A DNA stretch of 64,000 nucleotides, taken from assembly GCA_965644295.1 (NCBI GenBank), contig CBFFRP010000186.1:62001-126000 (forward strand). The letters are read 5' to 3'. The notes under the pieces are model-generated. The model was not told the origin of the DNA. It did not search any database and saw only the letters and a program-made list of their open reading frames with translations. The DNA comes from Paraphysomonas bandaiensis (lineage: Eukaryota > Protista > Chrysophyceae). Made by a program: the position numbers and the translations under genes. Positions 1 to 64,000 of the stretch are shown here, piece after piece. Numbering within the stretch: the stretch's first letter is position 1; each line of letters starts with the position of its first letter.

Positions 1-375
1 GCCTCAATCTCTCAGAAACGAGATTCCGCCTTACACAGATACAAGGAGTGTCCGCGAAAACTCCTAATTGAAGCTCAAATGGAAAGCGCTTTCGGAACAC
101 AGTACCAGTGCTCCCTCAATGCGCGTGGACTACGTACCATTGAAGCGGCAGTTGTTTCCCTCTTTCAACCGCTCTATAATGCAGCCAAACAAATGCTCCA
201 AGATCGTAGTGGGCGTTATGCTGCTGTCAACCGGAGGGGGGCGGAAAGACTCCCCACTAGCAGTGACGCCAACTCCGTCAGCTACTCCTCTGCCCAAGGC
301 CCAACTCGCAGCAAGAGCTATTCCAAGGCACACAGGAGCCCCAATATTCCCCCTCGTCCATGTATCTCAGGTTAA
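1..375 (+). mobile_element. 3' end of an ORF running in from outside the window, possibly the tail of a retroelement ORF
   Basis: Frame 1 is open from base 1 to the stop at 373-375 and is followed ~140 bp later by a copy of the dispersed structured repeat (513-696). No domain recognised. Confidence 0.3.
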
Positions 376-512
376 TATCACTTGACTCACTGATATAGAA
401 TCCTCCTCCACAAAGTCCCGAGGTGCCCTATCCTAAGGGGCGTCCTCCTGAATGATCCCTCTGTACTTCAAGAACTGACGTCCACAGAGAGCTTCTCCCT
501 CACACACAAGAA

Positions 513-696
513 CGGAAGTGGTTGCACCTTGGTGCTTGCGACGACGCACAAGCAGCTTCTGTAGCGTTAAATAGTAGGATATGAGAATTTGTACGAGTTA
601 GTTACTGGTAGAGGTCGATCTAGCTTGACTAGTCTTCATCTAACTACTTATCTGGTGTCGATTCTTGACGCCTACTGCTAATAATAGGACTTTCAC
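513..696 (+). repeat. Dispersed structured repeat module, copy 1
   Basis: GGAAGTGGTTGCACCTTGGTGCTT...GCACAAGCAGCTTCTGTAGCGTTAAATAGTAGG...ACGCCTACTGCTAATAATAGGACTTTCA recurs, diverged, at 26558, 38470 (-), 39152 and partially at 40688 and 40736 (-). Confidence 0.85.
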
Positions 697-849
697 AGAA
701 TTATATTAGCTTTCTAGTCATACTACTACTATTGACTATTGGTAATATGCAGGATAAAGGCTGAGAAACAATCGTTTGTAAAGCATGAGGTGCATAGAAC
801 TAATGAGTTGTTCTCTAAGTCATTCTCTGTTTACAGAGAATCTACATAT

Positions 850-902
850 AGTTGACTACAATCTGCGTCAATTGATTGACAATATATTGGTACGCAGCCC
901 TG
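850..902 (-). mobile_element. Partial inverted copy of the hAT-like MITE left end
   Basis: Reverse complement resembles 969-1010 (CAGGGCTG...AATTGACGCAG.TTGTAGTCAA). Confidence 0.65.
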
Positions 903-968
903 ATATATATAAATATGTAGTTTTCTTTCATTTAGGTGCTGATTCTGGACTTTCATATATATAAATAT

Positions 969-1085
969 CAGGGCTGAGTATCAATTAATTGACGCAGGTT
1001 GTAGTCAATTATAATAGCAATTATACTTGCTGTCTCAATTTCAATAATTGACAATTAATAGAAAATCAATTGATACGCAGCCCTG
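969..1085. mobile_element. 117-bp hAT-like MITE
   Basis: TIRs CAGGGCTGAGTATCAATT / AATTGATACGCAGCCCTG; perfect 8-bp TSD ATAAATAT at 961-968 and 1086-1093; related end at ~33170-33243. Confidence 0.85.
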
Positions 1086-1396
1086 ATAAATATATGGCAA
1101 ATATATTCAATGCAATAGCATTAACAGTGTAATTCTAAAACAGTTAAAACGTTAAAACCGCCTTACGGTCACATATAGTCCTTCGTTAACATAATTGAGT
1201 TAACAATAGCTACTGATATTTACATTGAGTATAAATGCCTTGAATACTGTACTTACCCTTCAATGCAATGCGGATGTTTATACGTTTATACAATTTGATT
1301 TCTTAGAACATAAGTTTTTTCGCCAAAAATATTTATTGCATAATAATTAAGTATTATATCACATGATGCAATTGTCGGCATTAATAGAACACTACT

Positions 1397-4090
1397 TCAA
1401 TTATCATAAGGATTTCCCTCCCAGTTAAATTTTTCGATGTCATCATTAGAGATGTGCGTTGCAGAGTTTAAAGGTGAAGCATCGGTAGGCTGAAGGGTGG
1501 TTTGGCTCACAAGAGAAATTGCGTTTAAGCTATCCCCAAGAATGTCCACAGGAGATGCCGACGCAACTGGAGCTGGTTCAGCATTGGCACATTGCACAAC
1601 ATACCGCTCAACACTCACCACAAATTCTTGCTCTAAATTAAGTAATTCATCAATACACTGGGCGACGGTGTCATTCAGATATAACAGTTCCCTGAACTCG
1701 ACTCTGCTCAATACATCGATAGACTCGGATTTAGCTCTCATAACAGTTAAAAATCCTATCGCATCGAACCAGCCCCCGACAGAAAAACGAAGAGTATCAT
1801 CTACCATATCAATACAATATCCAAGCATCATGTCAACAATTGCAGTCCATCTTGCATCAGATAATGCACCCGCAGGTATAGATGAAACAGAGGGCTTAGA
1901 ATTAGTTAAAGCGACGTTTACCAATCTTTTCCAATTCAAACAGTCCGTCGGATTAAGAACAGTGAGCTTAGGTGAAAAAATATTTATGGTGTCAGCAGCC
2001 GCAAGCGCGAACAGGGGTGACAGCATGCATGCTTGAAACATCCCAAGGTTTCTAATATCTTGAGAAGGTATATCGAAACATAAAATCAGAGAATGAAGAA
2101 CAGTAATTACACAGGCCGCGAAGCTAGGTAAGCACTCCATCACACGCTTCAGACGCTCAGTTTTTTTCACTGTGGGACGTGAACATCGTTTACGCAGTAT
2201 AGCTCGCCACCAGAATACCATACGATCGACCAACATACTATAGTTGTCCAGTTCCCGTCGATTAGATCCAGCAATTATACTGAGCAAAAATGGTACCACC
2301 GCGTCAGGCCAAGGGCTTGTGGACAGTCCCGCCACATGCTTCAGCATTGATAGTCGCTGGTCCAGGTCTACCATAGCGCCTCCATGACCAATCTTCCAGG
2401 GGTAGTCCGTATCGAGTAAGAGTAACTGCACCTCGTGATTCACAACGTACCACCGAAGTTTCGTCGCAGTATTCTCTAAAGCATTTAATTTAAGGCAACC
2501 CTCATTTGGTAATTCGCCATCTCTATCAACATAACGTTTTAGGCTAACCTCATTATAAGCGGTGTTTATGCTAGCAGTGGAGGGCTGCAACTTCTCACTT
2601 TTCCAGTACAGTATAGGTGAATTTTCATAAATGCTACTGAAACTTGAAATCCATTTGTTGAAGTCTACTGCAGACACGCTAATACAAGTTGGGTCAGAAG
2701 AGGCTTCAGAGTTCGCATTTTCTTGAGTTAAGGATTCCGCTTGCTCCCTGCACTTACGAATATGACAATATTCGGTAGAGAGGGATCGTAAAGGGGCAAC
2801 AAGCTTCTCGGTGTCAATATCCAAGGGTTCAATATCTGCCCATGCTCCCCACTTACCCTTGTACAGTGTACTTGTCAATTGATTGTGGCCATCAATTTCA
2901 TTTAACGATTCGTATATTCGTTTGACTATGACTCGTTTAGTTTCCGTCCCAACAAGGTTAGTAGTGTTACGTGCAAGATGGTACATTCTCCCTTCTCCAA
3001 TTTTCGGTAGTATACCAAACAGCTTCCCTTGAGAATTTCTTAAAACAGCTCTAGCCACTCTGAGAACTTCCTGAACAATACCTTCTGCCGAATCCTGAAG
3101 CTCCGGAATCACATATTCATCATCTGTTAGAATATGATACCACTTATTTTTTGCTACATAAAATTGCCACGTGAGAACAAGTGCAGAAGCTGATATAAGA
3201 TTTACAAGAGGCTTATTTTCAGTCAAATTATAGGATGAAAGGAAACTGTTCATAAAGACTATAAGCTGAAACGGGTCCTTGTCCTTTTGAACCCATTCAC
3301 GCAAGTCCTCTCCCCATAGCAGTGCTGAAATTAAAACCAGTGACCATTCTGATAATTTACACCCATATTTTATATGAAAGTCTCTAAGATTTGGGAATTT
3401 AGTAAACAAAAAATTATTTAAAGACCTTAGTGCCAAGTGTATGGGTACCAAAGGTCCCTTTAGCAGTGATCCATTCACATGATCGGAGTGAACGATAGTG
3501 CATCGTCTCGGACAAAACAGTTTCACCGTATCAGGCACCCCAACAATCAGAGATGCATCATTACTAAAGACCACTACCTCTTCACCATTCGCAACAAGAT
3601 CTATGCATAGTTGACGTATAAGTACATCGGCTTCTTGTTCAGCGTGTATTGTTTCCACATCCACACCATTCCTTCGATGTGTGTCTATAGTAATATCTTT
3701 TACAGCTAGTGAAACATTCGTCGCAGATGATTCCGCTGTGAATGAGTTGAGAATCTTCTTCGACTTACTTGCGTTTGCTAATGAATCTGATAGCCGTTGT
3801 TTCATACGATTGAGTTTGACGAGAGCACGTGTTGCATTGTGAGGTCCGTCTCGTATGATGCGTATCTTATACCCGCTATTCATCACTGCTGCCCAGTACT
3901 GTGCAGAGTATTCGTGTGCGAATATAGAGCCAAAGCCGTTAGGCAAGGCGATGTTATTGCTGTCAACTAAGAGGTAAGGCGCACGGCCGGTCGGTGAGGC
4001 GTGGAGGGTTTGGTTTAAGCAGTCCCTGTCACGGCCTGTGAAGAACATGTGACCATTGTCGATCAAGTGAAGGAAATGATGGAAACCCAT
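1397..4090 (-). CDS. Asteroid/FAM120/XPG-like PIN-domain protein, 897 aa, single exon
   Basis: N-terminal MG..F, LLVDSN, IIRDG, EQEADVLI, VVFSNDAS match the order and spacing of FEN1/XPG/Asteroid PIN motifs; C-terminal ~650 aa not recognised. Confidence 0.65.
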   Translation of the reverse strand: MGFHHFLHLIDNGHMFFTGRDRDCLNQTLHASPTGRAPYLLVDSNNIALPNGFGSIFAHEYSAQYWAAVMNSGYKIRIIRDGPHNATRALVKLNRMKQRLSDSLANASKSKKILNSFTAESSATNVSLAVKDITIDTHRRNGVDVETIHAEQEADVLIRQLCIDLVANGEEVVVFSNDASLIVGVPDTVKLFCPRRCTIVHSDHVNGSLLKGPLVPIHLALRSLNNFLFTKFPNLRDFHIKYGCKLSEWSLVLISALLWGEDLREWVQKDKDPFQLIVFMNSFLSSYNLTENKPLVNLISASALVLTWQFYVAKNKWYHILTDDEYVIPELQDSAEGIVQEVLRVARAVLRNSQGKLFGILPKIGEGRMYHLARNTTNLVGTETKRVIVKRIYESLNEIDGHNQLTSTLYKGKWGAWADIEPLDIDTEKLVAPLRSLSTEYCHIRKCREQAESLTQENANSEASSDPTCISVSAVDFNKWISSFSSIYENSPILYWKSEKLQPSTASINTAYNEVSLKRYVDRDGELPNEGCLKLNALENTATKLRWYVVNHEVQLLLLDTDYPWKIGHGGAMVDLDQRLSMLKHVAGLSTSPWPDAVVPFLLSIIAGSNRRELDNYSMLVDRMVFWWRAILRKRCSRPTVKKTERLKRVMECLPSFAACVITVLHSLILCFDIPSQDIRNLGMFQACMLSPLFALAAADTINIFSPKLTVLNPTDCLNWKRLVNVALTNSKPSVSSIPAGALSDARWTAIVDMMLGYCIDMVDDTLRFSVGGWFDAIGFLTVMRAKSESIDVLSRVEFRELLYLNDTVAQCIDELLNLEQEFVVSVERYVVQCANAEPAPVASASPVDILGDSLNAISLVSQTTLQPTDASPLNSATHISNDDIEKFNWEGNPYDN

Positions 4091-4936
4091 ATGGAACTGA
4101 GAAGGTATTCAAGTCTTAATGTGTGTTGGATGGTAATGCGAAGATTTATGATTGTACTGCACTGTTGTATGGGGATAGTTTTTGGACGGTATCATGCTGA
4201 TGTTGTCCAGTTTTGTCCTGCTCCCGTCGGGACACTCTGCAGAAATTTCTTAGAGATGGACACTTGCAAAAAAAAATACACCTTCCAATATTTTCTTATA
4301 AAATCATCAATTTTTATAATCAAAATTCATCATTTCTATTTTACATACAGGAAATTGCCTTGTCTCCTGTAATACACTGGATTTCATAGTTATGCAAAGT
4401 ATGATCAAATCAAGGAGCTGCCCTGCCCTATTCGTACCAGTCTATGGGACCCTTTTTCAGATTTTTTGATTCTTGCTTGTGCCTATTTTTAGCAGTAAAA
4501 GTTCCATTTTTCACTTGATTTATAAAATACAGAGTTTAAAACCAGGATTTTAGTATATTTCTAGGATTTTCTGCTTATTATGCAGTATAGTCCACTGCTG
4601 TACTGTGTATGTGTACATGTATGTGTCTGAGCTGAGTGTCTCAGTAGTAAAGTCCCTGTCTATGGATCAGTAATAGAATCTCAGTGTATTCACTGTGTGT
4701 CATTATCAAGTAAGCTCTAGTTCGATCTCCTCATTCAAGAGGTGGAGAAGGAGCAGCCCAATACCTCGCATGGTCATACATGATCACGAGAGGCTCCGCG
4801 TTATCTGTGTCAGGTGATGGGACGGTACACATGACCCTACTAGTCTCTATATACGGCATGCTTAGCTATGAGACATCCGTGTAATATCAGCGAAGGTCAA
4901 CCGAACGGGGCGGCAACAGAATCTGCACATGATCTA

Positions 4937-5054
4937 TACGGTCAGCTACACCAATACACGGGCTACGTTAATGTACGGTCAGGCTACACCAATACACGGG
5001 CTACGTTAATGTACGGTCAGCTACACCAATACACGGGCTACGTTAATACACGGG
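4937..5054 (+). repeat. ~37-bp tandem repeat, 3 copies
   Basis: TACGGTCAGCTACACCAATACACGGGCTACGTTAAT(G) x3, with a 1-bp insertion in copy 2. Confidence 0.9.
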
Positions 5055-6162
5055 CAGGCGGCCGGGGGGCAGTTGACACTCGTACAGAGGCATTGAGCAC
5101 ATAGCATGCATGGAGAGGTCGCTCAGAGATAACTGGCACTAACACATAGCGAGAGGTGCTTGAGCATCGCTGTCAGTGACCATGTGCACTCCATATCCTC
5201 GTGGCTATATCCCCTCATGCAGATGGACTCAACACTGAGGCATATGCACGTATGTATGTATCTCGATGAGGCTCATCAGATGCAGATATCTTCATGCGGC
5301 TTATGAGCGTTGAAGTGCCTACAGCGAGGGCAGTTAGCACCAGTGCTGGTCGTTAGAGTGGCCAGCTGAAGTGTCGGAGTCGTTCGTCCACCTGTTTGTC
5401 GCATGAGGTGGTGCGGACCCGTCAGTTATGTCTGAAGAGTCCAGCTGCAGCTTCGGATTGAGGGTGAGTGTTGGGGTCTGCTATATGAGAGCATTGAAGG
5501 CTGTAGTTCAAAGATATCTGACAGGACTGTTAATGGAAGAATACAGCAGTAGTGAACTGTATTATGAGAACTATCGTCATGACAGCAATATATTGACCAT
5601 ATAAGATCGTGACATATCTAAGATTGTATGGAAACGATTGGTAGTTGAGACAATATGAATTTGGCGATTGACAAGTGATATTGATCATAAGTTTATTATA
5701 TGTTACTATATGGTTCTAACTTATAATATCAGCATAGAGTGAAAGTTGTTCAGTTCTATTTTCTTACAAAATCTCTTAATATTCTACGACCAACCACTAT
5801 ATCATCCTACAGAATATGCACTTATGCCACCATATACTGTACGGGCTACCATAAACGGCCGTTACGTCCGTATGTACAGATAGTATCAGTACAATCCAAC
5901 CCTATATCTGACCTTAATACTCATAACTCATAACTTCTGTCCTGATCATGATTATTAGCTATCTACCTCTCATCTCATACTACTGCTTTATCCTTATCTT
6001 AGTATCAAAATAGCCTCATAAAAATCACCCATTTTATGTGAAAGAAAAGTGCTTGTTCTTTTTTGAGCTCTTGCATGATTGTGAGTGTAACCGACGATTT
6101 GTCAGAGCAAGTGTGATATATCAGTGCAAGACATTTGCCATTCGCACAATACAAAGTTAAGG

Positions 6163-6804
6163 GGGATGTATTATTCAACCTAGTCAATTTGGTTGACTTT
6201 CCTAGTCACACCAAAATTGGTGTAATAACCTAGTCAAAAGGTGTAAAAACCTAGTCATTAAATAATTAGATTTTTAACTTTACAATGACTAGGTTGACTA
6301 GGTTGACTAGGTGGAATTGAGTATTCACCTAGTCAAACAGGGGAGCATACTATAGCCATAAATTAGAATTCTATATGCCTCACACTTCGTCTTCACAGTC
6401 GAATGCAAATTGGGCTGTTTCTGATGACCAAGTCCGGTGTAGCTCCACAGCAATCTTCATTTCATGGGCATCGAACCCCACAATCTTCGGATGAGCAAGG
6501 ATGTCATCTGGAGCATCAGAAAACCGACACTGCCAGCGAAGAATTTTTTTATTTCTGTGGTTCGGCACCACGCGGTAATCCACGCACATACCATTCAGGT
6601 ACTGTGGGTGGTGTATAGATTTTAATTCGCCTTCTATGACCTCATGCTTCTGTAATTCGTAGCTATATGCGAGTACAATTCATGACTAGGTTTAATACTA
6701 TAATTGGCTAGGTTGAGTCATTTATTGCTTTGACTAGGTTATTACACCAATTTTGGTGTGACTAGGAAAGTCAACCAAATTGACTAGGTTGAATAATATA
6801 TCCC
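6163..6804. mobile_element. Non-autonomous Mutator-like element (MULE MITE), 642 bp
   Basis: ~76-bp near-perfect TIRs starting GGGAT(G/A)TATTATTCAACCTAGTCA; 9-bp TSD AAGTTAAGG at 6154-6162 and 6805-6813; many internal CCTAGTCA/TGACTAGG motifs. Confidence 0.9.
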
Positions 6805-7490
6805 AAGTTAAGGAAGCGAAGTTTTTAAGATATTCTTTCATTTATCTGCTATCGATAAAATAGAATTCCCTGTTGAAAAATATACTAGAAGTTGAACTGC
6901 AAACTGCAGATTATAAGAGACTACTACCTCCAATAAAAAGTTACAGGAAACTATCAAAGTTTGACATTATATGAGGTATGTCAGCTTAACAGCTGAAGGT
7001 AAACTTATACTCAATTCTGAGAATTATAAATTATAATCAATACCTCTTACCCTTAACCAAAATTCATGTTATCTGTACTACTACTTACCACTCATTTCTC
7101 GTACGAACTTAATTCGTCACTTTAACTCTCATCGTCACTATATTCATCTTCACTACTATCTACTAATCGTCATTCACTCTCATAGAACGATTAATAATTG
7201 TACAGCTGTTTTATTTAAATACCTTATAACTAAAGCTTTCAATTGCACTCAAATAGCAGAACTCAACAGAAAAAGACTGTACAGTAAAATATTAGCAGCA
7301 ACCATGAACAGCGAAAAATATTATTAGAACTTCGAGTATAATTGCAGGTAATCTTCGCTTTCTCACTACCACTAAACTAAGTGTGCTATATTTGACCGTC
7401 TACAGCATTCTTAAGCAGTGCTAACGGAAAACCTAACCTTATACTCAGCACGGTAGACACTACACATTGCACCAGTAATACCACATCACA

Positions 7491-10400
7491 TCAGTACTTG
7501 CTTTGCTTCTGCTGCTGAGGGCGAGGGCGAGGATTACTACGCGGAATGTGAGCAGACTGCGAAAAGTCTGCTGAATAACCCGTGCTACTTTCCATCCCAA
7601 TTCCAGCCTCATAAAACCCATCAGAAGCAACCACCGACCGATGCTGGTGCTCAGGCCTATCCCTAGACCCACTGGCATTGTCGCGCGTGCCGGGAAAGAA
7701 GGATGGGGGGCGCGATGAGGTAGGGTATCCCTGGGCCTGTAGATGAGGTGGGCAATTCGAAAATGACATTCCACCACTGCAGACTCCATACACGTCTGAT
7801 GCTGTTAGACCGCCGGGCTGTTGCCGCATGGAGTCACCGTCTCCCACAACGTGAGAGTAATGGTGCCCACTTCCACTGGAACCTCGACCAGATCCTATCA
7901 TGCCTATGGAGTCTACCTTATCTCGCATGATGTCTTCCATAGGCATTGTCAGCATATCTCCCCAGTCATCCTCCTCTGTGCACTGTGAAACCGGGAGAGT
8001 GAAGTTTCTCGCGGGGGATGTGTGGGGTGAAAGGAATAGCGTTGACGGTGGAGTGGAGTCTAAAACACCAGAGGATTCAGCCCTCGGTCTCCCTCCTCCC
8101 CCTCCACTAGAAGTAGGAGACCTCGTATCCGAGAAGTAAGAGGGGGTGGAGAATAGGGAGGAGTCTTCGCACAAACCTAATGCCCCTGCGAATCCTGGTG
8201 GTACCCCCGAGGAGGGTACATTCCACCTATACTCAGAGGCGTCGTAACGGCGACTGAACTGCTCGTCCTCGTACTCAGATGGGCCTCTCTGGGTTCTTTG
8301 CGTAGAGGGTGGTGAGTCCAGGCCCATCGCGGCGGCAAGAAGATTGTCAGTAGAATCGAAGTCTAGGATCCCCGCCACCATATTTTCCATGCCGTGGGAA
8401 ATGGATCGCTGCCTGTCTGGTTTACTTGGAATGCCTTCCACGTCATCCTGCACACCTACATGCGAGCTTAATCTCGACGAATCCCGTAGGCTTGGAGAGA
8501 GTTGAAGACCAGGTGGCGGCCCAAGAGTTGGGGAACGACCAATCGTGCCGGTTGAGGTAGTGTGGCTATGCGGCGAGATAACCTTACTGCTTCTGTTCTT
8601 GACACTATCGGTGCTAAGAATCGGGTCTTGAGTAGGGTCAATGTTACCTCCTTGAGCCTTGGTAATACTAGGGCCTTCAAAAGCAGAGCGAATAATGTTC
8701 TGTACGGTTCCGTTATCCTTATCATGCTCTGGCACCATATTTGAAGCCACTGTGGCCACGGTAACAGCACCGTCAGTCTTCTTTCCTGTGGGAGGGCTGC
8801 CAATTGGTGGCATAGGTACTGAAACGGAATTGATATCGACTTCCTTGTCATTATCCTTGTTTTCAAAGGACTTATCAACTTTACTGGTAGTATTCTTGCC
8901 AGAAGAAGGTGCAGTGGAAAAGTCTCTTGGCTCCTTTGTTGAATGCAGATGCTGTTTGCTTTTCTTCTTGCCTTTGCTTGCCTTCGGCTCACCACTCAGT
9001 CCAACCTCGTGGGCAGAAACAGTAGCAGTTTTGTCTTTCTTGGAAGCCTTCTCTTTTCTCTTCACAGTCGTCTCCGCTACTTCTCCATGCGGTTGAGGCA
9101 CCTGTGTCTCTTGATCTACTGTATGGGGTTCAATCCTCACATCTCTACCATCAGTATCAGTGGATCCCTGTCCTTTACCCTGCTCGTAACTCCGACTTCC
9201 CGATTTCTTCCCAGCCTGCTTACTTTCCATGCCTTTTTTGCTATTGGCACTGTTGTTGGTAGGCTCTTCAGATGCAGCTGAGTGTTGTACTCGACCCATT
9301 TCCCCTGCACTCCTGCTAGCAGCAGATACCTCGGGTGTACTTTGCACTTCACTATGGCTTTCCAATACAACTCCGCTTCCTCCTTCACCTCCACGACAAG
9401 CATCATCTGGTTTAGCGGTGTAGTAGGAACTAATGCGACGCGCCTTCAAGGCTTCAACTGCCTCAAGATTGGCTGCAGCTCCATCTCTATCATCTGCGGT
9501 AAGGATATCAGACAGATTCACTCCTTTCCTCAGATAGGAGAACGCATCTCCCCTGCGGTGCCCAGCAGCTTTGGGATCTAGTGCCAACAGCTGGTCACGA
9601 TATGCTAGTTGTCTTTCTCCTCCATCACTACGTCCCTTCACTGGTGAACGAACGGTTCCCCGGGGTCTCTTTGAAGCATCATCTTCATCCTCGCGAAAGA
9701 CTAGAGCATACTGTTGGTATACCTGTATGCTGAGGCCACATAAAAGCAGGATAGCTATTGCCCGACCCGCGCTGTGGTGTGAAGCTTTAGCGCTGAAGTT
9801 TTCTCGGGTACATTCATTGGCAAGCTCAGGTGCAAGGCGGATGTTGAGGCTGACATCTAGAAGGACTGCCTTATGAATTGCCGACATGAATCCCACTCTA
9901 AGCCTATCCGACCCGACACTGCAGTCGAGTGTGAGAGTCATATTTATGCTTTGTCCGCCGTACGGGGGAATCGTCACCGGGAAAGCTCCACATGAGCTTA
10001 TCTCAGTCCTAGTGCCGGAAGAAACCGTTAACAGACGGCGTAGGTACATGAGCCCAAACCACCCAGAGGACGTCTGAGAAGGGGTGCACAGATTAATCAA
10101 ATTATTAAGAACAACATAATCTACAGTGGCTGGCATTTTGCCAGTGTTGGCGATGAAAAGCTCGAGCATAATGGTTTTCTCTGTCGTATTAATTGCAACA
10201 ATTTCCCTCATCTGGAGGGGGGCTGTAGGTGGTACAGATATAGTAGGTGAAAAGTGGGGGTTTATATCGGCAATGGTCTTCCTACCCTTCAGCACAACTT
10301 CAGCTGTGGTACGGTCCATCTTAACACTGTCATTTATTTCTTCCGGTTGGCCACTAAGGCCATCATCGGGTATTGACGGAGCTCGTGTGGGTTCTAGGTC

Positions 10401-13400
10401 GGGGTTATTAACGCTCAGTACACGTGCACCCATAACCTCGAGGCTGATGGGCCCTGACTGAACGAGGACGTCAACCCGGTCGACAGTAGTGTAGTTATTG
10501 ACCACATACATAGTCATATTGTATGTGACATCGGCATTGTTGCGAGGGACGAAGACAATAGGCCCGAAAGTGCCGCTAGTATGAGGGGGCAGCACGACAG
10601 GTGCACTCATTGTTCCATCCGCCAGAAATCTACTGAAGGCATGGTGTCCAGCGGGAAAGCTCCTGAGTACATGAGTGGAAACCATGGCTCCTCGGACAAC
10701 ATCCATCACTTTTGCTTGTACACCACTAACTGCGGAAGTTGTCGGTTTAGTTACATCTCTGTCCGCAGCTGCAGAGCCATTATTACCCAAGATTGTGTCC
10801 AGGTTGAAGGTCTTTTCTTTGCGAGGCATGAACGGTGGCACTCTACTCGTTGGAGCTATCGCCTCCATCTTGGCCAGTCTTCCCCTAACTTCGACAGATT
10901 CTTCAGGTGCAAAGGCACTCCTGTCAAACGACGCTGCTGGCAGACTCTCATCAGAGAGTTTAAATTCTAATGGGATGTCAAAAGGATTATGCAGACTGAG
11001 GTATACCAGCATCGCATGGCCATGTTCCACCGGAGGGAGCACGAATGAGTGAAAGTTCGATGACTGCCAGAGAGGCATCTGAAGAGTCAACCCTTCTACG
11101 GACAACGGAACACGTGCTAGAGATGTACGGAAAATAACATCAAAAGTAGGTAGCGTCATTCCATTTGGAAAAAGCATATTCCATTTTTCTTTGATATCCA
11201 CGGTCTGTCGGTAGACTGTGTCGAGTGAGTGGACCATCATCATACTATCAACTGATCTCAAAAGATCCTGTAAGTGCCGCGCTCTGACCAATATATCTTG
11301 CCCTACACTCACATTTTCCACCAGCCATTCGTCCAGAAACACAGTCAAACAGGACCACATATTTAAAACCTTCAGCCTTCCAAACGGCTTCAGGCATTGC
11401 AAATAGGGTGAAACAAGGTGAGCTGTAAGAAAACCTTGGGCGGGCAGTTCTGACGAATCTGCGTTCATTCCAATTGTTAAGGGGTCACTCTCATGAAACA
11501 AAGCCGGTATAAGAGGGGCCGACGAATGAATACTATCGATATTTACTGTGTCTTTAAAAGTGGAGAAAGTGTATACGTTTACGCTTGTTCTGAGTCCCAT
11601 CATCATCTTGAGCTGGTCATGCTGGAATGAGTTCTTAAGCCGGCCAGTGAGTCCGTTAAAATGGTAGTAAAACACTTTGTGTTGATAAGGGGTTTCAAAC
11701 CTCAGCTCAGCGGTTCCTGTCTCCTCTGGCAAAGACTGAAACTGAACCCACACACGCACGGAGTGTTCAGCTTTGAGTAGAAAAGAATACTTGGAAGTTC
11801 TGAGTGTGGCGGATGTGTTTCCAGGTATGTCTTCACATTCCTGGTGCTCTTCCTGAGAAATAGGGTGCAAATAGCGACTACTGACTGTAATTTCTCCGGG
11901 AGAGTCATCACCATATGGTACCGGCTGTCTAGTGCCCTCTGTTGAATTGAAAGGAAAGGCACGAGCCCAGCACACTGTCACGTCGTGCGAGCACTTCTTG
12001 ATCGATACTGGCACTCTGATCGGGTTCGGGTTGGTCAATAAAATCTCTGTGGGTCTCGGAAGCCTAGATGAGATGCCACCCAGCTTTACACTATAAATAT
12101 CTACATTGGTACCGTTCTTAGACTTCTTCTTGCCGGTGGACTTGGTGACATTAGACCTGAGTTCTAACTCCTCATTCAGGGCAGTAGCAACAAGACCACC
12201 GTCAATCACCACCAGCGGTAGCCTTACAGTGCTGAGATTAGTCTGCACATCCAACCAGCACTGATACGGGAGAGATCCAGGGGATTTGAAAACTTCCTGA
12301 GCGACGTGTCGATTGAATTGAACCCTCACGGGATCAAACTTTTCAAGTGGAGCTCTGGACATGTTGGTGTTCGAGATGGGATGCACAAACATGACATCTG
12401 GGCAAGAGTTCGAAGAAACATGGTGAATATGTACGGCCTGACTGAAGTAGTTTGTAAACACCAGATCGCGAAGGTCGCCCAATTCATCTTTCTGCCTCTG
12501 GCTGCGCGAGGTGAACTTCATATCGACGCCAAAGCCACCCCCTTTCGTGCCGAGATTGGATACATTCCGAACTGGAAGAGTAAAGAGTGTGTCATTGAGT
12601 TCATAGCCAATACCACCATAAACAGAAGACGCCTCATACGGAACCTCCAGGGTGGCCAGAGCAGGATTTGAGTGATTAGTCACCACAAGCAGCTTGTTGG
12701 AGACTCTTCCAGATATCATTCGAGACGGGTGATACGTGACTCTTGCTACAGTACTCTCTGTGCCGTTGGCAATGATTCTCTTTTCGGCAAAAATATTAAC
12801 TTTGATATAAGGATCCGGGGAGACTGGCACCACTTCCACTACCTCTACTGCGCGTGACCCACTATTGAGCAGCGTTAGCTCCAGAGTGACAGGCTCTGAA
12901 GATGATGTAAATGCCCCAAAGTCTAGTGTTTCGGGGGAGGCATGCAAGCCACCCTCTAGGACAGTAAGTTCCGCAGGTATAACGATATTGTCCTTGTTGG
13001 TTTTGATGTGCACATATCCAGAGTAGAACCCAGGTGCCGAGGCCCCCATCGACAGGTGAATTATGCTGCGCTCCGCACCTGGTTCCAACTCCCATGCATT
13101 ACTGCCCTCTACATAGAACATAGAACATCAATAAATTAATAATCGCAAGAAAAAACACACCTCCTGACCACTCCTCCGAAGATGGAGTTGCTCCCTGTAG
13201 GCTTAAAAACTCTTCTGTCGTGAATATGTCTCGCACATGTAAGACCTCATCATGAGGATTGTGAATGGTGATGGGGTGCTGAAATGGCACCCCGGAGGCC
13301 ACTCTGAATCCTATGAAGGGCCGTAGCCTGTAAGAGTTGTACGCCGCTGCTCCAACTACTTTATAGGTGAACTCGCCAATAGATGTGCTTATCCGCAGAG

Positions 13401-14013
13401 TTGCCCCCGTGGGTTGTGTATAGAAAGGCAAAAAGAGAATGCGGATAAGAATAGAGTCGTTTGGTGGAAGAGTCTGCGGCTGGAACAACACCGGGTAGAA
13501 CTGAGGGTTGTCGGCCTCAATGGAAACAAGCTCGATGTCCTCGTCAAGAGTGCTGGTTATGGTGAAGGTGGATACAGTGGGAATGCACACGGGGCTACTT
13601 CCATACTCTAGTATATGTGGGTGGAACTGGAGGCTCTCTGACTGCTGCTGATGAGGACGAAGGCTATCAGATGTCTCATCGGAGTCAGTCCGTCGCTCTC
13701 TCTGCATATGTCTCTCCACATATGAGTGTGAAGAGGGTTCCTGTGAGTCTATATACGATAATGTTGTATCTGGTGATGATGAGTGTGAATGTGTTCTAGA
13801 GGAGGATGGAGCGGAGGAGGAGAGTGAGGAGGATGGAGCGGGGAAAGGGTCATCTGGAGGGGGGGGCTGATAGGCTTCATATCCCTCTTGATCTCTATCT
13901 ATATCTTGTATGATAGGAGCACCGGGATAATGGTTGCAGTGTATGGTGGGTCGTGTGAGGGAGTATATACGAAACAACACCACGAAGAGCACTTTAATAT
14001 TAACAGACATCAT
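7491..14013 (-). CDS. TMEM131: TMEM131-like membrane protein, ~2156 aa, 2 exons (intron 13109-13160)
   Basis: Hydrophobic N-terminus; LQFHP..L.YG..PVC.P...F / PFIG.RV..G....I.IHNP...L.V..IFT motifs typical of the TMEM131 N-domain; PapD/Ig-like repeats, TM segment (AIAILLLCGLSIQVY) and a long Ser/Lys-rich tail. A GT..AG intron joins the two ORFs in frame. Confidence 0.85.
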
Positions 14014-14555
14014 CTTCAGCTGTACAGATCAGATCAGATCAGATCAGAGCAGATCAGAGCAGAGCAGAGGAGTGATGTGATATGATTTGATTTGATTGCA
14101 CTGTACTGTACTGTGCTAAACTATAGTGTAAAGTACATCAATCATATGAGTGTGTGTGTGTTAAGTTAGTTGAGACACTCCAGAGAGACATACAGACATA
14201 CATACATACATACATACGAGACCAGACGAACTAACCACTTATACTACTGTACTGCTATACTGTACTGCTGTACTGTTCTATATGTACAACACTGTGTATG
14301 TACTGCAGAGACATTTACAGACATACGATACCATCCCATCAAACTGTGTACTACTGTACACCTCTCCCTCTGCTGCTGCACATGTAGAGATGTACCTGTA
14401 GACATGCAGTAGAGTACATCAGTACACTACCATCATTCCTATTGGACATATTCCGCATTCGCATTCGGAACTGAACAGAGTATACAGCACAGTATACAGC
14501 CGTATACTCTTCCATCACTCCACAGTATAGTATGGTACGTATAGACTGGGGGTGG

Positions 14556-14688
14556 TTGTGCATATCGATTTCATTGTTCATCGTTTATTTCATCGAAAAA
14601 TCATCTTTTTTTCAGTGAAAAGTGACTTTTTAATGAAAAACGATGATTTTTCGATGAAATAACAAATCGATGAAATCGATATGCACAA
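14556..14688. repeat. 133-bp imperfect palindrome in a divergent promoter region
   Basis: TTGTGCATATCGATTTCAT...TTTCATCGAAAAATCATC / GATGATTTTTCGATGAAA...ATGAAATCGATATGCACAA. Confidence 0.85.
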
Positions 14689-14883
14689 GTACAGCAGTAG
14701 TATACTGAACTTCACGTAGATGTCAGTCTGTATGTCTCTGTATATGTCTGTATATGTCTGTATGTGTGTGTATATGTGTATGTATGTGTATATGCGTAGA
14801 GGTGTCCCGGGTGTGTATGTATGTAGAGGGAGTCAGTTGAGGGTTCATCATATCGCTGAATGAGACCCAAATTCTGTTAAAGA

Positions 14884-17800
14884 ATGGATGAGCCAAGGTC
14901 GGAGGAGGATCAGAATGCTCGTCGACTGAGGAAGGCGCTGCGTCTGTCTAGTAAACTGCAGTCTAAGGTGTGCTTCGAGCAGGAGGTCAGTGCAGCTCCC
15001 ACACACACATACACACACAGAGATACATACACACATCTACACACACACACAGAGAGATACACACAGAGATACACACACATACAGAGATACACACACACAG
15101 ATATGAGCATTCCCTGTAAGCATACTCTGTATATAGACACTGCGGACGTACCCCATACACACTATGAACATACATACCCTAGTAACACACCGTATCTATA
15201 GAGACCCCCTCATATGGTCATATATCTGTGAGAAAGACATCCACTTATTTGGTTTACAGGTGAGCAGAGAGCTCGCAAGGAGGAACGAACAGTTAAAAAA
15301 AGAGAGAAGCGCTGATGCAGACAGACATAGAGCCCTGCTACAGGCCCTTGAGGAGGTGTGCACACACTGCAGAGAGCTAATGGAGAGTCATGGTACTATC
15401 TGCCTGCCCCATCTGTCGTTTATATGCCCATTTATGACTATAACAATGTTGATGTAGACTGTGGTTGTTACAACCGTGAACTATGGTGTCATGTCTATGG
15501 TGATTTAGACTGTTATTAGAAATATGCTCTATGGTGTTTGTGCTTGTTGCGATATAGACATGTGATTACAACTATAGACTTGTGATTATTACGACAATGA
15601 CTGTGATTATAGCTAAAGCACGAATATTCCTTGGATATGACTAAGAATATTTTGTATGGCTGCAACTATTACAATGACATTGCTTGCACCACTATTGGTA
15701 ATGAGCTCATTTGCAGAGGTATTGATGGCTCGTGGAGTGCCTTCTCAAGAGAGCGAAGCTTTCACTCGCCTGCGCTCGTCTCTGGATCAGAGAGCTCTCT
15801 CTCTACAGGCTATCAGGGAGAAAGTAGGTTTAGATAAGTACCAGCAACAGCTCGATAGTCGAGGCATATACTCTCTTGTGAGTGGGTCACAACTACTTCG
15901 TAGAGAAGCTGTGGCAGCTGTTTCTCCCCAGTCTGATTCTCCGGTGACAAACGCGGAACGATTACATCCACAGTCCCGATCCGTTTCTCTCAAGAACCTG
16001 CCTTCTCTACGTCACTCGGTGTCATCACAGTCACCAACACATCAGCCATTACTCTCCATACATAGCGACTCAGCTTTATTGACTTCTGCTGCGGCTGATG
16101 TTATGGCTTTGGAGGCCTCGTCCTCGCCGTCAGTACTATCTGCCGAAAGTTTATCTCCTGACAACCCAACTCCTGCCCCTTGTCTAAACTCGTCCATGAG
16201 TGTACCCCTTTTTGAACACTTTCTTGTCATCGGAGTTTCAGTAGAGGTACATACTTTCTTGCATTGTAGTGTTTATGTTATTTACGATTTAGTATTGTCG
16301 TCGGTGGGTGGGGTGAATGTATAGGTGCTTGTATTTGTCTGTGGTGGTTGTGTTCTTGCAGTCATGGTGTGTCCACACTTGCATGGTTTTTGTTTTCATT
16401 CAATCTGTGGTCTGTGGACTCCGTCCTTTCTTATATCGTGTGCGATTTGCAGACTGCATTGGATGTATCGCATCAGCTCCGCCAGAAGCAATCTAAGGTG
16501 TCGGACCGTATCATGACTCGAATCGGGTCGTTTTTTGCAGGGCGTAGCAACTCTATGCCTCAGGACTTACCCCAAGGATCTACTGACGCTAGAGTGGCGA
16601 GGCAGAGGTCTACGAGTATATTAGGGCGCATGATGACAAGGGAGGCGGACTCAGGGACACCAGGTGAACACATTATTTGTTAGACTATAACGTTGACCCT
16701 GTATTGTGATTCTGTAGTGGAGACAGAAACTTCGAGGGATAAACAGCCCCCATCTTCTAGTCAAAGACGACAGAGCGCTAGGTGAACTTGCATGATCCCT
16801 TTTTACTTCAACGCCTCTAACAGTAGACCGTAGTTGGAATATGTTTTCTCGAATGCGTTCAACTGCATCTCCCGACCAAGAAGACGCGTCACCCTTGAAT
16901 CACACAGACACTCCAGATTCTGGAACGTCGATCACGAACGATATTGATCTGGACGACAGAAGCTGCAGCAGTAAAAGCGATGAGGTAAGTCATGTGCCTT
17001 ACCTACCTGCGTTGTTTTGAATAGTTCTATAGGTCAACAACTTATCCGTGAATCCTTATTCTTCACCTACCAATCCTCTCTCGTGTATACCGGACAACCT
17101 CAGCCACACCCATGGTCAAAGTTCCGACCAACAGGCGGTTTTCACTTCCGACCCGGAGATACTCTATCGTTTTCCGCAGGATGCGGATCCCCCCCCCTCC
17201 CAAATATGTGGATTTTGCCTCCCATCAGGGGCCAAGCTCAGATATATGGACCCGAGCGAGTCTGATAATGATATAGTGGAAATTTTGTATGGAGAGAATC
17301 ACGATGAACGGTCATCGAGGTGAGAGTTATCCTTTGTTAGCATTAGTCGTACTGAAGTCCTTATGGTACAGGTGCTTTATATTTATACTCGAGGACAAGA
17401 CGATGGATCTCTCCAAAGCTCACCCTGATGACGAGTCCGGGGTAGATACAGGGAGGACATACGGCATATGTGTCGTTCACCCTAGATGGTTAGATCCATC
17501 CAAGGGAGAGAGCCACGTCAATAGAGCTAACAGAGGGATCATAAACCATGACGGTAGTGCCGGACGAAACATAGAATTTGAGGCCTCGGTCTGCTACTGT
17601 TTCATTACCCGGTTCCCGTTATTCGATTTCTTTTTCAAGGTAGGGGATACTTTTGAGGTGGTAGGTCGTGACAACTATGTGCGAGATATGTCTTGAGATT
17701 GTGGTGTTGAGTTTTAGTTCTTGCTTCAAGCATATTTATAACTTCTGTGGCTCCCTATTTAGGTGTTATGGAATATCATATCATACGAGAGAATCGTGCG

Positions 17801-19240
17801 AATGGAGCATGTTTCAGATCTAACTAACGACAGGGCAGCGTACGAGTATTGTCCCACGAGTGTGTACGATGCTGTGCTGGAGAAGCTAACCGCTATCAAC
17901 CCTCCTAGATATAACGAAACATTGGAGTTCTCGGTGGGTATCGAATGTGTGACAGCTTGTTCTATGTGTTATTGATGTGTATATTTTCAGATTGCTCCAA
18001 CTGTCTCTACAGTGACCTACATACGGTCTGCCCCGTCCACAGACAACCCTGAGCACGTGGTGAATGCAGTTGAATGGGCACTTCCTCCTCTGGTACACTG
18101 GCTAAGCCCCAAGATAATAGCTTGGGCACTGGGTCTACTCATGTGTGAGGTATATGTGTGTTGTGTGTGAAGTGTGTAAGTGTAATGCTTGCGACTAGGT
18201 GAAGCTAGTGATCATCGGAGCCGATCCTGCGATTGTGTCATGTGCCGTAATAGGCTTAACTTCCCTCCTCAAACCTCTACAATGGCTTAATCCTGTTATT
18301 CCAAGTGTTCCATTAGAGTATACAGAGTTTCTTCAATCGGTGCCGCCCATCGTGGCTGGAATTGTACAGGACAGAGAGTGTGGAGAAGACAGAATGTCAG
18401 CTTTAGACATTCTACAATACGTTGGGGACTACGAGGTTGTGAGTGCTATCTTAGACCTCTGCGACAAAGATATATATGTGCTCAGTCGCCACACAGACAA
18501 ATTGCCGAGTCTGATGTTCCCAGGTGCACCAGAAGTCATTGACACGATGGAATCTCTGGTTAGCTCCGGAATGGAATTGTCTAAAAGCCAAGATAATCAT
18601 GTTATCACACCTAATCGACGAGTGAACTTTGCAGTCAGCTCCCACCACGTGCAAGTGAGCCGAGAGGTACAGAAATGCATAAGCCAACATATCAAGAACA
18701 TAGCGGACGAAGCAAAGACGGTCGCAGGTGAAGTTATAATGGAGAAAATGTCGGCTGTAGAAAAGCGCAATCGTACCATTATCGAGCGAATAGAGAGACT
18801 CAGAACAACTGCTTCGAGTTCCCTGACCTTCGACTTAGGTGATATGTACTTATGCAGTGAAAATGTTTGTAATCATTGCTTTGAAGATTCCCACCATGAA
18901 GAAGGGTCGGCTTTAGATGACGGTTCTCATATTGAACTAGAGAGTGCCTCCAATGTCACGGCAGATACCGATGGTGTAATTCATCGGGACTCCTTGGGGT
19001 CGTCTTCTTCGCTTCCTCTTCCGGGGGTTGGGATTGAGAGCATGGTCTCTCTGCAACAATTCCCGATAGAGAGCTCAACGGTCAACAAAATGAGATTCCT
19101 GAGGAGATTTGTGGGCACACAGGTAAAGTGACATCGTGATTATGCAGTTCTTACGAAATTCTTATTGTGCACGATATCAGATGTTCTCGGAGTACGACAA
19201 AGAGATAGTAAACATAATGAGAGACGTGGAGCTCCCATAA
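14884..19240 (+). CDS. DENN-domain protein (putative Rab GEF), paralogue A, multi-exon
   Basis: uDENN/cDENN motifs across exons: LFEHFLVIGV, PEILYRFP, FCLPSG, FIFIL, YGICV, CYCFITRFPLFDFFF, L.PLQW..PVIP.VP, and a final LRRFVGTQ|MFSEY; GT-AG introns link the ORF fragments. Confidence 0.85.
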
Positions 19241-20185
19241 TGGTGTAGAATCTGTACAGCTGTAGCATTAGAGAGCCTGGAATCGTTGTGTAACATATAG
19301 CGTAGCAGTTGCTGTCAACTTAGACTGTACACTCAACTATAGTATAGAATAGTGAGGTTCATATTGTTGATTGCTGTAATTAATTTCGACATCCTCCCGC
19401 CACTCGTAATATGAAATATTCGATCGCCTCACTGGCTGATGAGTGCGAAGCATGAAGATAATGCCACCATGCGCTGAATTATTCTGAAACTAAAACAATG
19501 AATATCTGTCTGTCTTACCACCAGTGCGTACCACATCATATCATCATATAACCTGCCCTATACAGCAGAAACTAATAGAACTTGATTTTAACAGCATTGA
19601 GGTCATATAGTATTCATTCATTCTACATTATTCTAATATAATATTGAAAAGTAAAAGCTGAAGATTAACGGCATCGCCACATTGACATATCAAACTAAAA
19701 GTTATTTTGTATGATACGTCAATGTGTGTCATATTCGAAATCATGTGCCACAAAAAATAGGGGGCTATGCTAAAAACGCAAGATGAATTCCTCCTTCCTA
19801 TTCCTACCATTTTTATTGCATCCTTCAGTACGCTAATTATAATTAAGTGAGAAACATGCCAAGTTGGTGCATGCAAATTTAACAAGAAACAGTAATTAAT
19901 GAAACTACTTACCGCACATGAATTGATAAAATATTTTCAGAAATACAACCAAACCGTATATCATGAGAGGTCATATCGTTGACAACGTATTTCAAATAAT
20001 CCTACATGTGGAGCATCAAAGCATAACAACTACGACCAATACTAGGTATAGACTAGCTCTTAAAGTTGTACAATCAACACTCACTCATTCACTCGAGTAA
20101 CATCGTTCTTGCAGTTTGCTGGAGTCCTCAGATATGGTGTTTTATATATAATAGCACACACTATTTCACATCAATGGGTACTACA

Positions 20186-23100
20186 TCAAGATTTATTCAA
20201 TGCGTCTCCATTGTCGCCACTGCTTGATCTTCTTTCTCTCGTAACAAGGGAAAAAGATGATGTGGCAGATGATGAGCATCGTTTACGGGAATGTATGTCG
20301 TGCGAGCAATGTGCATGATCAGCGGGAGTCAGATAGAGGGAACGCGATCGGGCCTTTTTGCCTCCATTACTTTGAGATATTATAGCTGGACCAGAATGGG
20401 AGCCAACACTAGTGCGGGAAGCAGACTGCGTTCGAGAGATAAGGTCGTCTTGGTCGTGACCAACAACATCCTCCATGTCATGCATGATACCCATGATCTC
20501 CTGGTCATAAGCGGAGTACATCTACGCCAATTTCGATTATATGAAATAGTGCAGCAGAACAGAAACTCAAATTCTCACCTGAGTAGATACAAATCGCCTC
20601 AAAAAGAGTGACTGATCCTCACCGCTCGTGTCTATGTGGTAGTTTTTAAGAGAAACTATGGGTATCTCGAGTCCTCCACCAATCACAGTACTACCATGGC
20701 TGTCTGCCGACAGCATAGAGACAGCCGACTCGTTACGAGTGACTGGACAGTTATCAACACCGTCTACACTGCGCACGGAGCTTGATGATACCCGTCGCAG
20801 AGGTGACATACTACTACTGATGGAATTTTGGGCCTCAGTAGCTGATAGCGATTCCGAATCAGCAGATTCGGCATGAAGAGCATCGTGGTGCTCCTCTTCC
20901 ACGCTCTCAAGAACTGTAGAAGCTATGGATTCCAGCGCTGCGACGCACGGTTATAAGACGCAGATATAATCACAAAAAACATAGGGTCAGTCATGTTGTC
21001 TCCGTAGTCATTACTCACCAGGTGGAGTTGGGTTGCTTCCTGTTCTCATTCTGTTGTCAATACGTTGAAGGCTGGCTTTAACCCTCATTTCAACCGCCAT
21101 CATCTGATCTCGAAGCACCTCAGCTGCGACAGTCTTGGCTTCATCGGCTAGCCCTCTGATATGTTTTCCCACGCACTCTTGCACAGCACGACTCATCTGC
21201 ATGTGCTGGGAATTAACAGTAAAATTCGGCTTGTTGTCCCGCCGTACAGTCCCCAACGACTCATCATCGAAACTACTACATGAACGAGAAGGTTGCTGCT
21301 TTGTGAGTATATTCTGCACACTCTCAATTAACTCTTCTGCACCCGGGAACATCATCTCAGGAAGCACCTGTATAAAACATTAGATGATAGAGTTATAACA
21401 ACGAAAGTTGTCAAAAAGAGTGAAATGAAATGATCCAATAGCACCATGACTCTTTAGTATTACCTCGGAGTGACTACGCAAGACATATACGTCTTTCACA
21501 GATAGATCTAAGACTGCGGTCACACTCTCTCCGTCTTCGCATAGCCTCAGGATACTAAGCGGTGTGATAGCGTCGCTGTTCAAACACTGCGGTGCCACAG
21601 AGTCTCCATCAACAACCATTCCTACTTTTATTAGGAAACAATAAAAACTAGATACTATGAGTACCTGCAATAATTGGCACAGGAGCTTCCAGAAAATCGA
21701 TGTTCTTGAGGGGCATTATTGGAATCATTGGAGATACCCATTGTAGAGGTTTGAGGAGGGAAGTTAAGCCTATTACGGCACATGATACGGTAGCGGGATC
21801 GGCTCCGATGATCACTAGCTTCACCTAGTCGCAAGCATTACACTTACACACTTCACACACAACACACATATACCTCACACATGAGTAGACCCAGTGCCCA
21901 AGCTATTATCTTGGGGCTTAGCCAGTGTACCAGAGGAGGAAGTGCCCATTCTGCTGCATTCACCACGTGCTCAGGGTTGCCTCCGGACGGGGCAGACCGT
22001 ATGTAGGTCACTGTAGAGACGGCAGGCGATATCTACAACGGGGTTACACGCAATGGTTACGCCACGCAGTGGAGCACTTACAGAAAACTCTATCGCCTTG
22101 TTGTAACGAGGAGGCTCTACAGTCGTTAGCTTTTGTAATACTTTGTTATAGACCTCTTCAGGAATATATTCATAAGCAGTGCGGTCGATTAGATCCGTGT
22201 TCTCGGTGATCCTCTCCATTCGAACAATACGCTCATACGTGATGATATTAAAAATAACCTGCCATTACATTCACATCATACAGTGACACAAATAGAACTG
22301 TCAGTACCTTAAAAAAGAAATCGAATAAAGGAAATCGCGTTATAAAGCAGTAGCAGACTGAGGCCTCAAATTCAATATTCTGTCGGGGAGTTCCATCTGG
22401 ATTCACGTCTCCAGATGCTGCGCTGATGTGTCGATGATCCTTGTCCACTATACTCGGGTTTAAAAGTCTGAAACATCTTAGATATAGATCTAAATCAGTG
22501 AGTTGTGCACACACCTCGGGTGAACCACACAAATGCCATATGTCCTTCCCGTGTCTACCCCCGCTTCGTCGTTAGGATTTACTTTGGAGAGATCCATCGT
22601 CTTGTCTTCAAGAATAAAAATAAAACACCTGTACCATATTGACTTGAGCTTGCGTGTACATACATATCGGTAGAATGCAACCTGGACGACCTCTGGCTCT
22701 GTCCTTGTCCGTACAGTATTTCCATGATACTGGTCTCAGAATCTGCCGGTTGTAGGTGCCGCAATTTCCCTCCCGATGGCATGCAGAAGTCACACACCTC
22801 GGGAGGAGGAGGATCTGCATCCGGCGGGTATCTGTAAAGTATTTCGGGGGATGTGTACGTACAATGCTCATTTTTGGAACCGCTGCCAACAGGTGGTGCA
22901 CAACCACCTCTCGTGGAATCACTGTCAAGTACAACTGACGGCAGCTTCCCGCCGCCGGAAACAGAGTCACAAGAAGGTTCAGTGACAGAGCCTTCCATCT
23001 GTACATACAATAGGTTTAAATAAAGTACAACTTTTATAATGTAGCACTACATGTTTGCTCTCGTGGTAAGAGAAATCACTCTCTCTGCTGGTCATACGAG

Positions 23101-24639
23101 ACAAGAACCCTGTGCCCCATCTAGACCTCCCCTTCTCTGGATTACTGGTGCCACCCTGGCTGTCAGAACTCATCACCATGCTGAACATGCTTGAGGATGA
23201 AGCAGGCCCGGAAAGTGTAGCTCTCGATGTCAACTCGGTACCAGAGTTAGAGATTGTGGCCGAGTTATTACGAGACGAGAAGAAAGTTCCGATACGAGTC
23301 ATGATACGCTCCGAAACTTTGGCTTGTTTCTGACGGAGCTGATTCGATACATCTAGTGCAGTCTGCAAACCTCATTAAAACCAAACAAGAATAAAGTTCT
23401 CTGACTGAAAGATTGAATGAAATCGAGAGCTGCTGCGCAAGCATGCATGCAAAATGACACACTATACTGCCGCTCCACATAAAACAAATGTAAACACTTA
23501 TACATACATCTCGCCCACCAACGACAATGATATCATACGTAAATTATATATACATTACTATACAAGACACAGTGATATCATAAAGTATGTACCTCTACAG
23601 GCACTCCGATGACAAGAAAATGTTCGAAAAGGGGTACATTCACGCACGAGGTTTGACAGGTGGAAAGAGTTGGGCTGTCAGGAGGTAAACTTTCAGTAGG
23701 TAGCACTGATGGCGAGGATGACGCCTCCAAAACCATAACATCAGCTGCTGCTGCTGCCAGTGACGTTTGCTGCTTTGGGTTGGACGTAAAAGGGTTCAAA
23801 GATAGCCGCCTCTTTGGCGGTGCGCTGGGTGTAGAATTATGGGAAGTGGCATCAGGATCGACAGTCACAGGAGTGCTCAGACCTCTCATAAGTTTTCCAG
23901 CGATGCTTCTACTATTACTGGATCCCCCATCTTCAGAAGGCGCAGTGCTAGTGGAGAAATCCAGATTACTTTCCCCACCACCTCTCATCGTTGTCTCGGT
24001 GCTGCTTTTTCGAAGTAGCAGAGACCCGCTCATTAGACTGAATCCTGTTTCCGATTGCCTGCTACTTCCCCGGTTCCTACCCTTATCTATCCCTGCCCGG
24101 CTCCGAATAGAGCGAATAAAAGACGTTTTCTCGTCACATTCAGCCAGCAATTCATTGTGTCGCACAGACCCCTATCATACCTGTCAGATACACAGACAAT
24201 GCCGATAGTATCCGCTGTACTCATACCTGAATAGGAATATCTCCATTGAGAAGAGTCTCTACACAAACATCACATTATTACAGTCTACTAACACACTCAC
24301 ATACACACCATGATTGTCTAGAAGATCTTTAAACTCATAGAAGAGCTCTTCAAAGGCTGCTGCGAGTGTGCGATATCTCTCGATCTCTTCTTGATTCTCA
24401 TTACTGAGCTGCTCATTCCTTCGAGCTAACTCTTTGCTGACCTGATCAACAGATGATTCGTTATCACACCAGCAGCAGCAGCAGCAGCAGCAGTATCATA
24501 GTCAGTATGTGTGTGTGTGGAGGGGGAAACCAGGACTCACCTCATGCTCAAAATAAACCTTCTCTTGTAATTTATTCGACAAACGAGAGGCTCTCTTTAG
24601 CTTCTGATGAACATCTCCACCACCAGTTCCACTCTCCAT
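20186..24639 (-). CDS. DENN-domain protein, paralogue B, multi-exon, convergent with A
   Basis: Same motifs (LFEHFLVIGV, PEILYRYP, FCMPSG, CYCFITRFPLFDFFF, LRRFVSTQ|MYSAY); first exon MESGTGGGDVHQKLKRASRLSNKLQEKVYFEHE is homologous to the first exon of A. Confidence 0.85.
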
Positions 24640-25155
24640 ATCAGCACTGTCACTATATCTTTATGTTAAGACCATAGAGGCGATGAACAGTCAAGTTTAA
24701 CACAACACTCCTAGAAAACCCCTCAGAAAAAACTCCTCCATTCATTATAAATTATGGGTTTATATAAAAATTAGGGGTTTTTAGAGAAATATATAGAGGA
24801 AGTCATCGCCAAATGCCATCCTGCAGCTGCTCTATACGGAGATTATATCAGCCAACTGTCATTACATAAAAATAGTGGATTTTATTAAAAAAATACCTAT
24901 TTTTTGCATGAAAAAAGTCCCAATATCAGACTATCTAATAAAGATTAATATCAAATCATTTTTAATTGAAGGACTATGATTGGTGGTTGAGCCCAATAGA
25001 TGTGACCGTTGAGAAGTTATGTGTATATATGCAGTTGGAGAGTGTGTATATATATGCATGTATGCATGTGTGTGTGTTGCAGTGCAATCCATATGCAACT
25101 ATAGAGTTAACCTCTCAGTAAACAAGCCTCAATCGATTCAATCAAATACAACAAC

Positions 25156-26151
25156 ATGATGAGTGATTCCCGAACACCTGTAAAGGTGAGTAAAGAGGAT
25201 GTGTATGATGTGTCTCAGTGCGGCAGTAAACTATCATGTGACATGTCGTCTCCTCTGCACGGTCACTGCCTCTTTCAACAGAACACTCTCTTTAATCCAT
25301 TGCAATACTGTCCTGATATCTCTCCAGTCAAAGAGAAGCATATTGAGGGTTTGCTTGACAAGTATCGCACTCTCATATCGAATATACTGAACATAAACAC
25401 AAACGAAACAACAAATAAAACTAAAACACCCAACTCAAAATCAAGAAGACGTCAGTCTCTTGCAATATCAAAGAATTTATCTGATATTTCGTCATTGATA
25501 ATGACTCCTACGAAGTTAACTTTATTAGAAACACCAAAATCGGGTCGTCGACATCGACTCAGTGTTGAGTTTGGCACTAATTCTGTCAAGAAACCAGGAA
25601 CTCCGCGTCGTTCATTGAGCAGAGTATCCTCCTTAAAGGAAAGAAAAGAAAGTAATTCATCTCAGCTCTTTGACTCTCCCAATCTGCATCGACGTGCATT
25701 GCAGACCAAGACAGCGTCTCTAGGGGACCTAGTTGGTATGCTACACAACATATGTGCAGATTTCTCTGCGGATGATTTATCTCTATTCAACAACAATACT
25801 AGAGACAGCGACCTTTGCAATGTTGTCATGGCTCAGTGGGAAAGTAGTGACTCTTCTCTATTTGTCAGTACAGAAGTCGCCCAAGCCAGCGATGCTGTTG
25901 GTGTTGTTGAGGTGGATCAAGAAAATACTCCACCAGCCGCCCCACCTGTACAAACTACTAGTCCTATTTGTACTCCTGCCAAACTTTATCAACAGCAAAA
26001 CAGCAACAGGCGAAAGAGTCGATCTGCTTCAAAAATGGAGTACGATTCTATGATGCAGTCCTGCTCCGAGATACTGTCCGAGATTGATGTCATTATGTCC
26101 AGAAAAACTAAAACCACAGCATCTCATATTCCTACCCGCAATCTAATATGA
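25156..26151 (+). CDS. Hypothetical Ser/Thr/basic-rich, largely disordered protein, 331 aa
   Basis: Uninterrupted ORF divergent from DENN-B; several S/T-P-x-K/R sites. Confidence 0.7.
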   Translation: MMSDSRTPVKVSKEDVYDVSQCGSKLSCDMSSPLHGHCLFQQNTLFNPLQYCPDISPVKEKHIEGLLDKYRTLISNILNINTNETTNKTKTPNSKSRRRQSLAISKNLSDISSLIMTPTKLTLLETPKSGRRHRLSVEFGTNSVKKPGTPRRSLSRVSSLKERKESNSSQLFDSPNLHRRALQTKTASLGDLVGMLHNICADFSADDLSLFNNNTRDSDLCNVVMAQWESSDSSLFVSTEVAQASDAVGVVEVDQENTPPAAPPVQTTSPICTPAKLYQQQNSNRRKSRSASKMEYDSMMQSCSEILSEIDVIMSRKTKTTASHIPTRNLI

Positions 26152-26557
26152 ATTATTTTCAGCAAGAACTCTTTCTTAAATTGCCTTTCAGCCTATAAGC
26201 ATCCACTTAGTCATAGAAACGAAACACCCGTGATTATATAATTAAAGAGAAGTAATTAAAGCGATGTACCTGACTTTCTGTTTTGTTTGAGAGCAATAAA
26301 AGCTGTAGTTCTATCGTATTTGAATTATGACCATTATTTGAAGAATACAGTAGCGATTAACGGTATTACATGAACTATTATATTGCTAAATATAATAGCA
26401 GTGATTTTGAAATCTATGATCGTATGAATATGACTAGTAGGTGAGATAACATGTTAGAATTGGACATTTCACTGAAGTTGACTTGACTCTACCTTGCTTT
26501 GTTGAACACAATGCACTTTATTTTGCTCGCTCACTGCGTTTGCTTCGAGTGATGAAG

Positions 26558-26716
26558 CGGAGGTGCATCTTGGTGCTTACGGCGACGCACAAGCAGCTTC
26601 CGTAGCGTTAAATAGTAGGATAACAGAGTTCGTATTAGTTAGATACAGGTAGACGTCTATCTAGCTACTAAGCTGGTGCTGACTCTTAACGCCTATTGCT
26701 AATAAGAAGACTTTCA
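26558..26716 (+). repeat. Dispersed structured repeat module, copy 2
   Basis: Aligns by eye with 513-696 and ends GACTTTCA. Confidence 0.85.
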
Positions 26717-27385
26717 ATATATAAGCATTGGGTATATGTTACGTTCAGTTAATTAAATCTTTACTACCTATATATCTAATATCTATATATGTGACAATGT
26801 GATACATTCAATATTCAATTATCAATTAGACCCTTCGATAAGCTCTTGTAAACATCAATAAGCTCTGGTGTTTTGTGGACTTTAATTAACATGTATATAT
26901 CGACGATGAGGAAAGTTGATGCAGTCATACTACTGATCTTAGAAGTGAGTAGTCATCTCAAAGGTGGTGCAGCCGTGCAGCAACGTAGCAACCATATACT
27001 TCACTTTTAACTACAATTGTGACTTCCTTTTGGTGGGAAATGAGAGTAATTACAACTCTGAGGTGGGCTAGATGGCTAGATTGAAGTAAGGGGTTTATTT
27101 ATACTAGTTGTGGCTGAGCTTCTTTGCACTTCGATCCAGTCAATTAAACAAAATAATATCTTGTCTAAAATATTTAAATGATCTCAGTATTGTATAGGAA
27201 AAGGCACAAATGCACTATAGGTTTCAGATATAAGACCACAATATAAAATAGATTCGATTATATCATATATTGCTGCAAACTTGAAACAAGCTACAACACA
27301 AATATTTCTATTCCCGACAGAGAGTAGTACCTACACAAGACACAAGACTATTTCACAAGAATACAACTGAATCGAGCCTAGTCAG

Positions 27386-29592
27386 CTATCTCTGACTTAT
27401 ATCTTCCGCTGTAAGCAATCGGTTTCTCTCACTCAACAACATGAAGCCCTCAACAAGCTGGGAAAAAAGTTTGTCGTCCTCAATCTTTATGAGTGAGGTT
27501 TTTTCCTCAGCCACAATGCTAATACAGTGATCGAATTTACCCGACCCTATTTTAATGCTTTTGATGGAGGACACCGGAACGGAGTGGCGTGGGTCTGGAA
27601 CCAGATTAGCCCTGTATATTCACATCACATACGTGAACTAAGACACTGATGCCAAAACTCCACATGTGCATAGCTCGGAGACAACATATATCACGCACAC
27701 AATGGAAAAAGCACTGATATGAAGATAGCAGCATGCATATCAAGTGTACAGTACCTTCCGGGCGGTAGCCAACAAAGCCGGGTTTCCTCTTTATCCAGGA
27801 AGAGAGTACGTACAGCATGGCGAGTGATGGGTGTGTTGCTGATTTTGACTACGTCCACACCGCTCTTCATGAGGGCAGTGAATTTCATAAGATTATCTCT
27901 GTGTAATCACGATGTGATGGTTATCGAGGGTAAGTAGGTACTACGGAAAGATACCTCTTAATATCATCTCTCCGCTTTTCCTCGGACCCTTTCCGGGCCC
28001 TACTCCTAGTACTGCTGTCATCTCCCCGACTTCGCCTACGACGCTGCACAGCGGTTACAGTGAAACGGTTGACATATCAGCAAGGTACATGTCGCGACTG
28101 GTGGCTACCCTCGAAGTCTCCAGATGAAGCATCAGATAAACTAAAAACAGGACTACTACACGAGCTAGCACTGCTGCTACTAGCGTCCGACCTACTCCGC
28201 CGGGCCCTTCCACTTCCTCCTTCAGGCACACTTCGGCGAGACTTCCCTCTGGCGGCTATCACTTCCCTCTGCGTTGCGATCTCCAGTCAAACTATATTGC
28301 ATACAGTAATAGCCACACACACTCACCGCATTGGCCTTAGAGTTGTTCACAAAAGAGTTCTTGCGAGTAAGATCGCTGGCTGAAGACACTACGTCCAGCA
28401 TGTTTAAATTCACCTTACATCCAGTGGTGCCTTTGAACCCCGTCTTCGCAGCCTTATTGGAGTAGAACACCGCCAAGAGCGAGGCAGGTCTCTCCCCCTG
28501 AATGGTAGGAACCACACAGCGCCCTGTGTCTATCACCTGACCACATGTCGCCAGAGGAGCAATAGCCTGTCTGAAACACCTCTCGCACAAAATAGATGGA
28601 GCCTGGGTCCGGTGTTGCATATTATTATCATACACACCCAGAGGTTGCCATCCACCCACAGGAAGGCCACAAACACAAGATAATCGCAAGCTGCGCCGTC
28701 TAGTCTTTCTACTTGCTCCCTCCAAAACGGAAAACAAGAGCTCCTGAGCGGGAGAGTACCCTATCTCGACACGCTTACTTCTGGAGTCCATACCTCCAGA
28801 GACATCTCCGTCTGATTCACTATCATCATCAATGGCTCTTTGCTCTATAGCAAGGTCTGTTCATGTATACATGAGTTCAATAGAGTGTCATAACGTATGA
28901 GTTATCACATATCACAATAGTCTGATAGCTGCGTTTAACTCACCTAAGAGCCATACAATGAATTCAATTGAAGGAGGTCTGGAGAGATCAACTCCAGCCG
29001 CTTGTAATCCATACGTCTCTGCTGCTGTCTCAATGTATCGTCTTATAGTACTCGTTGAGGCCCCCACAGCCCTCATTGAACCAAAAGCAACGGCTTGAAT
29101 CCTTAATATAGAAAAGAGTGCAAAGACATGAGATGACTGCATCCCAATGAATCGTCTTGACTTCGATGCTAACTCCTCCCATCTTATGATGTCATCTGAC
29201 AGGATCTCGTCCGTACAATACATCCAAAAGTTTATATTACTCCACACTTCATGCGATGGAAGTGAATGAAGTATACTAAACATTGAACTTCCTGTACTTC
29301 TACCGTATCTTCGAGAGGTACTGAAGACAGCTGCAATAGATTTGAAGTCACCTGAATTGTTGGCTTCTCTCAATAGAGCCCTCGTGATGTCTAGTATACA
29401 GAGGTATGAATCATGCGGTAGACGAAGACAAGGGGCTTTATTATGAAGACATTCTAAGAAATCTTCACGTAATGTACGCTCTCGTAGCATGCCGATCACT
29501 ATAAGCAACTCAGAGCCTGAAACATCTTGACCAGTGATGATCTGAGACAACAGATCACTGAAACGACCACGAGGACCATACATGTGACTCAT
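27386..29592 (-). CDS. Multi-exon protein with SBF2-like helical region and C-terminal PH domain
   Basis: HEVWSNINFW resembles the SBF2-type motif; last exons LMKSGVDVVK...RTLFLDKEETRLCW / VSSIKSIKIG...CISIV...LVEGFMLL resemble a PLC-type PH domain; internal CVCG...LCERC motif. Internal exon limits approximate. Confidence 0.6.
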
Positions 29593-30456
29593 GTGTGTGA
29601 TGGTGTGGTGTATAGACGTGATGTTGATCCCGGGGAGTTATATATGAATGTATGTGTATGTTACATACGCTGTTTGACGTATGTATGTATGTGTATGTGT
29701 GTGTAGGCGTATGTGTACTGGTGCATGTACAGTAGAACTGCAGGTAGATGGGAAATATTTCGTATCTTAGATGTACTGTTGTATAGCACACTCCGCTGCA
29801 TAGGTACAGGTGGTGTGCAAGTACAACAGCATACATATGTGTGTATGATACCGCTATATCTACATGTTCTATATCTACACACATATATCTACACACATCA
29901 TCCCGTTATACGTACTGTATAACTTCAGAGTACAGTGCTCTGCTCTAATATGAGAGATGCAGTGCATTGATGTGCACAGTTAGGCAGTTAGGAGATGCCT
30001 TATTGCCTTTACATGACAATCTATCATCTATCTCCTTATCTCCGGATTGTGCCAACTAATATTATAGCATGATCTACTGACGCTGTCGTATTGATCTCTA
30101 TACAATATATGTATATATATAACAAAGCACTAACATACCGTATACGGACAGCCATCCGTTAACAACATACCGTTCACTTCTTTCTAGTGTCCTTTGAAGA
30201 TACGCAAAGTGAGTGATGACCAACGACATCCACTGCAAGTATACAGAGACTACAGCAGAGGTATATATGCGTATATTTCCATATGATCACAGTGTGCATA
30301 GTTCTCTATAGAAACACACGTAGAGCATCTGGTTAACGAGGATCTCTATACATAAGAAACCACGACTATCTCCATTAAACAGTGATGTGGTAAGGTGCAT
30401 GAACACATACCTAACCCTTCCTCTTCCATTAACATTGCACTGATCATACACACACT

Positions 30457-32265
30457 ATGCTACATATCTCACGACGACTTCGTTTACAACAACTTCATTA
30501 TCCCATCCAATCAAAATCCTTCTCTTCGATAGTGTCCTTTAAAGATGTTTCCTTTGAATACAATGCTAATAAGCCAGTCATATGTAACGGCTCGTTCTCT
30601 ATAGAGGAGGGCTCGAAGGTCACTATCATGGGACAGAATGGTAGTGGGAAATCCACCATGTTAAAGCTCATGACAGGAGAGTTACGGCCTGATATGGGGT
30701 CTATTAATATTCATTCATCTGTTAAAGTTGCAGCAGCGAAGCAAATCATGTCCAAAGAGTTAACACATCTATCAGTAAGGGACTTCTTCATACATCATGC
30801 TCCTTATCTTGAGGATGGCATTGAGAAAGATATCTATAAGACCCTCGATACAGTGGAGCTCACTGCACCATTAGACAGAAAGATACATACATTCTCAGGT
30901 GGACAACAGGCAAGATTGCTTCTAGCTGCTGCTCTTATACAGGATCCTGATCTGCTCTTGTTGGATGAGCCCACTAATAATCTCGATCACAGTGGGATTA
31001 ATAACTTAACTGATTTTATGTGGGGATTTCATAAGACAGTCATTGTCATATCTCACGATGAAGAGTTCCTCAATTCATTCACTGACAGTGTGCTCTATTT
31101 GGACTCTTGGACACATAAAATAGAGAGTTATGATGGCAACTATAATGATGTCAAACGTGATATTGCTAGGCGTATAGAGAAAGAGAATCAAGCTAATGCT
31201 CGCTTAGCGAAGGCTGCACAGCAAAAAAAGGATCAGGCTAACAAGTTCAAGGATAAGGGGGGTGGTATGCGTAAGGTGGCAAAGAAGATGCGCGAAGATG
31301 CAGCGCGTATGGAGGAGGCGCAGGTGGCTGTAAGACGGGAAGATAAGCCACTGAAACCTTTTACTATACCCTGTCAATTTGGTGTCAGTGGCGATGTTCT
31401 GGACCTGTCTGCAGTTTCGCTGCCTTCAGTGCAAGGTGGGGGACTAAAGGTTATACCACTACAGTTCCCTCTGCAGATGCAGCGAGGTATGCGGTTACAG
31501 CTTCAGGGCCCTAACGGTATTGGCAAAACTACCCTGCTGCAGAACATTGTAGAAGGTCGTATCGAAGGATGCCAGGTGCAAGGAGGTGTGCGTGTTGGAT
31601 ACTATAGACAGGACTTTTCGACACTCAATTTCTCGCACACCGTTCTGGAGAGCTTGCGTGAGGTTTGTGATATTACCACACCTGAAGAAACTATCCGACG
31701 GACCGCTGCTTCTTTTATGCTTACTGGTCCTATAGTACACCAGACCATAGACACCCTCTCTGAGGGTCAGAAGGGTCTGTGCTCACTAGCAAGACTAGTC
31801 CTTCAAGAACCTGGATTACTTATACTAGACGAACCTACGAATCACATCAATTTCCGCCATCTACCAGCTATTGCGCAAGCGCTGAACGAGTACCAGGGTG
31901 CAATGATCTTGGTGTCCCACGATAGGGCCTTTGTGGAAAAGGTGCAGGTAGACAAGGTGCTAAATTTAGGAGATGAGATGGAGAGATTCACAGCATGGCT
32001 TAAGTCCCAGGAGGAGAAGGAGCCAGTTAAGAAGTCTAAAGCAGAAAAAGTAAGTGCGGAACCATCCGCTGAGACCATTAAGGAGACAAAGTCAAATGAT
32101 GAGGCAGCGGACCAGTTTGTTGGTGCATTGCTGGGAAGCTATGCAGCGCTCCGTTTGGAACGGTCTGGCCTTAAGAGGCCGAATATAGTGGTGAAGGCGC
32201 CAGTGATAAAGAAGCGACAGGCTGTCCGAACACCCAAAGAGACCTCCGCTGTAGAGACTCTCTAG
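30457..32265 (+). CDS. ABC-F family ATPase, 602 aa, single exon
   Basis: Two ABC cassettes (GQNGSGKS/FSGGQ/LLLDEPTNNLD/SHD and GPNGIGKT/LSEGQ/LILDEPTNH/SHD), charged linker, no TM domains. Confidence 0.95.
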   Translation: MLHISRRLRLQQLHYPIQSKSFSSIVSFKDVSFEYNANKPVICNGSFSIEEGSKVTIMGQNGSGKSTMLKLMTGELRPDMGSINIHSSVKVAAAKQIMSKELTHLSVRDFFIHHAPYLEDGIEKDIYKTLDTVELTAPLDRKIHTFSGGQQARLLLAAALIQDPDLLLLDEPTNNLDHSGINNLTDFMWGFHKTVIVISHDEEFLNSFTDSVLYLDSWTHKIESYDGNYNDVKRDIARRIEKENQANARLAKAAQQKKDQANKFKDKGGGMRKVAKKMREDAARMEEAQVAVRREDKPLKPFTIPCQFGVSGDVLDLSAVSLPSVQGGGLKVIPLQFPLQMQRGMRLQLQGPNGIGKTTLLQNIVEGRIEGCQVQGGVRVGYYRQDFSTLNFSHTVLESLREVCDITTPEETIRRTAASFMLTGPIVHQTIDTLSEGQKGLCSLARLVLQEPGLLILDEPTNHINFRHLPAIAQALNEYQGAMILVSHDRAFVEKVQVDKVLNLGDEMERFTAWLKSQEEKEPVKKSKAEKVSAEPSAETIKETKSNDEAADQFVGALLGSYAALRLERSGLKRPNIVVKAPVIKKRQAVRTPKETSAVETL

Positions 32266-32704
32266 TTATTGTACATCTCATGTGACTCCCCATTGCTCGT
32301 ATAATGTTTTCTATTCCACTTTGTCTTCGCCTAGAGCCAACATTAACCTATCAAATTTTCGAACCAGAAATGTGTTTCTAAGAACAATTTTTAATGCTAT
32401 CACAATTGATCAGTGCAAATGTTAATGTGATAATAATAAGATTAATTGGTCTTCTAATGTACGTTCTCTATTCTCTACAGCGTCGTATATGCTTTATTGA
32501 TATCCATGTTATCAAAGTAACTGACAGCTATCAGAAATACTTTTAATGAAACTTAGTGTATTGAAATGGGAATTTTCAACATTGGCGTAGTTACTTGATT
32601 CATATCTACATGTCACTATATTTCCTGTTCTATATAATACATATAATAATAAGGGAGCACAACACTATCTATTATATTAGTGGTGCTATCTACTTTAAGT
32701 TAGT

Positions 32705-32820
32705 AGGTATTAATGGCCATTAGTGGCCATTATAATTGCCGGGACATTTTTCATTAATGCCATTATAATTTCCGGGAACTGGACTACCATTAATGGGCCA
32801 TTAATGGTTATCAGGCCCTG
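32705..32820 (-). mobile_element. Orphan hAT-like transposon end (CAGGGCCTG terminus with CCATTAATGG subterminal repeats)
   Basis: Near-identical to 48536-48594; no partner TIR seen nearby. Confidence 0.6.
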
Positions 32821-33169
32821 TAATAATATACTATTGTTCAATAAATTCGCTTCGGTAAAACAGAGTATTTCCTAAAGTTGCATGTTTTGTCGTTACAAGT
32901 AATGTGCATTGTGTATCATACTCTTGTAGCGATACTAAATTGAGGTGGCTACAGGCTACAGGTCTCTGATATTCATCAGAAGTACCATTCATAGAAATTT
33001 CTTCCTCGTTCATGTACACAGAGGTCTCAACAGGAATTTACTACTCTTAATTTCTGCCGTATCTAAAATTTACCTATTTCCTCATATGTAATTCCTTAGC
33101 CTAGCCAAACTAGCACTTCACTAGGGTACGCTCTCGGAATAGGGATACGATTCCGTAAACTGTATTTGT

Positions 33170-33243
33170 CAGGGCTGCATATTAATTAGTTGTCAACTAA
33201 TTGACGCAGGTTGTAGTTAATTATAATAGCAATTATAACTTGC
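33170..33243 (+). mobile_element. Truncated copy of the 969-1085 MITE family
   Basis: CAGGGCTG...AATTGACGCAGGTTGTAGTTAATTATAATAGCAATTATA matches 969-1030. Confidence 0.7.
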
Positions 33244-33610
33244 TCCATTCCGAGCGCGTACTTAGGTAGAGCCGGATGGAGGCCGGGTGGGTACCTAACT
33301 AATACTTGAGTAAGTCCCATATGTTATTTGCTAGCTACCTACTGAACCTAACTAGCTACATCATTATCATACGGTTTTTAGCGCTGAATATGCAGTGAGA
33401 ACCCGAGTGGGGAAGCGCTGAACTAAGCAATGTGTACATAGGTAGAGGCGCGCGGTCGCAACACTCAGCAGCACCCACTAGACAGTCAAACGCGGTGATT
33501 AGTTATGTTGTCAATATGGGGCAGCTACGTAAACCGCCATTTCACATGGTGTCTTTACAGTTTTACAGCACCAGCTCAATCAAAAGATGTCGACAATTTG
33601 ACCACTTCCG

Positions 33611-34609
33611 CTATTCATCAGTGTGATTGTATCTAGAAGTATTCATACTGCTCGAAGACGTGGGCACTGAGCAAGTGCTTCCAGTCCATCCACTGTCACA
33701 ATCGTAACAGGTACCGTCAGCTTGATTGCAATCACCGTTTTTGCAATGCTCAGGACAGTCGTTTTGACAGTCATCTCCCCAGTAATTGGAAGAGTAGCAG
33801 CCACTGATACAAAGCCCGGTGTCTTGGTAGCAATCGCCATCTACGCAGTGAGGTGGACAAGCCTTATCGCAGGTATCTCCCCAGTAATTGGAAGAGTAGC
33901 AACCAATTGAACAAAGTCCAGTGTCCATGTCACAATCACCATTCGTGCAATGCTCAGGACAGTCGTTCTCGCATTTATCCCCCCAATAATTATTCGAATA
34001 GCAGGTGAAACAAAGTCCAGTAACCTGGTCGCAGTCACCATCGGTGCAATGCTCAGGACAGTCGTTTTGACAGTCATCTCCCCAGTAATTGGAAGAGTAG
34101 CAGCCACTGATACAAAGCCCGGTGTCTTGGTAGCAATCGTCATCTACGCAGTGAGGTGGACAAGCCTTATCGCAGGTATCTCCCCAGTAATTGGAAGAGT
34201 AGCAACCAATTGAACAAAGTCCAGTGTCCATGTCACAATCACCATTCGTGCAATGCTCAGGACAGTCGTTCTCGCATTTATCCCCCCAATAATTATTCGA
34301 ATAACAGGTGAAACAAAGTCCAGTAACCTGGTCGCAGTCACCATCGGTGCAATGCTCAGGACAGTCGTTTTGACAGTCCTCTCCCCAGTAATTGGAAGAG
34401 TAGCAGCCACTGATACAAAGCCCGGTGTCTTGGTAGCAATCGCCATCTACGCAGTGAGGTGGACAAGCCTTATCGCAGGTATCTCCCCAGTAATTGGAAG
34501 AGTAGCAAGATGTGCACACGTCATTCTCATCGCATACACAGTGTGTTGGACAGTCCGCATTGGCGTGATAGGCCAAGACTGAGAGGAACACGACATAGAC
34601 AGACTTCAT
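33611..34609 (-). CDS. Secreted Cys-rich EGF/laminin-like repeat protein, 332 aa
   Basis: Signal peptide MKSVYVVFLSVLAYHANA; repeats C-P-x-H-C-x-x-G-D-C-x4-G-L-C-x2-3-C-Y-S-x-N-Y-W-G-x-x-C; a 303-bp unit is repeated ~2.6 times. Confidence 0.85.
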   Translation of the reverse strand: MKSVYVVFLSVLAYHANADCPTHCVCDENDVCTSCYSSNYWGDTCDKACPPHCVDGDCYQDTGLCISGCYSSNYWGEDCQNDCPEHCTDGDCDQVTGLCFTCYSNNYWGDKCENDCPEHCTNGDCDMDTGLCSIGCYSSNYWGDTCDKACPPHCVDDDCYQDTGLCISGCYSSNYWGDDCQNDCPEHCTDGDCDQVTGLCFTCYSNNYWGDKCENDCPEHCTNGDCDMDTGLCSIGCYSSNYWGDTCDKACPPHCVDGDCYQDTGLCISGCYSSNYWGDDCQNDCPEHCKNGDCNQADGTCYDCDSGWTGSTCSVPTSSSSMNTSRYNHTDE

Positions 34610-34809
34610 GCTGATGGGTCGGGAGAGGGAGGGTCAATTCAGGTACAGTGTGAGTATATGTGTGTGAATGATGAGCGAGGGGAGTGCAGTGTGTACCGTA
34701 CCGTACCGTATCTATATATGGATATGCGTGTGTGTGTATACACACTCCTACACTCAAAGCAGCGTGAAGTGAAGTGAAGTGAAGCAAGAGCAGAAGAAGA
34801 TACTTTTTT

Positions 34810-35234
34810 GTGTATGTGTGTGTGTGTGTGTGTATGTGTGTGTATGTGTATGTGTATGTGTGTATGTATGTATGTATGTATGTATGTATGTATGTATGTA
34901 TGTATGTATGTATGTATGTATGTATGTATGTATGTATGTATGTATGTATGTATGTATGTATGTATGTATGTATGTATGTATGTATGTATGTATGTATGTA
35001 TGTATGTATGTATGTATGTATGTATGTATGTATGTATGTATGTATGTATGTATGTATGTATGTATGTATGTATGTATGTATGTATGTATGTATGTATGTA
35101 TGTATGTATGTATGTATGTATGTATGTATGTATGTATGTATGTATGTATGTATGTATGTATGTATGTATGTATGTATGTATGTATGTATGTATGTATGTG
35201 TGTGTGTGTGTGTGTGTGTATGTGTGTGTATGTA

Positions 35235-35269
<35 letters not shown>

Positions 35270-35316
35270 ATGTGTGTATGTATGGTTATGTGTATGTGTA
35301 TGTGTATGTGTATGTG
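34810..35316. repeat. (TATG)n microsatellite with (TG)n/(TATGTG)n flanks
   Basis: Directly visible. Confidence 0.98.
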
Positions 35317-35469
35317 AATTTGTTTTTTGGAACATTTTCAGCACCATTTACTGCTGAAAATTAGAAAAAACCCCATATGTTGCTGGGAAAATCCCTAAAA
35401 AACCCAAATATGGGTTATTTAGGCCTGATTGATCTCAACTATCGGCCCCCGTCAGACGGTTACTGAGAT

Positions 35470-35546
35470 CCATGCATCTATGCATCCATACATCCATGCA
35501 TCTATGCATCCATACATCCATGCATCTATGCATCCATACATCCATG
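35470..35546 (+). repeat. 24-bp tandem repeat x3
   Basis: CCATGCATCTATGCATCCATACAT repeated upstream of the Gly-rich gene. Confidence 0.9.
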
Positions 35547-35653
35547 CGAGCACTAGTGATGCACTAGTAACTATCTCTTTGCAAGATACGGTAGTTGTGT
35601 ATCATCCATTGAGACAGTTATGTGTTTATATCATCGTATGAGAGGATCTGAGT

Positions 35654-38025
35654 ATGAGAGGCTGTATGAGTGTCGTTATTCTTATGGCAGGAGCTGCACT
35701 GTCACTGTCACTGTCATCTCATTGTGATGATGATGCATCTCATGCATATCACGATGAGGAATATCATAACGAGGGATCTAATTCATCTGATGCATCTCTC
35801 CATATATCTCAAGCATATCATGCATCTGCGTCTGTCGTAACAGTTCAAAATCAGATCAATGACGATGATTTATATGATTTCTTTGCATCTTTTGGGCTCT
35901 ATATGATCGACCATACAACCTTTCAACATACGGGAGATACACAGCAGTATACAGTGACATCTTCAGAGAAGTATGCAGCATATGTTTGTGGAGCAGAAGG
36001 AGGGACTTCTGTTCAGTGGTCTCGCAATGGAGAGACCAACCCTGGAGGTATGGGAGGATGCATTTTGGCAGATTTGGATGTGTCAATTGGACAAGTGCTT
36101 GATGTAAATGTCGGTGGAGAAGGACAGGGGTCATATCGGGAATCGTCATTTCCTGCCGTATTCAATGGTGGCGGATATTCTGGATTTAACTACTATTGTG
36201 GGTCCAGTGGAGGCGGTGGTACAGATATTAGACCAACCGGAGGTTCATTATACACCAGAATGATAGTCGGTGCAGGGGGTGGCGGAGGTGCAGGGAACGG
36301 TGTTAGGCTGAATCTTGATGGTGGCGATGGAGGAGAATACACGGGAATGTATGCTTCAGGTTCATCTTTCAATAACGGTCGTAATTCTGGTGGCGGAACA
36401 CAATCATCTGGTGGTGAGGGTGGAGGTTCGTATTATAATTTCGGTTCAGCTGGATCTTTTGGTTCCGGGGGCTCTGCTTACTATCGTACTTGTGGTGGTG
36501 GGGGAGGTGGAGGATATTACGGCGGTGGAGGTGGATTCTGGGTGGGTGGTGGAGGAGGCTCTAACTACCATGCCAGCAATCTTCATTTCCAATCAAGGGG
36601 GTCTAATAGTGGACCAGGCTATGCGATAATATTCTCGTATGCAGAACATACATCTGCGCCCTCTCCTATTCCATCAGGAGAACCGAGTGGTCAGCCATCT
36701 ACTATTCCCACTTGTATGCCATCAGGAGAACCGAGTGGTCAGCCATCTACTATTCCCACTTGTATGCCATCAGGAGAACCGAGTGGCCAGCCATCTACTA
36801 TTCCCACTTGTATGCCATCAGGAGAACCGAGTGGTCAGCCATCTACTATTCCCACTTGTATGCCATCAGGAGAACCGAGTGGTCAGCCATCTACTATTCC
36901 CACTTGTATGCCATCAGGAGAACCGAGTGGCCAGCCATCTACTATTCCCACTTGTATGCCATCAGGAGAACCGAGTGGTCAGCCATCTACTATTCCCTCT
37001 TGTATGCCATCAGGAGAACCGAGTGGTCAGCCATCTACTATTCCCACTTGTATGCCATCAGGAGAACCGAGTGGCCAGCCATCTACTATTCCCACTTGTA
37101 TGCCATCAGGAGAACCGAGTGGTCAGCCATCTACTATTCCCACTTGTATGCCATCAGGAGAACCGAGTGGTCAGCCATCTACTATTCCCACTTGTATGCC
37201 ATCAGGAGAACCGAGTGGCCAGCCATCTACTACGCCCTCTTCTATCCCAACCGCGGCGCCTATAGGTAGAAATCCGACGAAGAGACCAGTACTAGTCATT
37301 CCAACAAGCCCTGATTCGGTTTCGCCCTCCCAGTCACCCACTTCATCTTCAACGTATGCACCAACAACGTATGGGGCATGTTTTTTGTTGTAACTACGGT
37401 TTGCTTTAACATATTTCTTGTATTCACTACAGGCACCCCCCCTCCTCCCGCCCAGTATTCCGGTCTCCGACCAACAGACCGGTATATACGATACCTGTAT
37501 TTCCAACTTATTCACCTACACCTGATCCTACTCCTGCCCCTGAATTGTTTGAGTTAAGGTCCCGTGCAAACCTTTTTATGTTCACTTAAGCATCATAATA
37601 TTTCATGTGTTTTCTACAGTCATCCACCATCCCCCCGCCCAGTATATAGGTCTCCTACCAACAGACCAATGTTTACGATATCTGCATCTCCAAGTTTGTC
37701 TCCTTCATTGCGCTCAACGATGCAACCAACACCGGCGCCAGTCAGGTAGATATTTTTGTACGTATAACACGTGTATATGCATGTATATTAGTATTCGTGG
37801 TATCTGACAAGATTGTTTGATGATAAACGCAGCAATACGCCTCCGAATTCTCCAGAAATTAATAGACCCACTCTCCGACCGATTTTTATTAAATTGGAGC
37901 CTAACTCCTCACCCCCATCCCATTCTCCTTCACGCATGCCTACACTTTCATCAACCCTACCACCATCTCCTGCACAACACATACCAAGAAATCCAACCAA
38001 GAGACCAGTATTTACTCTTTATTAA
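35654..38025 (+). CDS. Secreted glycine-rich (ALK/LTK-type Gly-rich domain) protein with Pro/Ser/Thr mucin-like stalk, multi-exon 3' part
   Basis: Signal peptide; GAEGG...GGMGG.I...L.V..GQ.L.V.VGG.G...FNGGG...GGGGTDIR...RMIVGAGGGG pattern; 12 x 48-bp PSGEPSGQPSTIPTCM repeats (36671-37232); further P/T-rich exons to the stop at 38023-38025. Confidence 0.8.
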
Positions 38026-38469
38026 TTAACTATTCGATTAGGGTCAAATTGTTATAATTAACGTTTCACTAAGTTTTCTAAACTCCATAAAAACACAACA
38101 CTCAACCGATGAATCTTGTCGTCTAGTCATTAATAGAAACCTGCACTACAGCCGTCAACAATTTGAATTTAAAGTCTTAAATAAAGTCGATGTGATGACC
38201 AAACTTAGAAAAGAGTCAAGATATTTCGAAAAAGTTGATTTAAATTGAGTTTTTGATACGTTTGCAATAAACACTGTAGTGAATCTGAAGAGAATATGTT
38301 TTTTCTGAGGTTACGGGTATTAACTATATTATTACTTACGGATCAAAAACGTGAGAATGTAGTGGCCACAATATTCAAAATATATGATATATGCACGATC
38401 TAAAACAGTCAATATACTTCAGTTTCACTACATAATTCTTATCATATTCTTAGTTCATGTTATACTGTT

Positions 38470-38626
38470 AGTAGTGAAAGTCTGATTATTAGCAATAGGC
38501 GTGTAAGAGTCAGAACAAATGTAGCAAAATGATTTAACTAACTAGTGCTTAACTCTGATATCCTACCATTTTTAGCGCTACGAAAGCTACTTGTGCATCA
38601 CCGCTAGCACCAAGGTGCAACCACTT
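38470..38626 (-). repeat. Dispersed structured repeat module, copy 3 (minus strand)
   Basis: Reverse complement reads AAGTGGTTGCACCTTGGTGCTAGCGGTGATGCACAAGTAGCTTTCGTAGCGCT...ACGCCTATTGCTAATAATCAGACTTTCACTACT. Confidence 0.8.
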
Positions 38627-39151
38627 TTTTTCTCTGTCCGGAATCTTGCCTTCAGCAGGCAGCCCAATACCCCGATGTCTGTTTATTCTTCAAGGCCCAA
38701 AGAAGTCTACACAACTGACACTACTTATCAGTGTCCCTTTTGTACCACACAAGCATTAGGCTATATGAGTGGCAGAACGTTTTCTGCTTACCATATATAT
38801 GAGACGACCCTAGACTGGACCACCGCCCACCGTACACACGAACCCCACCACTCATACCCACAGGAACATATCACCGTCTCGCATGACACCCTCAGGCCCT
38901 AGACAACGACGCCGTCTCCGGCAACTCCACCTATGCCTAAAAAGCCCTATGAGACAACGCCACATTCCACCTCTCCACCCACCTCTCAGCACACACATCT
39001 AGCACTCGGTACGCTCAGGACCTTAATACAGAACCCTGTACCTCAGAGCCTGGTGGCACCTCATCCCAAGGGGAGACCCCCTGATAACACGCGCCAGTGA
39101 GTCCTAGGACACACCGATCATATGGCGAAACTCACAATCACCATTAAGGAT

Positions 39152-39329
39152 GGAAGTGGTCGCACCTTGGTGCTTACGGCGACGCACAAGCAGCTTCTGT
39201 AGCGCTAAATAGTAGGGTAATAGAATTTGTGCTGATTAGTTGTGGGTAGAGGTCTAGATAGTATGTCTAGCATTCAACTATACATTGGTGCAGGTTTTTA
39301 ACGCCTATTGCTAAATAATAAGACTTTCA
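39152..39329 (+). repeat. Dispersed structured repeat module, copy 4
   Basis: Aligns by eye with 513-696 and ends GACTTTCA. Confidence 0.85.
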
Positions 39330-39345
39330 ATATATACTCTATATA

Positions 39346-39488
39346 TGCGGCTCACGTTAGTTTCACGGAGAAATATCTCCGGTACATATCCCCCAGAGCC
39401 CCTCAACAAAGTCGGACTCGCACCTTTTCGTGGTGTTCTGGGGGATAAGTACCGGAGATATTTCTCCGGGAAACTAACGTGAGCCGCA
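39346..39488. mobile_element. 143-bp MITE with ~54-bp TIRs
   Basis: TGCGGCTCACGTTAGTTTC(A/C)CGGAGAAATATCTCCGGTAC... at both ends in inverted orientation; another end of this family at 62584; TSD not clear. Confidence 0.8.
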
Positions 39489-40687
39489 AACATAGTCAGC
39501 AGATATATGTTCTGCCCACTCATAGCCCACTAATAAGTGTCACTTGTGTAAACGTCTTTGGGCCCTGACGAATAAACAGGCATCCGGGAATGGGCCCACC
39601 TCAAGGGCATCCGGGACAGGGCCCACCAGAAGGGTAACCGGGGTATTGGGCTGCCTGCTGAAGTTAAGCATCCGGGATGTTCACCTTAAGAACTCAAAAA
39701 ACCTGAAGTCAGCAGATGTCAGGTATATCAACATTCTGCTTGCTCCCTGCGTTTGCTTTGAGTGATTGATGCTGAGTATGAGTTCACATTATTCGGTATC
39801 TGTGTGGCCAATGACCGAGGTAATGCGTCAAACTTTCCTCATGGATGCATGGCAATGACAATGATGTGATTGGACCTGTCATGTCTTCTCACACGTCTAC
39901 TGCCTAGTCTTGGTTTCTCCTGACCCAGGTCATTGAGATTATATCAAGGCTCTGGCACTGTTCTCCAAGCAGTGTCAGGTACATTTGTGGTGCTTTTATG
40001 TTATTCTTGCTTAGTAGGTTTTCATCCGAGCGGGGAAGGTGCACGGTTTCCTACTAGTGTAAGTCACTCGGGAGAAGAGTGCAAGGTGGATGCATGTGCT
40101 GGACGAGTGCACACAATGGAGGGAAGACATCGGAGTCAGCTTGAACTTGTAACAGATTTTGGTAGATGTCTGTTTCATGCGTCAGTGTGCAAAATTGCAC
40201 CAGTGAGACCGCTTCGTGACCGTGGGAGGACCCGGCGCTAGAGCTACTTTATTCTCCCTTCCAGACTACCTGCTGCTGTGAACACCACCTTGAAGAGGGC
40301 CCTAAAGATCTGCCGCATATACAGGAGACATATGCCGAAGACACCGACCGCAAGTTGTTTGTGTTAGGACAAGTAGATTGGGCAGGAGCGTATGATCCGG
40401 CTTAAACACGCAACTCGTCGTATGCCCATGTAGCTAACTAAATCGTGTTGTATAGTTGAGCACTTGTCGGTGCATGCAATAGTAACTAGATGAGAGTCAT
40501 CTTATGCATAGTGTCGCGCGAGTTGTTAGGTTGGTCGCGGCAACGCACAAGCTTGCGCTTCTTAATAATCAGACATTCAATATCCCCCAGAGCACCACGA
40601 AAAGGTGCAAATTCAATATATATAAGTTGCTGTATACTACTGTAATTTAAATATCTTATAACTACAGCTTTCATTTGCTCCCATATA

Positions 40688-40815
40688 AACGTCTATTGCT
40701 AATTGTAGGACATTCACTACTACAACACTATATCTGTAGTGAATGTCCTATTATTAGCAATAAATATTTAGGAGTCAGAACAAATTTAGCAAAACAATTT
40801 AACTAGCTCTTAACA
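40688..40815. repeat. Two partial 3' tails of the structured repeat family, tail to tail
   Basis: CTATTGCTAATTGTAGGACATTCACTACTAC (+) faces GTAGTGAATGTCCTATTATTAGCAATA...GAGTCAGAACAAAT (-); the latter matches 38470-38550. Confidence 0.7.
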
Positions 40816-41114
40816 TTGCAATTGTTAAGTACGGTATTATTGAATTGACGATCATACTTTAAATACCTTACAATATAGATTTTAATTGCTAACAAATAAT
40901 AAGTAGAACTCAACATTCATGGCGACTAAGCATTTCTTCAACAATCGGAGTCAAAAATGAGCAATAGTCAATAGAGAGTAGGGATGCACATCTATATGTC
41001 ACGACTGATCAAATAAGAATGAAAAAATAACAGAAGTAATCTATTTTAGAAAAATTAGGAGTTCTTAATCAATCTTACCAAAATGCATATTATACTAGAC
41101 CAACACACCAATGA

Positions 41115-43367
41115 CTAAGTAAGTGGCCCCAAAATAGGGTACAACTTAAGTATAGCTGCATCTATCCAATCAAAATCCCTTTCTTCATTATATTCTCTCA
41201 CATTGTGAAGATCGTAAAGAACCGGCACTCTTTCTCCGTCATTGTTCGTATATTTACCAATGCTTCTCCATCTTACATTAGGATGAACATATTTTTTCCC
41301 AAATTTAGTGCTCAATAATCTCCGAATAGGTTCTCTAAATTTCTCTCTTTCCGTTTCTGGAATACTCCCAAAATAGGGCATTTTCAATGCTTCAGATCCA
41401 GACCACACTTCTACAGCTGTCATGGAAGCAAACTCGGGGTATAGAAGTTTCCAATTTTTTAGTTCCGTCCTCAAAATCATTGACATTGCGTCTGCTTCAT
41501 ATTCAAACTTCAATACACACACAGCGGAGTGTTTGGCTGATGTGGTCACCGCTAGCCAAGATTTACAAGTTGACCCTCGCCCCAAATCTTCCAGAGCAAT
41601 AAGACATCGTGTGCAGTGGGGGGGGAAACGATTGAAGTTAACTCGATTCAAAACAGCCTCATACGATGTGGGGTGCCACGTAATTGAGGTAATATCCTTG
41701 TGAAATTTGAACAAGCACTGTGACAAGCCGGGGCGATGATGAAGATAAGCACTGGCCATCGCTGATAACGCAGTACACACCACCTGCAATGTCACCTCAC
41801 TCTCGCTATGTATATTATATACTCGTGTTGTATGCAATTTTCTCTCCACTTCCTCAACAAGATCCATATCATCGTTGTCGGCGGTATCCGCCAAGCCAAA
41901 GTCATCATCTTGAAAGGGGTTTATTGCGTGGTCAAGACCTTTCAGTTGGGAAGGCGTTCCTCCAGGAGGGCTGCCATCATCTGTCTTCTTGCCACTATCA
42001 GGACTAGTTATCCGAGGAGTAGAAAACGTTTCTGAACTATATAGCCATTTCCCATCAGTGAAACAAGTGCTGTCTGCAGGAAACCACGCTACCATCCACT
42101 CCTCTGCACTGGTTAGAATACCGCAAACTGGCCCCATTCTATAAAAGCCCTCTACTAAGAGCATTTCGTCGAAGAGGTCTCCCATCACTGTCGGTTGCAA
42201 CAATATGTTTTCACCAGGCTTCTTTACCTCAACGACTCCAATCAAATGTTTAGCAACTGATAGAACACAAATATCGGGTCGAATTTGTGTCACAGAAATC
42301 CTTGTTCTAACATAAACATTCAATTTCATTGCAGCGATAATATCCAATAAGAAAACGCGAACATAGAATACAATATCACTTTCGTTTCTATAACATAGCA
42401 AAGGTTCGCCATTTAAAACACGATTTCTTCTATACTCAGTGATATGTTCACCAATATCTAGTAGCCACATTGATTTTATCACACGGTCGCAAGGTAAATG
42501 TTCAGCAGGCTTGGGAATGTAGGGAAAGGAATATGAGATTTCAGGAGACAGTCTTGGTAATCCATCCTTCAAAACAGCCGGGCCTGAATATATGTTACTA
42601 TACTGGAGGGTTGGATTATCACGAGACAATATTATATAAGAGATCGTTGTGTGATACGCTCAGCAACAGCAACAAATCACATATCATATATATAATATGT
42701 CGTATACCTTCTGCACGAGCGGTCCCTGTGACTGTGGCTGTGACTGGTGATGTCAGAATATACATATCAAATCAAATATTAGAGATATGAATGATAAGAT
42801 GCATGTGATGACGTGCATGTGATGAGATGCATGTGATGAGGTGCATGTGATGAGGTGCATGTGATGAGGTGCACGTGATGAGATGCATGTGATGAGGTGC
42901 ATGTGATGAGATGCATGTGATGAGGTGCATGTGATGAGATGCATGTGATGACGTGCATGTGATGAGATGCATGTGATGAGGTGCATGTGATGAGATGCAT
43001 GTGATGAAATGCATGTGATGAGGTGCATGTGATGAGATGCACGTGATGAGGTGCATGTGATGAGGTGCATGTGATGAGATGCATGTGTACCTCTTTGAGT
43101 GGTGCGGATTCGAATGGGTCTCATTGACGTCACTCCAACACCTGAACGAATAATATCTGACACCTGATCATTAGGATCATAGTCTGTCCCTTCCTCTCCC
43201 TCTGGATTACAGAGATGTATGACATTAATGCCATATTCACTAAGAGGCGACAGCTGGCTCTTGATGGACACTTTCAGGTCACTCACAGTATATCCTGAAG
43301 GGACACTCACTTGGACGGATTCATCCATCTCATACTTTACCCATACGAGAAGATTACTGAACTCCAT
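41115..43367 (-). CDS. Crinkler/RHS-like (CR) effector: ubiquitin-like header + PD-(D/E)xK REase + degenerate kinase-like domain
   Basis: Exon 1 VWVKY...V.V....TVSDLKVSIK...L; IRPDICV...IGVVEVKKP; DLGRGSTCKSWL...CVLKF...YVHPNVRWRSIG...LYDL. The first intron contains a 15-bp minisatellite; the middle splice pattern is approximate. Confidence 0.75.
42798..43087. repeat. 15-bp intronic minisatellite (GCATGTGATGAG[A/G]T), ~19 copies
   Basis: Directly visible; starts just after the exon 1 donor. Confidence 0.95.
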
Positions 43368-43526
43368 TGAGATTGAGGCTTACTTCACTAACACAACAAT
43401 TAAGAGAGCGACTGACTCCTACATACATACACATACACACAAAGAAGAATGATCTGAATCCTACTTCATACTAGCTACCTACACACTTCACACCAGAACA
43501 TATCCTACACAGACAAACTGAAAGCA

Positions 43527-43722
43527 GTGTGTGTGTATGTATGTATGTATGTATGTATGTATGTATGTATGTATGTATGTATGTATGTATGTATGTATGT
43601 ATGTATGTATGTATGTATGTATGTATGTATGTATGTATGTATGTATGTATGTATGTATGTATGTATGTATGTATGTATGTATGTATGTATGTATGTATGT
43701 ATGTATGTATGTATGTGTATAT
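43527..43722. repeat. (TATG)n microsatellite between divergent genes
   Basis: Directly visible. Confidence 0.98.
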
Positions 43723-43888
43723 GAGCAGTTTCAGTTCTATAGCTATAGGTATGTATGTGTATGTATGTGTAGGTGGGTGTAGGTGTGTCTGTTATATTGG
43801 AGGGGTGTGTATGTGTCTAGATCATCAGTGTATCAGTGTATCAGTGTATGGGTGTATCAGTGTATTATCAGTCTCTCCATCAATCAAC

Positions 43889-46658
43889 ATGAACACGAAT
43901 GATCACTCCACATCTCTATCATTCCTTCACACTGTAATCAAGAATAGTTTAATCCAGTTGTTACATGAGGCGGATAAGCGAGATGTGGTCAAACCCCCGT
44001 ATGGTCGACCCGCCACTCCGTCACCGTTTGTTAATGAATGTGATATTGATCCACACACACTGTTAGATGAACCAGATGAAGAAGACAACGACAGAGCTCA
44101 CTTCATATACGAATATGGGTTTAATCCGCTCTTGTATCTCGCTGATGTTATACACAGAAGTCATCCGGCTTCTATAGCCGCTAGAGAAAAACAACGACAT
44201 GATGCTGTACAAAGACTTACTCATAGAGTTAATCATGCAAGAAAACAATTACAAACTTCTATTGATATTCAACGAAAAGCAAAGTTTATGTTATCTGGGA
44301 TCACTCAAGGGCCCTTAACAACTGCTATATCGCCAACTGCAGTCCTCCTCTGGTGCAGAACATGTGTGCCGGGAGACATTACGATCCAATTATCAAAAGC
44401 TCGTTCATTTTCTACTATTAGAAAGACTATTACAGTTCATTCAGATGGTGCGAATGTTCCACTGAGTATTCAAATTGATGATTTGGATCCGGACAGTCAT
44501 TATTTTATTCGCTGTTCGATGCCTCATCTCAAAGAAACCACTGATGAAGTGGAAGAAGATGTTGAATCTGACACGAACCCTACTCACGATTCATTGCTTG
44601 ATGATTTATCGTTGACTCAAGACACGGATGCTTATGCGAAGTGTGAGTGCTGGACATTGCAGTCTATCCCAGATGATAGGTCGGGGGGGGGGACAGGTGG
44701 TGCTAAAGCGGAGGGGTCCCGTGGTTCTTATCCTATTGAAATTGTGACAATGGCAAGATATTTTAACCACACGAACGAAGAACTGTACAAGGTGTTCAAT
44801 GAAGACAATCCGATGGATCCCGGGTATGGTGTGGTTGCGATACCATGTGACCACCCTGTGTATACATGCCTACTAGGTGATATTTTTACACCTGTCAACG
44901 CCAAACAGAACCCTGATGTTCATGTGTATGAGTCGCAATTGTGGGATATATTTGGGAAAGACGTGTTACTCTCCACTGTATCCGGGGGAGCTCCAGATTA
45001 TTTCGCCTCCACATCACCGTTATGTTTAGGTTCTATGTTTCTAGCCTGGAATGATTCCAAGCATGGTGCAGACACTGATTTGAGAGCCGAAGAAGTGCTG
45101 CATAAGCAGTTTATATATGACACCAAGAAATACGAGAAAAAGATCAAAGAAAGGGCGGAGAAAGAAAAAAGAGATGCAGCTGCTGTGGCCAGCGGAGAGC
45201 GTAGCAAAATGCCCACCCGGCGCAACTTGGGCCCCCCGCCAACCTTCAATAGACCCCCTATGACACCTACTCTGTCTGCACTAGTGAAGGTAGGCTACGC
45301 GCACTACTATACTTGAAAGTACCGTGGTGATGCTATAAGAGTGTACACAATGTTTGTATGATGTAGCGTATGTATTATGATATAGAGTTACTGCTAGAAA
45401 ACTGTTGTGGTGACAAAGCTTTCCGTAGGACTTGCCCATTATGTACTCCGAAGAACATGTTCGACATCTATATAGGTGTATACAGCTAACCCCACAAGTT
45501 GATATATTTATTCTGGACTGTCGCCACGGTCTGATTGGCAAAGAGCAAATTAGATGGCTCAAAGATGGGCTGAGAAAGTCAGAAGCTAGTATGAAACTCA
45601 TTTTCTCTGGAAGAGTAATGGGCACTCATTTAAAGAATGTACTGAAAATGGAGGATGGTGCTAGTGACGTTAATCTTAATACCAGCACAGACTCTATGGA
45701 GTTTTGTGATCCTACTGGTTTCGAAGATTCTGAAGTGGAAGAAGTTGAGGCTGCTCAAGAATTTCCAGAATCCTCTGTTGCTGAAGAAGAGAAAGAAGAA
45801 CTTCAAGAGAAGAAAGAAACATCCAAAGATGAGGCTAAGAAAAGTCGTACGGTGAGTTCTAGCAGGCAGAAGTCTCTTGAAGCAGCGAAAGAGGAATATG
45901 ACGAAAATGGACTCCCAAAGAGTTCTCTCCAACATGCTATCGTATCTATGTTTAACAGAACTTTTCCAGAAGGTTACAAAGATATTAATGACAATCCTCC
46001 CGAACCCACTCCCCGCATAGTTAGTGAACCTACTGAACTGTCACCCACCAACTCACCGCGAATGGATGAAAACACAGGAGAAATTATGCCGCCATCTTTT
46101 GATTTTGAAGATGAAGTCATGGAAAAAGTGGAGGTTCTTGGGGGTATTCTCATCCTATCTTCTACAGGTGCTGCTGATTCTTTTGTCAATACATACAACT
46201 TTTCGGATACTCCTATACACCCAAGAGGGGATGTAAAGAGGGTGTTCTGTATGGAGGTTGGACTAGGGACAGCCAGTCTAGGTCCTGAGGAGGAATGCAG
46301 AGAAGTTTCGTCAGGAATTGCTACCGCTGATGAGGTGTTACGTAAGGGTAGAGATGTTCTGTTTCGCTCTAGCATGCTTCCTGTTGATACAGAGCCGCTA
46401 GCACCAGCTGACGGTTCAGATCACTCAGGACTAGAAAATGACAATCAAGGTAAAGATGAGGATGAAGGTGGAGATATATTTGAAGATCCCACTGATATGA
46501 AGAGTGTTCCCCCTGCTCCCACGTTGCAGACAGTCACTCAGCCCATTGCCGCGTCGGTGTGCGTGCGAAGGGACGGGTCCGTTAACGTTCAATTGAGAGA
46601 GTTTGGGTCAGGAAAGGTGTTGTTTCAACGACACGTTGTTACATCACAGTCGCCGTAG
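43889..46658 (+). CDS. Degenerate PhoD/alkaline phosphatase D-like protein with N-terminal docking-domain-like segment; 2 exons (intron 45290-45428)
   Basis: GPLTTAISPTAVLLWCRT...L.PDSHYF.R (PhoD N-terminal Fn3-like), LLGD, WND, IFILDCR...GKEQIRWLKDGLRKSEA.MKLIFS (PhoD core-like); FNPLLYLA resembles RIIa/DPY30/EFCAB5-type D/D domains. Phase-0 GT..AG intron. The real start is taken as ATG 43889, not the microsatellite ATG. Confidence 0.65.
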
Positions 46659-47415
46659 TTGTGTGCTACGAGCGGAAAATGTGCGATGAAGCAAGGACTG
46701 AATTGTGAGGAGCCTATGAAGAGAAATTTCGGGGGTGTAGTTCTATTGAAGTACGCTGTCGATTGATTGAGGTTCTCGCTTGATTGTAAGTAGTAGTTCT
46801 ACTGCGCGTGGTTAGCTATATGTTGTTGCAGAGAAACTTATTAACAATATGATTGACTGACGAATACGTGTTTGTTAAGTGTCCTCACACGCTTCAAAAC
46901 TGATGTGATAATGCTGCTAATCATTAAGTATATATGTCTGTAATTATACAAGATTTTCGTGTAGCTATTGCCAGTTAAACACGAACTAAAGGACAGCCCA
47001 GCTGAATTTTTATAAATCAAACTGTTTTGTAAATTTTTGTAATGATATTTTCCTTTTGTTTAGTGTTTGGTATCACTGTATCAATATCTTTATCAAGAAC
47101 TGGTAAATCTGTTATTTTATAAACTTGTTTCACTTTCTCTTCTCCGAGTAGGGGAATCAACGAATCTACACTTATGTTTCTCATGAGTTGACAGGATAAG
47201 GTTTTATTGCGGCCCGCAAGGGCCCTCTAAAATTAATTTTTTTCAGCTTTTGCCTCCTGAAGATTTTGATTTGTTAAATTATTTCAGTTATTGTTTTGTA
47301 AAGATTTAAAGATTTCGAGTTTTGAAAAAAGGAATGCGATTGGTTTTTAATTTCGACTTTTTGAAAATTTAATACAAATTCATTAATAATTTTGTCATCA
47401 AGCAGGCGATTAATA

Positions 47416-48528
47416 ATGCATGATTCTAATTCAGAAGAATCAGGGAGAAAAGATAGTTGTGAGAGCGATGATCTCCCTACAACTTTTCAGTGGGAAGGTT
47501 TCAGATACACTATCAAGCAGAGGAAGAGGCTTCAAGATGGTTCGGTGTACTACATTCTCTATCAGTAAGCCACTGATCCATATATTTAGGAAATTTGAAG
47601 GGCTATTATCGGTGCTCAAAGCACCGGAAAGGAAGAACATGTGGCTGTCCAGCTAAATTGACAATTCTTGTTCACGAGCAAGCAGAAGAATCTGATGAAA
47701 AACTGATAATTTCAAAGGGGAAAGAGGAGCACGAATGTGGTGCCGCCACCTTTATATATATTGCCTTCAAATTCACCAACATCTGATGATAATTCCGAGG
47801 AGAGGTCGTCGTTTTGTAAAGGTGTATATGACGCAAGTGGTGAAATGAAGCAACTTTGTGAAGCAATGGCGTTGAAAGATGTTTCGAAGTCCTCCATTGC
47901 GATTGCAAATGAAGTTTCGGAAACAACGCGAGCGAAATATAAGCAGCTCGGTGAGAAATTAATATCTTTGTTTTTGCTGTTTTCACTTCATTTTCTTTTG
48001 CTTATTTCGGTAGGAATGCCATATAGATATCTCGAAACGTCAAAACTCAAAGCTTTGGTGCATCAGTGTAGACGTTTAGAGTTCAATGATTGGGAAGGAA
48101 TTATATCGTCGTGCCCGCTAGTGAACTGTGCTAATTATCTTCTGCATCTGATTGCTAACATTGATTGAAGTATTGAACTGTAAAAATAGTCTCTCGTCGT
48201 CAACAGCACAGTTCACAAGCGGGTACGACGATATAATTCCTTCCCAATCATTGAACTCTAAACGTCTACACTGATGCACCAAAGCTTTGAGTTTTGACGT
48301 TTCGAGATATCTATATGGCATTCCTACCGAAATAAGCAAAAGAAAATGAAGTGAAAACAGCAAAAGCAAAGATATCAATTTCTCACCGAGCTGCTTATAT
48401 TTCGCTCGCGTTGTTTCCGAAACTTCATTTGCAATCGCAATGGAGGACTTCGAAACATCTTTCAACGCCATTGCTTCACAAAGTTGCTTCATTTCACCAC
48501 TTGTATATACACCTTTACAAAACGACGA
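47416..48528. pseudogene. MULE transposase N-terminal fragment (WRKY/FLYWCH-like Zn finger) with inverted duplication
   Basis: FQWEGFRY...YYRCSKHRKGRTCGCPAKLTI...HEC on + with a small intron; 47806-48132 and 48205-48528 are near-perfect inverted repeats; no DDE core visible. Confidence 0.7.
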
Positions 48529-48535
48529 ACTGGAA

Positions 48536-48594
48536 CTTATAATTGCCGGGAACTTGACTACCATTAATGGGCCATTAATGATTACCAGGCCCTG
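48536..48594 (-). mobile_element. hAT-like end, same family as 32705-32820
   Basis: TTATAATTGCCGGGAACTTGACTACCATTAATGGGCCATTAATGATTACCAGGCCCTG. Confidence 0.6.
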
Positions 48595-49014
48595 TGGCAT
48601 TGTGAGTATGCTTGTTGCACCTATACGATGTCCTACGTTTTTAGTGTTATGACTTTCATTGTATCTGTATATAGGTAGTATTGCTTGAGCGTTTCGTAAG
48701 TCATATACCATACTGTTGTAAGTAGATGGTGCTGAAAATACTAATGGTGCTGAATGTCATTACAACTCATGGCGAGCTTGTGAAGCGTAAGCCTCAAATT
48801 TCAAACACAATATAACGTGAAAAACATGATTAATGGATAATGGAGATGTATTCTCTCACATCGTGGTTTAATGTTTTATAGAATACAATACTTTGGTGTC
48901 TCACGAGAAAAGATTATAGCCACTTCTCATATTACATCTCACGTCGCAACAACGTTGTGATCAAAAGACAGGTATTCTATGTTGAGTAGACTAAATAGCT
49001 TCAAGTTGCAACAG

Positions 49015-52000
49015 CTACGCAAACCCAATCACCAAGAGTAGCAAGATGATAACGAATTCAATAGCAATGCATATGTACATGTAGCAACCCTGAGCTTTTC
49101 TCCTGACTTCTTCAGCATGTTTGGCCTCAGATGTGAGAGCATCAGTAGCATCATCAACATGCCCTAAACACCAACATGTTATACGGTATGACGTTGGCAT
49201 CTAGTGTACTACTAATCGCCATACCCTCTAAATTGTCAAGTAGTTTGATGTGAGTCTTTGTCTCCTCCCCAATTGTTGTAGCCTGTAAAAATGACAGTAA
49301 GTGGACATCTATCTCATTGCAGAATACAGACGGTGTATATGAGAAAACTACACACTCAAAGGCGCAACAGAATAGAAATAATATAACAGCAGAATTGATG
49401 GGAACGGTAAGCTTGGATAACTAAGCGTACCTGCCCATACAGTCTGTCGACTCCCTTCCCTATGTCTTGCAGCATATCGTCCTGCATCCTCATCACATCC
49501 TGTTGTCTCTGTACAAGACCTACAGAAGTCATCAAACGTAGCAATAACACGCTATTTATCGAAATATATATCTCCAATCTGCATACGCACATATACAGGA
49601 CGTATACGCATGATTGCTTATGTCTCGTTGGTACCTTTATCAGAGGTCTGTAACGGATTTGATGACATCTCCATTGGTGCTCCTCCGCTCTGTGAACTGC
49701 ACAAATTATACTTGTTATGCGTGTTTTTGTCAAAAACACTCTTATTCTACAACTACACTGCACACGATACGAAATAGCGTAAAACTCTTCACAGCAGTGG
49801 ACGACACAAAATACTTCAGCGATTGTGCCCGCTAATCACATCTCAATCTGGAGAGTGCTAACGAACACAATAGTCATATGTATAGCTATATCTATTGGCA
49901 CCTGGGAATCGCCACGTATGTCTGAAAAACACATATTATGAATAAATATCATTCGCGTCTTGGTATACTCACGAGTTGCTTCTGGAGGTTCTCGAGCAGA
50001 GTTTGTCTTCTAGCTACCTCTGATGCGGCGCTATAGGAAAAATTATAATCGACTTGAAATATACTCCATGTCATGTTTCAATAAGCATATTAGAGCAAGA
50101 ACATATAATTCATATCTATTCCACTCATCTCATACGTCATAAGAATATATCGCACCATCATCCTATATCAACACACATACAAATATGATTACATTATGTA
50201 CCAAATTACAAATACAATCAAGTAGAAAGTAAAAACACATATATTGCCGCACATCTCGCATATCCATAGTTTAGATTAAATAATCGTCCCATACATATCT
50301 ATATATCTATAGATATCCACTTCACTTAACGCTACTCATGAAACTACAATAACATCTCATACTCCATCAGATTATATACAACCATGATTCTCACACACAC
50401 CCCTTACATCTCATACTCCATCAGATCATACACAACCATGATACTCACACACACCCCTTACATCTCATATTCCATCAGATCATATACAACCATGATACTC
50501 ACACACACCCCTTACATCTCATACTCCATCAGATTATATACAACCATGATTCTCACACACACCCCTTACATCTCATACTCCATCAGATCATACACAACCA
50601 TGATACTCACACACACCCCTTACATCTCATACTCCATCAGATCATATACAACCATGATACTCATACACACCCCTTACATCTCATACTCCATCAGACCATA
50701 CACAACCATGATACTCACACACACCCCTTACATCTCATACTCCATCAGATCATACACAACCATGATACTCACACACACCCCTTACATCTCATACTCCATC
50801 AGACCATACACAACCATGATACTCACACACACCCCTTACATCTCATACTCCATCAGATTATACACAACCATGATACTCACACACACCCCTTACATCTCAT
50901 ACTCCATCAGATCATATACAACCATGATACTCATACACACCCCTTACATCTCATACTCCATCAGACCATACACAACCATGATACTCACACACACCCCTTA
51001 CATCTCATACTCCATCAGATCATATACAACCATGATACTCACACACACCCCTTACATCTCATACTCCATCAGATTATATACAACCATGATTCTCACACAC
51101 ACCCCTTACATCTCATACTCCATCAGATTATACACAACCATGATACTCACACACACCCCTTACATCTCATACTCCATCAGACCATACACAACCATTATAC
51201 TCACACACACCCCTTACATCTCATACTCCATCAGATCATACACAACCATGATACTCACACACACCCCTTACATCTCATACTCCATCAGACCATACACAAC
51301 CATGATACTCACACACACCCCTTACATCTCATACTCCATCAGATTATACACAACCATGATACTCACACACACCCCTTACATCTCATACTCCATCAGATCA
51401 TATACAACCATGATACTCACACACACCCCTTACATCTCATACTCCATCAGATTATACACAACCATGATACTCACACACACCCCTTACATCTCATACTCCA
51501 TCAGACCATACACAACCATGATACTCACACACACCCCTTACATCTCATACTCCATCAGATCATATACAACCATGATACTCACACACACCCCTTACATCTC
51601 ATACTCCATCAGATTATATACAACCATGATTCTCACACACACCCCTTACATCTCATACTCCATCAGATTATACACAACCATGATACTCACACACACCCCT
51701 TACATCTCATACTCCATCAGACCATACACAACCATTATACTCACACACACCCCTTACATCTCATACTCCATCAGACCATACACAACCATTATACTCACAC
51801 ACACCCCTTACATCTCATACTCCATCAGATCATACACAACCATGATACTCACACACACCCCTTACATCTCATACTCCATCAGACCATACACAACCATGAT
51901 ACTCACACACACCCCTTACATCTCATACTCCATCAGATCATATACAACCATGATACTCACACACACCCCTTACATCTCATACTCCATCAGATTATACACA

Positions 52001-52908
52001 ACCATGATACTCACACACACCCTTTACATCTCATACTCCATCAGATCATATACAACCATGATACTCATACACACCCCTTACATCTCATACTCCATTAGAT
52101 CATACACAACCATGATACTCACACACACCCCTTACATCTCATACTCCATCAGATCATATACAACCATGATACTCACACACACCCCTTACATCTCATACTC
52201 CATCAGATCATACACAACCATGATACTCATACACACCCCTTACATCTCATACTCCATCAGATCATATACAACCATGATACTCACACACACCCCTTACATC
52301 TCATACTCCATCAGATCATACACAACCATGATACTCATACACACCCCTTACATCTCATACTCCATCAGATCATACACAACCATGATACTCATACACACCC
52401 CTTACATCTCATACTCCATCAGATCATACACAACCATGATACTCACACACACCCCTTACATCTCATACTCCATCAGATCATACACAACCATGATACTCAT
52501 ACACACCCCTTACATCTCATACTCCATCAGATCATACACAACCATGATACTCACACACACCCCTTACATCTCATACTCCATCAGATCATACACAACCATG
52601 ATACTCACACACACCCCTTACATCTCATACTCCATCAGATCATACACAACCATGATACTCATACACACCCCTTACATCTCATACTCCATCAGATCATACA
52701 CAACCATGATACTCATACACACCCCTTACATCTCATACTCCATCAGATTGGATTGCATGATTTTTAGTTGGCTGGAGAGGGTCGCTATAGCTGATTTAAG
52801 AGCCCTTCCCTCTGAGTCAGAGAGACCGCTGCCGCCTCTACGACGCTGTTGGATCTGTCGACGACTGCTCTCATATAGCTGTAGCCATTCCCTTGCGGTG
52901 AAGGTCAT
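49015..52908 (-). CDS. Qc-SNARE (syntaxin-6/8-like), ~7 exons
   Basis: Manual splicing gives MTFTAREWL...LMEYE|IAASEVARRQTLLENLQKQL...GLVQRQQDVMRMQDDMLQDIGKGVDRLYGQ|ATTIGEETKTHIKLLDNLE|GHVDDATDALTSEAKHAEEV...CYMYICIAIEFVIILLLLVIGFA*: SNARE heptads plus C-terminal TM anchor, with consistent intron phases. Confidence 0.85.
50352..52748. repeat. 54-bp minisatellite, ~44 copies, in intron 1 of the SNARE gene
   Basis: Unit ACCATGATACTCACACACACCCCTTACATCTCATACTCCATCAGATCATACACA with a few variable positions. Confidence 0.98.
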
Positions 52909-53404
52909 GTTTGGTTAAGTGGTGTGTAGTTATGTGTATGGAATGGATTATATACACTCCTCTCGCTCATATATACACATACATATACACATATATGCCT
53001 TGTCTGCATATATATACATGCATACATACATACATACACATACCATGCCATGTTTGTGTGCACGCAACCCACATACAGACGTAGATATATTCCTACTGCT
53101 GCTCCTGCTGTACCATACACACATCTATACGTGAACTACAAAATACTGCCATATTTTTCGAAGAGTGACAGGAATTTCTAAAAATACTTTTAAAAAATAG
53201 GAAATATTCTAGAAATCAGGTTTTCAGCACCAAAAAAAGGGTATATTATATAGTGTATATTGAAAGTGCCGGGCTGCATATGCATGTTCTGTGTCTCTAT
53301 ATAAAGTATATGTATAACTCGTAGCATAACAACAAGAAGCAAGTCGATGTGGATGAGTGGGTTTGTTCTTTAGATAAAGCAGTATATCAACTAGAGTGGA
53401 TATA

Positions 53405-54909
53405 ATGTCCTCATATGATAAGACAGTGAAGAGCCGTTTGAGTTTTAAGGGAGTCAAAAAAACGAAGTAAGCATTTCATGTTCGCTTATGCGTATATGCA
53501 TATATATATGTATGTATGTATGTATATATGTATGTATGTATAGCTCTGTATGTTATGTATGGGAGGTCGTGTAGCATCTCACTCACTTCATTTATATTCA
53601 CTTATGCGTATATTCATATGCATATATATGTATGTACAGCTCTGTATGTATGTATGGGAGGTCGTGTAGCATCTCACTCACTTCATTTATATTCGCCTAT
53701 GCGTATATTCATATGCATATATATGTATGTACAGCTCTGTATGTATGTATGGGAGGTCGTGTATATATGTATATATGTGTTTATATTATATGGAGCTGTG
53801 CGTATATACATATCAGCATCTCTCTATCCATACATACCCTAACCAACCACTATCATACTATCAGAAAGAAGAGAAAAGCATCAGTATTAGAGGACCCTAT
53901 TCATGAAACCTCACAATCATCATCTACGGGACAGGAGGAGCAGCAGACCGATCAATCTGATGAGTTAGTTCTACATAACGGCACTGGGCGTATAACAAGT
54001 AGCGGTATGCTGCATACCCTCCTATAACCCTCATATATAACAGATTAGATACGCAGGTAATACAGTACAAGGAATAGATACAGAGTTTATGAAGGAACTA
54101 ACTGCGGGTGATGCTATCATCATATTCCATCCCTCATCTCTTATAGAGGAGACAAAGATCGTTCGTATGGTGCTCAGTAACTCTAGTATTGGCATTAGTT
54201 CAGCTTTCTCAACTGATCTTATTTCTACAACTCCATTTAAGTATACAGAGAATGATATACACTGTTATTAATCTTATAGTATTATTATAATTGTTTAGGT
54301 ATATTAAAGCCCCTAAAGAAGAGCCGGATGAAGGAGCAGAAGAGGCTGCAAGACAAGCCGTTAAGAACAAGAGAGACAGTGCAGAGCAATCAGTGAGTAT
54401 ATATACTATATGGTGTGCATAGCATGTGTATATCGAATGGGCATATAGCACATGTACGACACTAAAACTATACAAGCTATAGATCTATTTGATTTTAAGG
54501 ATGGCATATATTGTAATAGGTGCCATGTCTACTATATCAGTGTTTTAATATACAGCTCAACTGTCATGACAATCTCTTTCTTTAGGCTTTTGGGACATAC
54601 GCCTCCGAGGGGGGACAGAAGCTGGTATACAGGGTCAAGAAGCCAGGAGCTTTCGGTGGATACAAGATAGTTACTGAGGTATATTAAGAGTTCTGTGTAT
54701 CTGTTGTATTGCTCTATGTACGATACATTTTTTGTGCTATATATCGTGTTTGTACTGATGGCTCACTATGAGAACAGACTGTTGGTAAAATGAGTCGGGA
54801 GGATTTACTCAATCAAAGGGCTAAGAAGAAAGCGGATAGGTAACACCATTTTTTTCTTTACATCCAACAAAGTAGTGATATTTACTGTTTCATCAGATTG
54901 TGTTACTGA
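53405..54909 (+). CDS. Small multi-exon hypothetical protein
   Basis: Spliced: MSSYDKTVKSRLSFKGVKKTK|KKRKASV...GTGRITSSG|NTVQGIDTEFMKEL...TTPFK|YIKAPK...|AFGTYASEGGQKLVYRVKKPGAFGGYKIVTE|TVGKMSREDLLNQRAKKKADR|LCY*; GT-AG introns keep the frame. Confidence 0.75.
53480..53762 (+). repeat. ~98-bp tandem duplication (2-3 copies) in intron 1
   Basis: GCTCTGTATGT..TGTATGGGAGGTCGTGTA... occurs three times. Confidence 0.85.
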
Positions 54910-55808
54910 TATGCCCTGGAGCTGGAATCGAAGCTAGTTGTAAGCTGTGAGTATAGACAGACTTACTCACCGTGTATAACAGGAATGGCATATTGGTGTC
55001 TTATAACAATAATAATTTTCGATACCTTAATAACTATTAAGAGCTATTAAAATATTGCAGTATGTGGTAATCTGTGTATCGTGCAATATATGAGTTATTG
55101 TCTTTCAGTTAAAGAAAATATACCGATGATAGACAACGGATACATTTCTCTTCAGTATGTATGTGCAATACCAGTAAGCAGTAGGAGGATGGATTTTACT
55201 TCACTCTACTTCGCACATCGCCCGAATATATTATACGAAATTTTCACAAACGGCTATAATTCAAAACCTTCATAATAAAACTCTGGATTGCTTTCCAATA
55301 AGTGAATAGTGATTCATATCAAGTATCACGTACAATTTGAATATTACTAATACAACAGTTGAGACAGATATATATTTACGCTAGATGCTGTACAACCATG
55401 CGAAATTTTATTCTAGCATTCTTTTCTCAGTGTCTTTCTCATCTTCTTTTAATATCATACTCTTCTACACTTCAACAAATGATTGTTAGCTACTAATGTA
55501 TGGACCTCGTGCTTGTAAAAGGTGTTGAAATATACACAGAAAGGAATACGTCATTCATTTACTACATGTAAATACAATTGTGATTACGTATCTACTGTAT
55601 CTTAATTTCTACCTACATGAAGCGCTACCTGACTTCTCTGATACAAACACGAAAGTTGACACGTCACGACAACAGCCAAGTATACAAAGATATCTACCTA
55701 AGACCAATCATATCGACCAAATGCTAGATGCAGATAATCTCGATTGGCTACAACAATAAGGTATTCATTCCACATATAGATACTAAATTTATCATTTCCA
55801 TTGTGTGC

Positions 55809-56892
55809 TTACGAATTGAAGAACCCTCCCAAAACATTTCTCGATACCCCAGGGTGAGAGTGACCACCAGCTACTCTGGGATGTTTCGGCCCTCTCTTGT
55901 TACACTGCACGATGCGAAGTGGGGGTGATGTTGTCGGTCGTGCCCTAATATAGTCTGCATAGTGCTCTGGACTAGGGGCTTGCTTCGTGCGAACTTCATG
56001 GCCGAATTGAATTCTATTGCCAACACCCTATAAATTCACCAAACTTAAGCACTAAAGAAAAAAATCGTAGAAGACAAACATACTGTCGCATCACACATCA
56101 CTGCATAGCACATCACTGTAAGGCACATCACTGTAAGGCACATCACTGCATAGCACATCACTGCATAGCACATCACTGTAAGGCACATCACTGTAAGGCA
56201 CATCACTGCATAGCACATCACTGCATAGCACATCATTGTAAGGCACATCACTGCATAGCACATCACTGCATCACACATCACTGCATAGCACATCACTGTA
56301 AGGCACATCACTGTAAGGCACATCACTGCATAGCACATCACTGCATAGCACATCACTGTAAGGCACATCACTGTAAGGCACATCACTGCATAGCACATCA
56401 CTGCATAGCACATCATTGTAAGGCACATCACTGTAAGGCACATCACTGCATAGCACATCACTGCATAGCACATCATTGTAAGGCACATCACTGTAAGGCA
56501 CATCACTGCATAGCACATCACTGTAAGGCACATCATTGTAAGGCACATCACTGTATGACTGTATTATTCATCATACAGATCGTGGTCGTACTTTAGTGAC
56601 AGTAGCAGTCTCTTTCTCCACTGCAGCTGCTCTGGCCAAGTCCTCTTTAATGCTCTTATAGTAATACAGCTTCTCATGATATGTTAATATCTTTGTATTC
56701 TTCGTTGGAGATACCGGATCTGCCGTACAGGTGATATATAGTGGTATAATACAAGAGATATGTACCTATCGACTGCCTGTGCTTCGATACAGACGGGGTG
56801 ATAGATAGACTGTCATCAGAGGGGATGATTGTACGCTCTTCATATGATTCTTGCCATAATTGAGGACGAGGAAGATGATGAGAAGATTTCAT
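55809..56892 (-). CDS. FAP276/CFAP276-like microtubule inner protein candidate, 162 aa, 3 exons (56892-56766, 56719-56577, 56027-55809)
   Basis: Exon lengths 127+143+219 nt splice in frame through GT-AG introns; C-terminus HSHPGVSRNVLGGFFNS* resembles the H-x-G-Y-x-R-x-x-x-GGFF terminal motif recalled for FAP276/C1orf194. Confidence 0.65.
56093..56554. repeat. 15-bp intronic minisatellite with two main variants (CACATCACTGCATAG / CACATCACTGTAAGG), ~30 copies
   Basis: Directly visible; lies in intron 2 of the FAP276-like gene. Confidence 0.95.
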
Positions 56893-57149
56893 TGCATTGA
56901 TTGGAGAGATAATGACGTTAATGATTGTGAGATGTGATATAGTGAGAGGTTAGAGATGGAGTTACAGAGAGATGGAGTTGAGAAGTACGTGATGGGGTGG
57001 GCAGGTACGATGGTTACTATGATATGTGATGTATAGTGTACCTTGCGATGTGACCTTGTTGTATAGTAGTACAGAAGAGAGAAGTACAACATCCATACAC
57101 ACACCCCTACAACACCCATCACATGAAACGACTGTACTCGTATACTACC

Positions 57150-57726
57150 GTATGTATGTATGTATGTATGTATGTATGTATGTATGTATGTATGTATGTA
57201 TGTATGTATGTATGTATGTATGTATGTATGTATGTATGTGTATGTATGTATGTATGTATGTATGTATGTATGTATGTATGTATGTATGTCTGTATGTATG
57301 TATGTCTGTATGTATGTATGTATGTATGTATGTATGTATGTACAGTATGTATGTATGTATGTATGTATGTATGTATGTATGTATGTATGTATGTATGTAT
57401 GTATGTATGTATGTATGTATGTATGTATGTATGTATGTATGTATGTATGTATGTATGTATGTATGTATGTATGTATGTATGTATGTATGTATGTATGTAT
57501 GTATGTATGTATGTATGTATGTATGTATGTATGTATGTATGTATGTAGGTATGTATGTAGGTATGTAGGTATGTATGTATGTATGTATGTATGTATGTAT
57601 GTATGTACAGTATGTATGTATGTATGTATGTATGTATGTATGTATGTATGTATGTATGTATGTATGTATGTATGTATGTATGTATGTATGTATGTCTGTA
57701 TGTATGTATGTATGTATGTATGTATG

Positions 57727-57760
<34 letters not shown>

Positions 57761-58490
57761 TGTATGTATGTATGTATGTATGTATGTATGTGTATGTATG
57801 TATGTATGTATGTATGTATGTATGTATGTATGTATGTATGTATGTCTGTATGTATGTATGTCTGTATGTATGTATGTATGTATGTATGTATGTATGTACA
57901 GTATGTATGTATGTATGTATGTATGTATGTATGTATGTATGTATGTATGTATGTATGTATGTATGTATGTATGTATGTATGTATGTATGTATGTATGTAT
58001 GTATGTATGTATGTATGTATGTATGTATGTATGTATGTATGTATGTATGTATGTATGTATGTATGTATGTATGTATGTATGTATGTATGTATGTATGTAT
58101 GTAGGTATGTATGTAGGTATGTAGGTATGTATGTATGTATGTATGTATGTATGTATGTATGTACAGTATGTATGTATGTATGTATGTATGTATGTATGTA
58201 TGTATGTATGTATGTATGTATGTATGTATGTATGTATGTATGTATGTCTGTATGTATGTATGTATGTATGTATGTATGTATGTATGTATGTATGTATGTA
58301 TGTATGTATGTATGTATGTATGTATGTATGTATGTATGTATGTATGTATGTATGTATGTATGTATGTATGTATGTATGTATGTATGTATGTATGTATGTA
58401 TGTTTGTATGTATGTATGTATGTATGTATGTATGTATGTATGTATGTATGTAGGTAGGTAGGTAGGTAGGTAGGTAGGTAGGTAGGTATG
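57150..58490. repeat. 1.3-kb (TATG)n microsatellite ending in (TAGG)n
   Basis: Directly visible; interruption pattern recurs at a 556-bp offset. Confidence 0.98.
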
Positions 58491-58491
58491 T

Positions 58492-59070
58492 TGCCCCATT
58501 CTGAGAGCATACCCTTGTGAAGTATAACGTATAGATTATTAATAAAAATCTCAGCGTATTCTTTGTGTGTCGGCATCAAGAAAACTCTATAGCCTATATG
58601 AGATTACGAGAAACCCCGCGCATTCTAGGGGAGGGAGGGGGGGCGGCCAATGTCACACTGGACCTAAACTGAGTCATGCATGGTCACGAGAATCCCCGCG
58701 TAATCTTTGTTAGGTAATGATGGGAAGGTAGAAGGTACACATGGTCCTACTAGAATCTGCGCGAATTACATATATAAAAGTCATGCATAGTTATGAGAAA
58801 TCCCGTCTAGGACTATCCACCTATATACAGAGTATATATAACACACAAGAAGGACGGAAGGGAAGCCGGACGCTTGTGTCGCTTAGGCATTCTTCCTGGG
58901 CCAGAAGGGCCCTCCTATCGTAATAAAACATTCGTTTTATTACTCTTCCTTTCCACTCAGAGTTTATAAATATAATATAATAATTATCTTATATATAATA
59001 ATATTAATAATACTATACTTTAAATAATAATATTTTTAAGTTATCCACTTTATACACCCAAAAAGTAACA
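58492..59070 (+). mobile_element. LTR retrotransposon 3' end: internal tail, polypurine tract and ~420-bp LTR (58651-59070)
   Basis: PPT AGGGGAGGGAGGGGGGG precedes TGTCAC at 58651; TATA-like motifs and AATAAA inside; candidate end GTAACA at 59070; first ~275 bp repeated at 61915-62208. Confidence 0.65.
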
Positions 59071-59318
59071 CAGACAACAACATGGATAATATTTTAAAAG
59101 ATAATACATGTAGTGGACAAAGAATATGACTGGCTGTGAATGAATAAGTACCCAAAATGTTTCGACATTATTAATAGACAATTAAGGAGCGACGGCTACT
59201 TATTCTATATGAAAAAGGCTGCTGCTCCACACTTGTGTGTCAATATATTCGTTGATTTGCAGTAACGACTACTGAAGATTCAATATTGAAATCTCAAAAA
59301 TATCCGCTACAACAAAAG

Positions 59319-60824
59319 CTACGTAGTACGCCCTAGCATCAAATAAGTAACATTCTTAGGAGAAAAAAGCTTAGTATCACCGCGATTAGCACCATCCAAA
59401 CTGTCCATACCATCTTTACCATCAACACCATCCTTGCCATCCCTACCGTCAACACCATCCTTACCATCAACACCATCTTTACCATTCACACCATCCCTAC
59501 CGTCAACACCATCCCTACCATCCACACCATCTTTACCGTCCATGCCATCTTTACCATCAACTCCATCCTTACCATCAACACCATCGATACCATCCACACC
59601 ATCGATACCATCCACGCCATCGATACCATCAACACCATCCCTACCGTCAACACCATCCCTACCGTCAACACCATCCTTACCATCAACACCATCAACACCA
59701 TCAACACCATCGATACCATCAACACCATCCCTACCATACACACCATCCTTACCATCAACACCATCGATGCCATCCACACCATCCTTACCATCAACACCAT
59801 CGATACCATCCACGCCATCGATACCATCAACACCATCCCTACCGTCAACACCATCCTTACCATCAACACCATCCTTACCATCCACACCATCGATACCATC
59901 CACGCCATCGATACCATCAACACCATCCCTACCGTCAACACCATCCCTACCGTCAACACCATCCTTACCATCAACACCATCGATACCATCAACACCATCC
60001 CTACCATCCACACCATCCTTACCATCAACACCATCGATGCCATCCACACCATCCTTACCATCAACACCATCGATACCATCCTTACCATCCACGCCATCGA
60101 TACCATCAACACCATCCCTACCGTCAACACCATCCTTACCATCAACACCATCGATACCATCCCTACCATCAACACCATCCCTACCATCCACACCATCCCT
60201 ACCATCAACACCATCCCTACCGTCAACACCATCCTTACCATCAACACCATCCCTACCATCCACACCATCGATACCGTCAACACCATCCTTACCATCAACA
60301 CCATCCCTACCATCCACACCATCGATACCATCCCTACCGTCAACACCATCCTTACCATCTACACCATCCCTACCGTCAACACCATGCTTACCATCCACAC
60401 CATCCCTACCGTCGATACCATCAACACCATCCCTACCATCCTTACCATCTACACCATCCCTACCGTCGATACCATCCTTGCCATCTCCACCGTCTTGTCC
60501 TGGAGGCCCTTGAGGACCTGTCGACCCCCCCCCCAAGAATGACCTGGCGACATTAGACAGTAACGCCCCTGACAGGACCCCATTAAGGTACCCCCCAAAG
60601 TTAACCGCTACATTGAGATTGTCGATTTGAACAAAAGCATATTGAGTGATTTGATTAACAGTTTCTTGTACTGCTTCAGGGGCAGCCATACCAACACCAG
60701 CTGCAGCAGCTGCACCTGCACCAGCTGCTATCCCTCCTATATTAGCATTCTGAAGAAGAGATTGAAAAGCATTAGAAGCTGCATTTACTCTAACAGCTTG
60801 CACTACCACTTCTGCCATTGCCAT
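59319..60824 (-). CDS. Collagen-like protein with ~120 uninterrupted Gly-X-Y triplets, nearly all Gly-X-Asp, 501 aa, single exon
   Basis: GPQGPPGQDGGDGKDGIDGRDGVD...; unique Ala/Gly-rich N-terminal ~100 aa and short C-terminal tail. Confidence 0.8.
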   Translation of the reverse strand: MAMAEVVVQAVRVNAASNAFQSLLQNANIGGIAAGAGAAAAAGVGMAAPEAVQETVNQITQYAFVQIDNLNVAVNFGGYLNGVLSGALLSNVARSFLGGGSTGPQGPPGQDGGDGKDGIDGRDGVDGKDGRDGVDGIDGRDGVDGKHGVDGRDGVDGKDGVDGRDGIDGVDGRDGVDGKDGVDGIDGVDGRDGVDGKDGVDGRDGVDGRDGVDGRDGVDGRDGIDGVDGKDGVDGRDGVDGIDGVDGKDGIDGVDGKDGVDGIDGVDGKDGVDGRDGVDGIDGVDGKDGVDGRDGVDGRDGVDGIDGVDGIDGVDGKDGVDGKDGVDGRDGVDGIDGVDGIDGVDGKDGVDGIDGVDGKDGVYGRDGVDGIDGVDGVDGVDGKDGVDGRDGVDGRDGVDGIDGVDGIDGVDGIDGVDGKDGVDGKDGMDGKDGVDGRDGVDGRDGVNGKDGVDGKDGVDGRDGKDGVDGKDGMDSLDGANRGDTKLFSPKNVTYLMLGRTT

Positions 60825-60957
60825 GATTAAGTATACGACTATTTAGAATTAATTAGCTGTTCTATGAATGGAATAGTGACAATACCATGCATGGAATAGT
60901 GACAATGCTATACTGTATATCTGTACCTGCTATAGCCAGACTCGTATCCTAAATTAC

Positions 60958-61075
60958 TAGTGATGGTGGCCGAGCCGAATGGGGCCGAACTTAGGCCGGC
61001 TTGACTCCAAAACCCGGCCGGCCTAAAATATCCGACGCCCGGCTACGGCCTATATCGTATCGGCCACCATCACTA
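60958..61075. mobile_element. 118-bp hAT-like MITE
   Basis: 16-bp perfect TIR TAGTGATGGTGGCCGA; 8-bp TSD TAAATTAC at 60950-60957 and 61076-61083. Confidence 0.9.
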
Positions 61076-61914
61076 TAAATTACGTATGAAACCACTAGGA
61101 ATTACAGTGAGACAAAAGTCATTTTTGGTGGCAAAAAAGTCTTCCTGTGCATGAAAAGCAGGAATTATAGGAGGACAAAAGACAGAAATCTTCGGGACAA
61201 AAAGTTGTGATATCCTGCGTACGGTAGTACACTGTACAGGAGTACATAGGTACACGGTACATAGGTACACAGTACGTACAGGATATACAGTACCGTATAG
61301 AGTATAGTGTACAGTACGACGTAGCTTGGTAGGTGGTGGATACTCATGTGATGACCAAAGCCCCCTTTGAATTCCCATTCAGCTGCTCTATCAACTCCTC
61401 CAACTCCTCCACTTCCTCCACTACTGGTGGGTAGTCCATATCAACCTTCAAAAGGCCTAGATTAAGAACCTGCCCCTCCTCGGGATGTTCCGGTACAGCA
61501 TCACTGGTACTCATATCTCTATACATAGTGATACATAAGGCACTTTAAGGTGCATATATGGGTATAAAACAGTGATAAATTCAGTATTCAGTCGTCCGAA
61601 ACCATGACTGAAAAGCATTTTATTTCAGTGATCGACACTGCTGAACACTGAATTTTATCCCTATATTCAGTGTTCAGAATTCAGTTTTCCATTCGGCATG
61701 GTCTCTTTAGGTTATCGCAGCAGACAGACAGACAGATAGACGGTCAGTTGAGGTGCATTTTGGTCCCACAAACAGCGACAATAGATATAAAGGCAAGCTT
61801 TTTGGAGATAGTCCTGAGATATGTAGAGGTTTGGATGCATATGGCTTCTCATATCTGAAGCTCAGCATGAACTACAACATTGCACCATCTTCTCGATATC
61901 CAGTCGGTGATATC

Positions 61915-62208
61915 TGCCCCATTCTGAGAGCGTACCCTAGTGAAGTATAAGTGTTGACTAAGCTAAGTAACGTATAGATTATTAATAAAAATCTCAGCGT
62001 ATTCTTTGTGTGTCGGCATCAAGAAAACTCTATAGCTTATATGAGATTACGAGAAACCCCGCGCATTCTAGGGGAGGGAGGGGGGGCGGCCAATGTCACA
62101 CTAGACCTAAACTGAGTCATGCATGGTCACGAGAATCCCCGCGTAATCTTTGTTAGGTAATGATGGAAGGTAGAAGGTACACATGGTCCTACTAGAATCT
62201 GCGCGAAT
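61915..62208 (+). mobile_element. Second copy of the LTR-retrotransposon 3' end, LTR truncated
   Basis: Near-identical to 58492-58766 apart from a 20-bp indel; same PPT and TGTCAC start at 62094. Confidence 0.7.
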
Positions 62209-62583
62209 ATGTATGTATGCATGGACTGCATATGTGAAACTTTTATGGTTTTTGTCCTCATCTAAACCCCCCCCCTGTGAAAGGAAGTGCTTCACCATGC
62301 CTCGAATATGGACAAATATACCGTAGTAGAATATCATATTCAATGCATATGTGAAACATTTCCTTTCACGCAAAAACTGGCACTTTTATATAACAAAAAT
62401 ACCATTTTATATGGAAATAGCCACTTTATTAGTTGTAAAACACTGTTAGAATACTCTACTATTCTCCTTGAACATGACAGCCGTTAGTGGTATATCAATA
62501 TTCGACCACAGTAACTGCAAACTTAGTAACACTTACTTCTATTCACACTTAGTAACACTATGTCATTATCTACTGACTACGTA

Positions 62584-62616
62584 TGCGGCTCACGTTAGTT
62601 TCCCCCAGAACACCAC
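62584..62616 (+). mobile_element. End of a MITE of the 39346 family
   Basis: TGCGGCTCACGTTAGTTTCCCCCAGAACACCAC, an internally deleted version of that TIR. Confidence 0.6.
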
Positions 62617-63038
62617 TTTTTTTAAATTTTAAACGAGCAGCAGCATGTGGCACGAGACAGATTCAGGGAGGGAGGAAGAGTAACCTCAAAGGGGAAGAAG
62701 AAGTGACCGTAAACACCGACAGCCGGTTGTGTCTGTTGACTCCAATACTGATAATATATCTGACTATAAGAAGAAACGAACAATAGCAAGAAAGAAAGCA
62801 GCATACAAGAAAAGGTTGGCCATATTGTAGCGTGGTATAGAACAGAGTACCCTTGTGGCCTTGTGGGTACTTATATGCATCTATGTATAAAGCACCACTC
62901 ATATAAGAGATAAAAGAAGTGATTATTATATGAAAGTGAATTATGAATAATATACATCTATACAATATCAACGGCTAAACTTAAACCCAACGATCACATT
63001 TCCCTACATTGTATTCCTTACTACAAGTATATACCGTA

Positions 63039-64000
63039 CTACAATAGTTTATTACGTTTAGTAACAATATCTTGAAGAATATATTTATCTCCAACAACAT
63101 TGACTACTCGCATTAGACCTTTAAGATATGGTAATAACTCACTAGTAGGTCCTGGGCGTAGAGAATTTTGTCTATGCTCAACTAAAACATAAGAATTTAT
63201 ACGAAATTCCTTAGTATGTTCTCTTGGTGCAGTTGACATATGAATTTCATCATGTTTACGCAAATTTCTTCTTGCAATATCCATAATGACAGACTGAACA
63301 TTTTGCATTTTATCTATCCAATTTGATAGACGTTGTTCCTTTTCGCCTAAGCTTTCATTATAATCAATGAACAAGCTTCTATCTAAATCAACTGTGTTTC
63401 CAAAGAGTATACTAGCGGGAGTTACACCAGTGCTTCTATGTTTAGAAGAATTCATACTTCGTTGTACTATCGGTAGGTACATTGGCCATTGATCTAGTAC
63501 TGATTTGTCGAAAATAATATTTCTTAAGTGTCGTAACACTTCTTGTTAGCACGCTCTACGATAGCATTCTCCTCTTTAGAATATGCCATCGAAAACGATT
63601 GATTACTTCCGACTAATGTTATTAATGATTTTATTAGATCATCGACAAAAGCTGGTCCAAGGTCAGAATGAATCTCATTAGGTGCCCCGTATCTGCCTAG
63701 ATACTGAAGCAAACCCTTTGCCGCTGCCTGCCATGGCAGTAAGATCCTTAGTAGGGATTAATTCTATCCACCTAGAAAAGGAATCGATAATCACTAATAT
63801 ATTTGTGTATCCATCCTCATCAGATTGTAGACCTTGAATAAAATCCACCGCTATTCTCTGCATCGAACCGTAAGTAGAGACAGTAAAGGGATGAGCATTT
63901 ATTATTGGCTTAATCCTACTCATCTTCTGACAACATGGACAAGTTTTAATAAATTCTGATACATGTGCCCCCTGTTTAGACCACGTATGACCATTGTCTC
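63039..64000 (-). pseudogene. Frameshifted Ty3/Gypsy-type integrase (rve)
   Basis: CPCCQK zinc motif, IAVDFI, LVIIDSFSRW, YGAPNEIHSDLGPAF, YSKEENAIVERAN, HRSTGVTP split over three frames. Confidence 0.9.

Follow-up and report, generated by a model that had tools for sequence, protein, structure and literature searches.

A covarying two-domain RNA module at the 3′ ends of large LINEs and SINE-like elements of Paraphysomonas bandaiensis

Introduction

The question raised by this locus is what a sharply bounded module at positions 513-696, repeated several times within a 64,000-nucleotide stretch of the Paraphysomonas bandaiensis genome, is for and what reads it. The stretch analysed, called here the window, is C186:62001-126000 of a 62.5-Mb genome in 669 contigs. 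The original prediction, made from the letters of the window, had taken the module for a candidate structured RNA, most likely a 3′ recognition structure common to diverged non-LTR retroposons, and had offered a guide-RNA scaffold of the TnpB/Fanzor omegaRNA type or a ribozyme as alternatives. The answer depends on which elements carry the module, on whether its stems covary and on whether its fold is kept by each inserted copy or by the elements that replicate.

Results

A BLAST search of the window with 513-696 as the query returned 39146-39329 (79% over 189 positions), 26564-26716 (75% over 173 positions) and, on the minus strand, 38626-38474 (82-90%), together with a tail piece near 40739-40762. 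A covariance model scanned over the window retrieved 513-700, 39151-39334, 26558-26721 and 38470-38629 (minus strand) with E values between 1e-26 and 1e-54, and gave a weak partial match at 40735-40818. The four near-complete copies and tail fragments that had been claimed for the window were hence recovered by both approaches. Over the whole genome, three module variants used as queries each yielded ca. 2,000-2,350 first-look candidates; 40 matches per genome query were scored, and all 40 were strong. The ends of the module had been described as sharp, and across 68 aligned genomic copies they are, with the start at (C)GGAAGTGG and the end at GACTTTCA. The accompanying claim of largely different flanks stands only in part, as the sequence upstream of the module is, genome-wide, either the end of a LINE ORF or a SINE-like head.

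Both kinds of upstream sequence are present in the window. Copy 1 (513..696, plus strand; 201 bits with the covariance model) belongs to subfamily S1 of LINE lineage A and differs from the majority sequence of its subfamily at 3 positions. It follows a degenerate, 5′-truncated LINE C-terminal coding remnant with a short spacer (1..512, plus strand), recognised by tblastn and repeat homology: residues 1666-1723 and 1793-1845 of the full-length LINE protein described below match window positions 76-252 and 291-452 (tblastn). The element of copy 1 starts outside the window, at about C186:60850 (~1.15 kb before it), with repeat homology running from near L031:8850. Copy 4 (39152-39334, plus strand; 177.6 bits, with an ATATA tail) is the end of another 5′-truncated LINE fragment (38802..39334, plus strand), placed by homology in the lineage of the full-length copy and 82% identical over 561 nt to the full-length element; its ORF C-terminus remnant at 38802-39151 (plus strand) matches amino acids 1743-1849 in tblastn. 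Copies 1 and 4 are therefore, by this homology, 5′-truncated LINE ends. Copy 2 (26558-26721 within the region 26520..26721, plus strand; subfamily S2, ATATA tail, 171.6 bits) is preceded by ~38 nt of linker from B2, a non-autonomous family of ~580 nt, and is a 5′-truncated SINE-like copy. Copy 3 (38470-38626 within the region 38470..38798, minus strand; 102 bits) is of the short variant S5, which is without helices P5 and P6 and ends in a CTACTA tail; it is joined to a SINE-like head remnant at 38627-38798 and is the 5′-truncated end of a non-autonomous element. Clear target-site duplications were sought around all four window copies and none was found; these copies are old or nested.

Several smaller pieces lie downstream of copy 4. 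SINE-like head pieces occupy 39336..39770, namely an inverted fragment at 39336-39397 (minus strand) and a near-complete head with the B2 linker at 39400-39770 (plus strand), the latter without its module. Module tail fragments are spread over 40561..40818, one at 40561-40585 and two S5-type ends at ~40690-40728 (plus strand) and 40736-40808 (minus strand); these two ends are opposed with 11 bp between them, and 40690-40808 forms a near-palindrome of ~110 bp. Elsewhere in the window, an 897-aa ORF on the minus strand (1397-4090) resembles Asteroid/XPG-N-type nucleases, with high confidence by language-model features, and is covered by contigs from RNA runs. At 1862 the best DNA run has 15 nt that are missing from these RNA-run contigs and from one probable DNA run, probably a strain indel.

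The parent element is represented by a full-length copy on contig C146. There, an ORF at L035:2307-7856 encodes 1,849 amino acids, and the module (7903-8092) begins 46 nt past the stop codon at 7856. The protein contains an AP endonuclease domain (Exo_endo_phos, E = 1.3e-9) and a reverse transcriptase domain (RVT_1, E = 8.8e-15), and its nearest solved relatives are LINE-1 ORF2p structures (RT region, E ~3e-7). The element is at least 10.6 kb long (L033:1-10000 plus L035:1-8092, C146:360001-370592). Several other copies are 98-100% identical to it, indicating a young family, and by sequence the LINE family looks active. Inspection of the ORFs upstream of the long module copies, which had been proposed as a check, found an AP endonuclease (APE) and an RT in the long copies examined, without a RuvC- or TnpB-like domain. 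A further ORF of 1,172 aa lies upstream of the APE-RT ORF, and no Pfam domain was found in it. At the very start of the APE-RT ORF there is a weak match to a SET domain (E = 0.0036, below the cut-off), and an RNase H-like region was spotted in the ORF by eye, for which Pfam and PDB sequence searches gave no confirmation.

At least two LINE lineages carry the module, with ORF ends that are 68-69% identical over the last ~1 kb; the fragment with copy 4 is of the full-length element's lineage and copy 1 is of the second one, lineage A. LINE ORF C-terminal coding remnants were found just upstream of ~19 of the 76 module copies sampled, and in many genomic copies homology extends for tens to hundreds of bases 5′ of position 513. 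The 3′ end is constant in all copies (window 695-697), while the 5′ ends range from -2 nt to >1.8 kb upstream. Three short LINE copies, truncated at -2, -7 and -57 nt from the module, have target-site duplications. Since such duplications accompany varied truncation points, the module-only copies are best seen as ordinary 5′ truncations; they are over-represented because the module itself served as the search query. In one arrangement, a 5′-truncated LINE ORF has the first ~100 nt of the module close on either side of it (L032:7835-7937 and 9585-9686), and the downstream piece stops at module position ~102, after which unrelated sequence follows; one element inserted into another, or a template switch within the module, could account for this. 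The C-terminus of that ORF, at L032:9490-9538, reads ...PKGRPPDNTSQ. Another LINE fragment adjoins a 371-aa ORF (L034:3227-4342, C265) with EGF/teneurin-type EGF repeats (EGF_2, E = 4.8e-11), which is a host gene unrelated to the module.

The module is also found at the 3′ end of non-autonomous elements. Full-length families of ~510 nt and ~580 nt have a common head followed by the module. The head was defined from 30 loci fetched with copy 2 as the query, and most such modules follow it. It is non-coding, measures ~330 nt, or ~400 nt with an extra linker, and has a sharp 5′ end (CCCTCAACAAAGTCGG...); when compared with the LINE protein, these families showed no similarity. At least seven SINE-like copies are bounded by target-site duplications, 8-13 bp long over all copies and 8-12 bp in the alignment of these families, for example ATTGCAATTAA, GCATCTATACA and AGGATTTCTTT. 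No tRNA-like head was detected by ARAGORN in six loci, and four loci gave no Rfam match at E values up to 1. A classical Pol III SINE was considered and rejected, as the heads are not tRNA-, 5S- or 7SL-like. We therefore name these families SINE-like non-autonomous retroposons. SINE-like units with the module also occur in tandem with a 730-bp period (L049-L052; C229:1352-2297 and C177:7150-8095), where they make up arrays rather than dispersed insertions. Inverted SINE-like head fragments sit right behind LINE 3′ tails at three places, the one at window 39336-39397 (minus strand), one at L017 and one at L035:8107-8170, perhaps because AT-repeat tails are preferred targets or because the fragments became inverted as they inserted.

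All copies end alike. The unpaired 3′ end, ...AAUAAUAGGACUUUCA with a very short tail (681..700, plus strand), is sharp in more than 40 copies, and in all copies GACTTTCA is followed by a short (AT)n, (AC)n or CTACTAC tail according to subfamily. The (AC)n tail marks lineage A, while (AT)n is found in the full-length lineage and in the main SINE-like families. CTACTAC tails, noticed on some copies in the original prediction, belong to the short S5 variant. Among the aligned copies, no element ends in poly(A).

We derived the fold of the module from the 68 genomic copies, which were aligned with MAFFT and fall into five subfamilies; the majority sequences of the subfamilies were then co-folded with RNAalifold, a step that removes post-insertion noise. 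The raw 68-copy alignment gave only a weak RNAalifold consensus (-4.5 kcal/mol) because gaps and decayed copies blur the signal. A strong fold was obtained both from the subfamily majorities and from a representative set of 10 copies. In this predicted fold, Domain I (module positions 1-49; window 513..561, plus strand) is a three-way junction. It is closed by P1 (513-519/555-561), in which CGGAAGU pairs with GCUUCCG, followed by a junction helix (521-523/551-553), and it bears hairpin A (524-527/532-535; GCAC[CUUG]GUGC) and hairpin B (537-540/545-548; UGCG[GCGA]CGCA), the latter with a GNRA-type loop that is mutated to ACGA in copy 1. CUUG and GNRA loops are classic stable RNA tetraloops. The GNRA loop is retained in 62 of 67 copies, a GCGA to GUGA change included. 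The conserved GCACC-TT-GGTGC inverted repeat pointed out earlier is real and corresponds to hairpin A, and 59 of 67 distinct copies have its CUUG loop.

Domain II (module positions 50-168; window 562..680, plus strand) is predicted to be a long irregular stem. Its base consists of P2 (562-566/676-680; UAGCG/UGCUA) and P3 (574-578/671-675; GUAGG/CCUAY). These lead into P4 (584-602/646-665), a G-U-rich helix of 19 pairs that holds most of the compensatory changes (helices 8-10), and P5 (606-612/639-645) and P6 (620-623/629-632) form the tip. In the S5 variant, that of copy 3, exactly this distal P5/P6 tip is deleted and the base of the stem is still paired. Comparison of the two LINE lineages, whose ORF ends are 68-69% identical, gives 100% identity for Domain I and 71% for the P4-P6 region.

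Two alternative pairings deserve mention. The 5′ strand GGAAGU (513-519) is complementary to ACUUUC at the 3′ end (689-694), and RNAalifold applied to ten real copies picked this end pairing over the local P1. Each of the two is ~90% paired across copies, yet the correlated changes at positions 45 and 47 are accounted for by the local P1 only. If formed, the GGAAGU/ACUUUC pairing would sequester the priming end. The second concerns the base of Domain II, where a crossed, pseudoknot-like order of complementary segments had been suggested. No pseudoknot is needed, for a nested arrangement of UAGCG/UGCUA around GUAGG/CCUAY fits equally; the GCGTTAA/TTAACGC pairing cannot coexist with the nested P2/P3, and covariation is seen in neither.

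The covariation is genuine. Comparison of the subfamilies reveals eight base pairs that changed on both sides with pairing kept, including 5:45 (A-U to G-C) and 3:47 (G-C to A-U) in P1, as well as 73:152 (G-C to A-U) and 94:133 (A-U to G-C); pair 85:140 reads G-C, A-U and G-U among the subfamilies. When alignment columns were re-paired, the mean number of double-change pairs was 1.2 and the maximum 6, so that none of 5,000 trials reached the observed 8. RNAalifold on column-shuffled alignments gave an energy z of -5.4, with 7 double-change pairs observed where the shuffles averaged 1.8 and never exceeded 5. Among 79 model-aligned copies, cells changed on both sides of a pair numbered 59 versus 23.5 +/- 4.1 after shuffling (0 of 500 shuffles reached this number) and the covariation score was 0.145 versus 0.03-0.06 for slid-partner controls, figures to be read with the alignment fitted to the model, the copies related and the structure derived from the same sequences. 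Genome-wide copies therefore covary above the re-pairing, shuffled and slid controls alike in the covariance-model check that had been called for, with the signal carried by ~5 subfamily lineages of one genome. The compensatory change first noticed between AGAATT..GATTCT and AGAGTT..GACTCT is borne out, the pair being A-U in 37 copies, G-U in 26 and G-C in 4.

The strand on which the structure acts and the level at which it is selected can both be read from the substitutions. Paired columns contain 601 G-U cells as opposed to 87 A-C cells, in keeping with the earlier use of G-U pairing as a sign of RNA structure, and folding is stronger in the sense orientation (-50 kcal/mol) than in the antisense one (-35.5 kcal/mol); both observations assign the structure to the sense RNA. 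Taken singly, copy 1 has a folding energy that is not significant (z = -0.68), and the case thus rests on covariation, not on stability. Private substitutions affect 4.2% of paired and 4.0% of unpaired sites, and 172 of the 245 that fall in stems break a pair. These figures indicate that inserted copies decay neutrally, and therefore that the fold is maintained only on replicating elements. This is what a role in retrotransposition would lead one to expect, and it speaks against host RNA genes that function locus by locus.

Window 1-537, together with the conserved 5′ portion of the module, is covered by contigs of polyA metatranscriptomes and of organism-labelled runs. The ratio of summed module depth to that of a neighbouring gene is ~37 in RNA versus ~8,000 in a DNA run, so the RNA signal is not simply DNA carry-over; strand, ends and level are not given by these contigs. 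The RNA contigs have loose ends just before 507-509, where several LINE spacers are joined to one module edge.

Database searches returned no known family for the module. Rfam at its gathering score gave nothing over the whole window, and at E values up to 10 the module drew two chance snoRNA-model matches only; a sub-threshold sR38 match, on the opposite strand, scored 18.8 bits where the gathering score is 50. The Rfam search that had been recommended accordingly yielded no family, ribozymes included. BLAST found no match to the module in a phage collection. In JGI metagenome contigs a 32-mer had 0 matches and a 22-mer had 3, which are chance matches rejected by the covariance model. In the collections searched, then, no copy of the module was found outside its own genome. 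Within the window, no RuvC/TnpB-like nuclease was found next to any module copy.

Discussion

Taken together, these results make it highly probable that active, very large LINEs have the module as their structured 3′ UTR, that SINE-like elements have captured it and that the LINE reverse transcriptase reads it. The leading proposal of the original prediction, a 3′ recognition structure common to diverged non-LTR retroposons, agrees with the position of the module 3′ of an APE-RT ORF, with its presence in at least two LINE lineages and in non-autonomous families, and with its covarying stems, binding by the RT being the putative part. In the mechanism that we propose, the LINE protein, with its AP endonuclease and RT, would recognise its own RNA by the folded 3′ module. 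Domain I, nearly invariant in sequence, would offer a three-way junction bearing the CUUG and GNRA tetraloops, and Domain II a long stem whose sequence drifts and whose pairing is kept. The protein would set the unpaired end (...GACUUUCA plus a short AT, AC or CTA repeat) on the nicked target, from which target-primed reverse transcription would then start. The expected outcome would be mostly 5′-truncated copies between target-site duplications of 8-13 bp, and RNAs in which unrelated heads are joined to the module would get copied in trans. We infer that the RT is the reader of the structure, and likewise which of the two domains it may contact. A variant of this scheme, in which Domain I would be more than a passive handle for the RT, seems rather unlikely to us: it could act as a portable cassette, moved from one lineage to another and to new RNA heads by template switching at its exact 5′ edge, or as a conformational switch in which GGAAGU pairs locally in P1 or with the terminal ACUUUC and so exposes or hides the 3′ end.

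The reading of the module as a handle for the RT has to be weighed against others that share part of its evidence. The module might instead serve the LINE transcript, in 3′-end formation, stability, export or translation of a non-polyadenylated RNA. The elements are without a poly(A) tail, their structure is under selection only on active elements and module RNA occurs in polyA-selected libraries, all of which would suit such a role, and covariation tells us that the fold matters, not who reads it. What makes a transcript role unlikely in our judgement is that unrelated heads with just the module have been amplified to thousands of copies with target-site duplications, which requires the module to give access to the RT of the LINE, and that, in the stringent-type LINEs that have been tested, it is the shared 3′ tail that the RT recognises (PMC1636434, PMC4176376). 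It is more improbable still that the copies resemble each other only because they share a recent ancestor or because a 3′ cassette recombined by template switching, with the predicted stems incidental. The boundary of the module is identical in all families, as template switching of the RT at the 5′ edge predicts, and the single-copy thermodynamic z-score is unremarkable; but the double compensatory changes at 8 pairs exceed all nulls, S5 loses exactly the P5/P6 tip with the base of its stem still paired, and G-U cells are far above A-C cells.

The two readings furthest from retrotransposition fare worst. A guide-RNA scaffold like the omega-RNA of TnpB/Fanzor, or a self-cleaving ribozyme, would be a natural guess for a fixed structured scaffold with sharp ends that adjoins variable sequence, several copies of which begin 2-7 nt from the 5′ edge of the module. 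Such short copies, however, look like ordinary 5′ truncations, their target-site duplications lying at varied positions, and what follows GACTTTCA is a simple-repeat tail and a target-site duplication, not a guide. The guide idea also fails on the long copies examined, in which the module follows a LINE ORF with APE and RT and no RuvC or TnpB nuclease lies upstream, and the ribozyme idea finds no match among the Rfam ribozymes or in any other Rfam family, save the two chance snoRNA-model matches mentioned above. By the condition that the original prediction had itself set, both ideas fall with this position of the long copies, and we give them very little credence. Equally hard to credit is a family of host non-coding RNA genes, with exapted copies functional locus by locus. 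It could draw on the high copy number and on the abundance of the conserved 5′ part of the module in RNA contigs, against which stand the private substitutions, equal in paired and unpaired positions and pair-breaking in 70% of the cases within stems, and the fact that most copies are joined to LINE ORF remnants or SINE heads.

A recognition module for the LINE reverse transcriptase would matter in several ways. It would provide a covariation-supported and unusually large two-domain 3′ recognition module from a LINE family of a little-studied marine eukaryote, accompanied by several families of parasitic partners that have multiplied to thousands of copies. Repeat annotation would be aided as well, thousands of "orphan" repeats of 160-190 nt being explained, and a compact RNA would be offered for studying template choice by a stringent-type reverse transcriptase.

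Among known systems, R2 and the R1-clade elements SART1 and TRAS1 have a structured 3′ UTR of a few hundred nucleotides that is needed to start target-primed reverse transcription, and the secondary structure of these 3′ UTRs is better conserved than their sequence. Unlike these site-specific elements, the family described here is dispersed, with variable target-site duplications, and the Rfam R2 model gave no match to the module. The APE + RT architecture is like that of LINE-1 ORF2p, which acts by target-primed reverse transcription (PMC10830416). Unlike LINE-1, a relaxed-type element that recognises poly(A), the elements here are without poly(A) and have a conserved structured tail instead.

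The module is in all likelihood a stringent-type LINE 3′ recognition tail, a new example of a known mechanism and no new RNA class. Retrotransposition of the L2-clade elements of eel (UnaL2/UnaSINE1) and zebrafish (ZfL2) depends on a shared tail, which the ORF2 protein recognises (PMC1636434, PMC4176376; reviewed in PMC3747384). As in those systems, the autonomous LINE and its non-autonomous partners have a common 3′ end, the shared tail contains a conserved stem-loop, and a short simple repeat takes the place of poly(A). Unlike in the UnaL2 and ZfL2 pairs, the heads of the partners are not tRNA-derived. The LINE itself is very large (at least 10.6 kb) and of a different type, its RNase H-like region being recognised by eye only. 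In contrast to the short, hairpin-containing tail of UnaL2, the module is ~185 nt long and has two predicted domains, an invariant three-way junction and a composite stem of ~35 bp.
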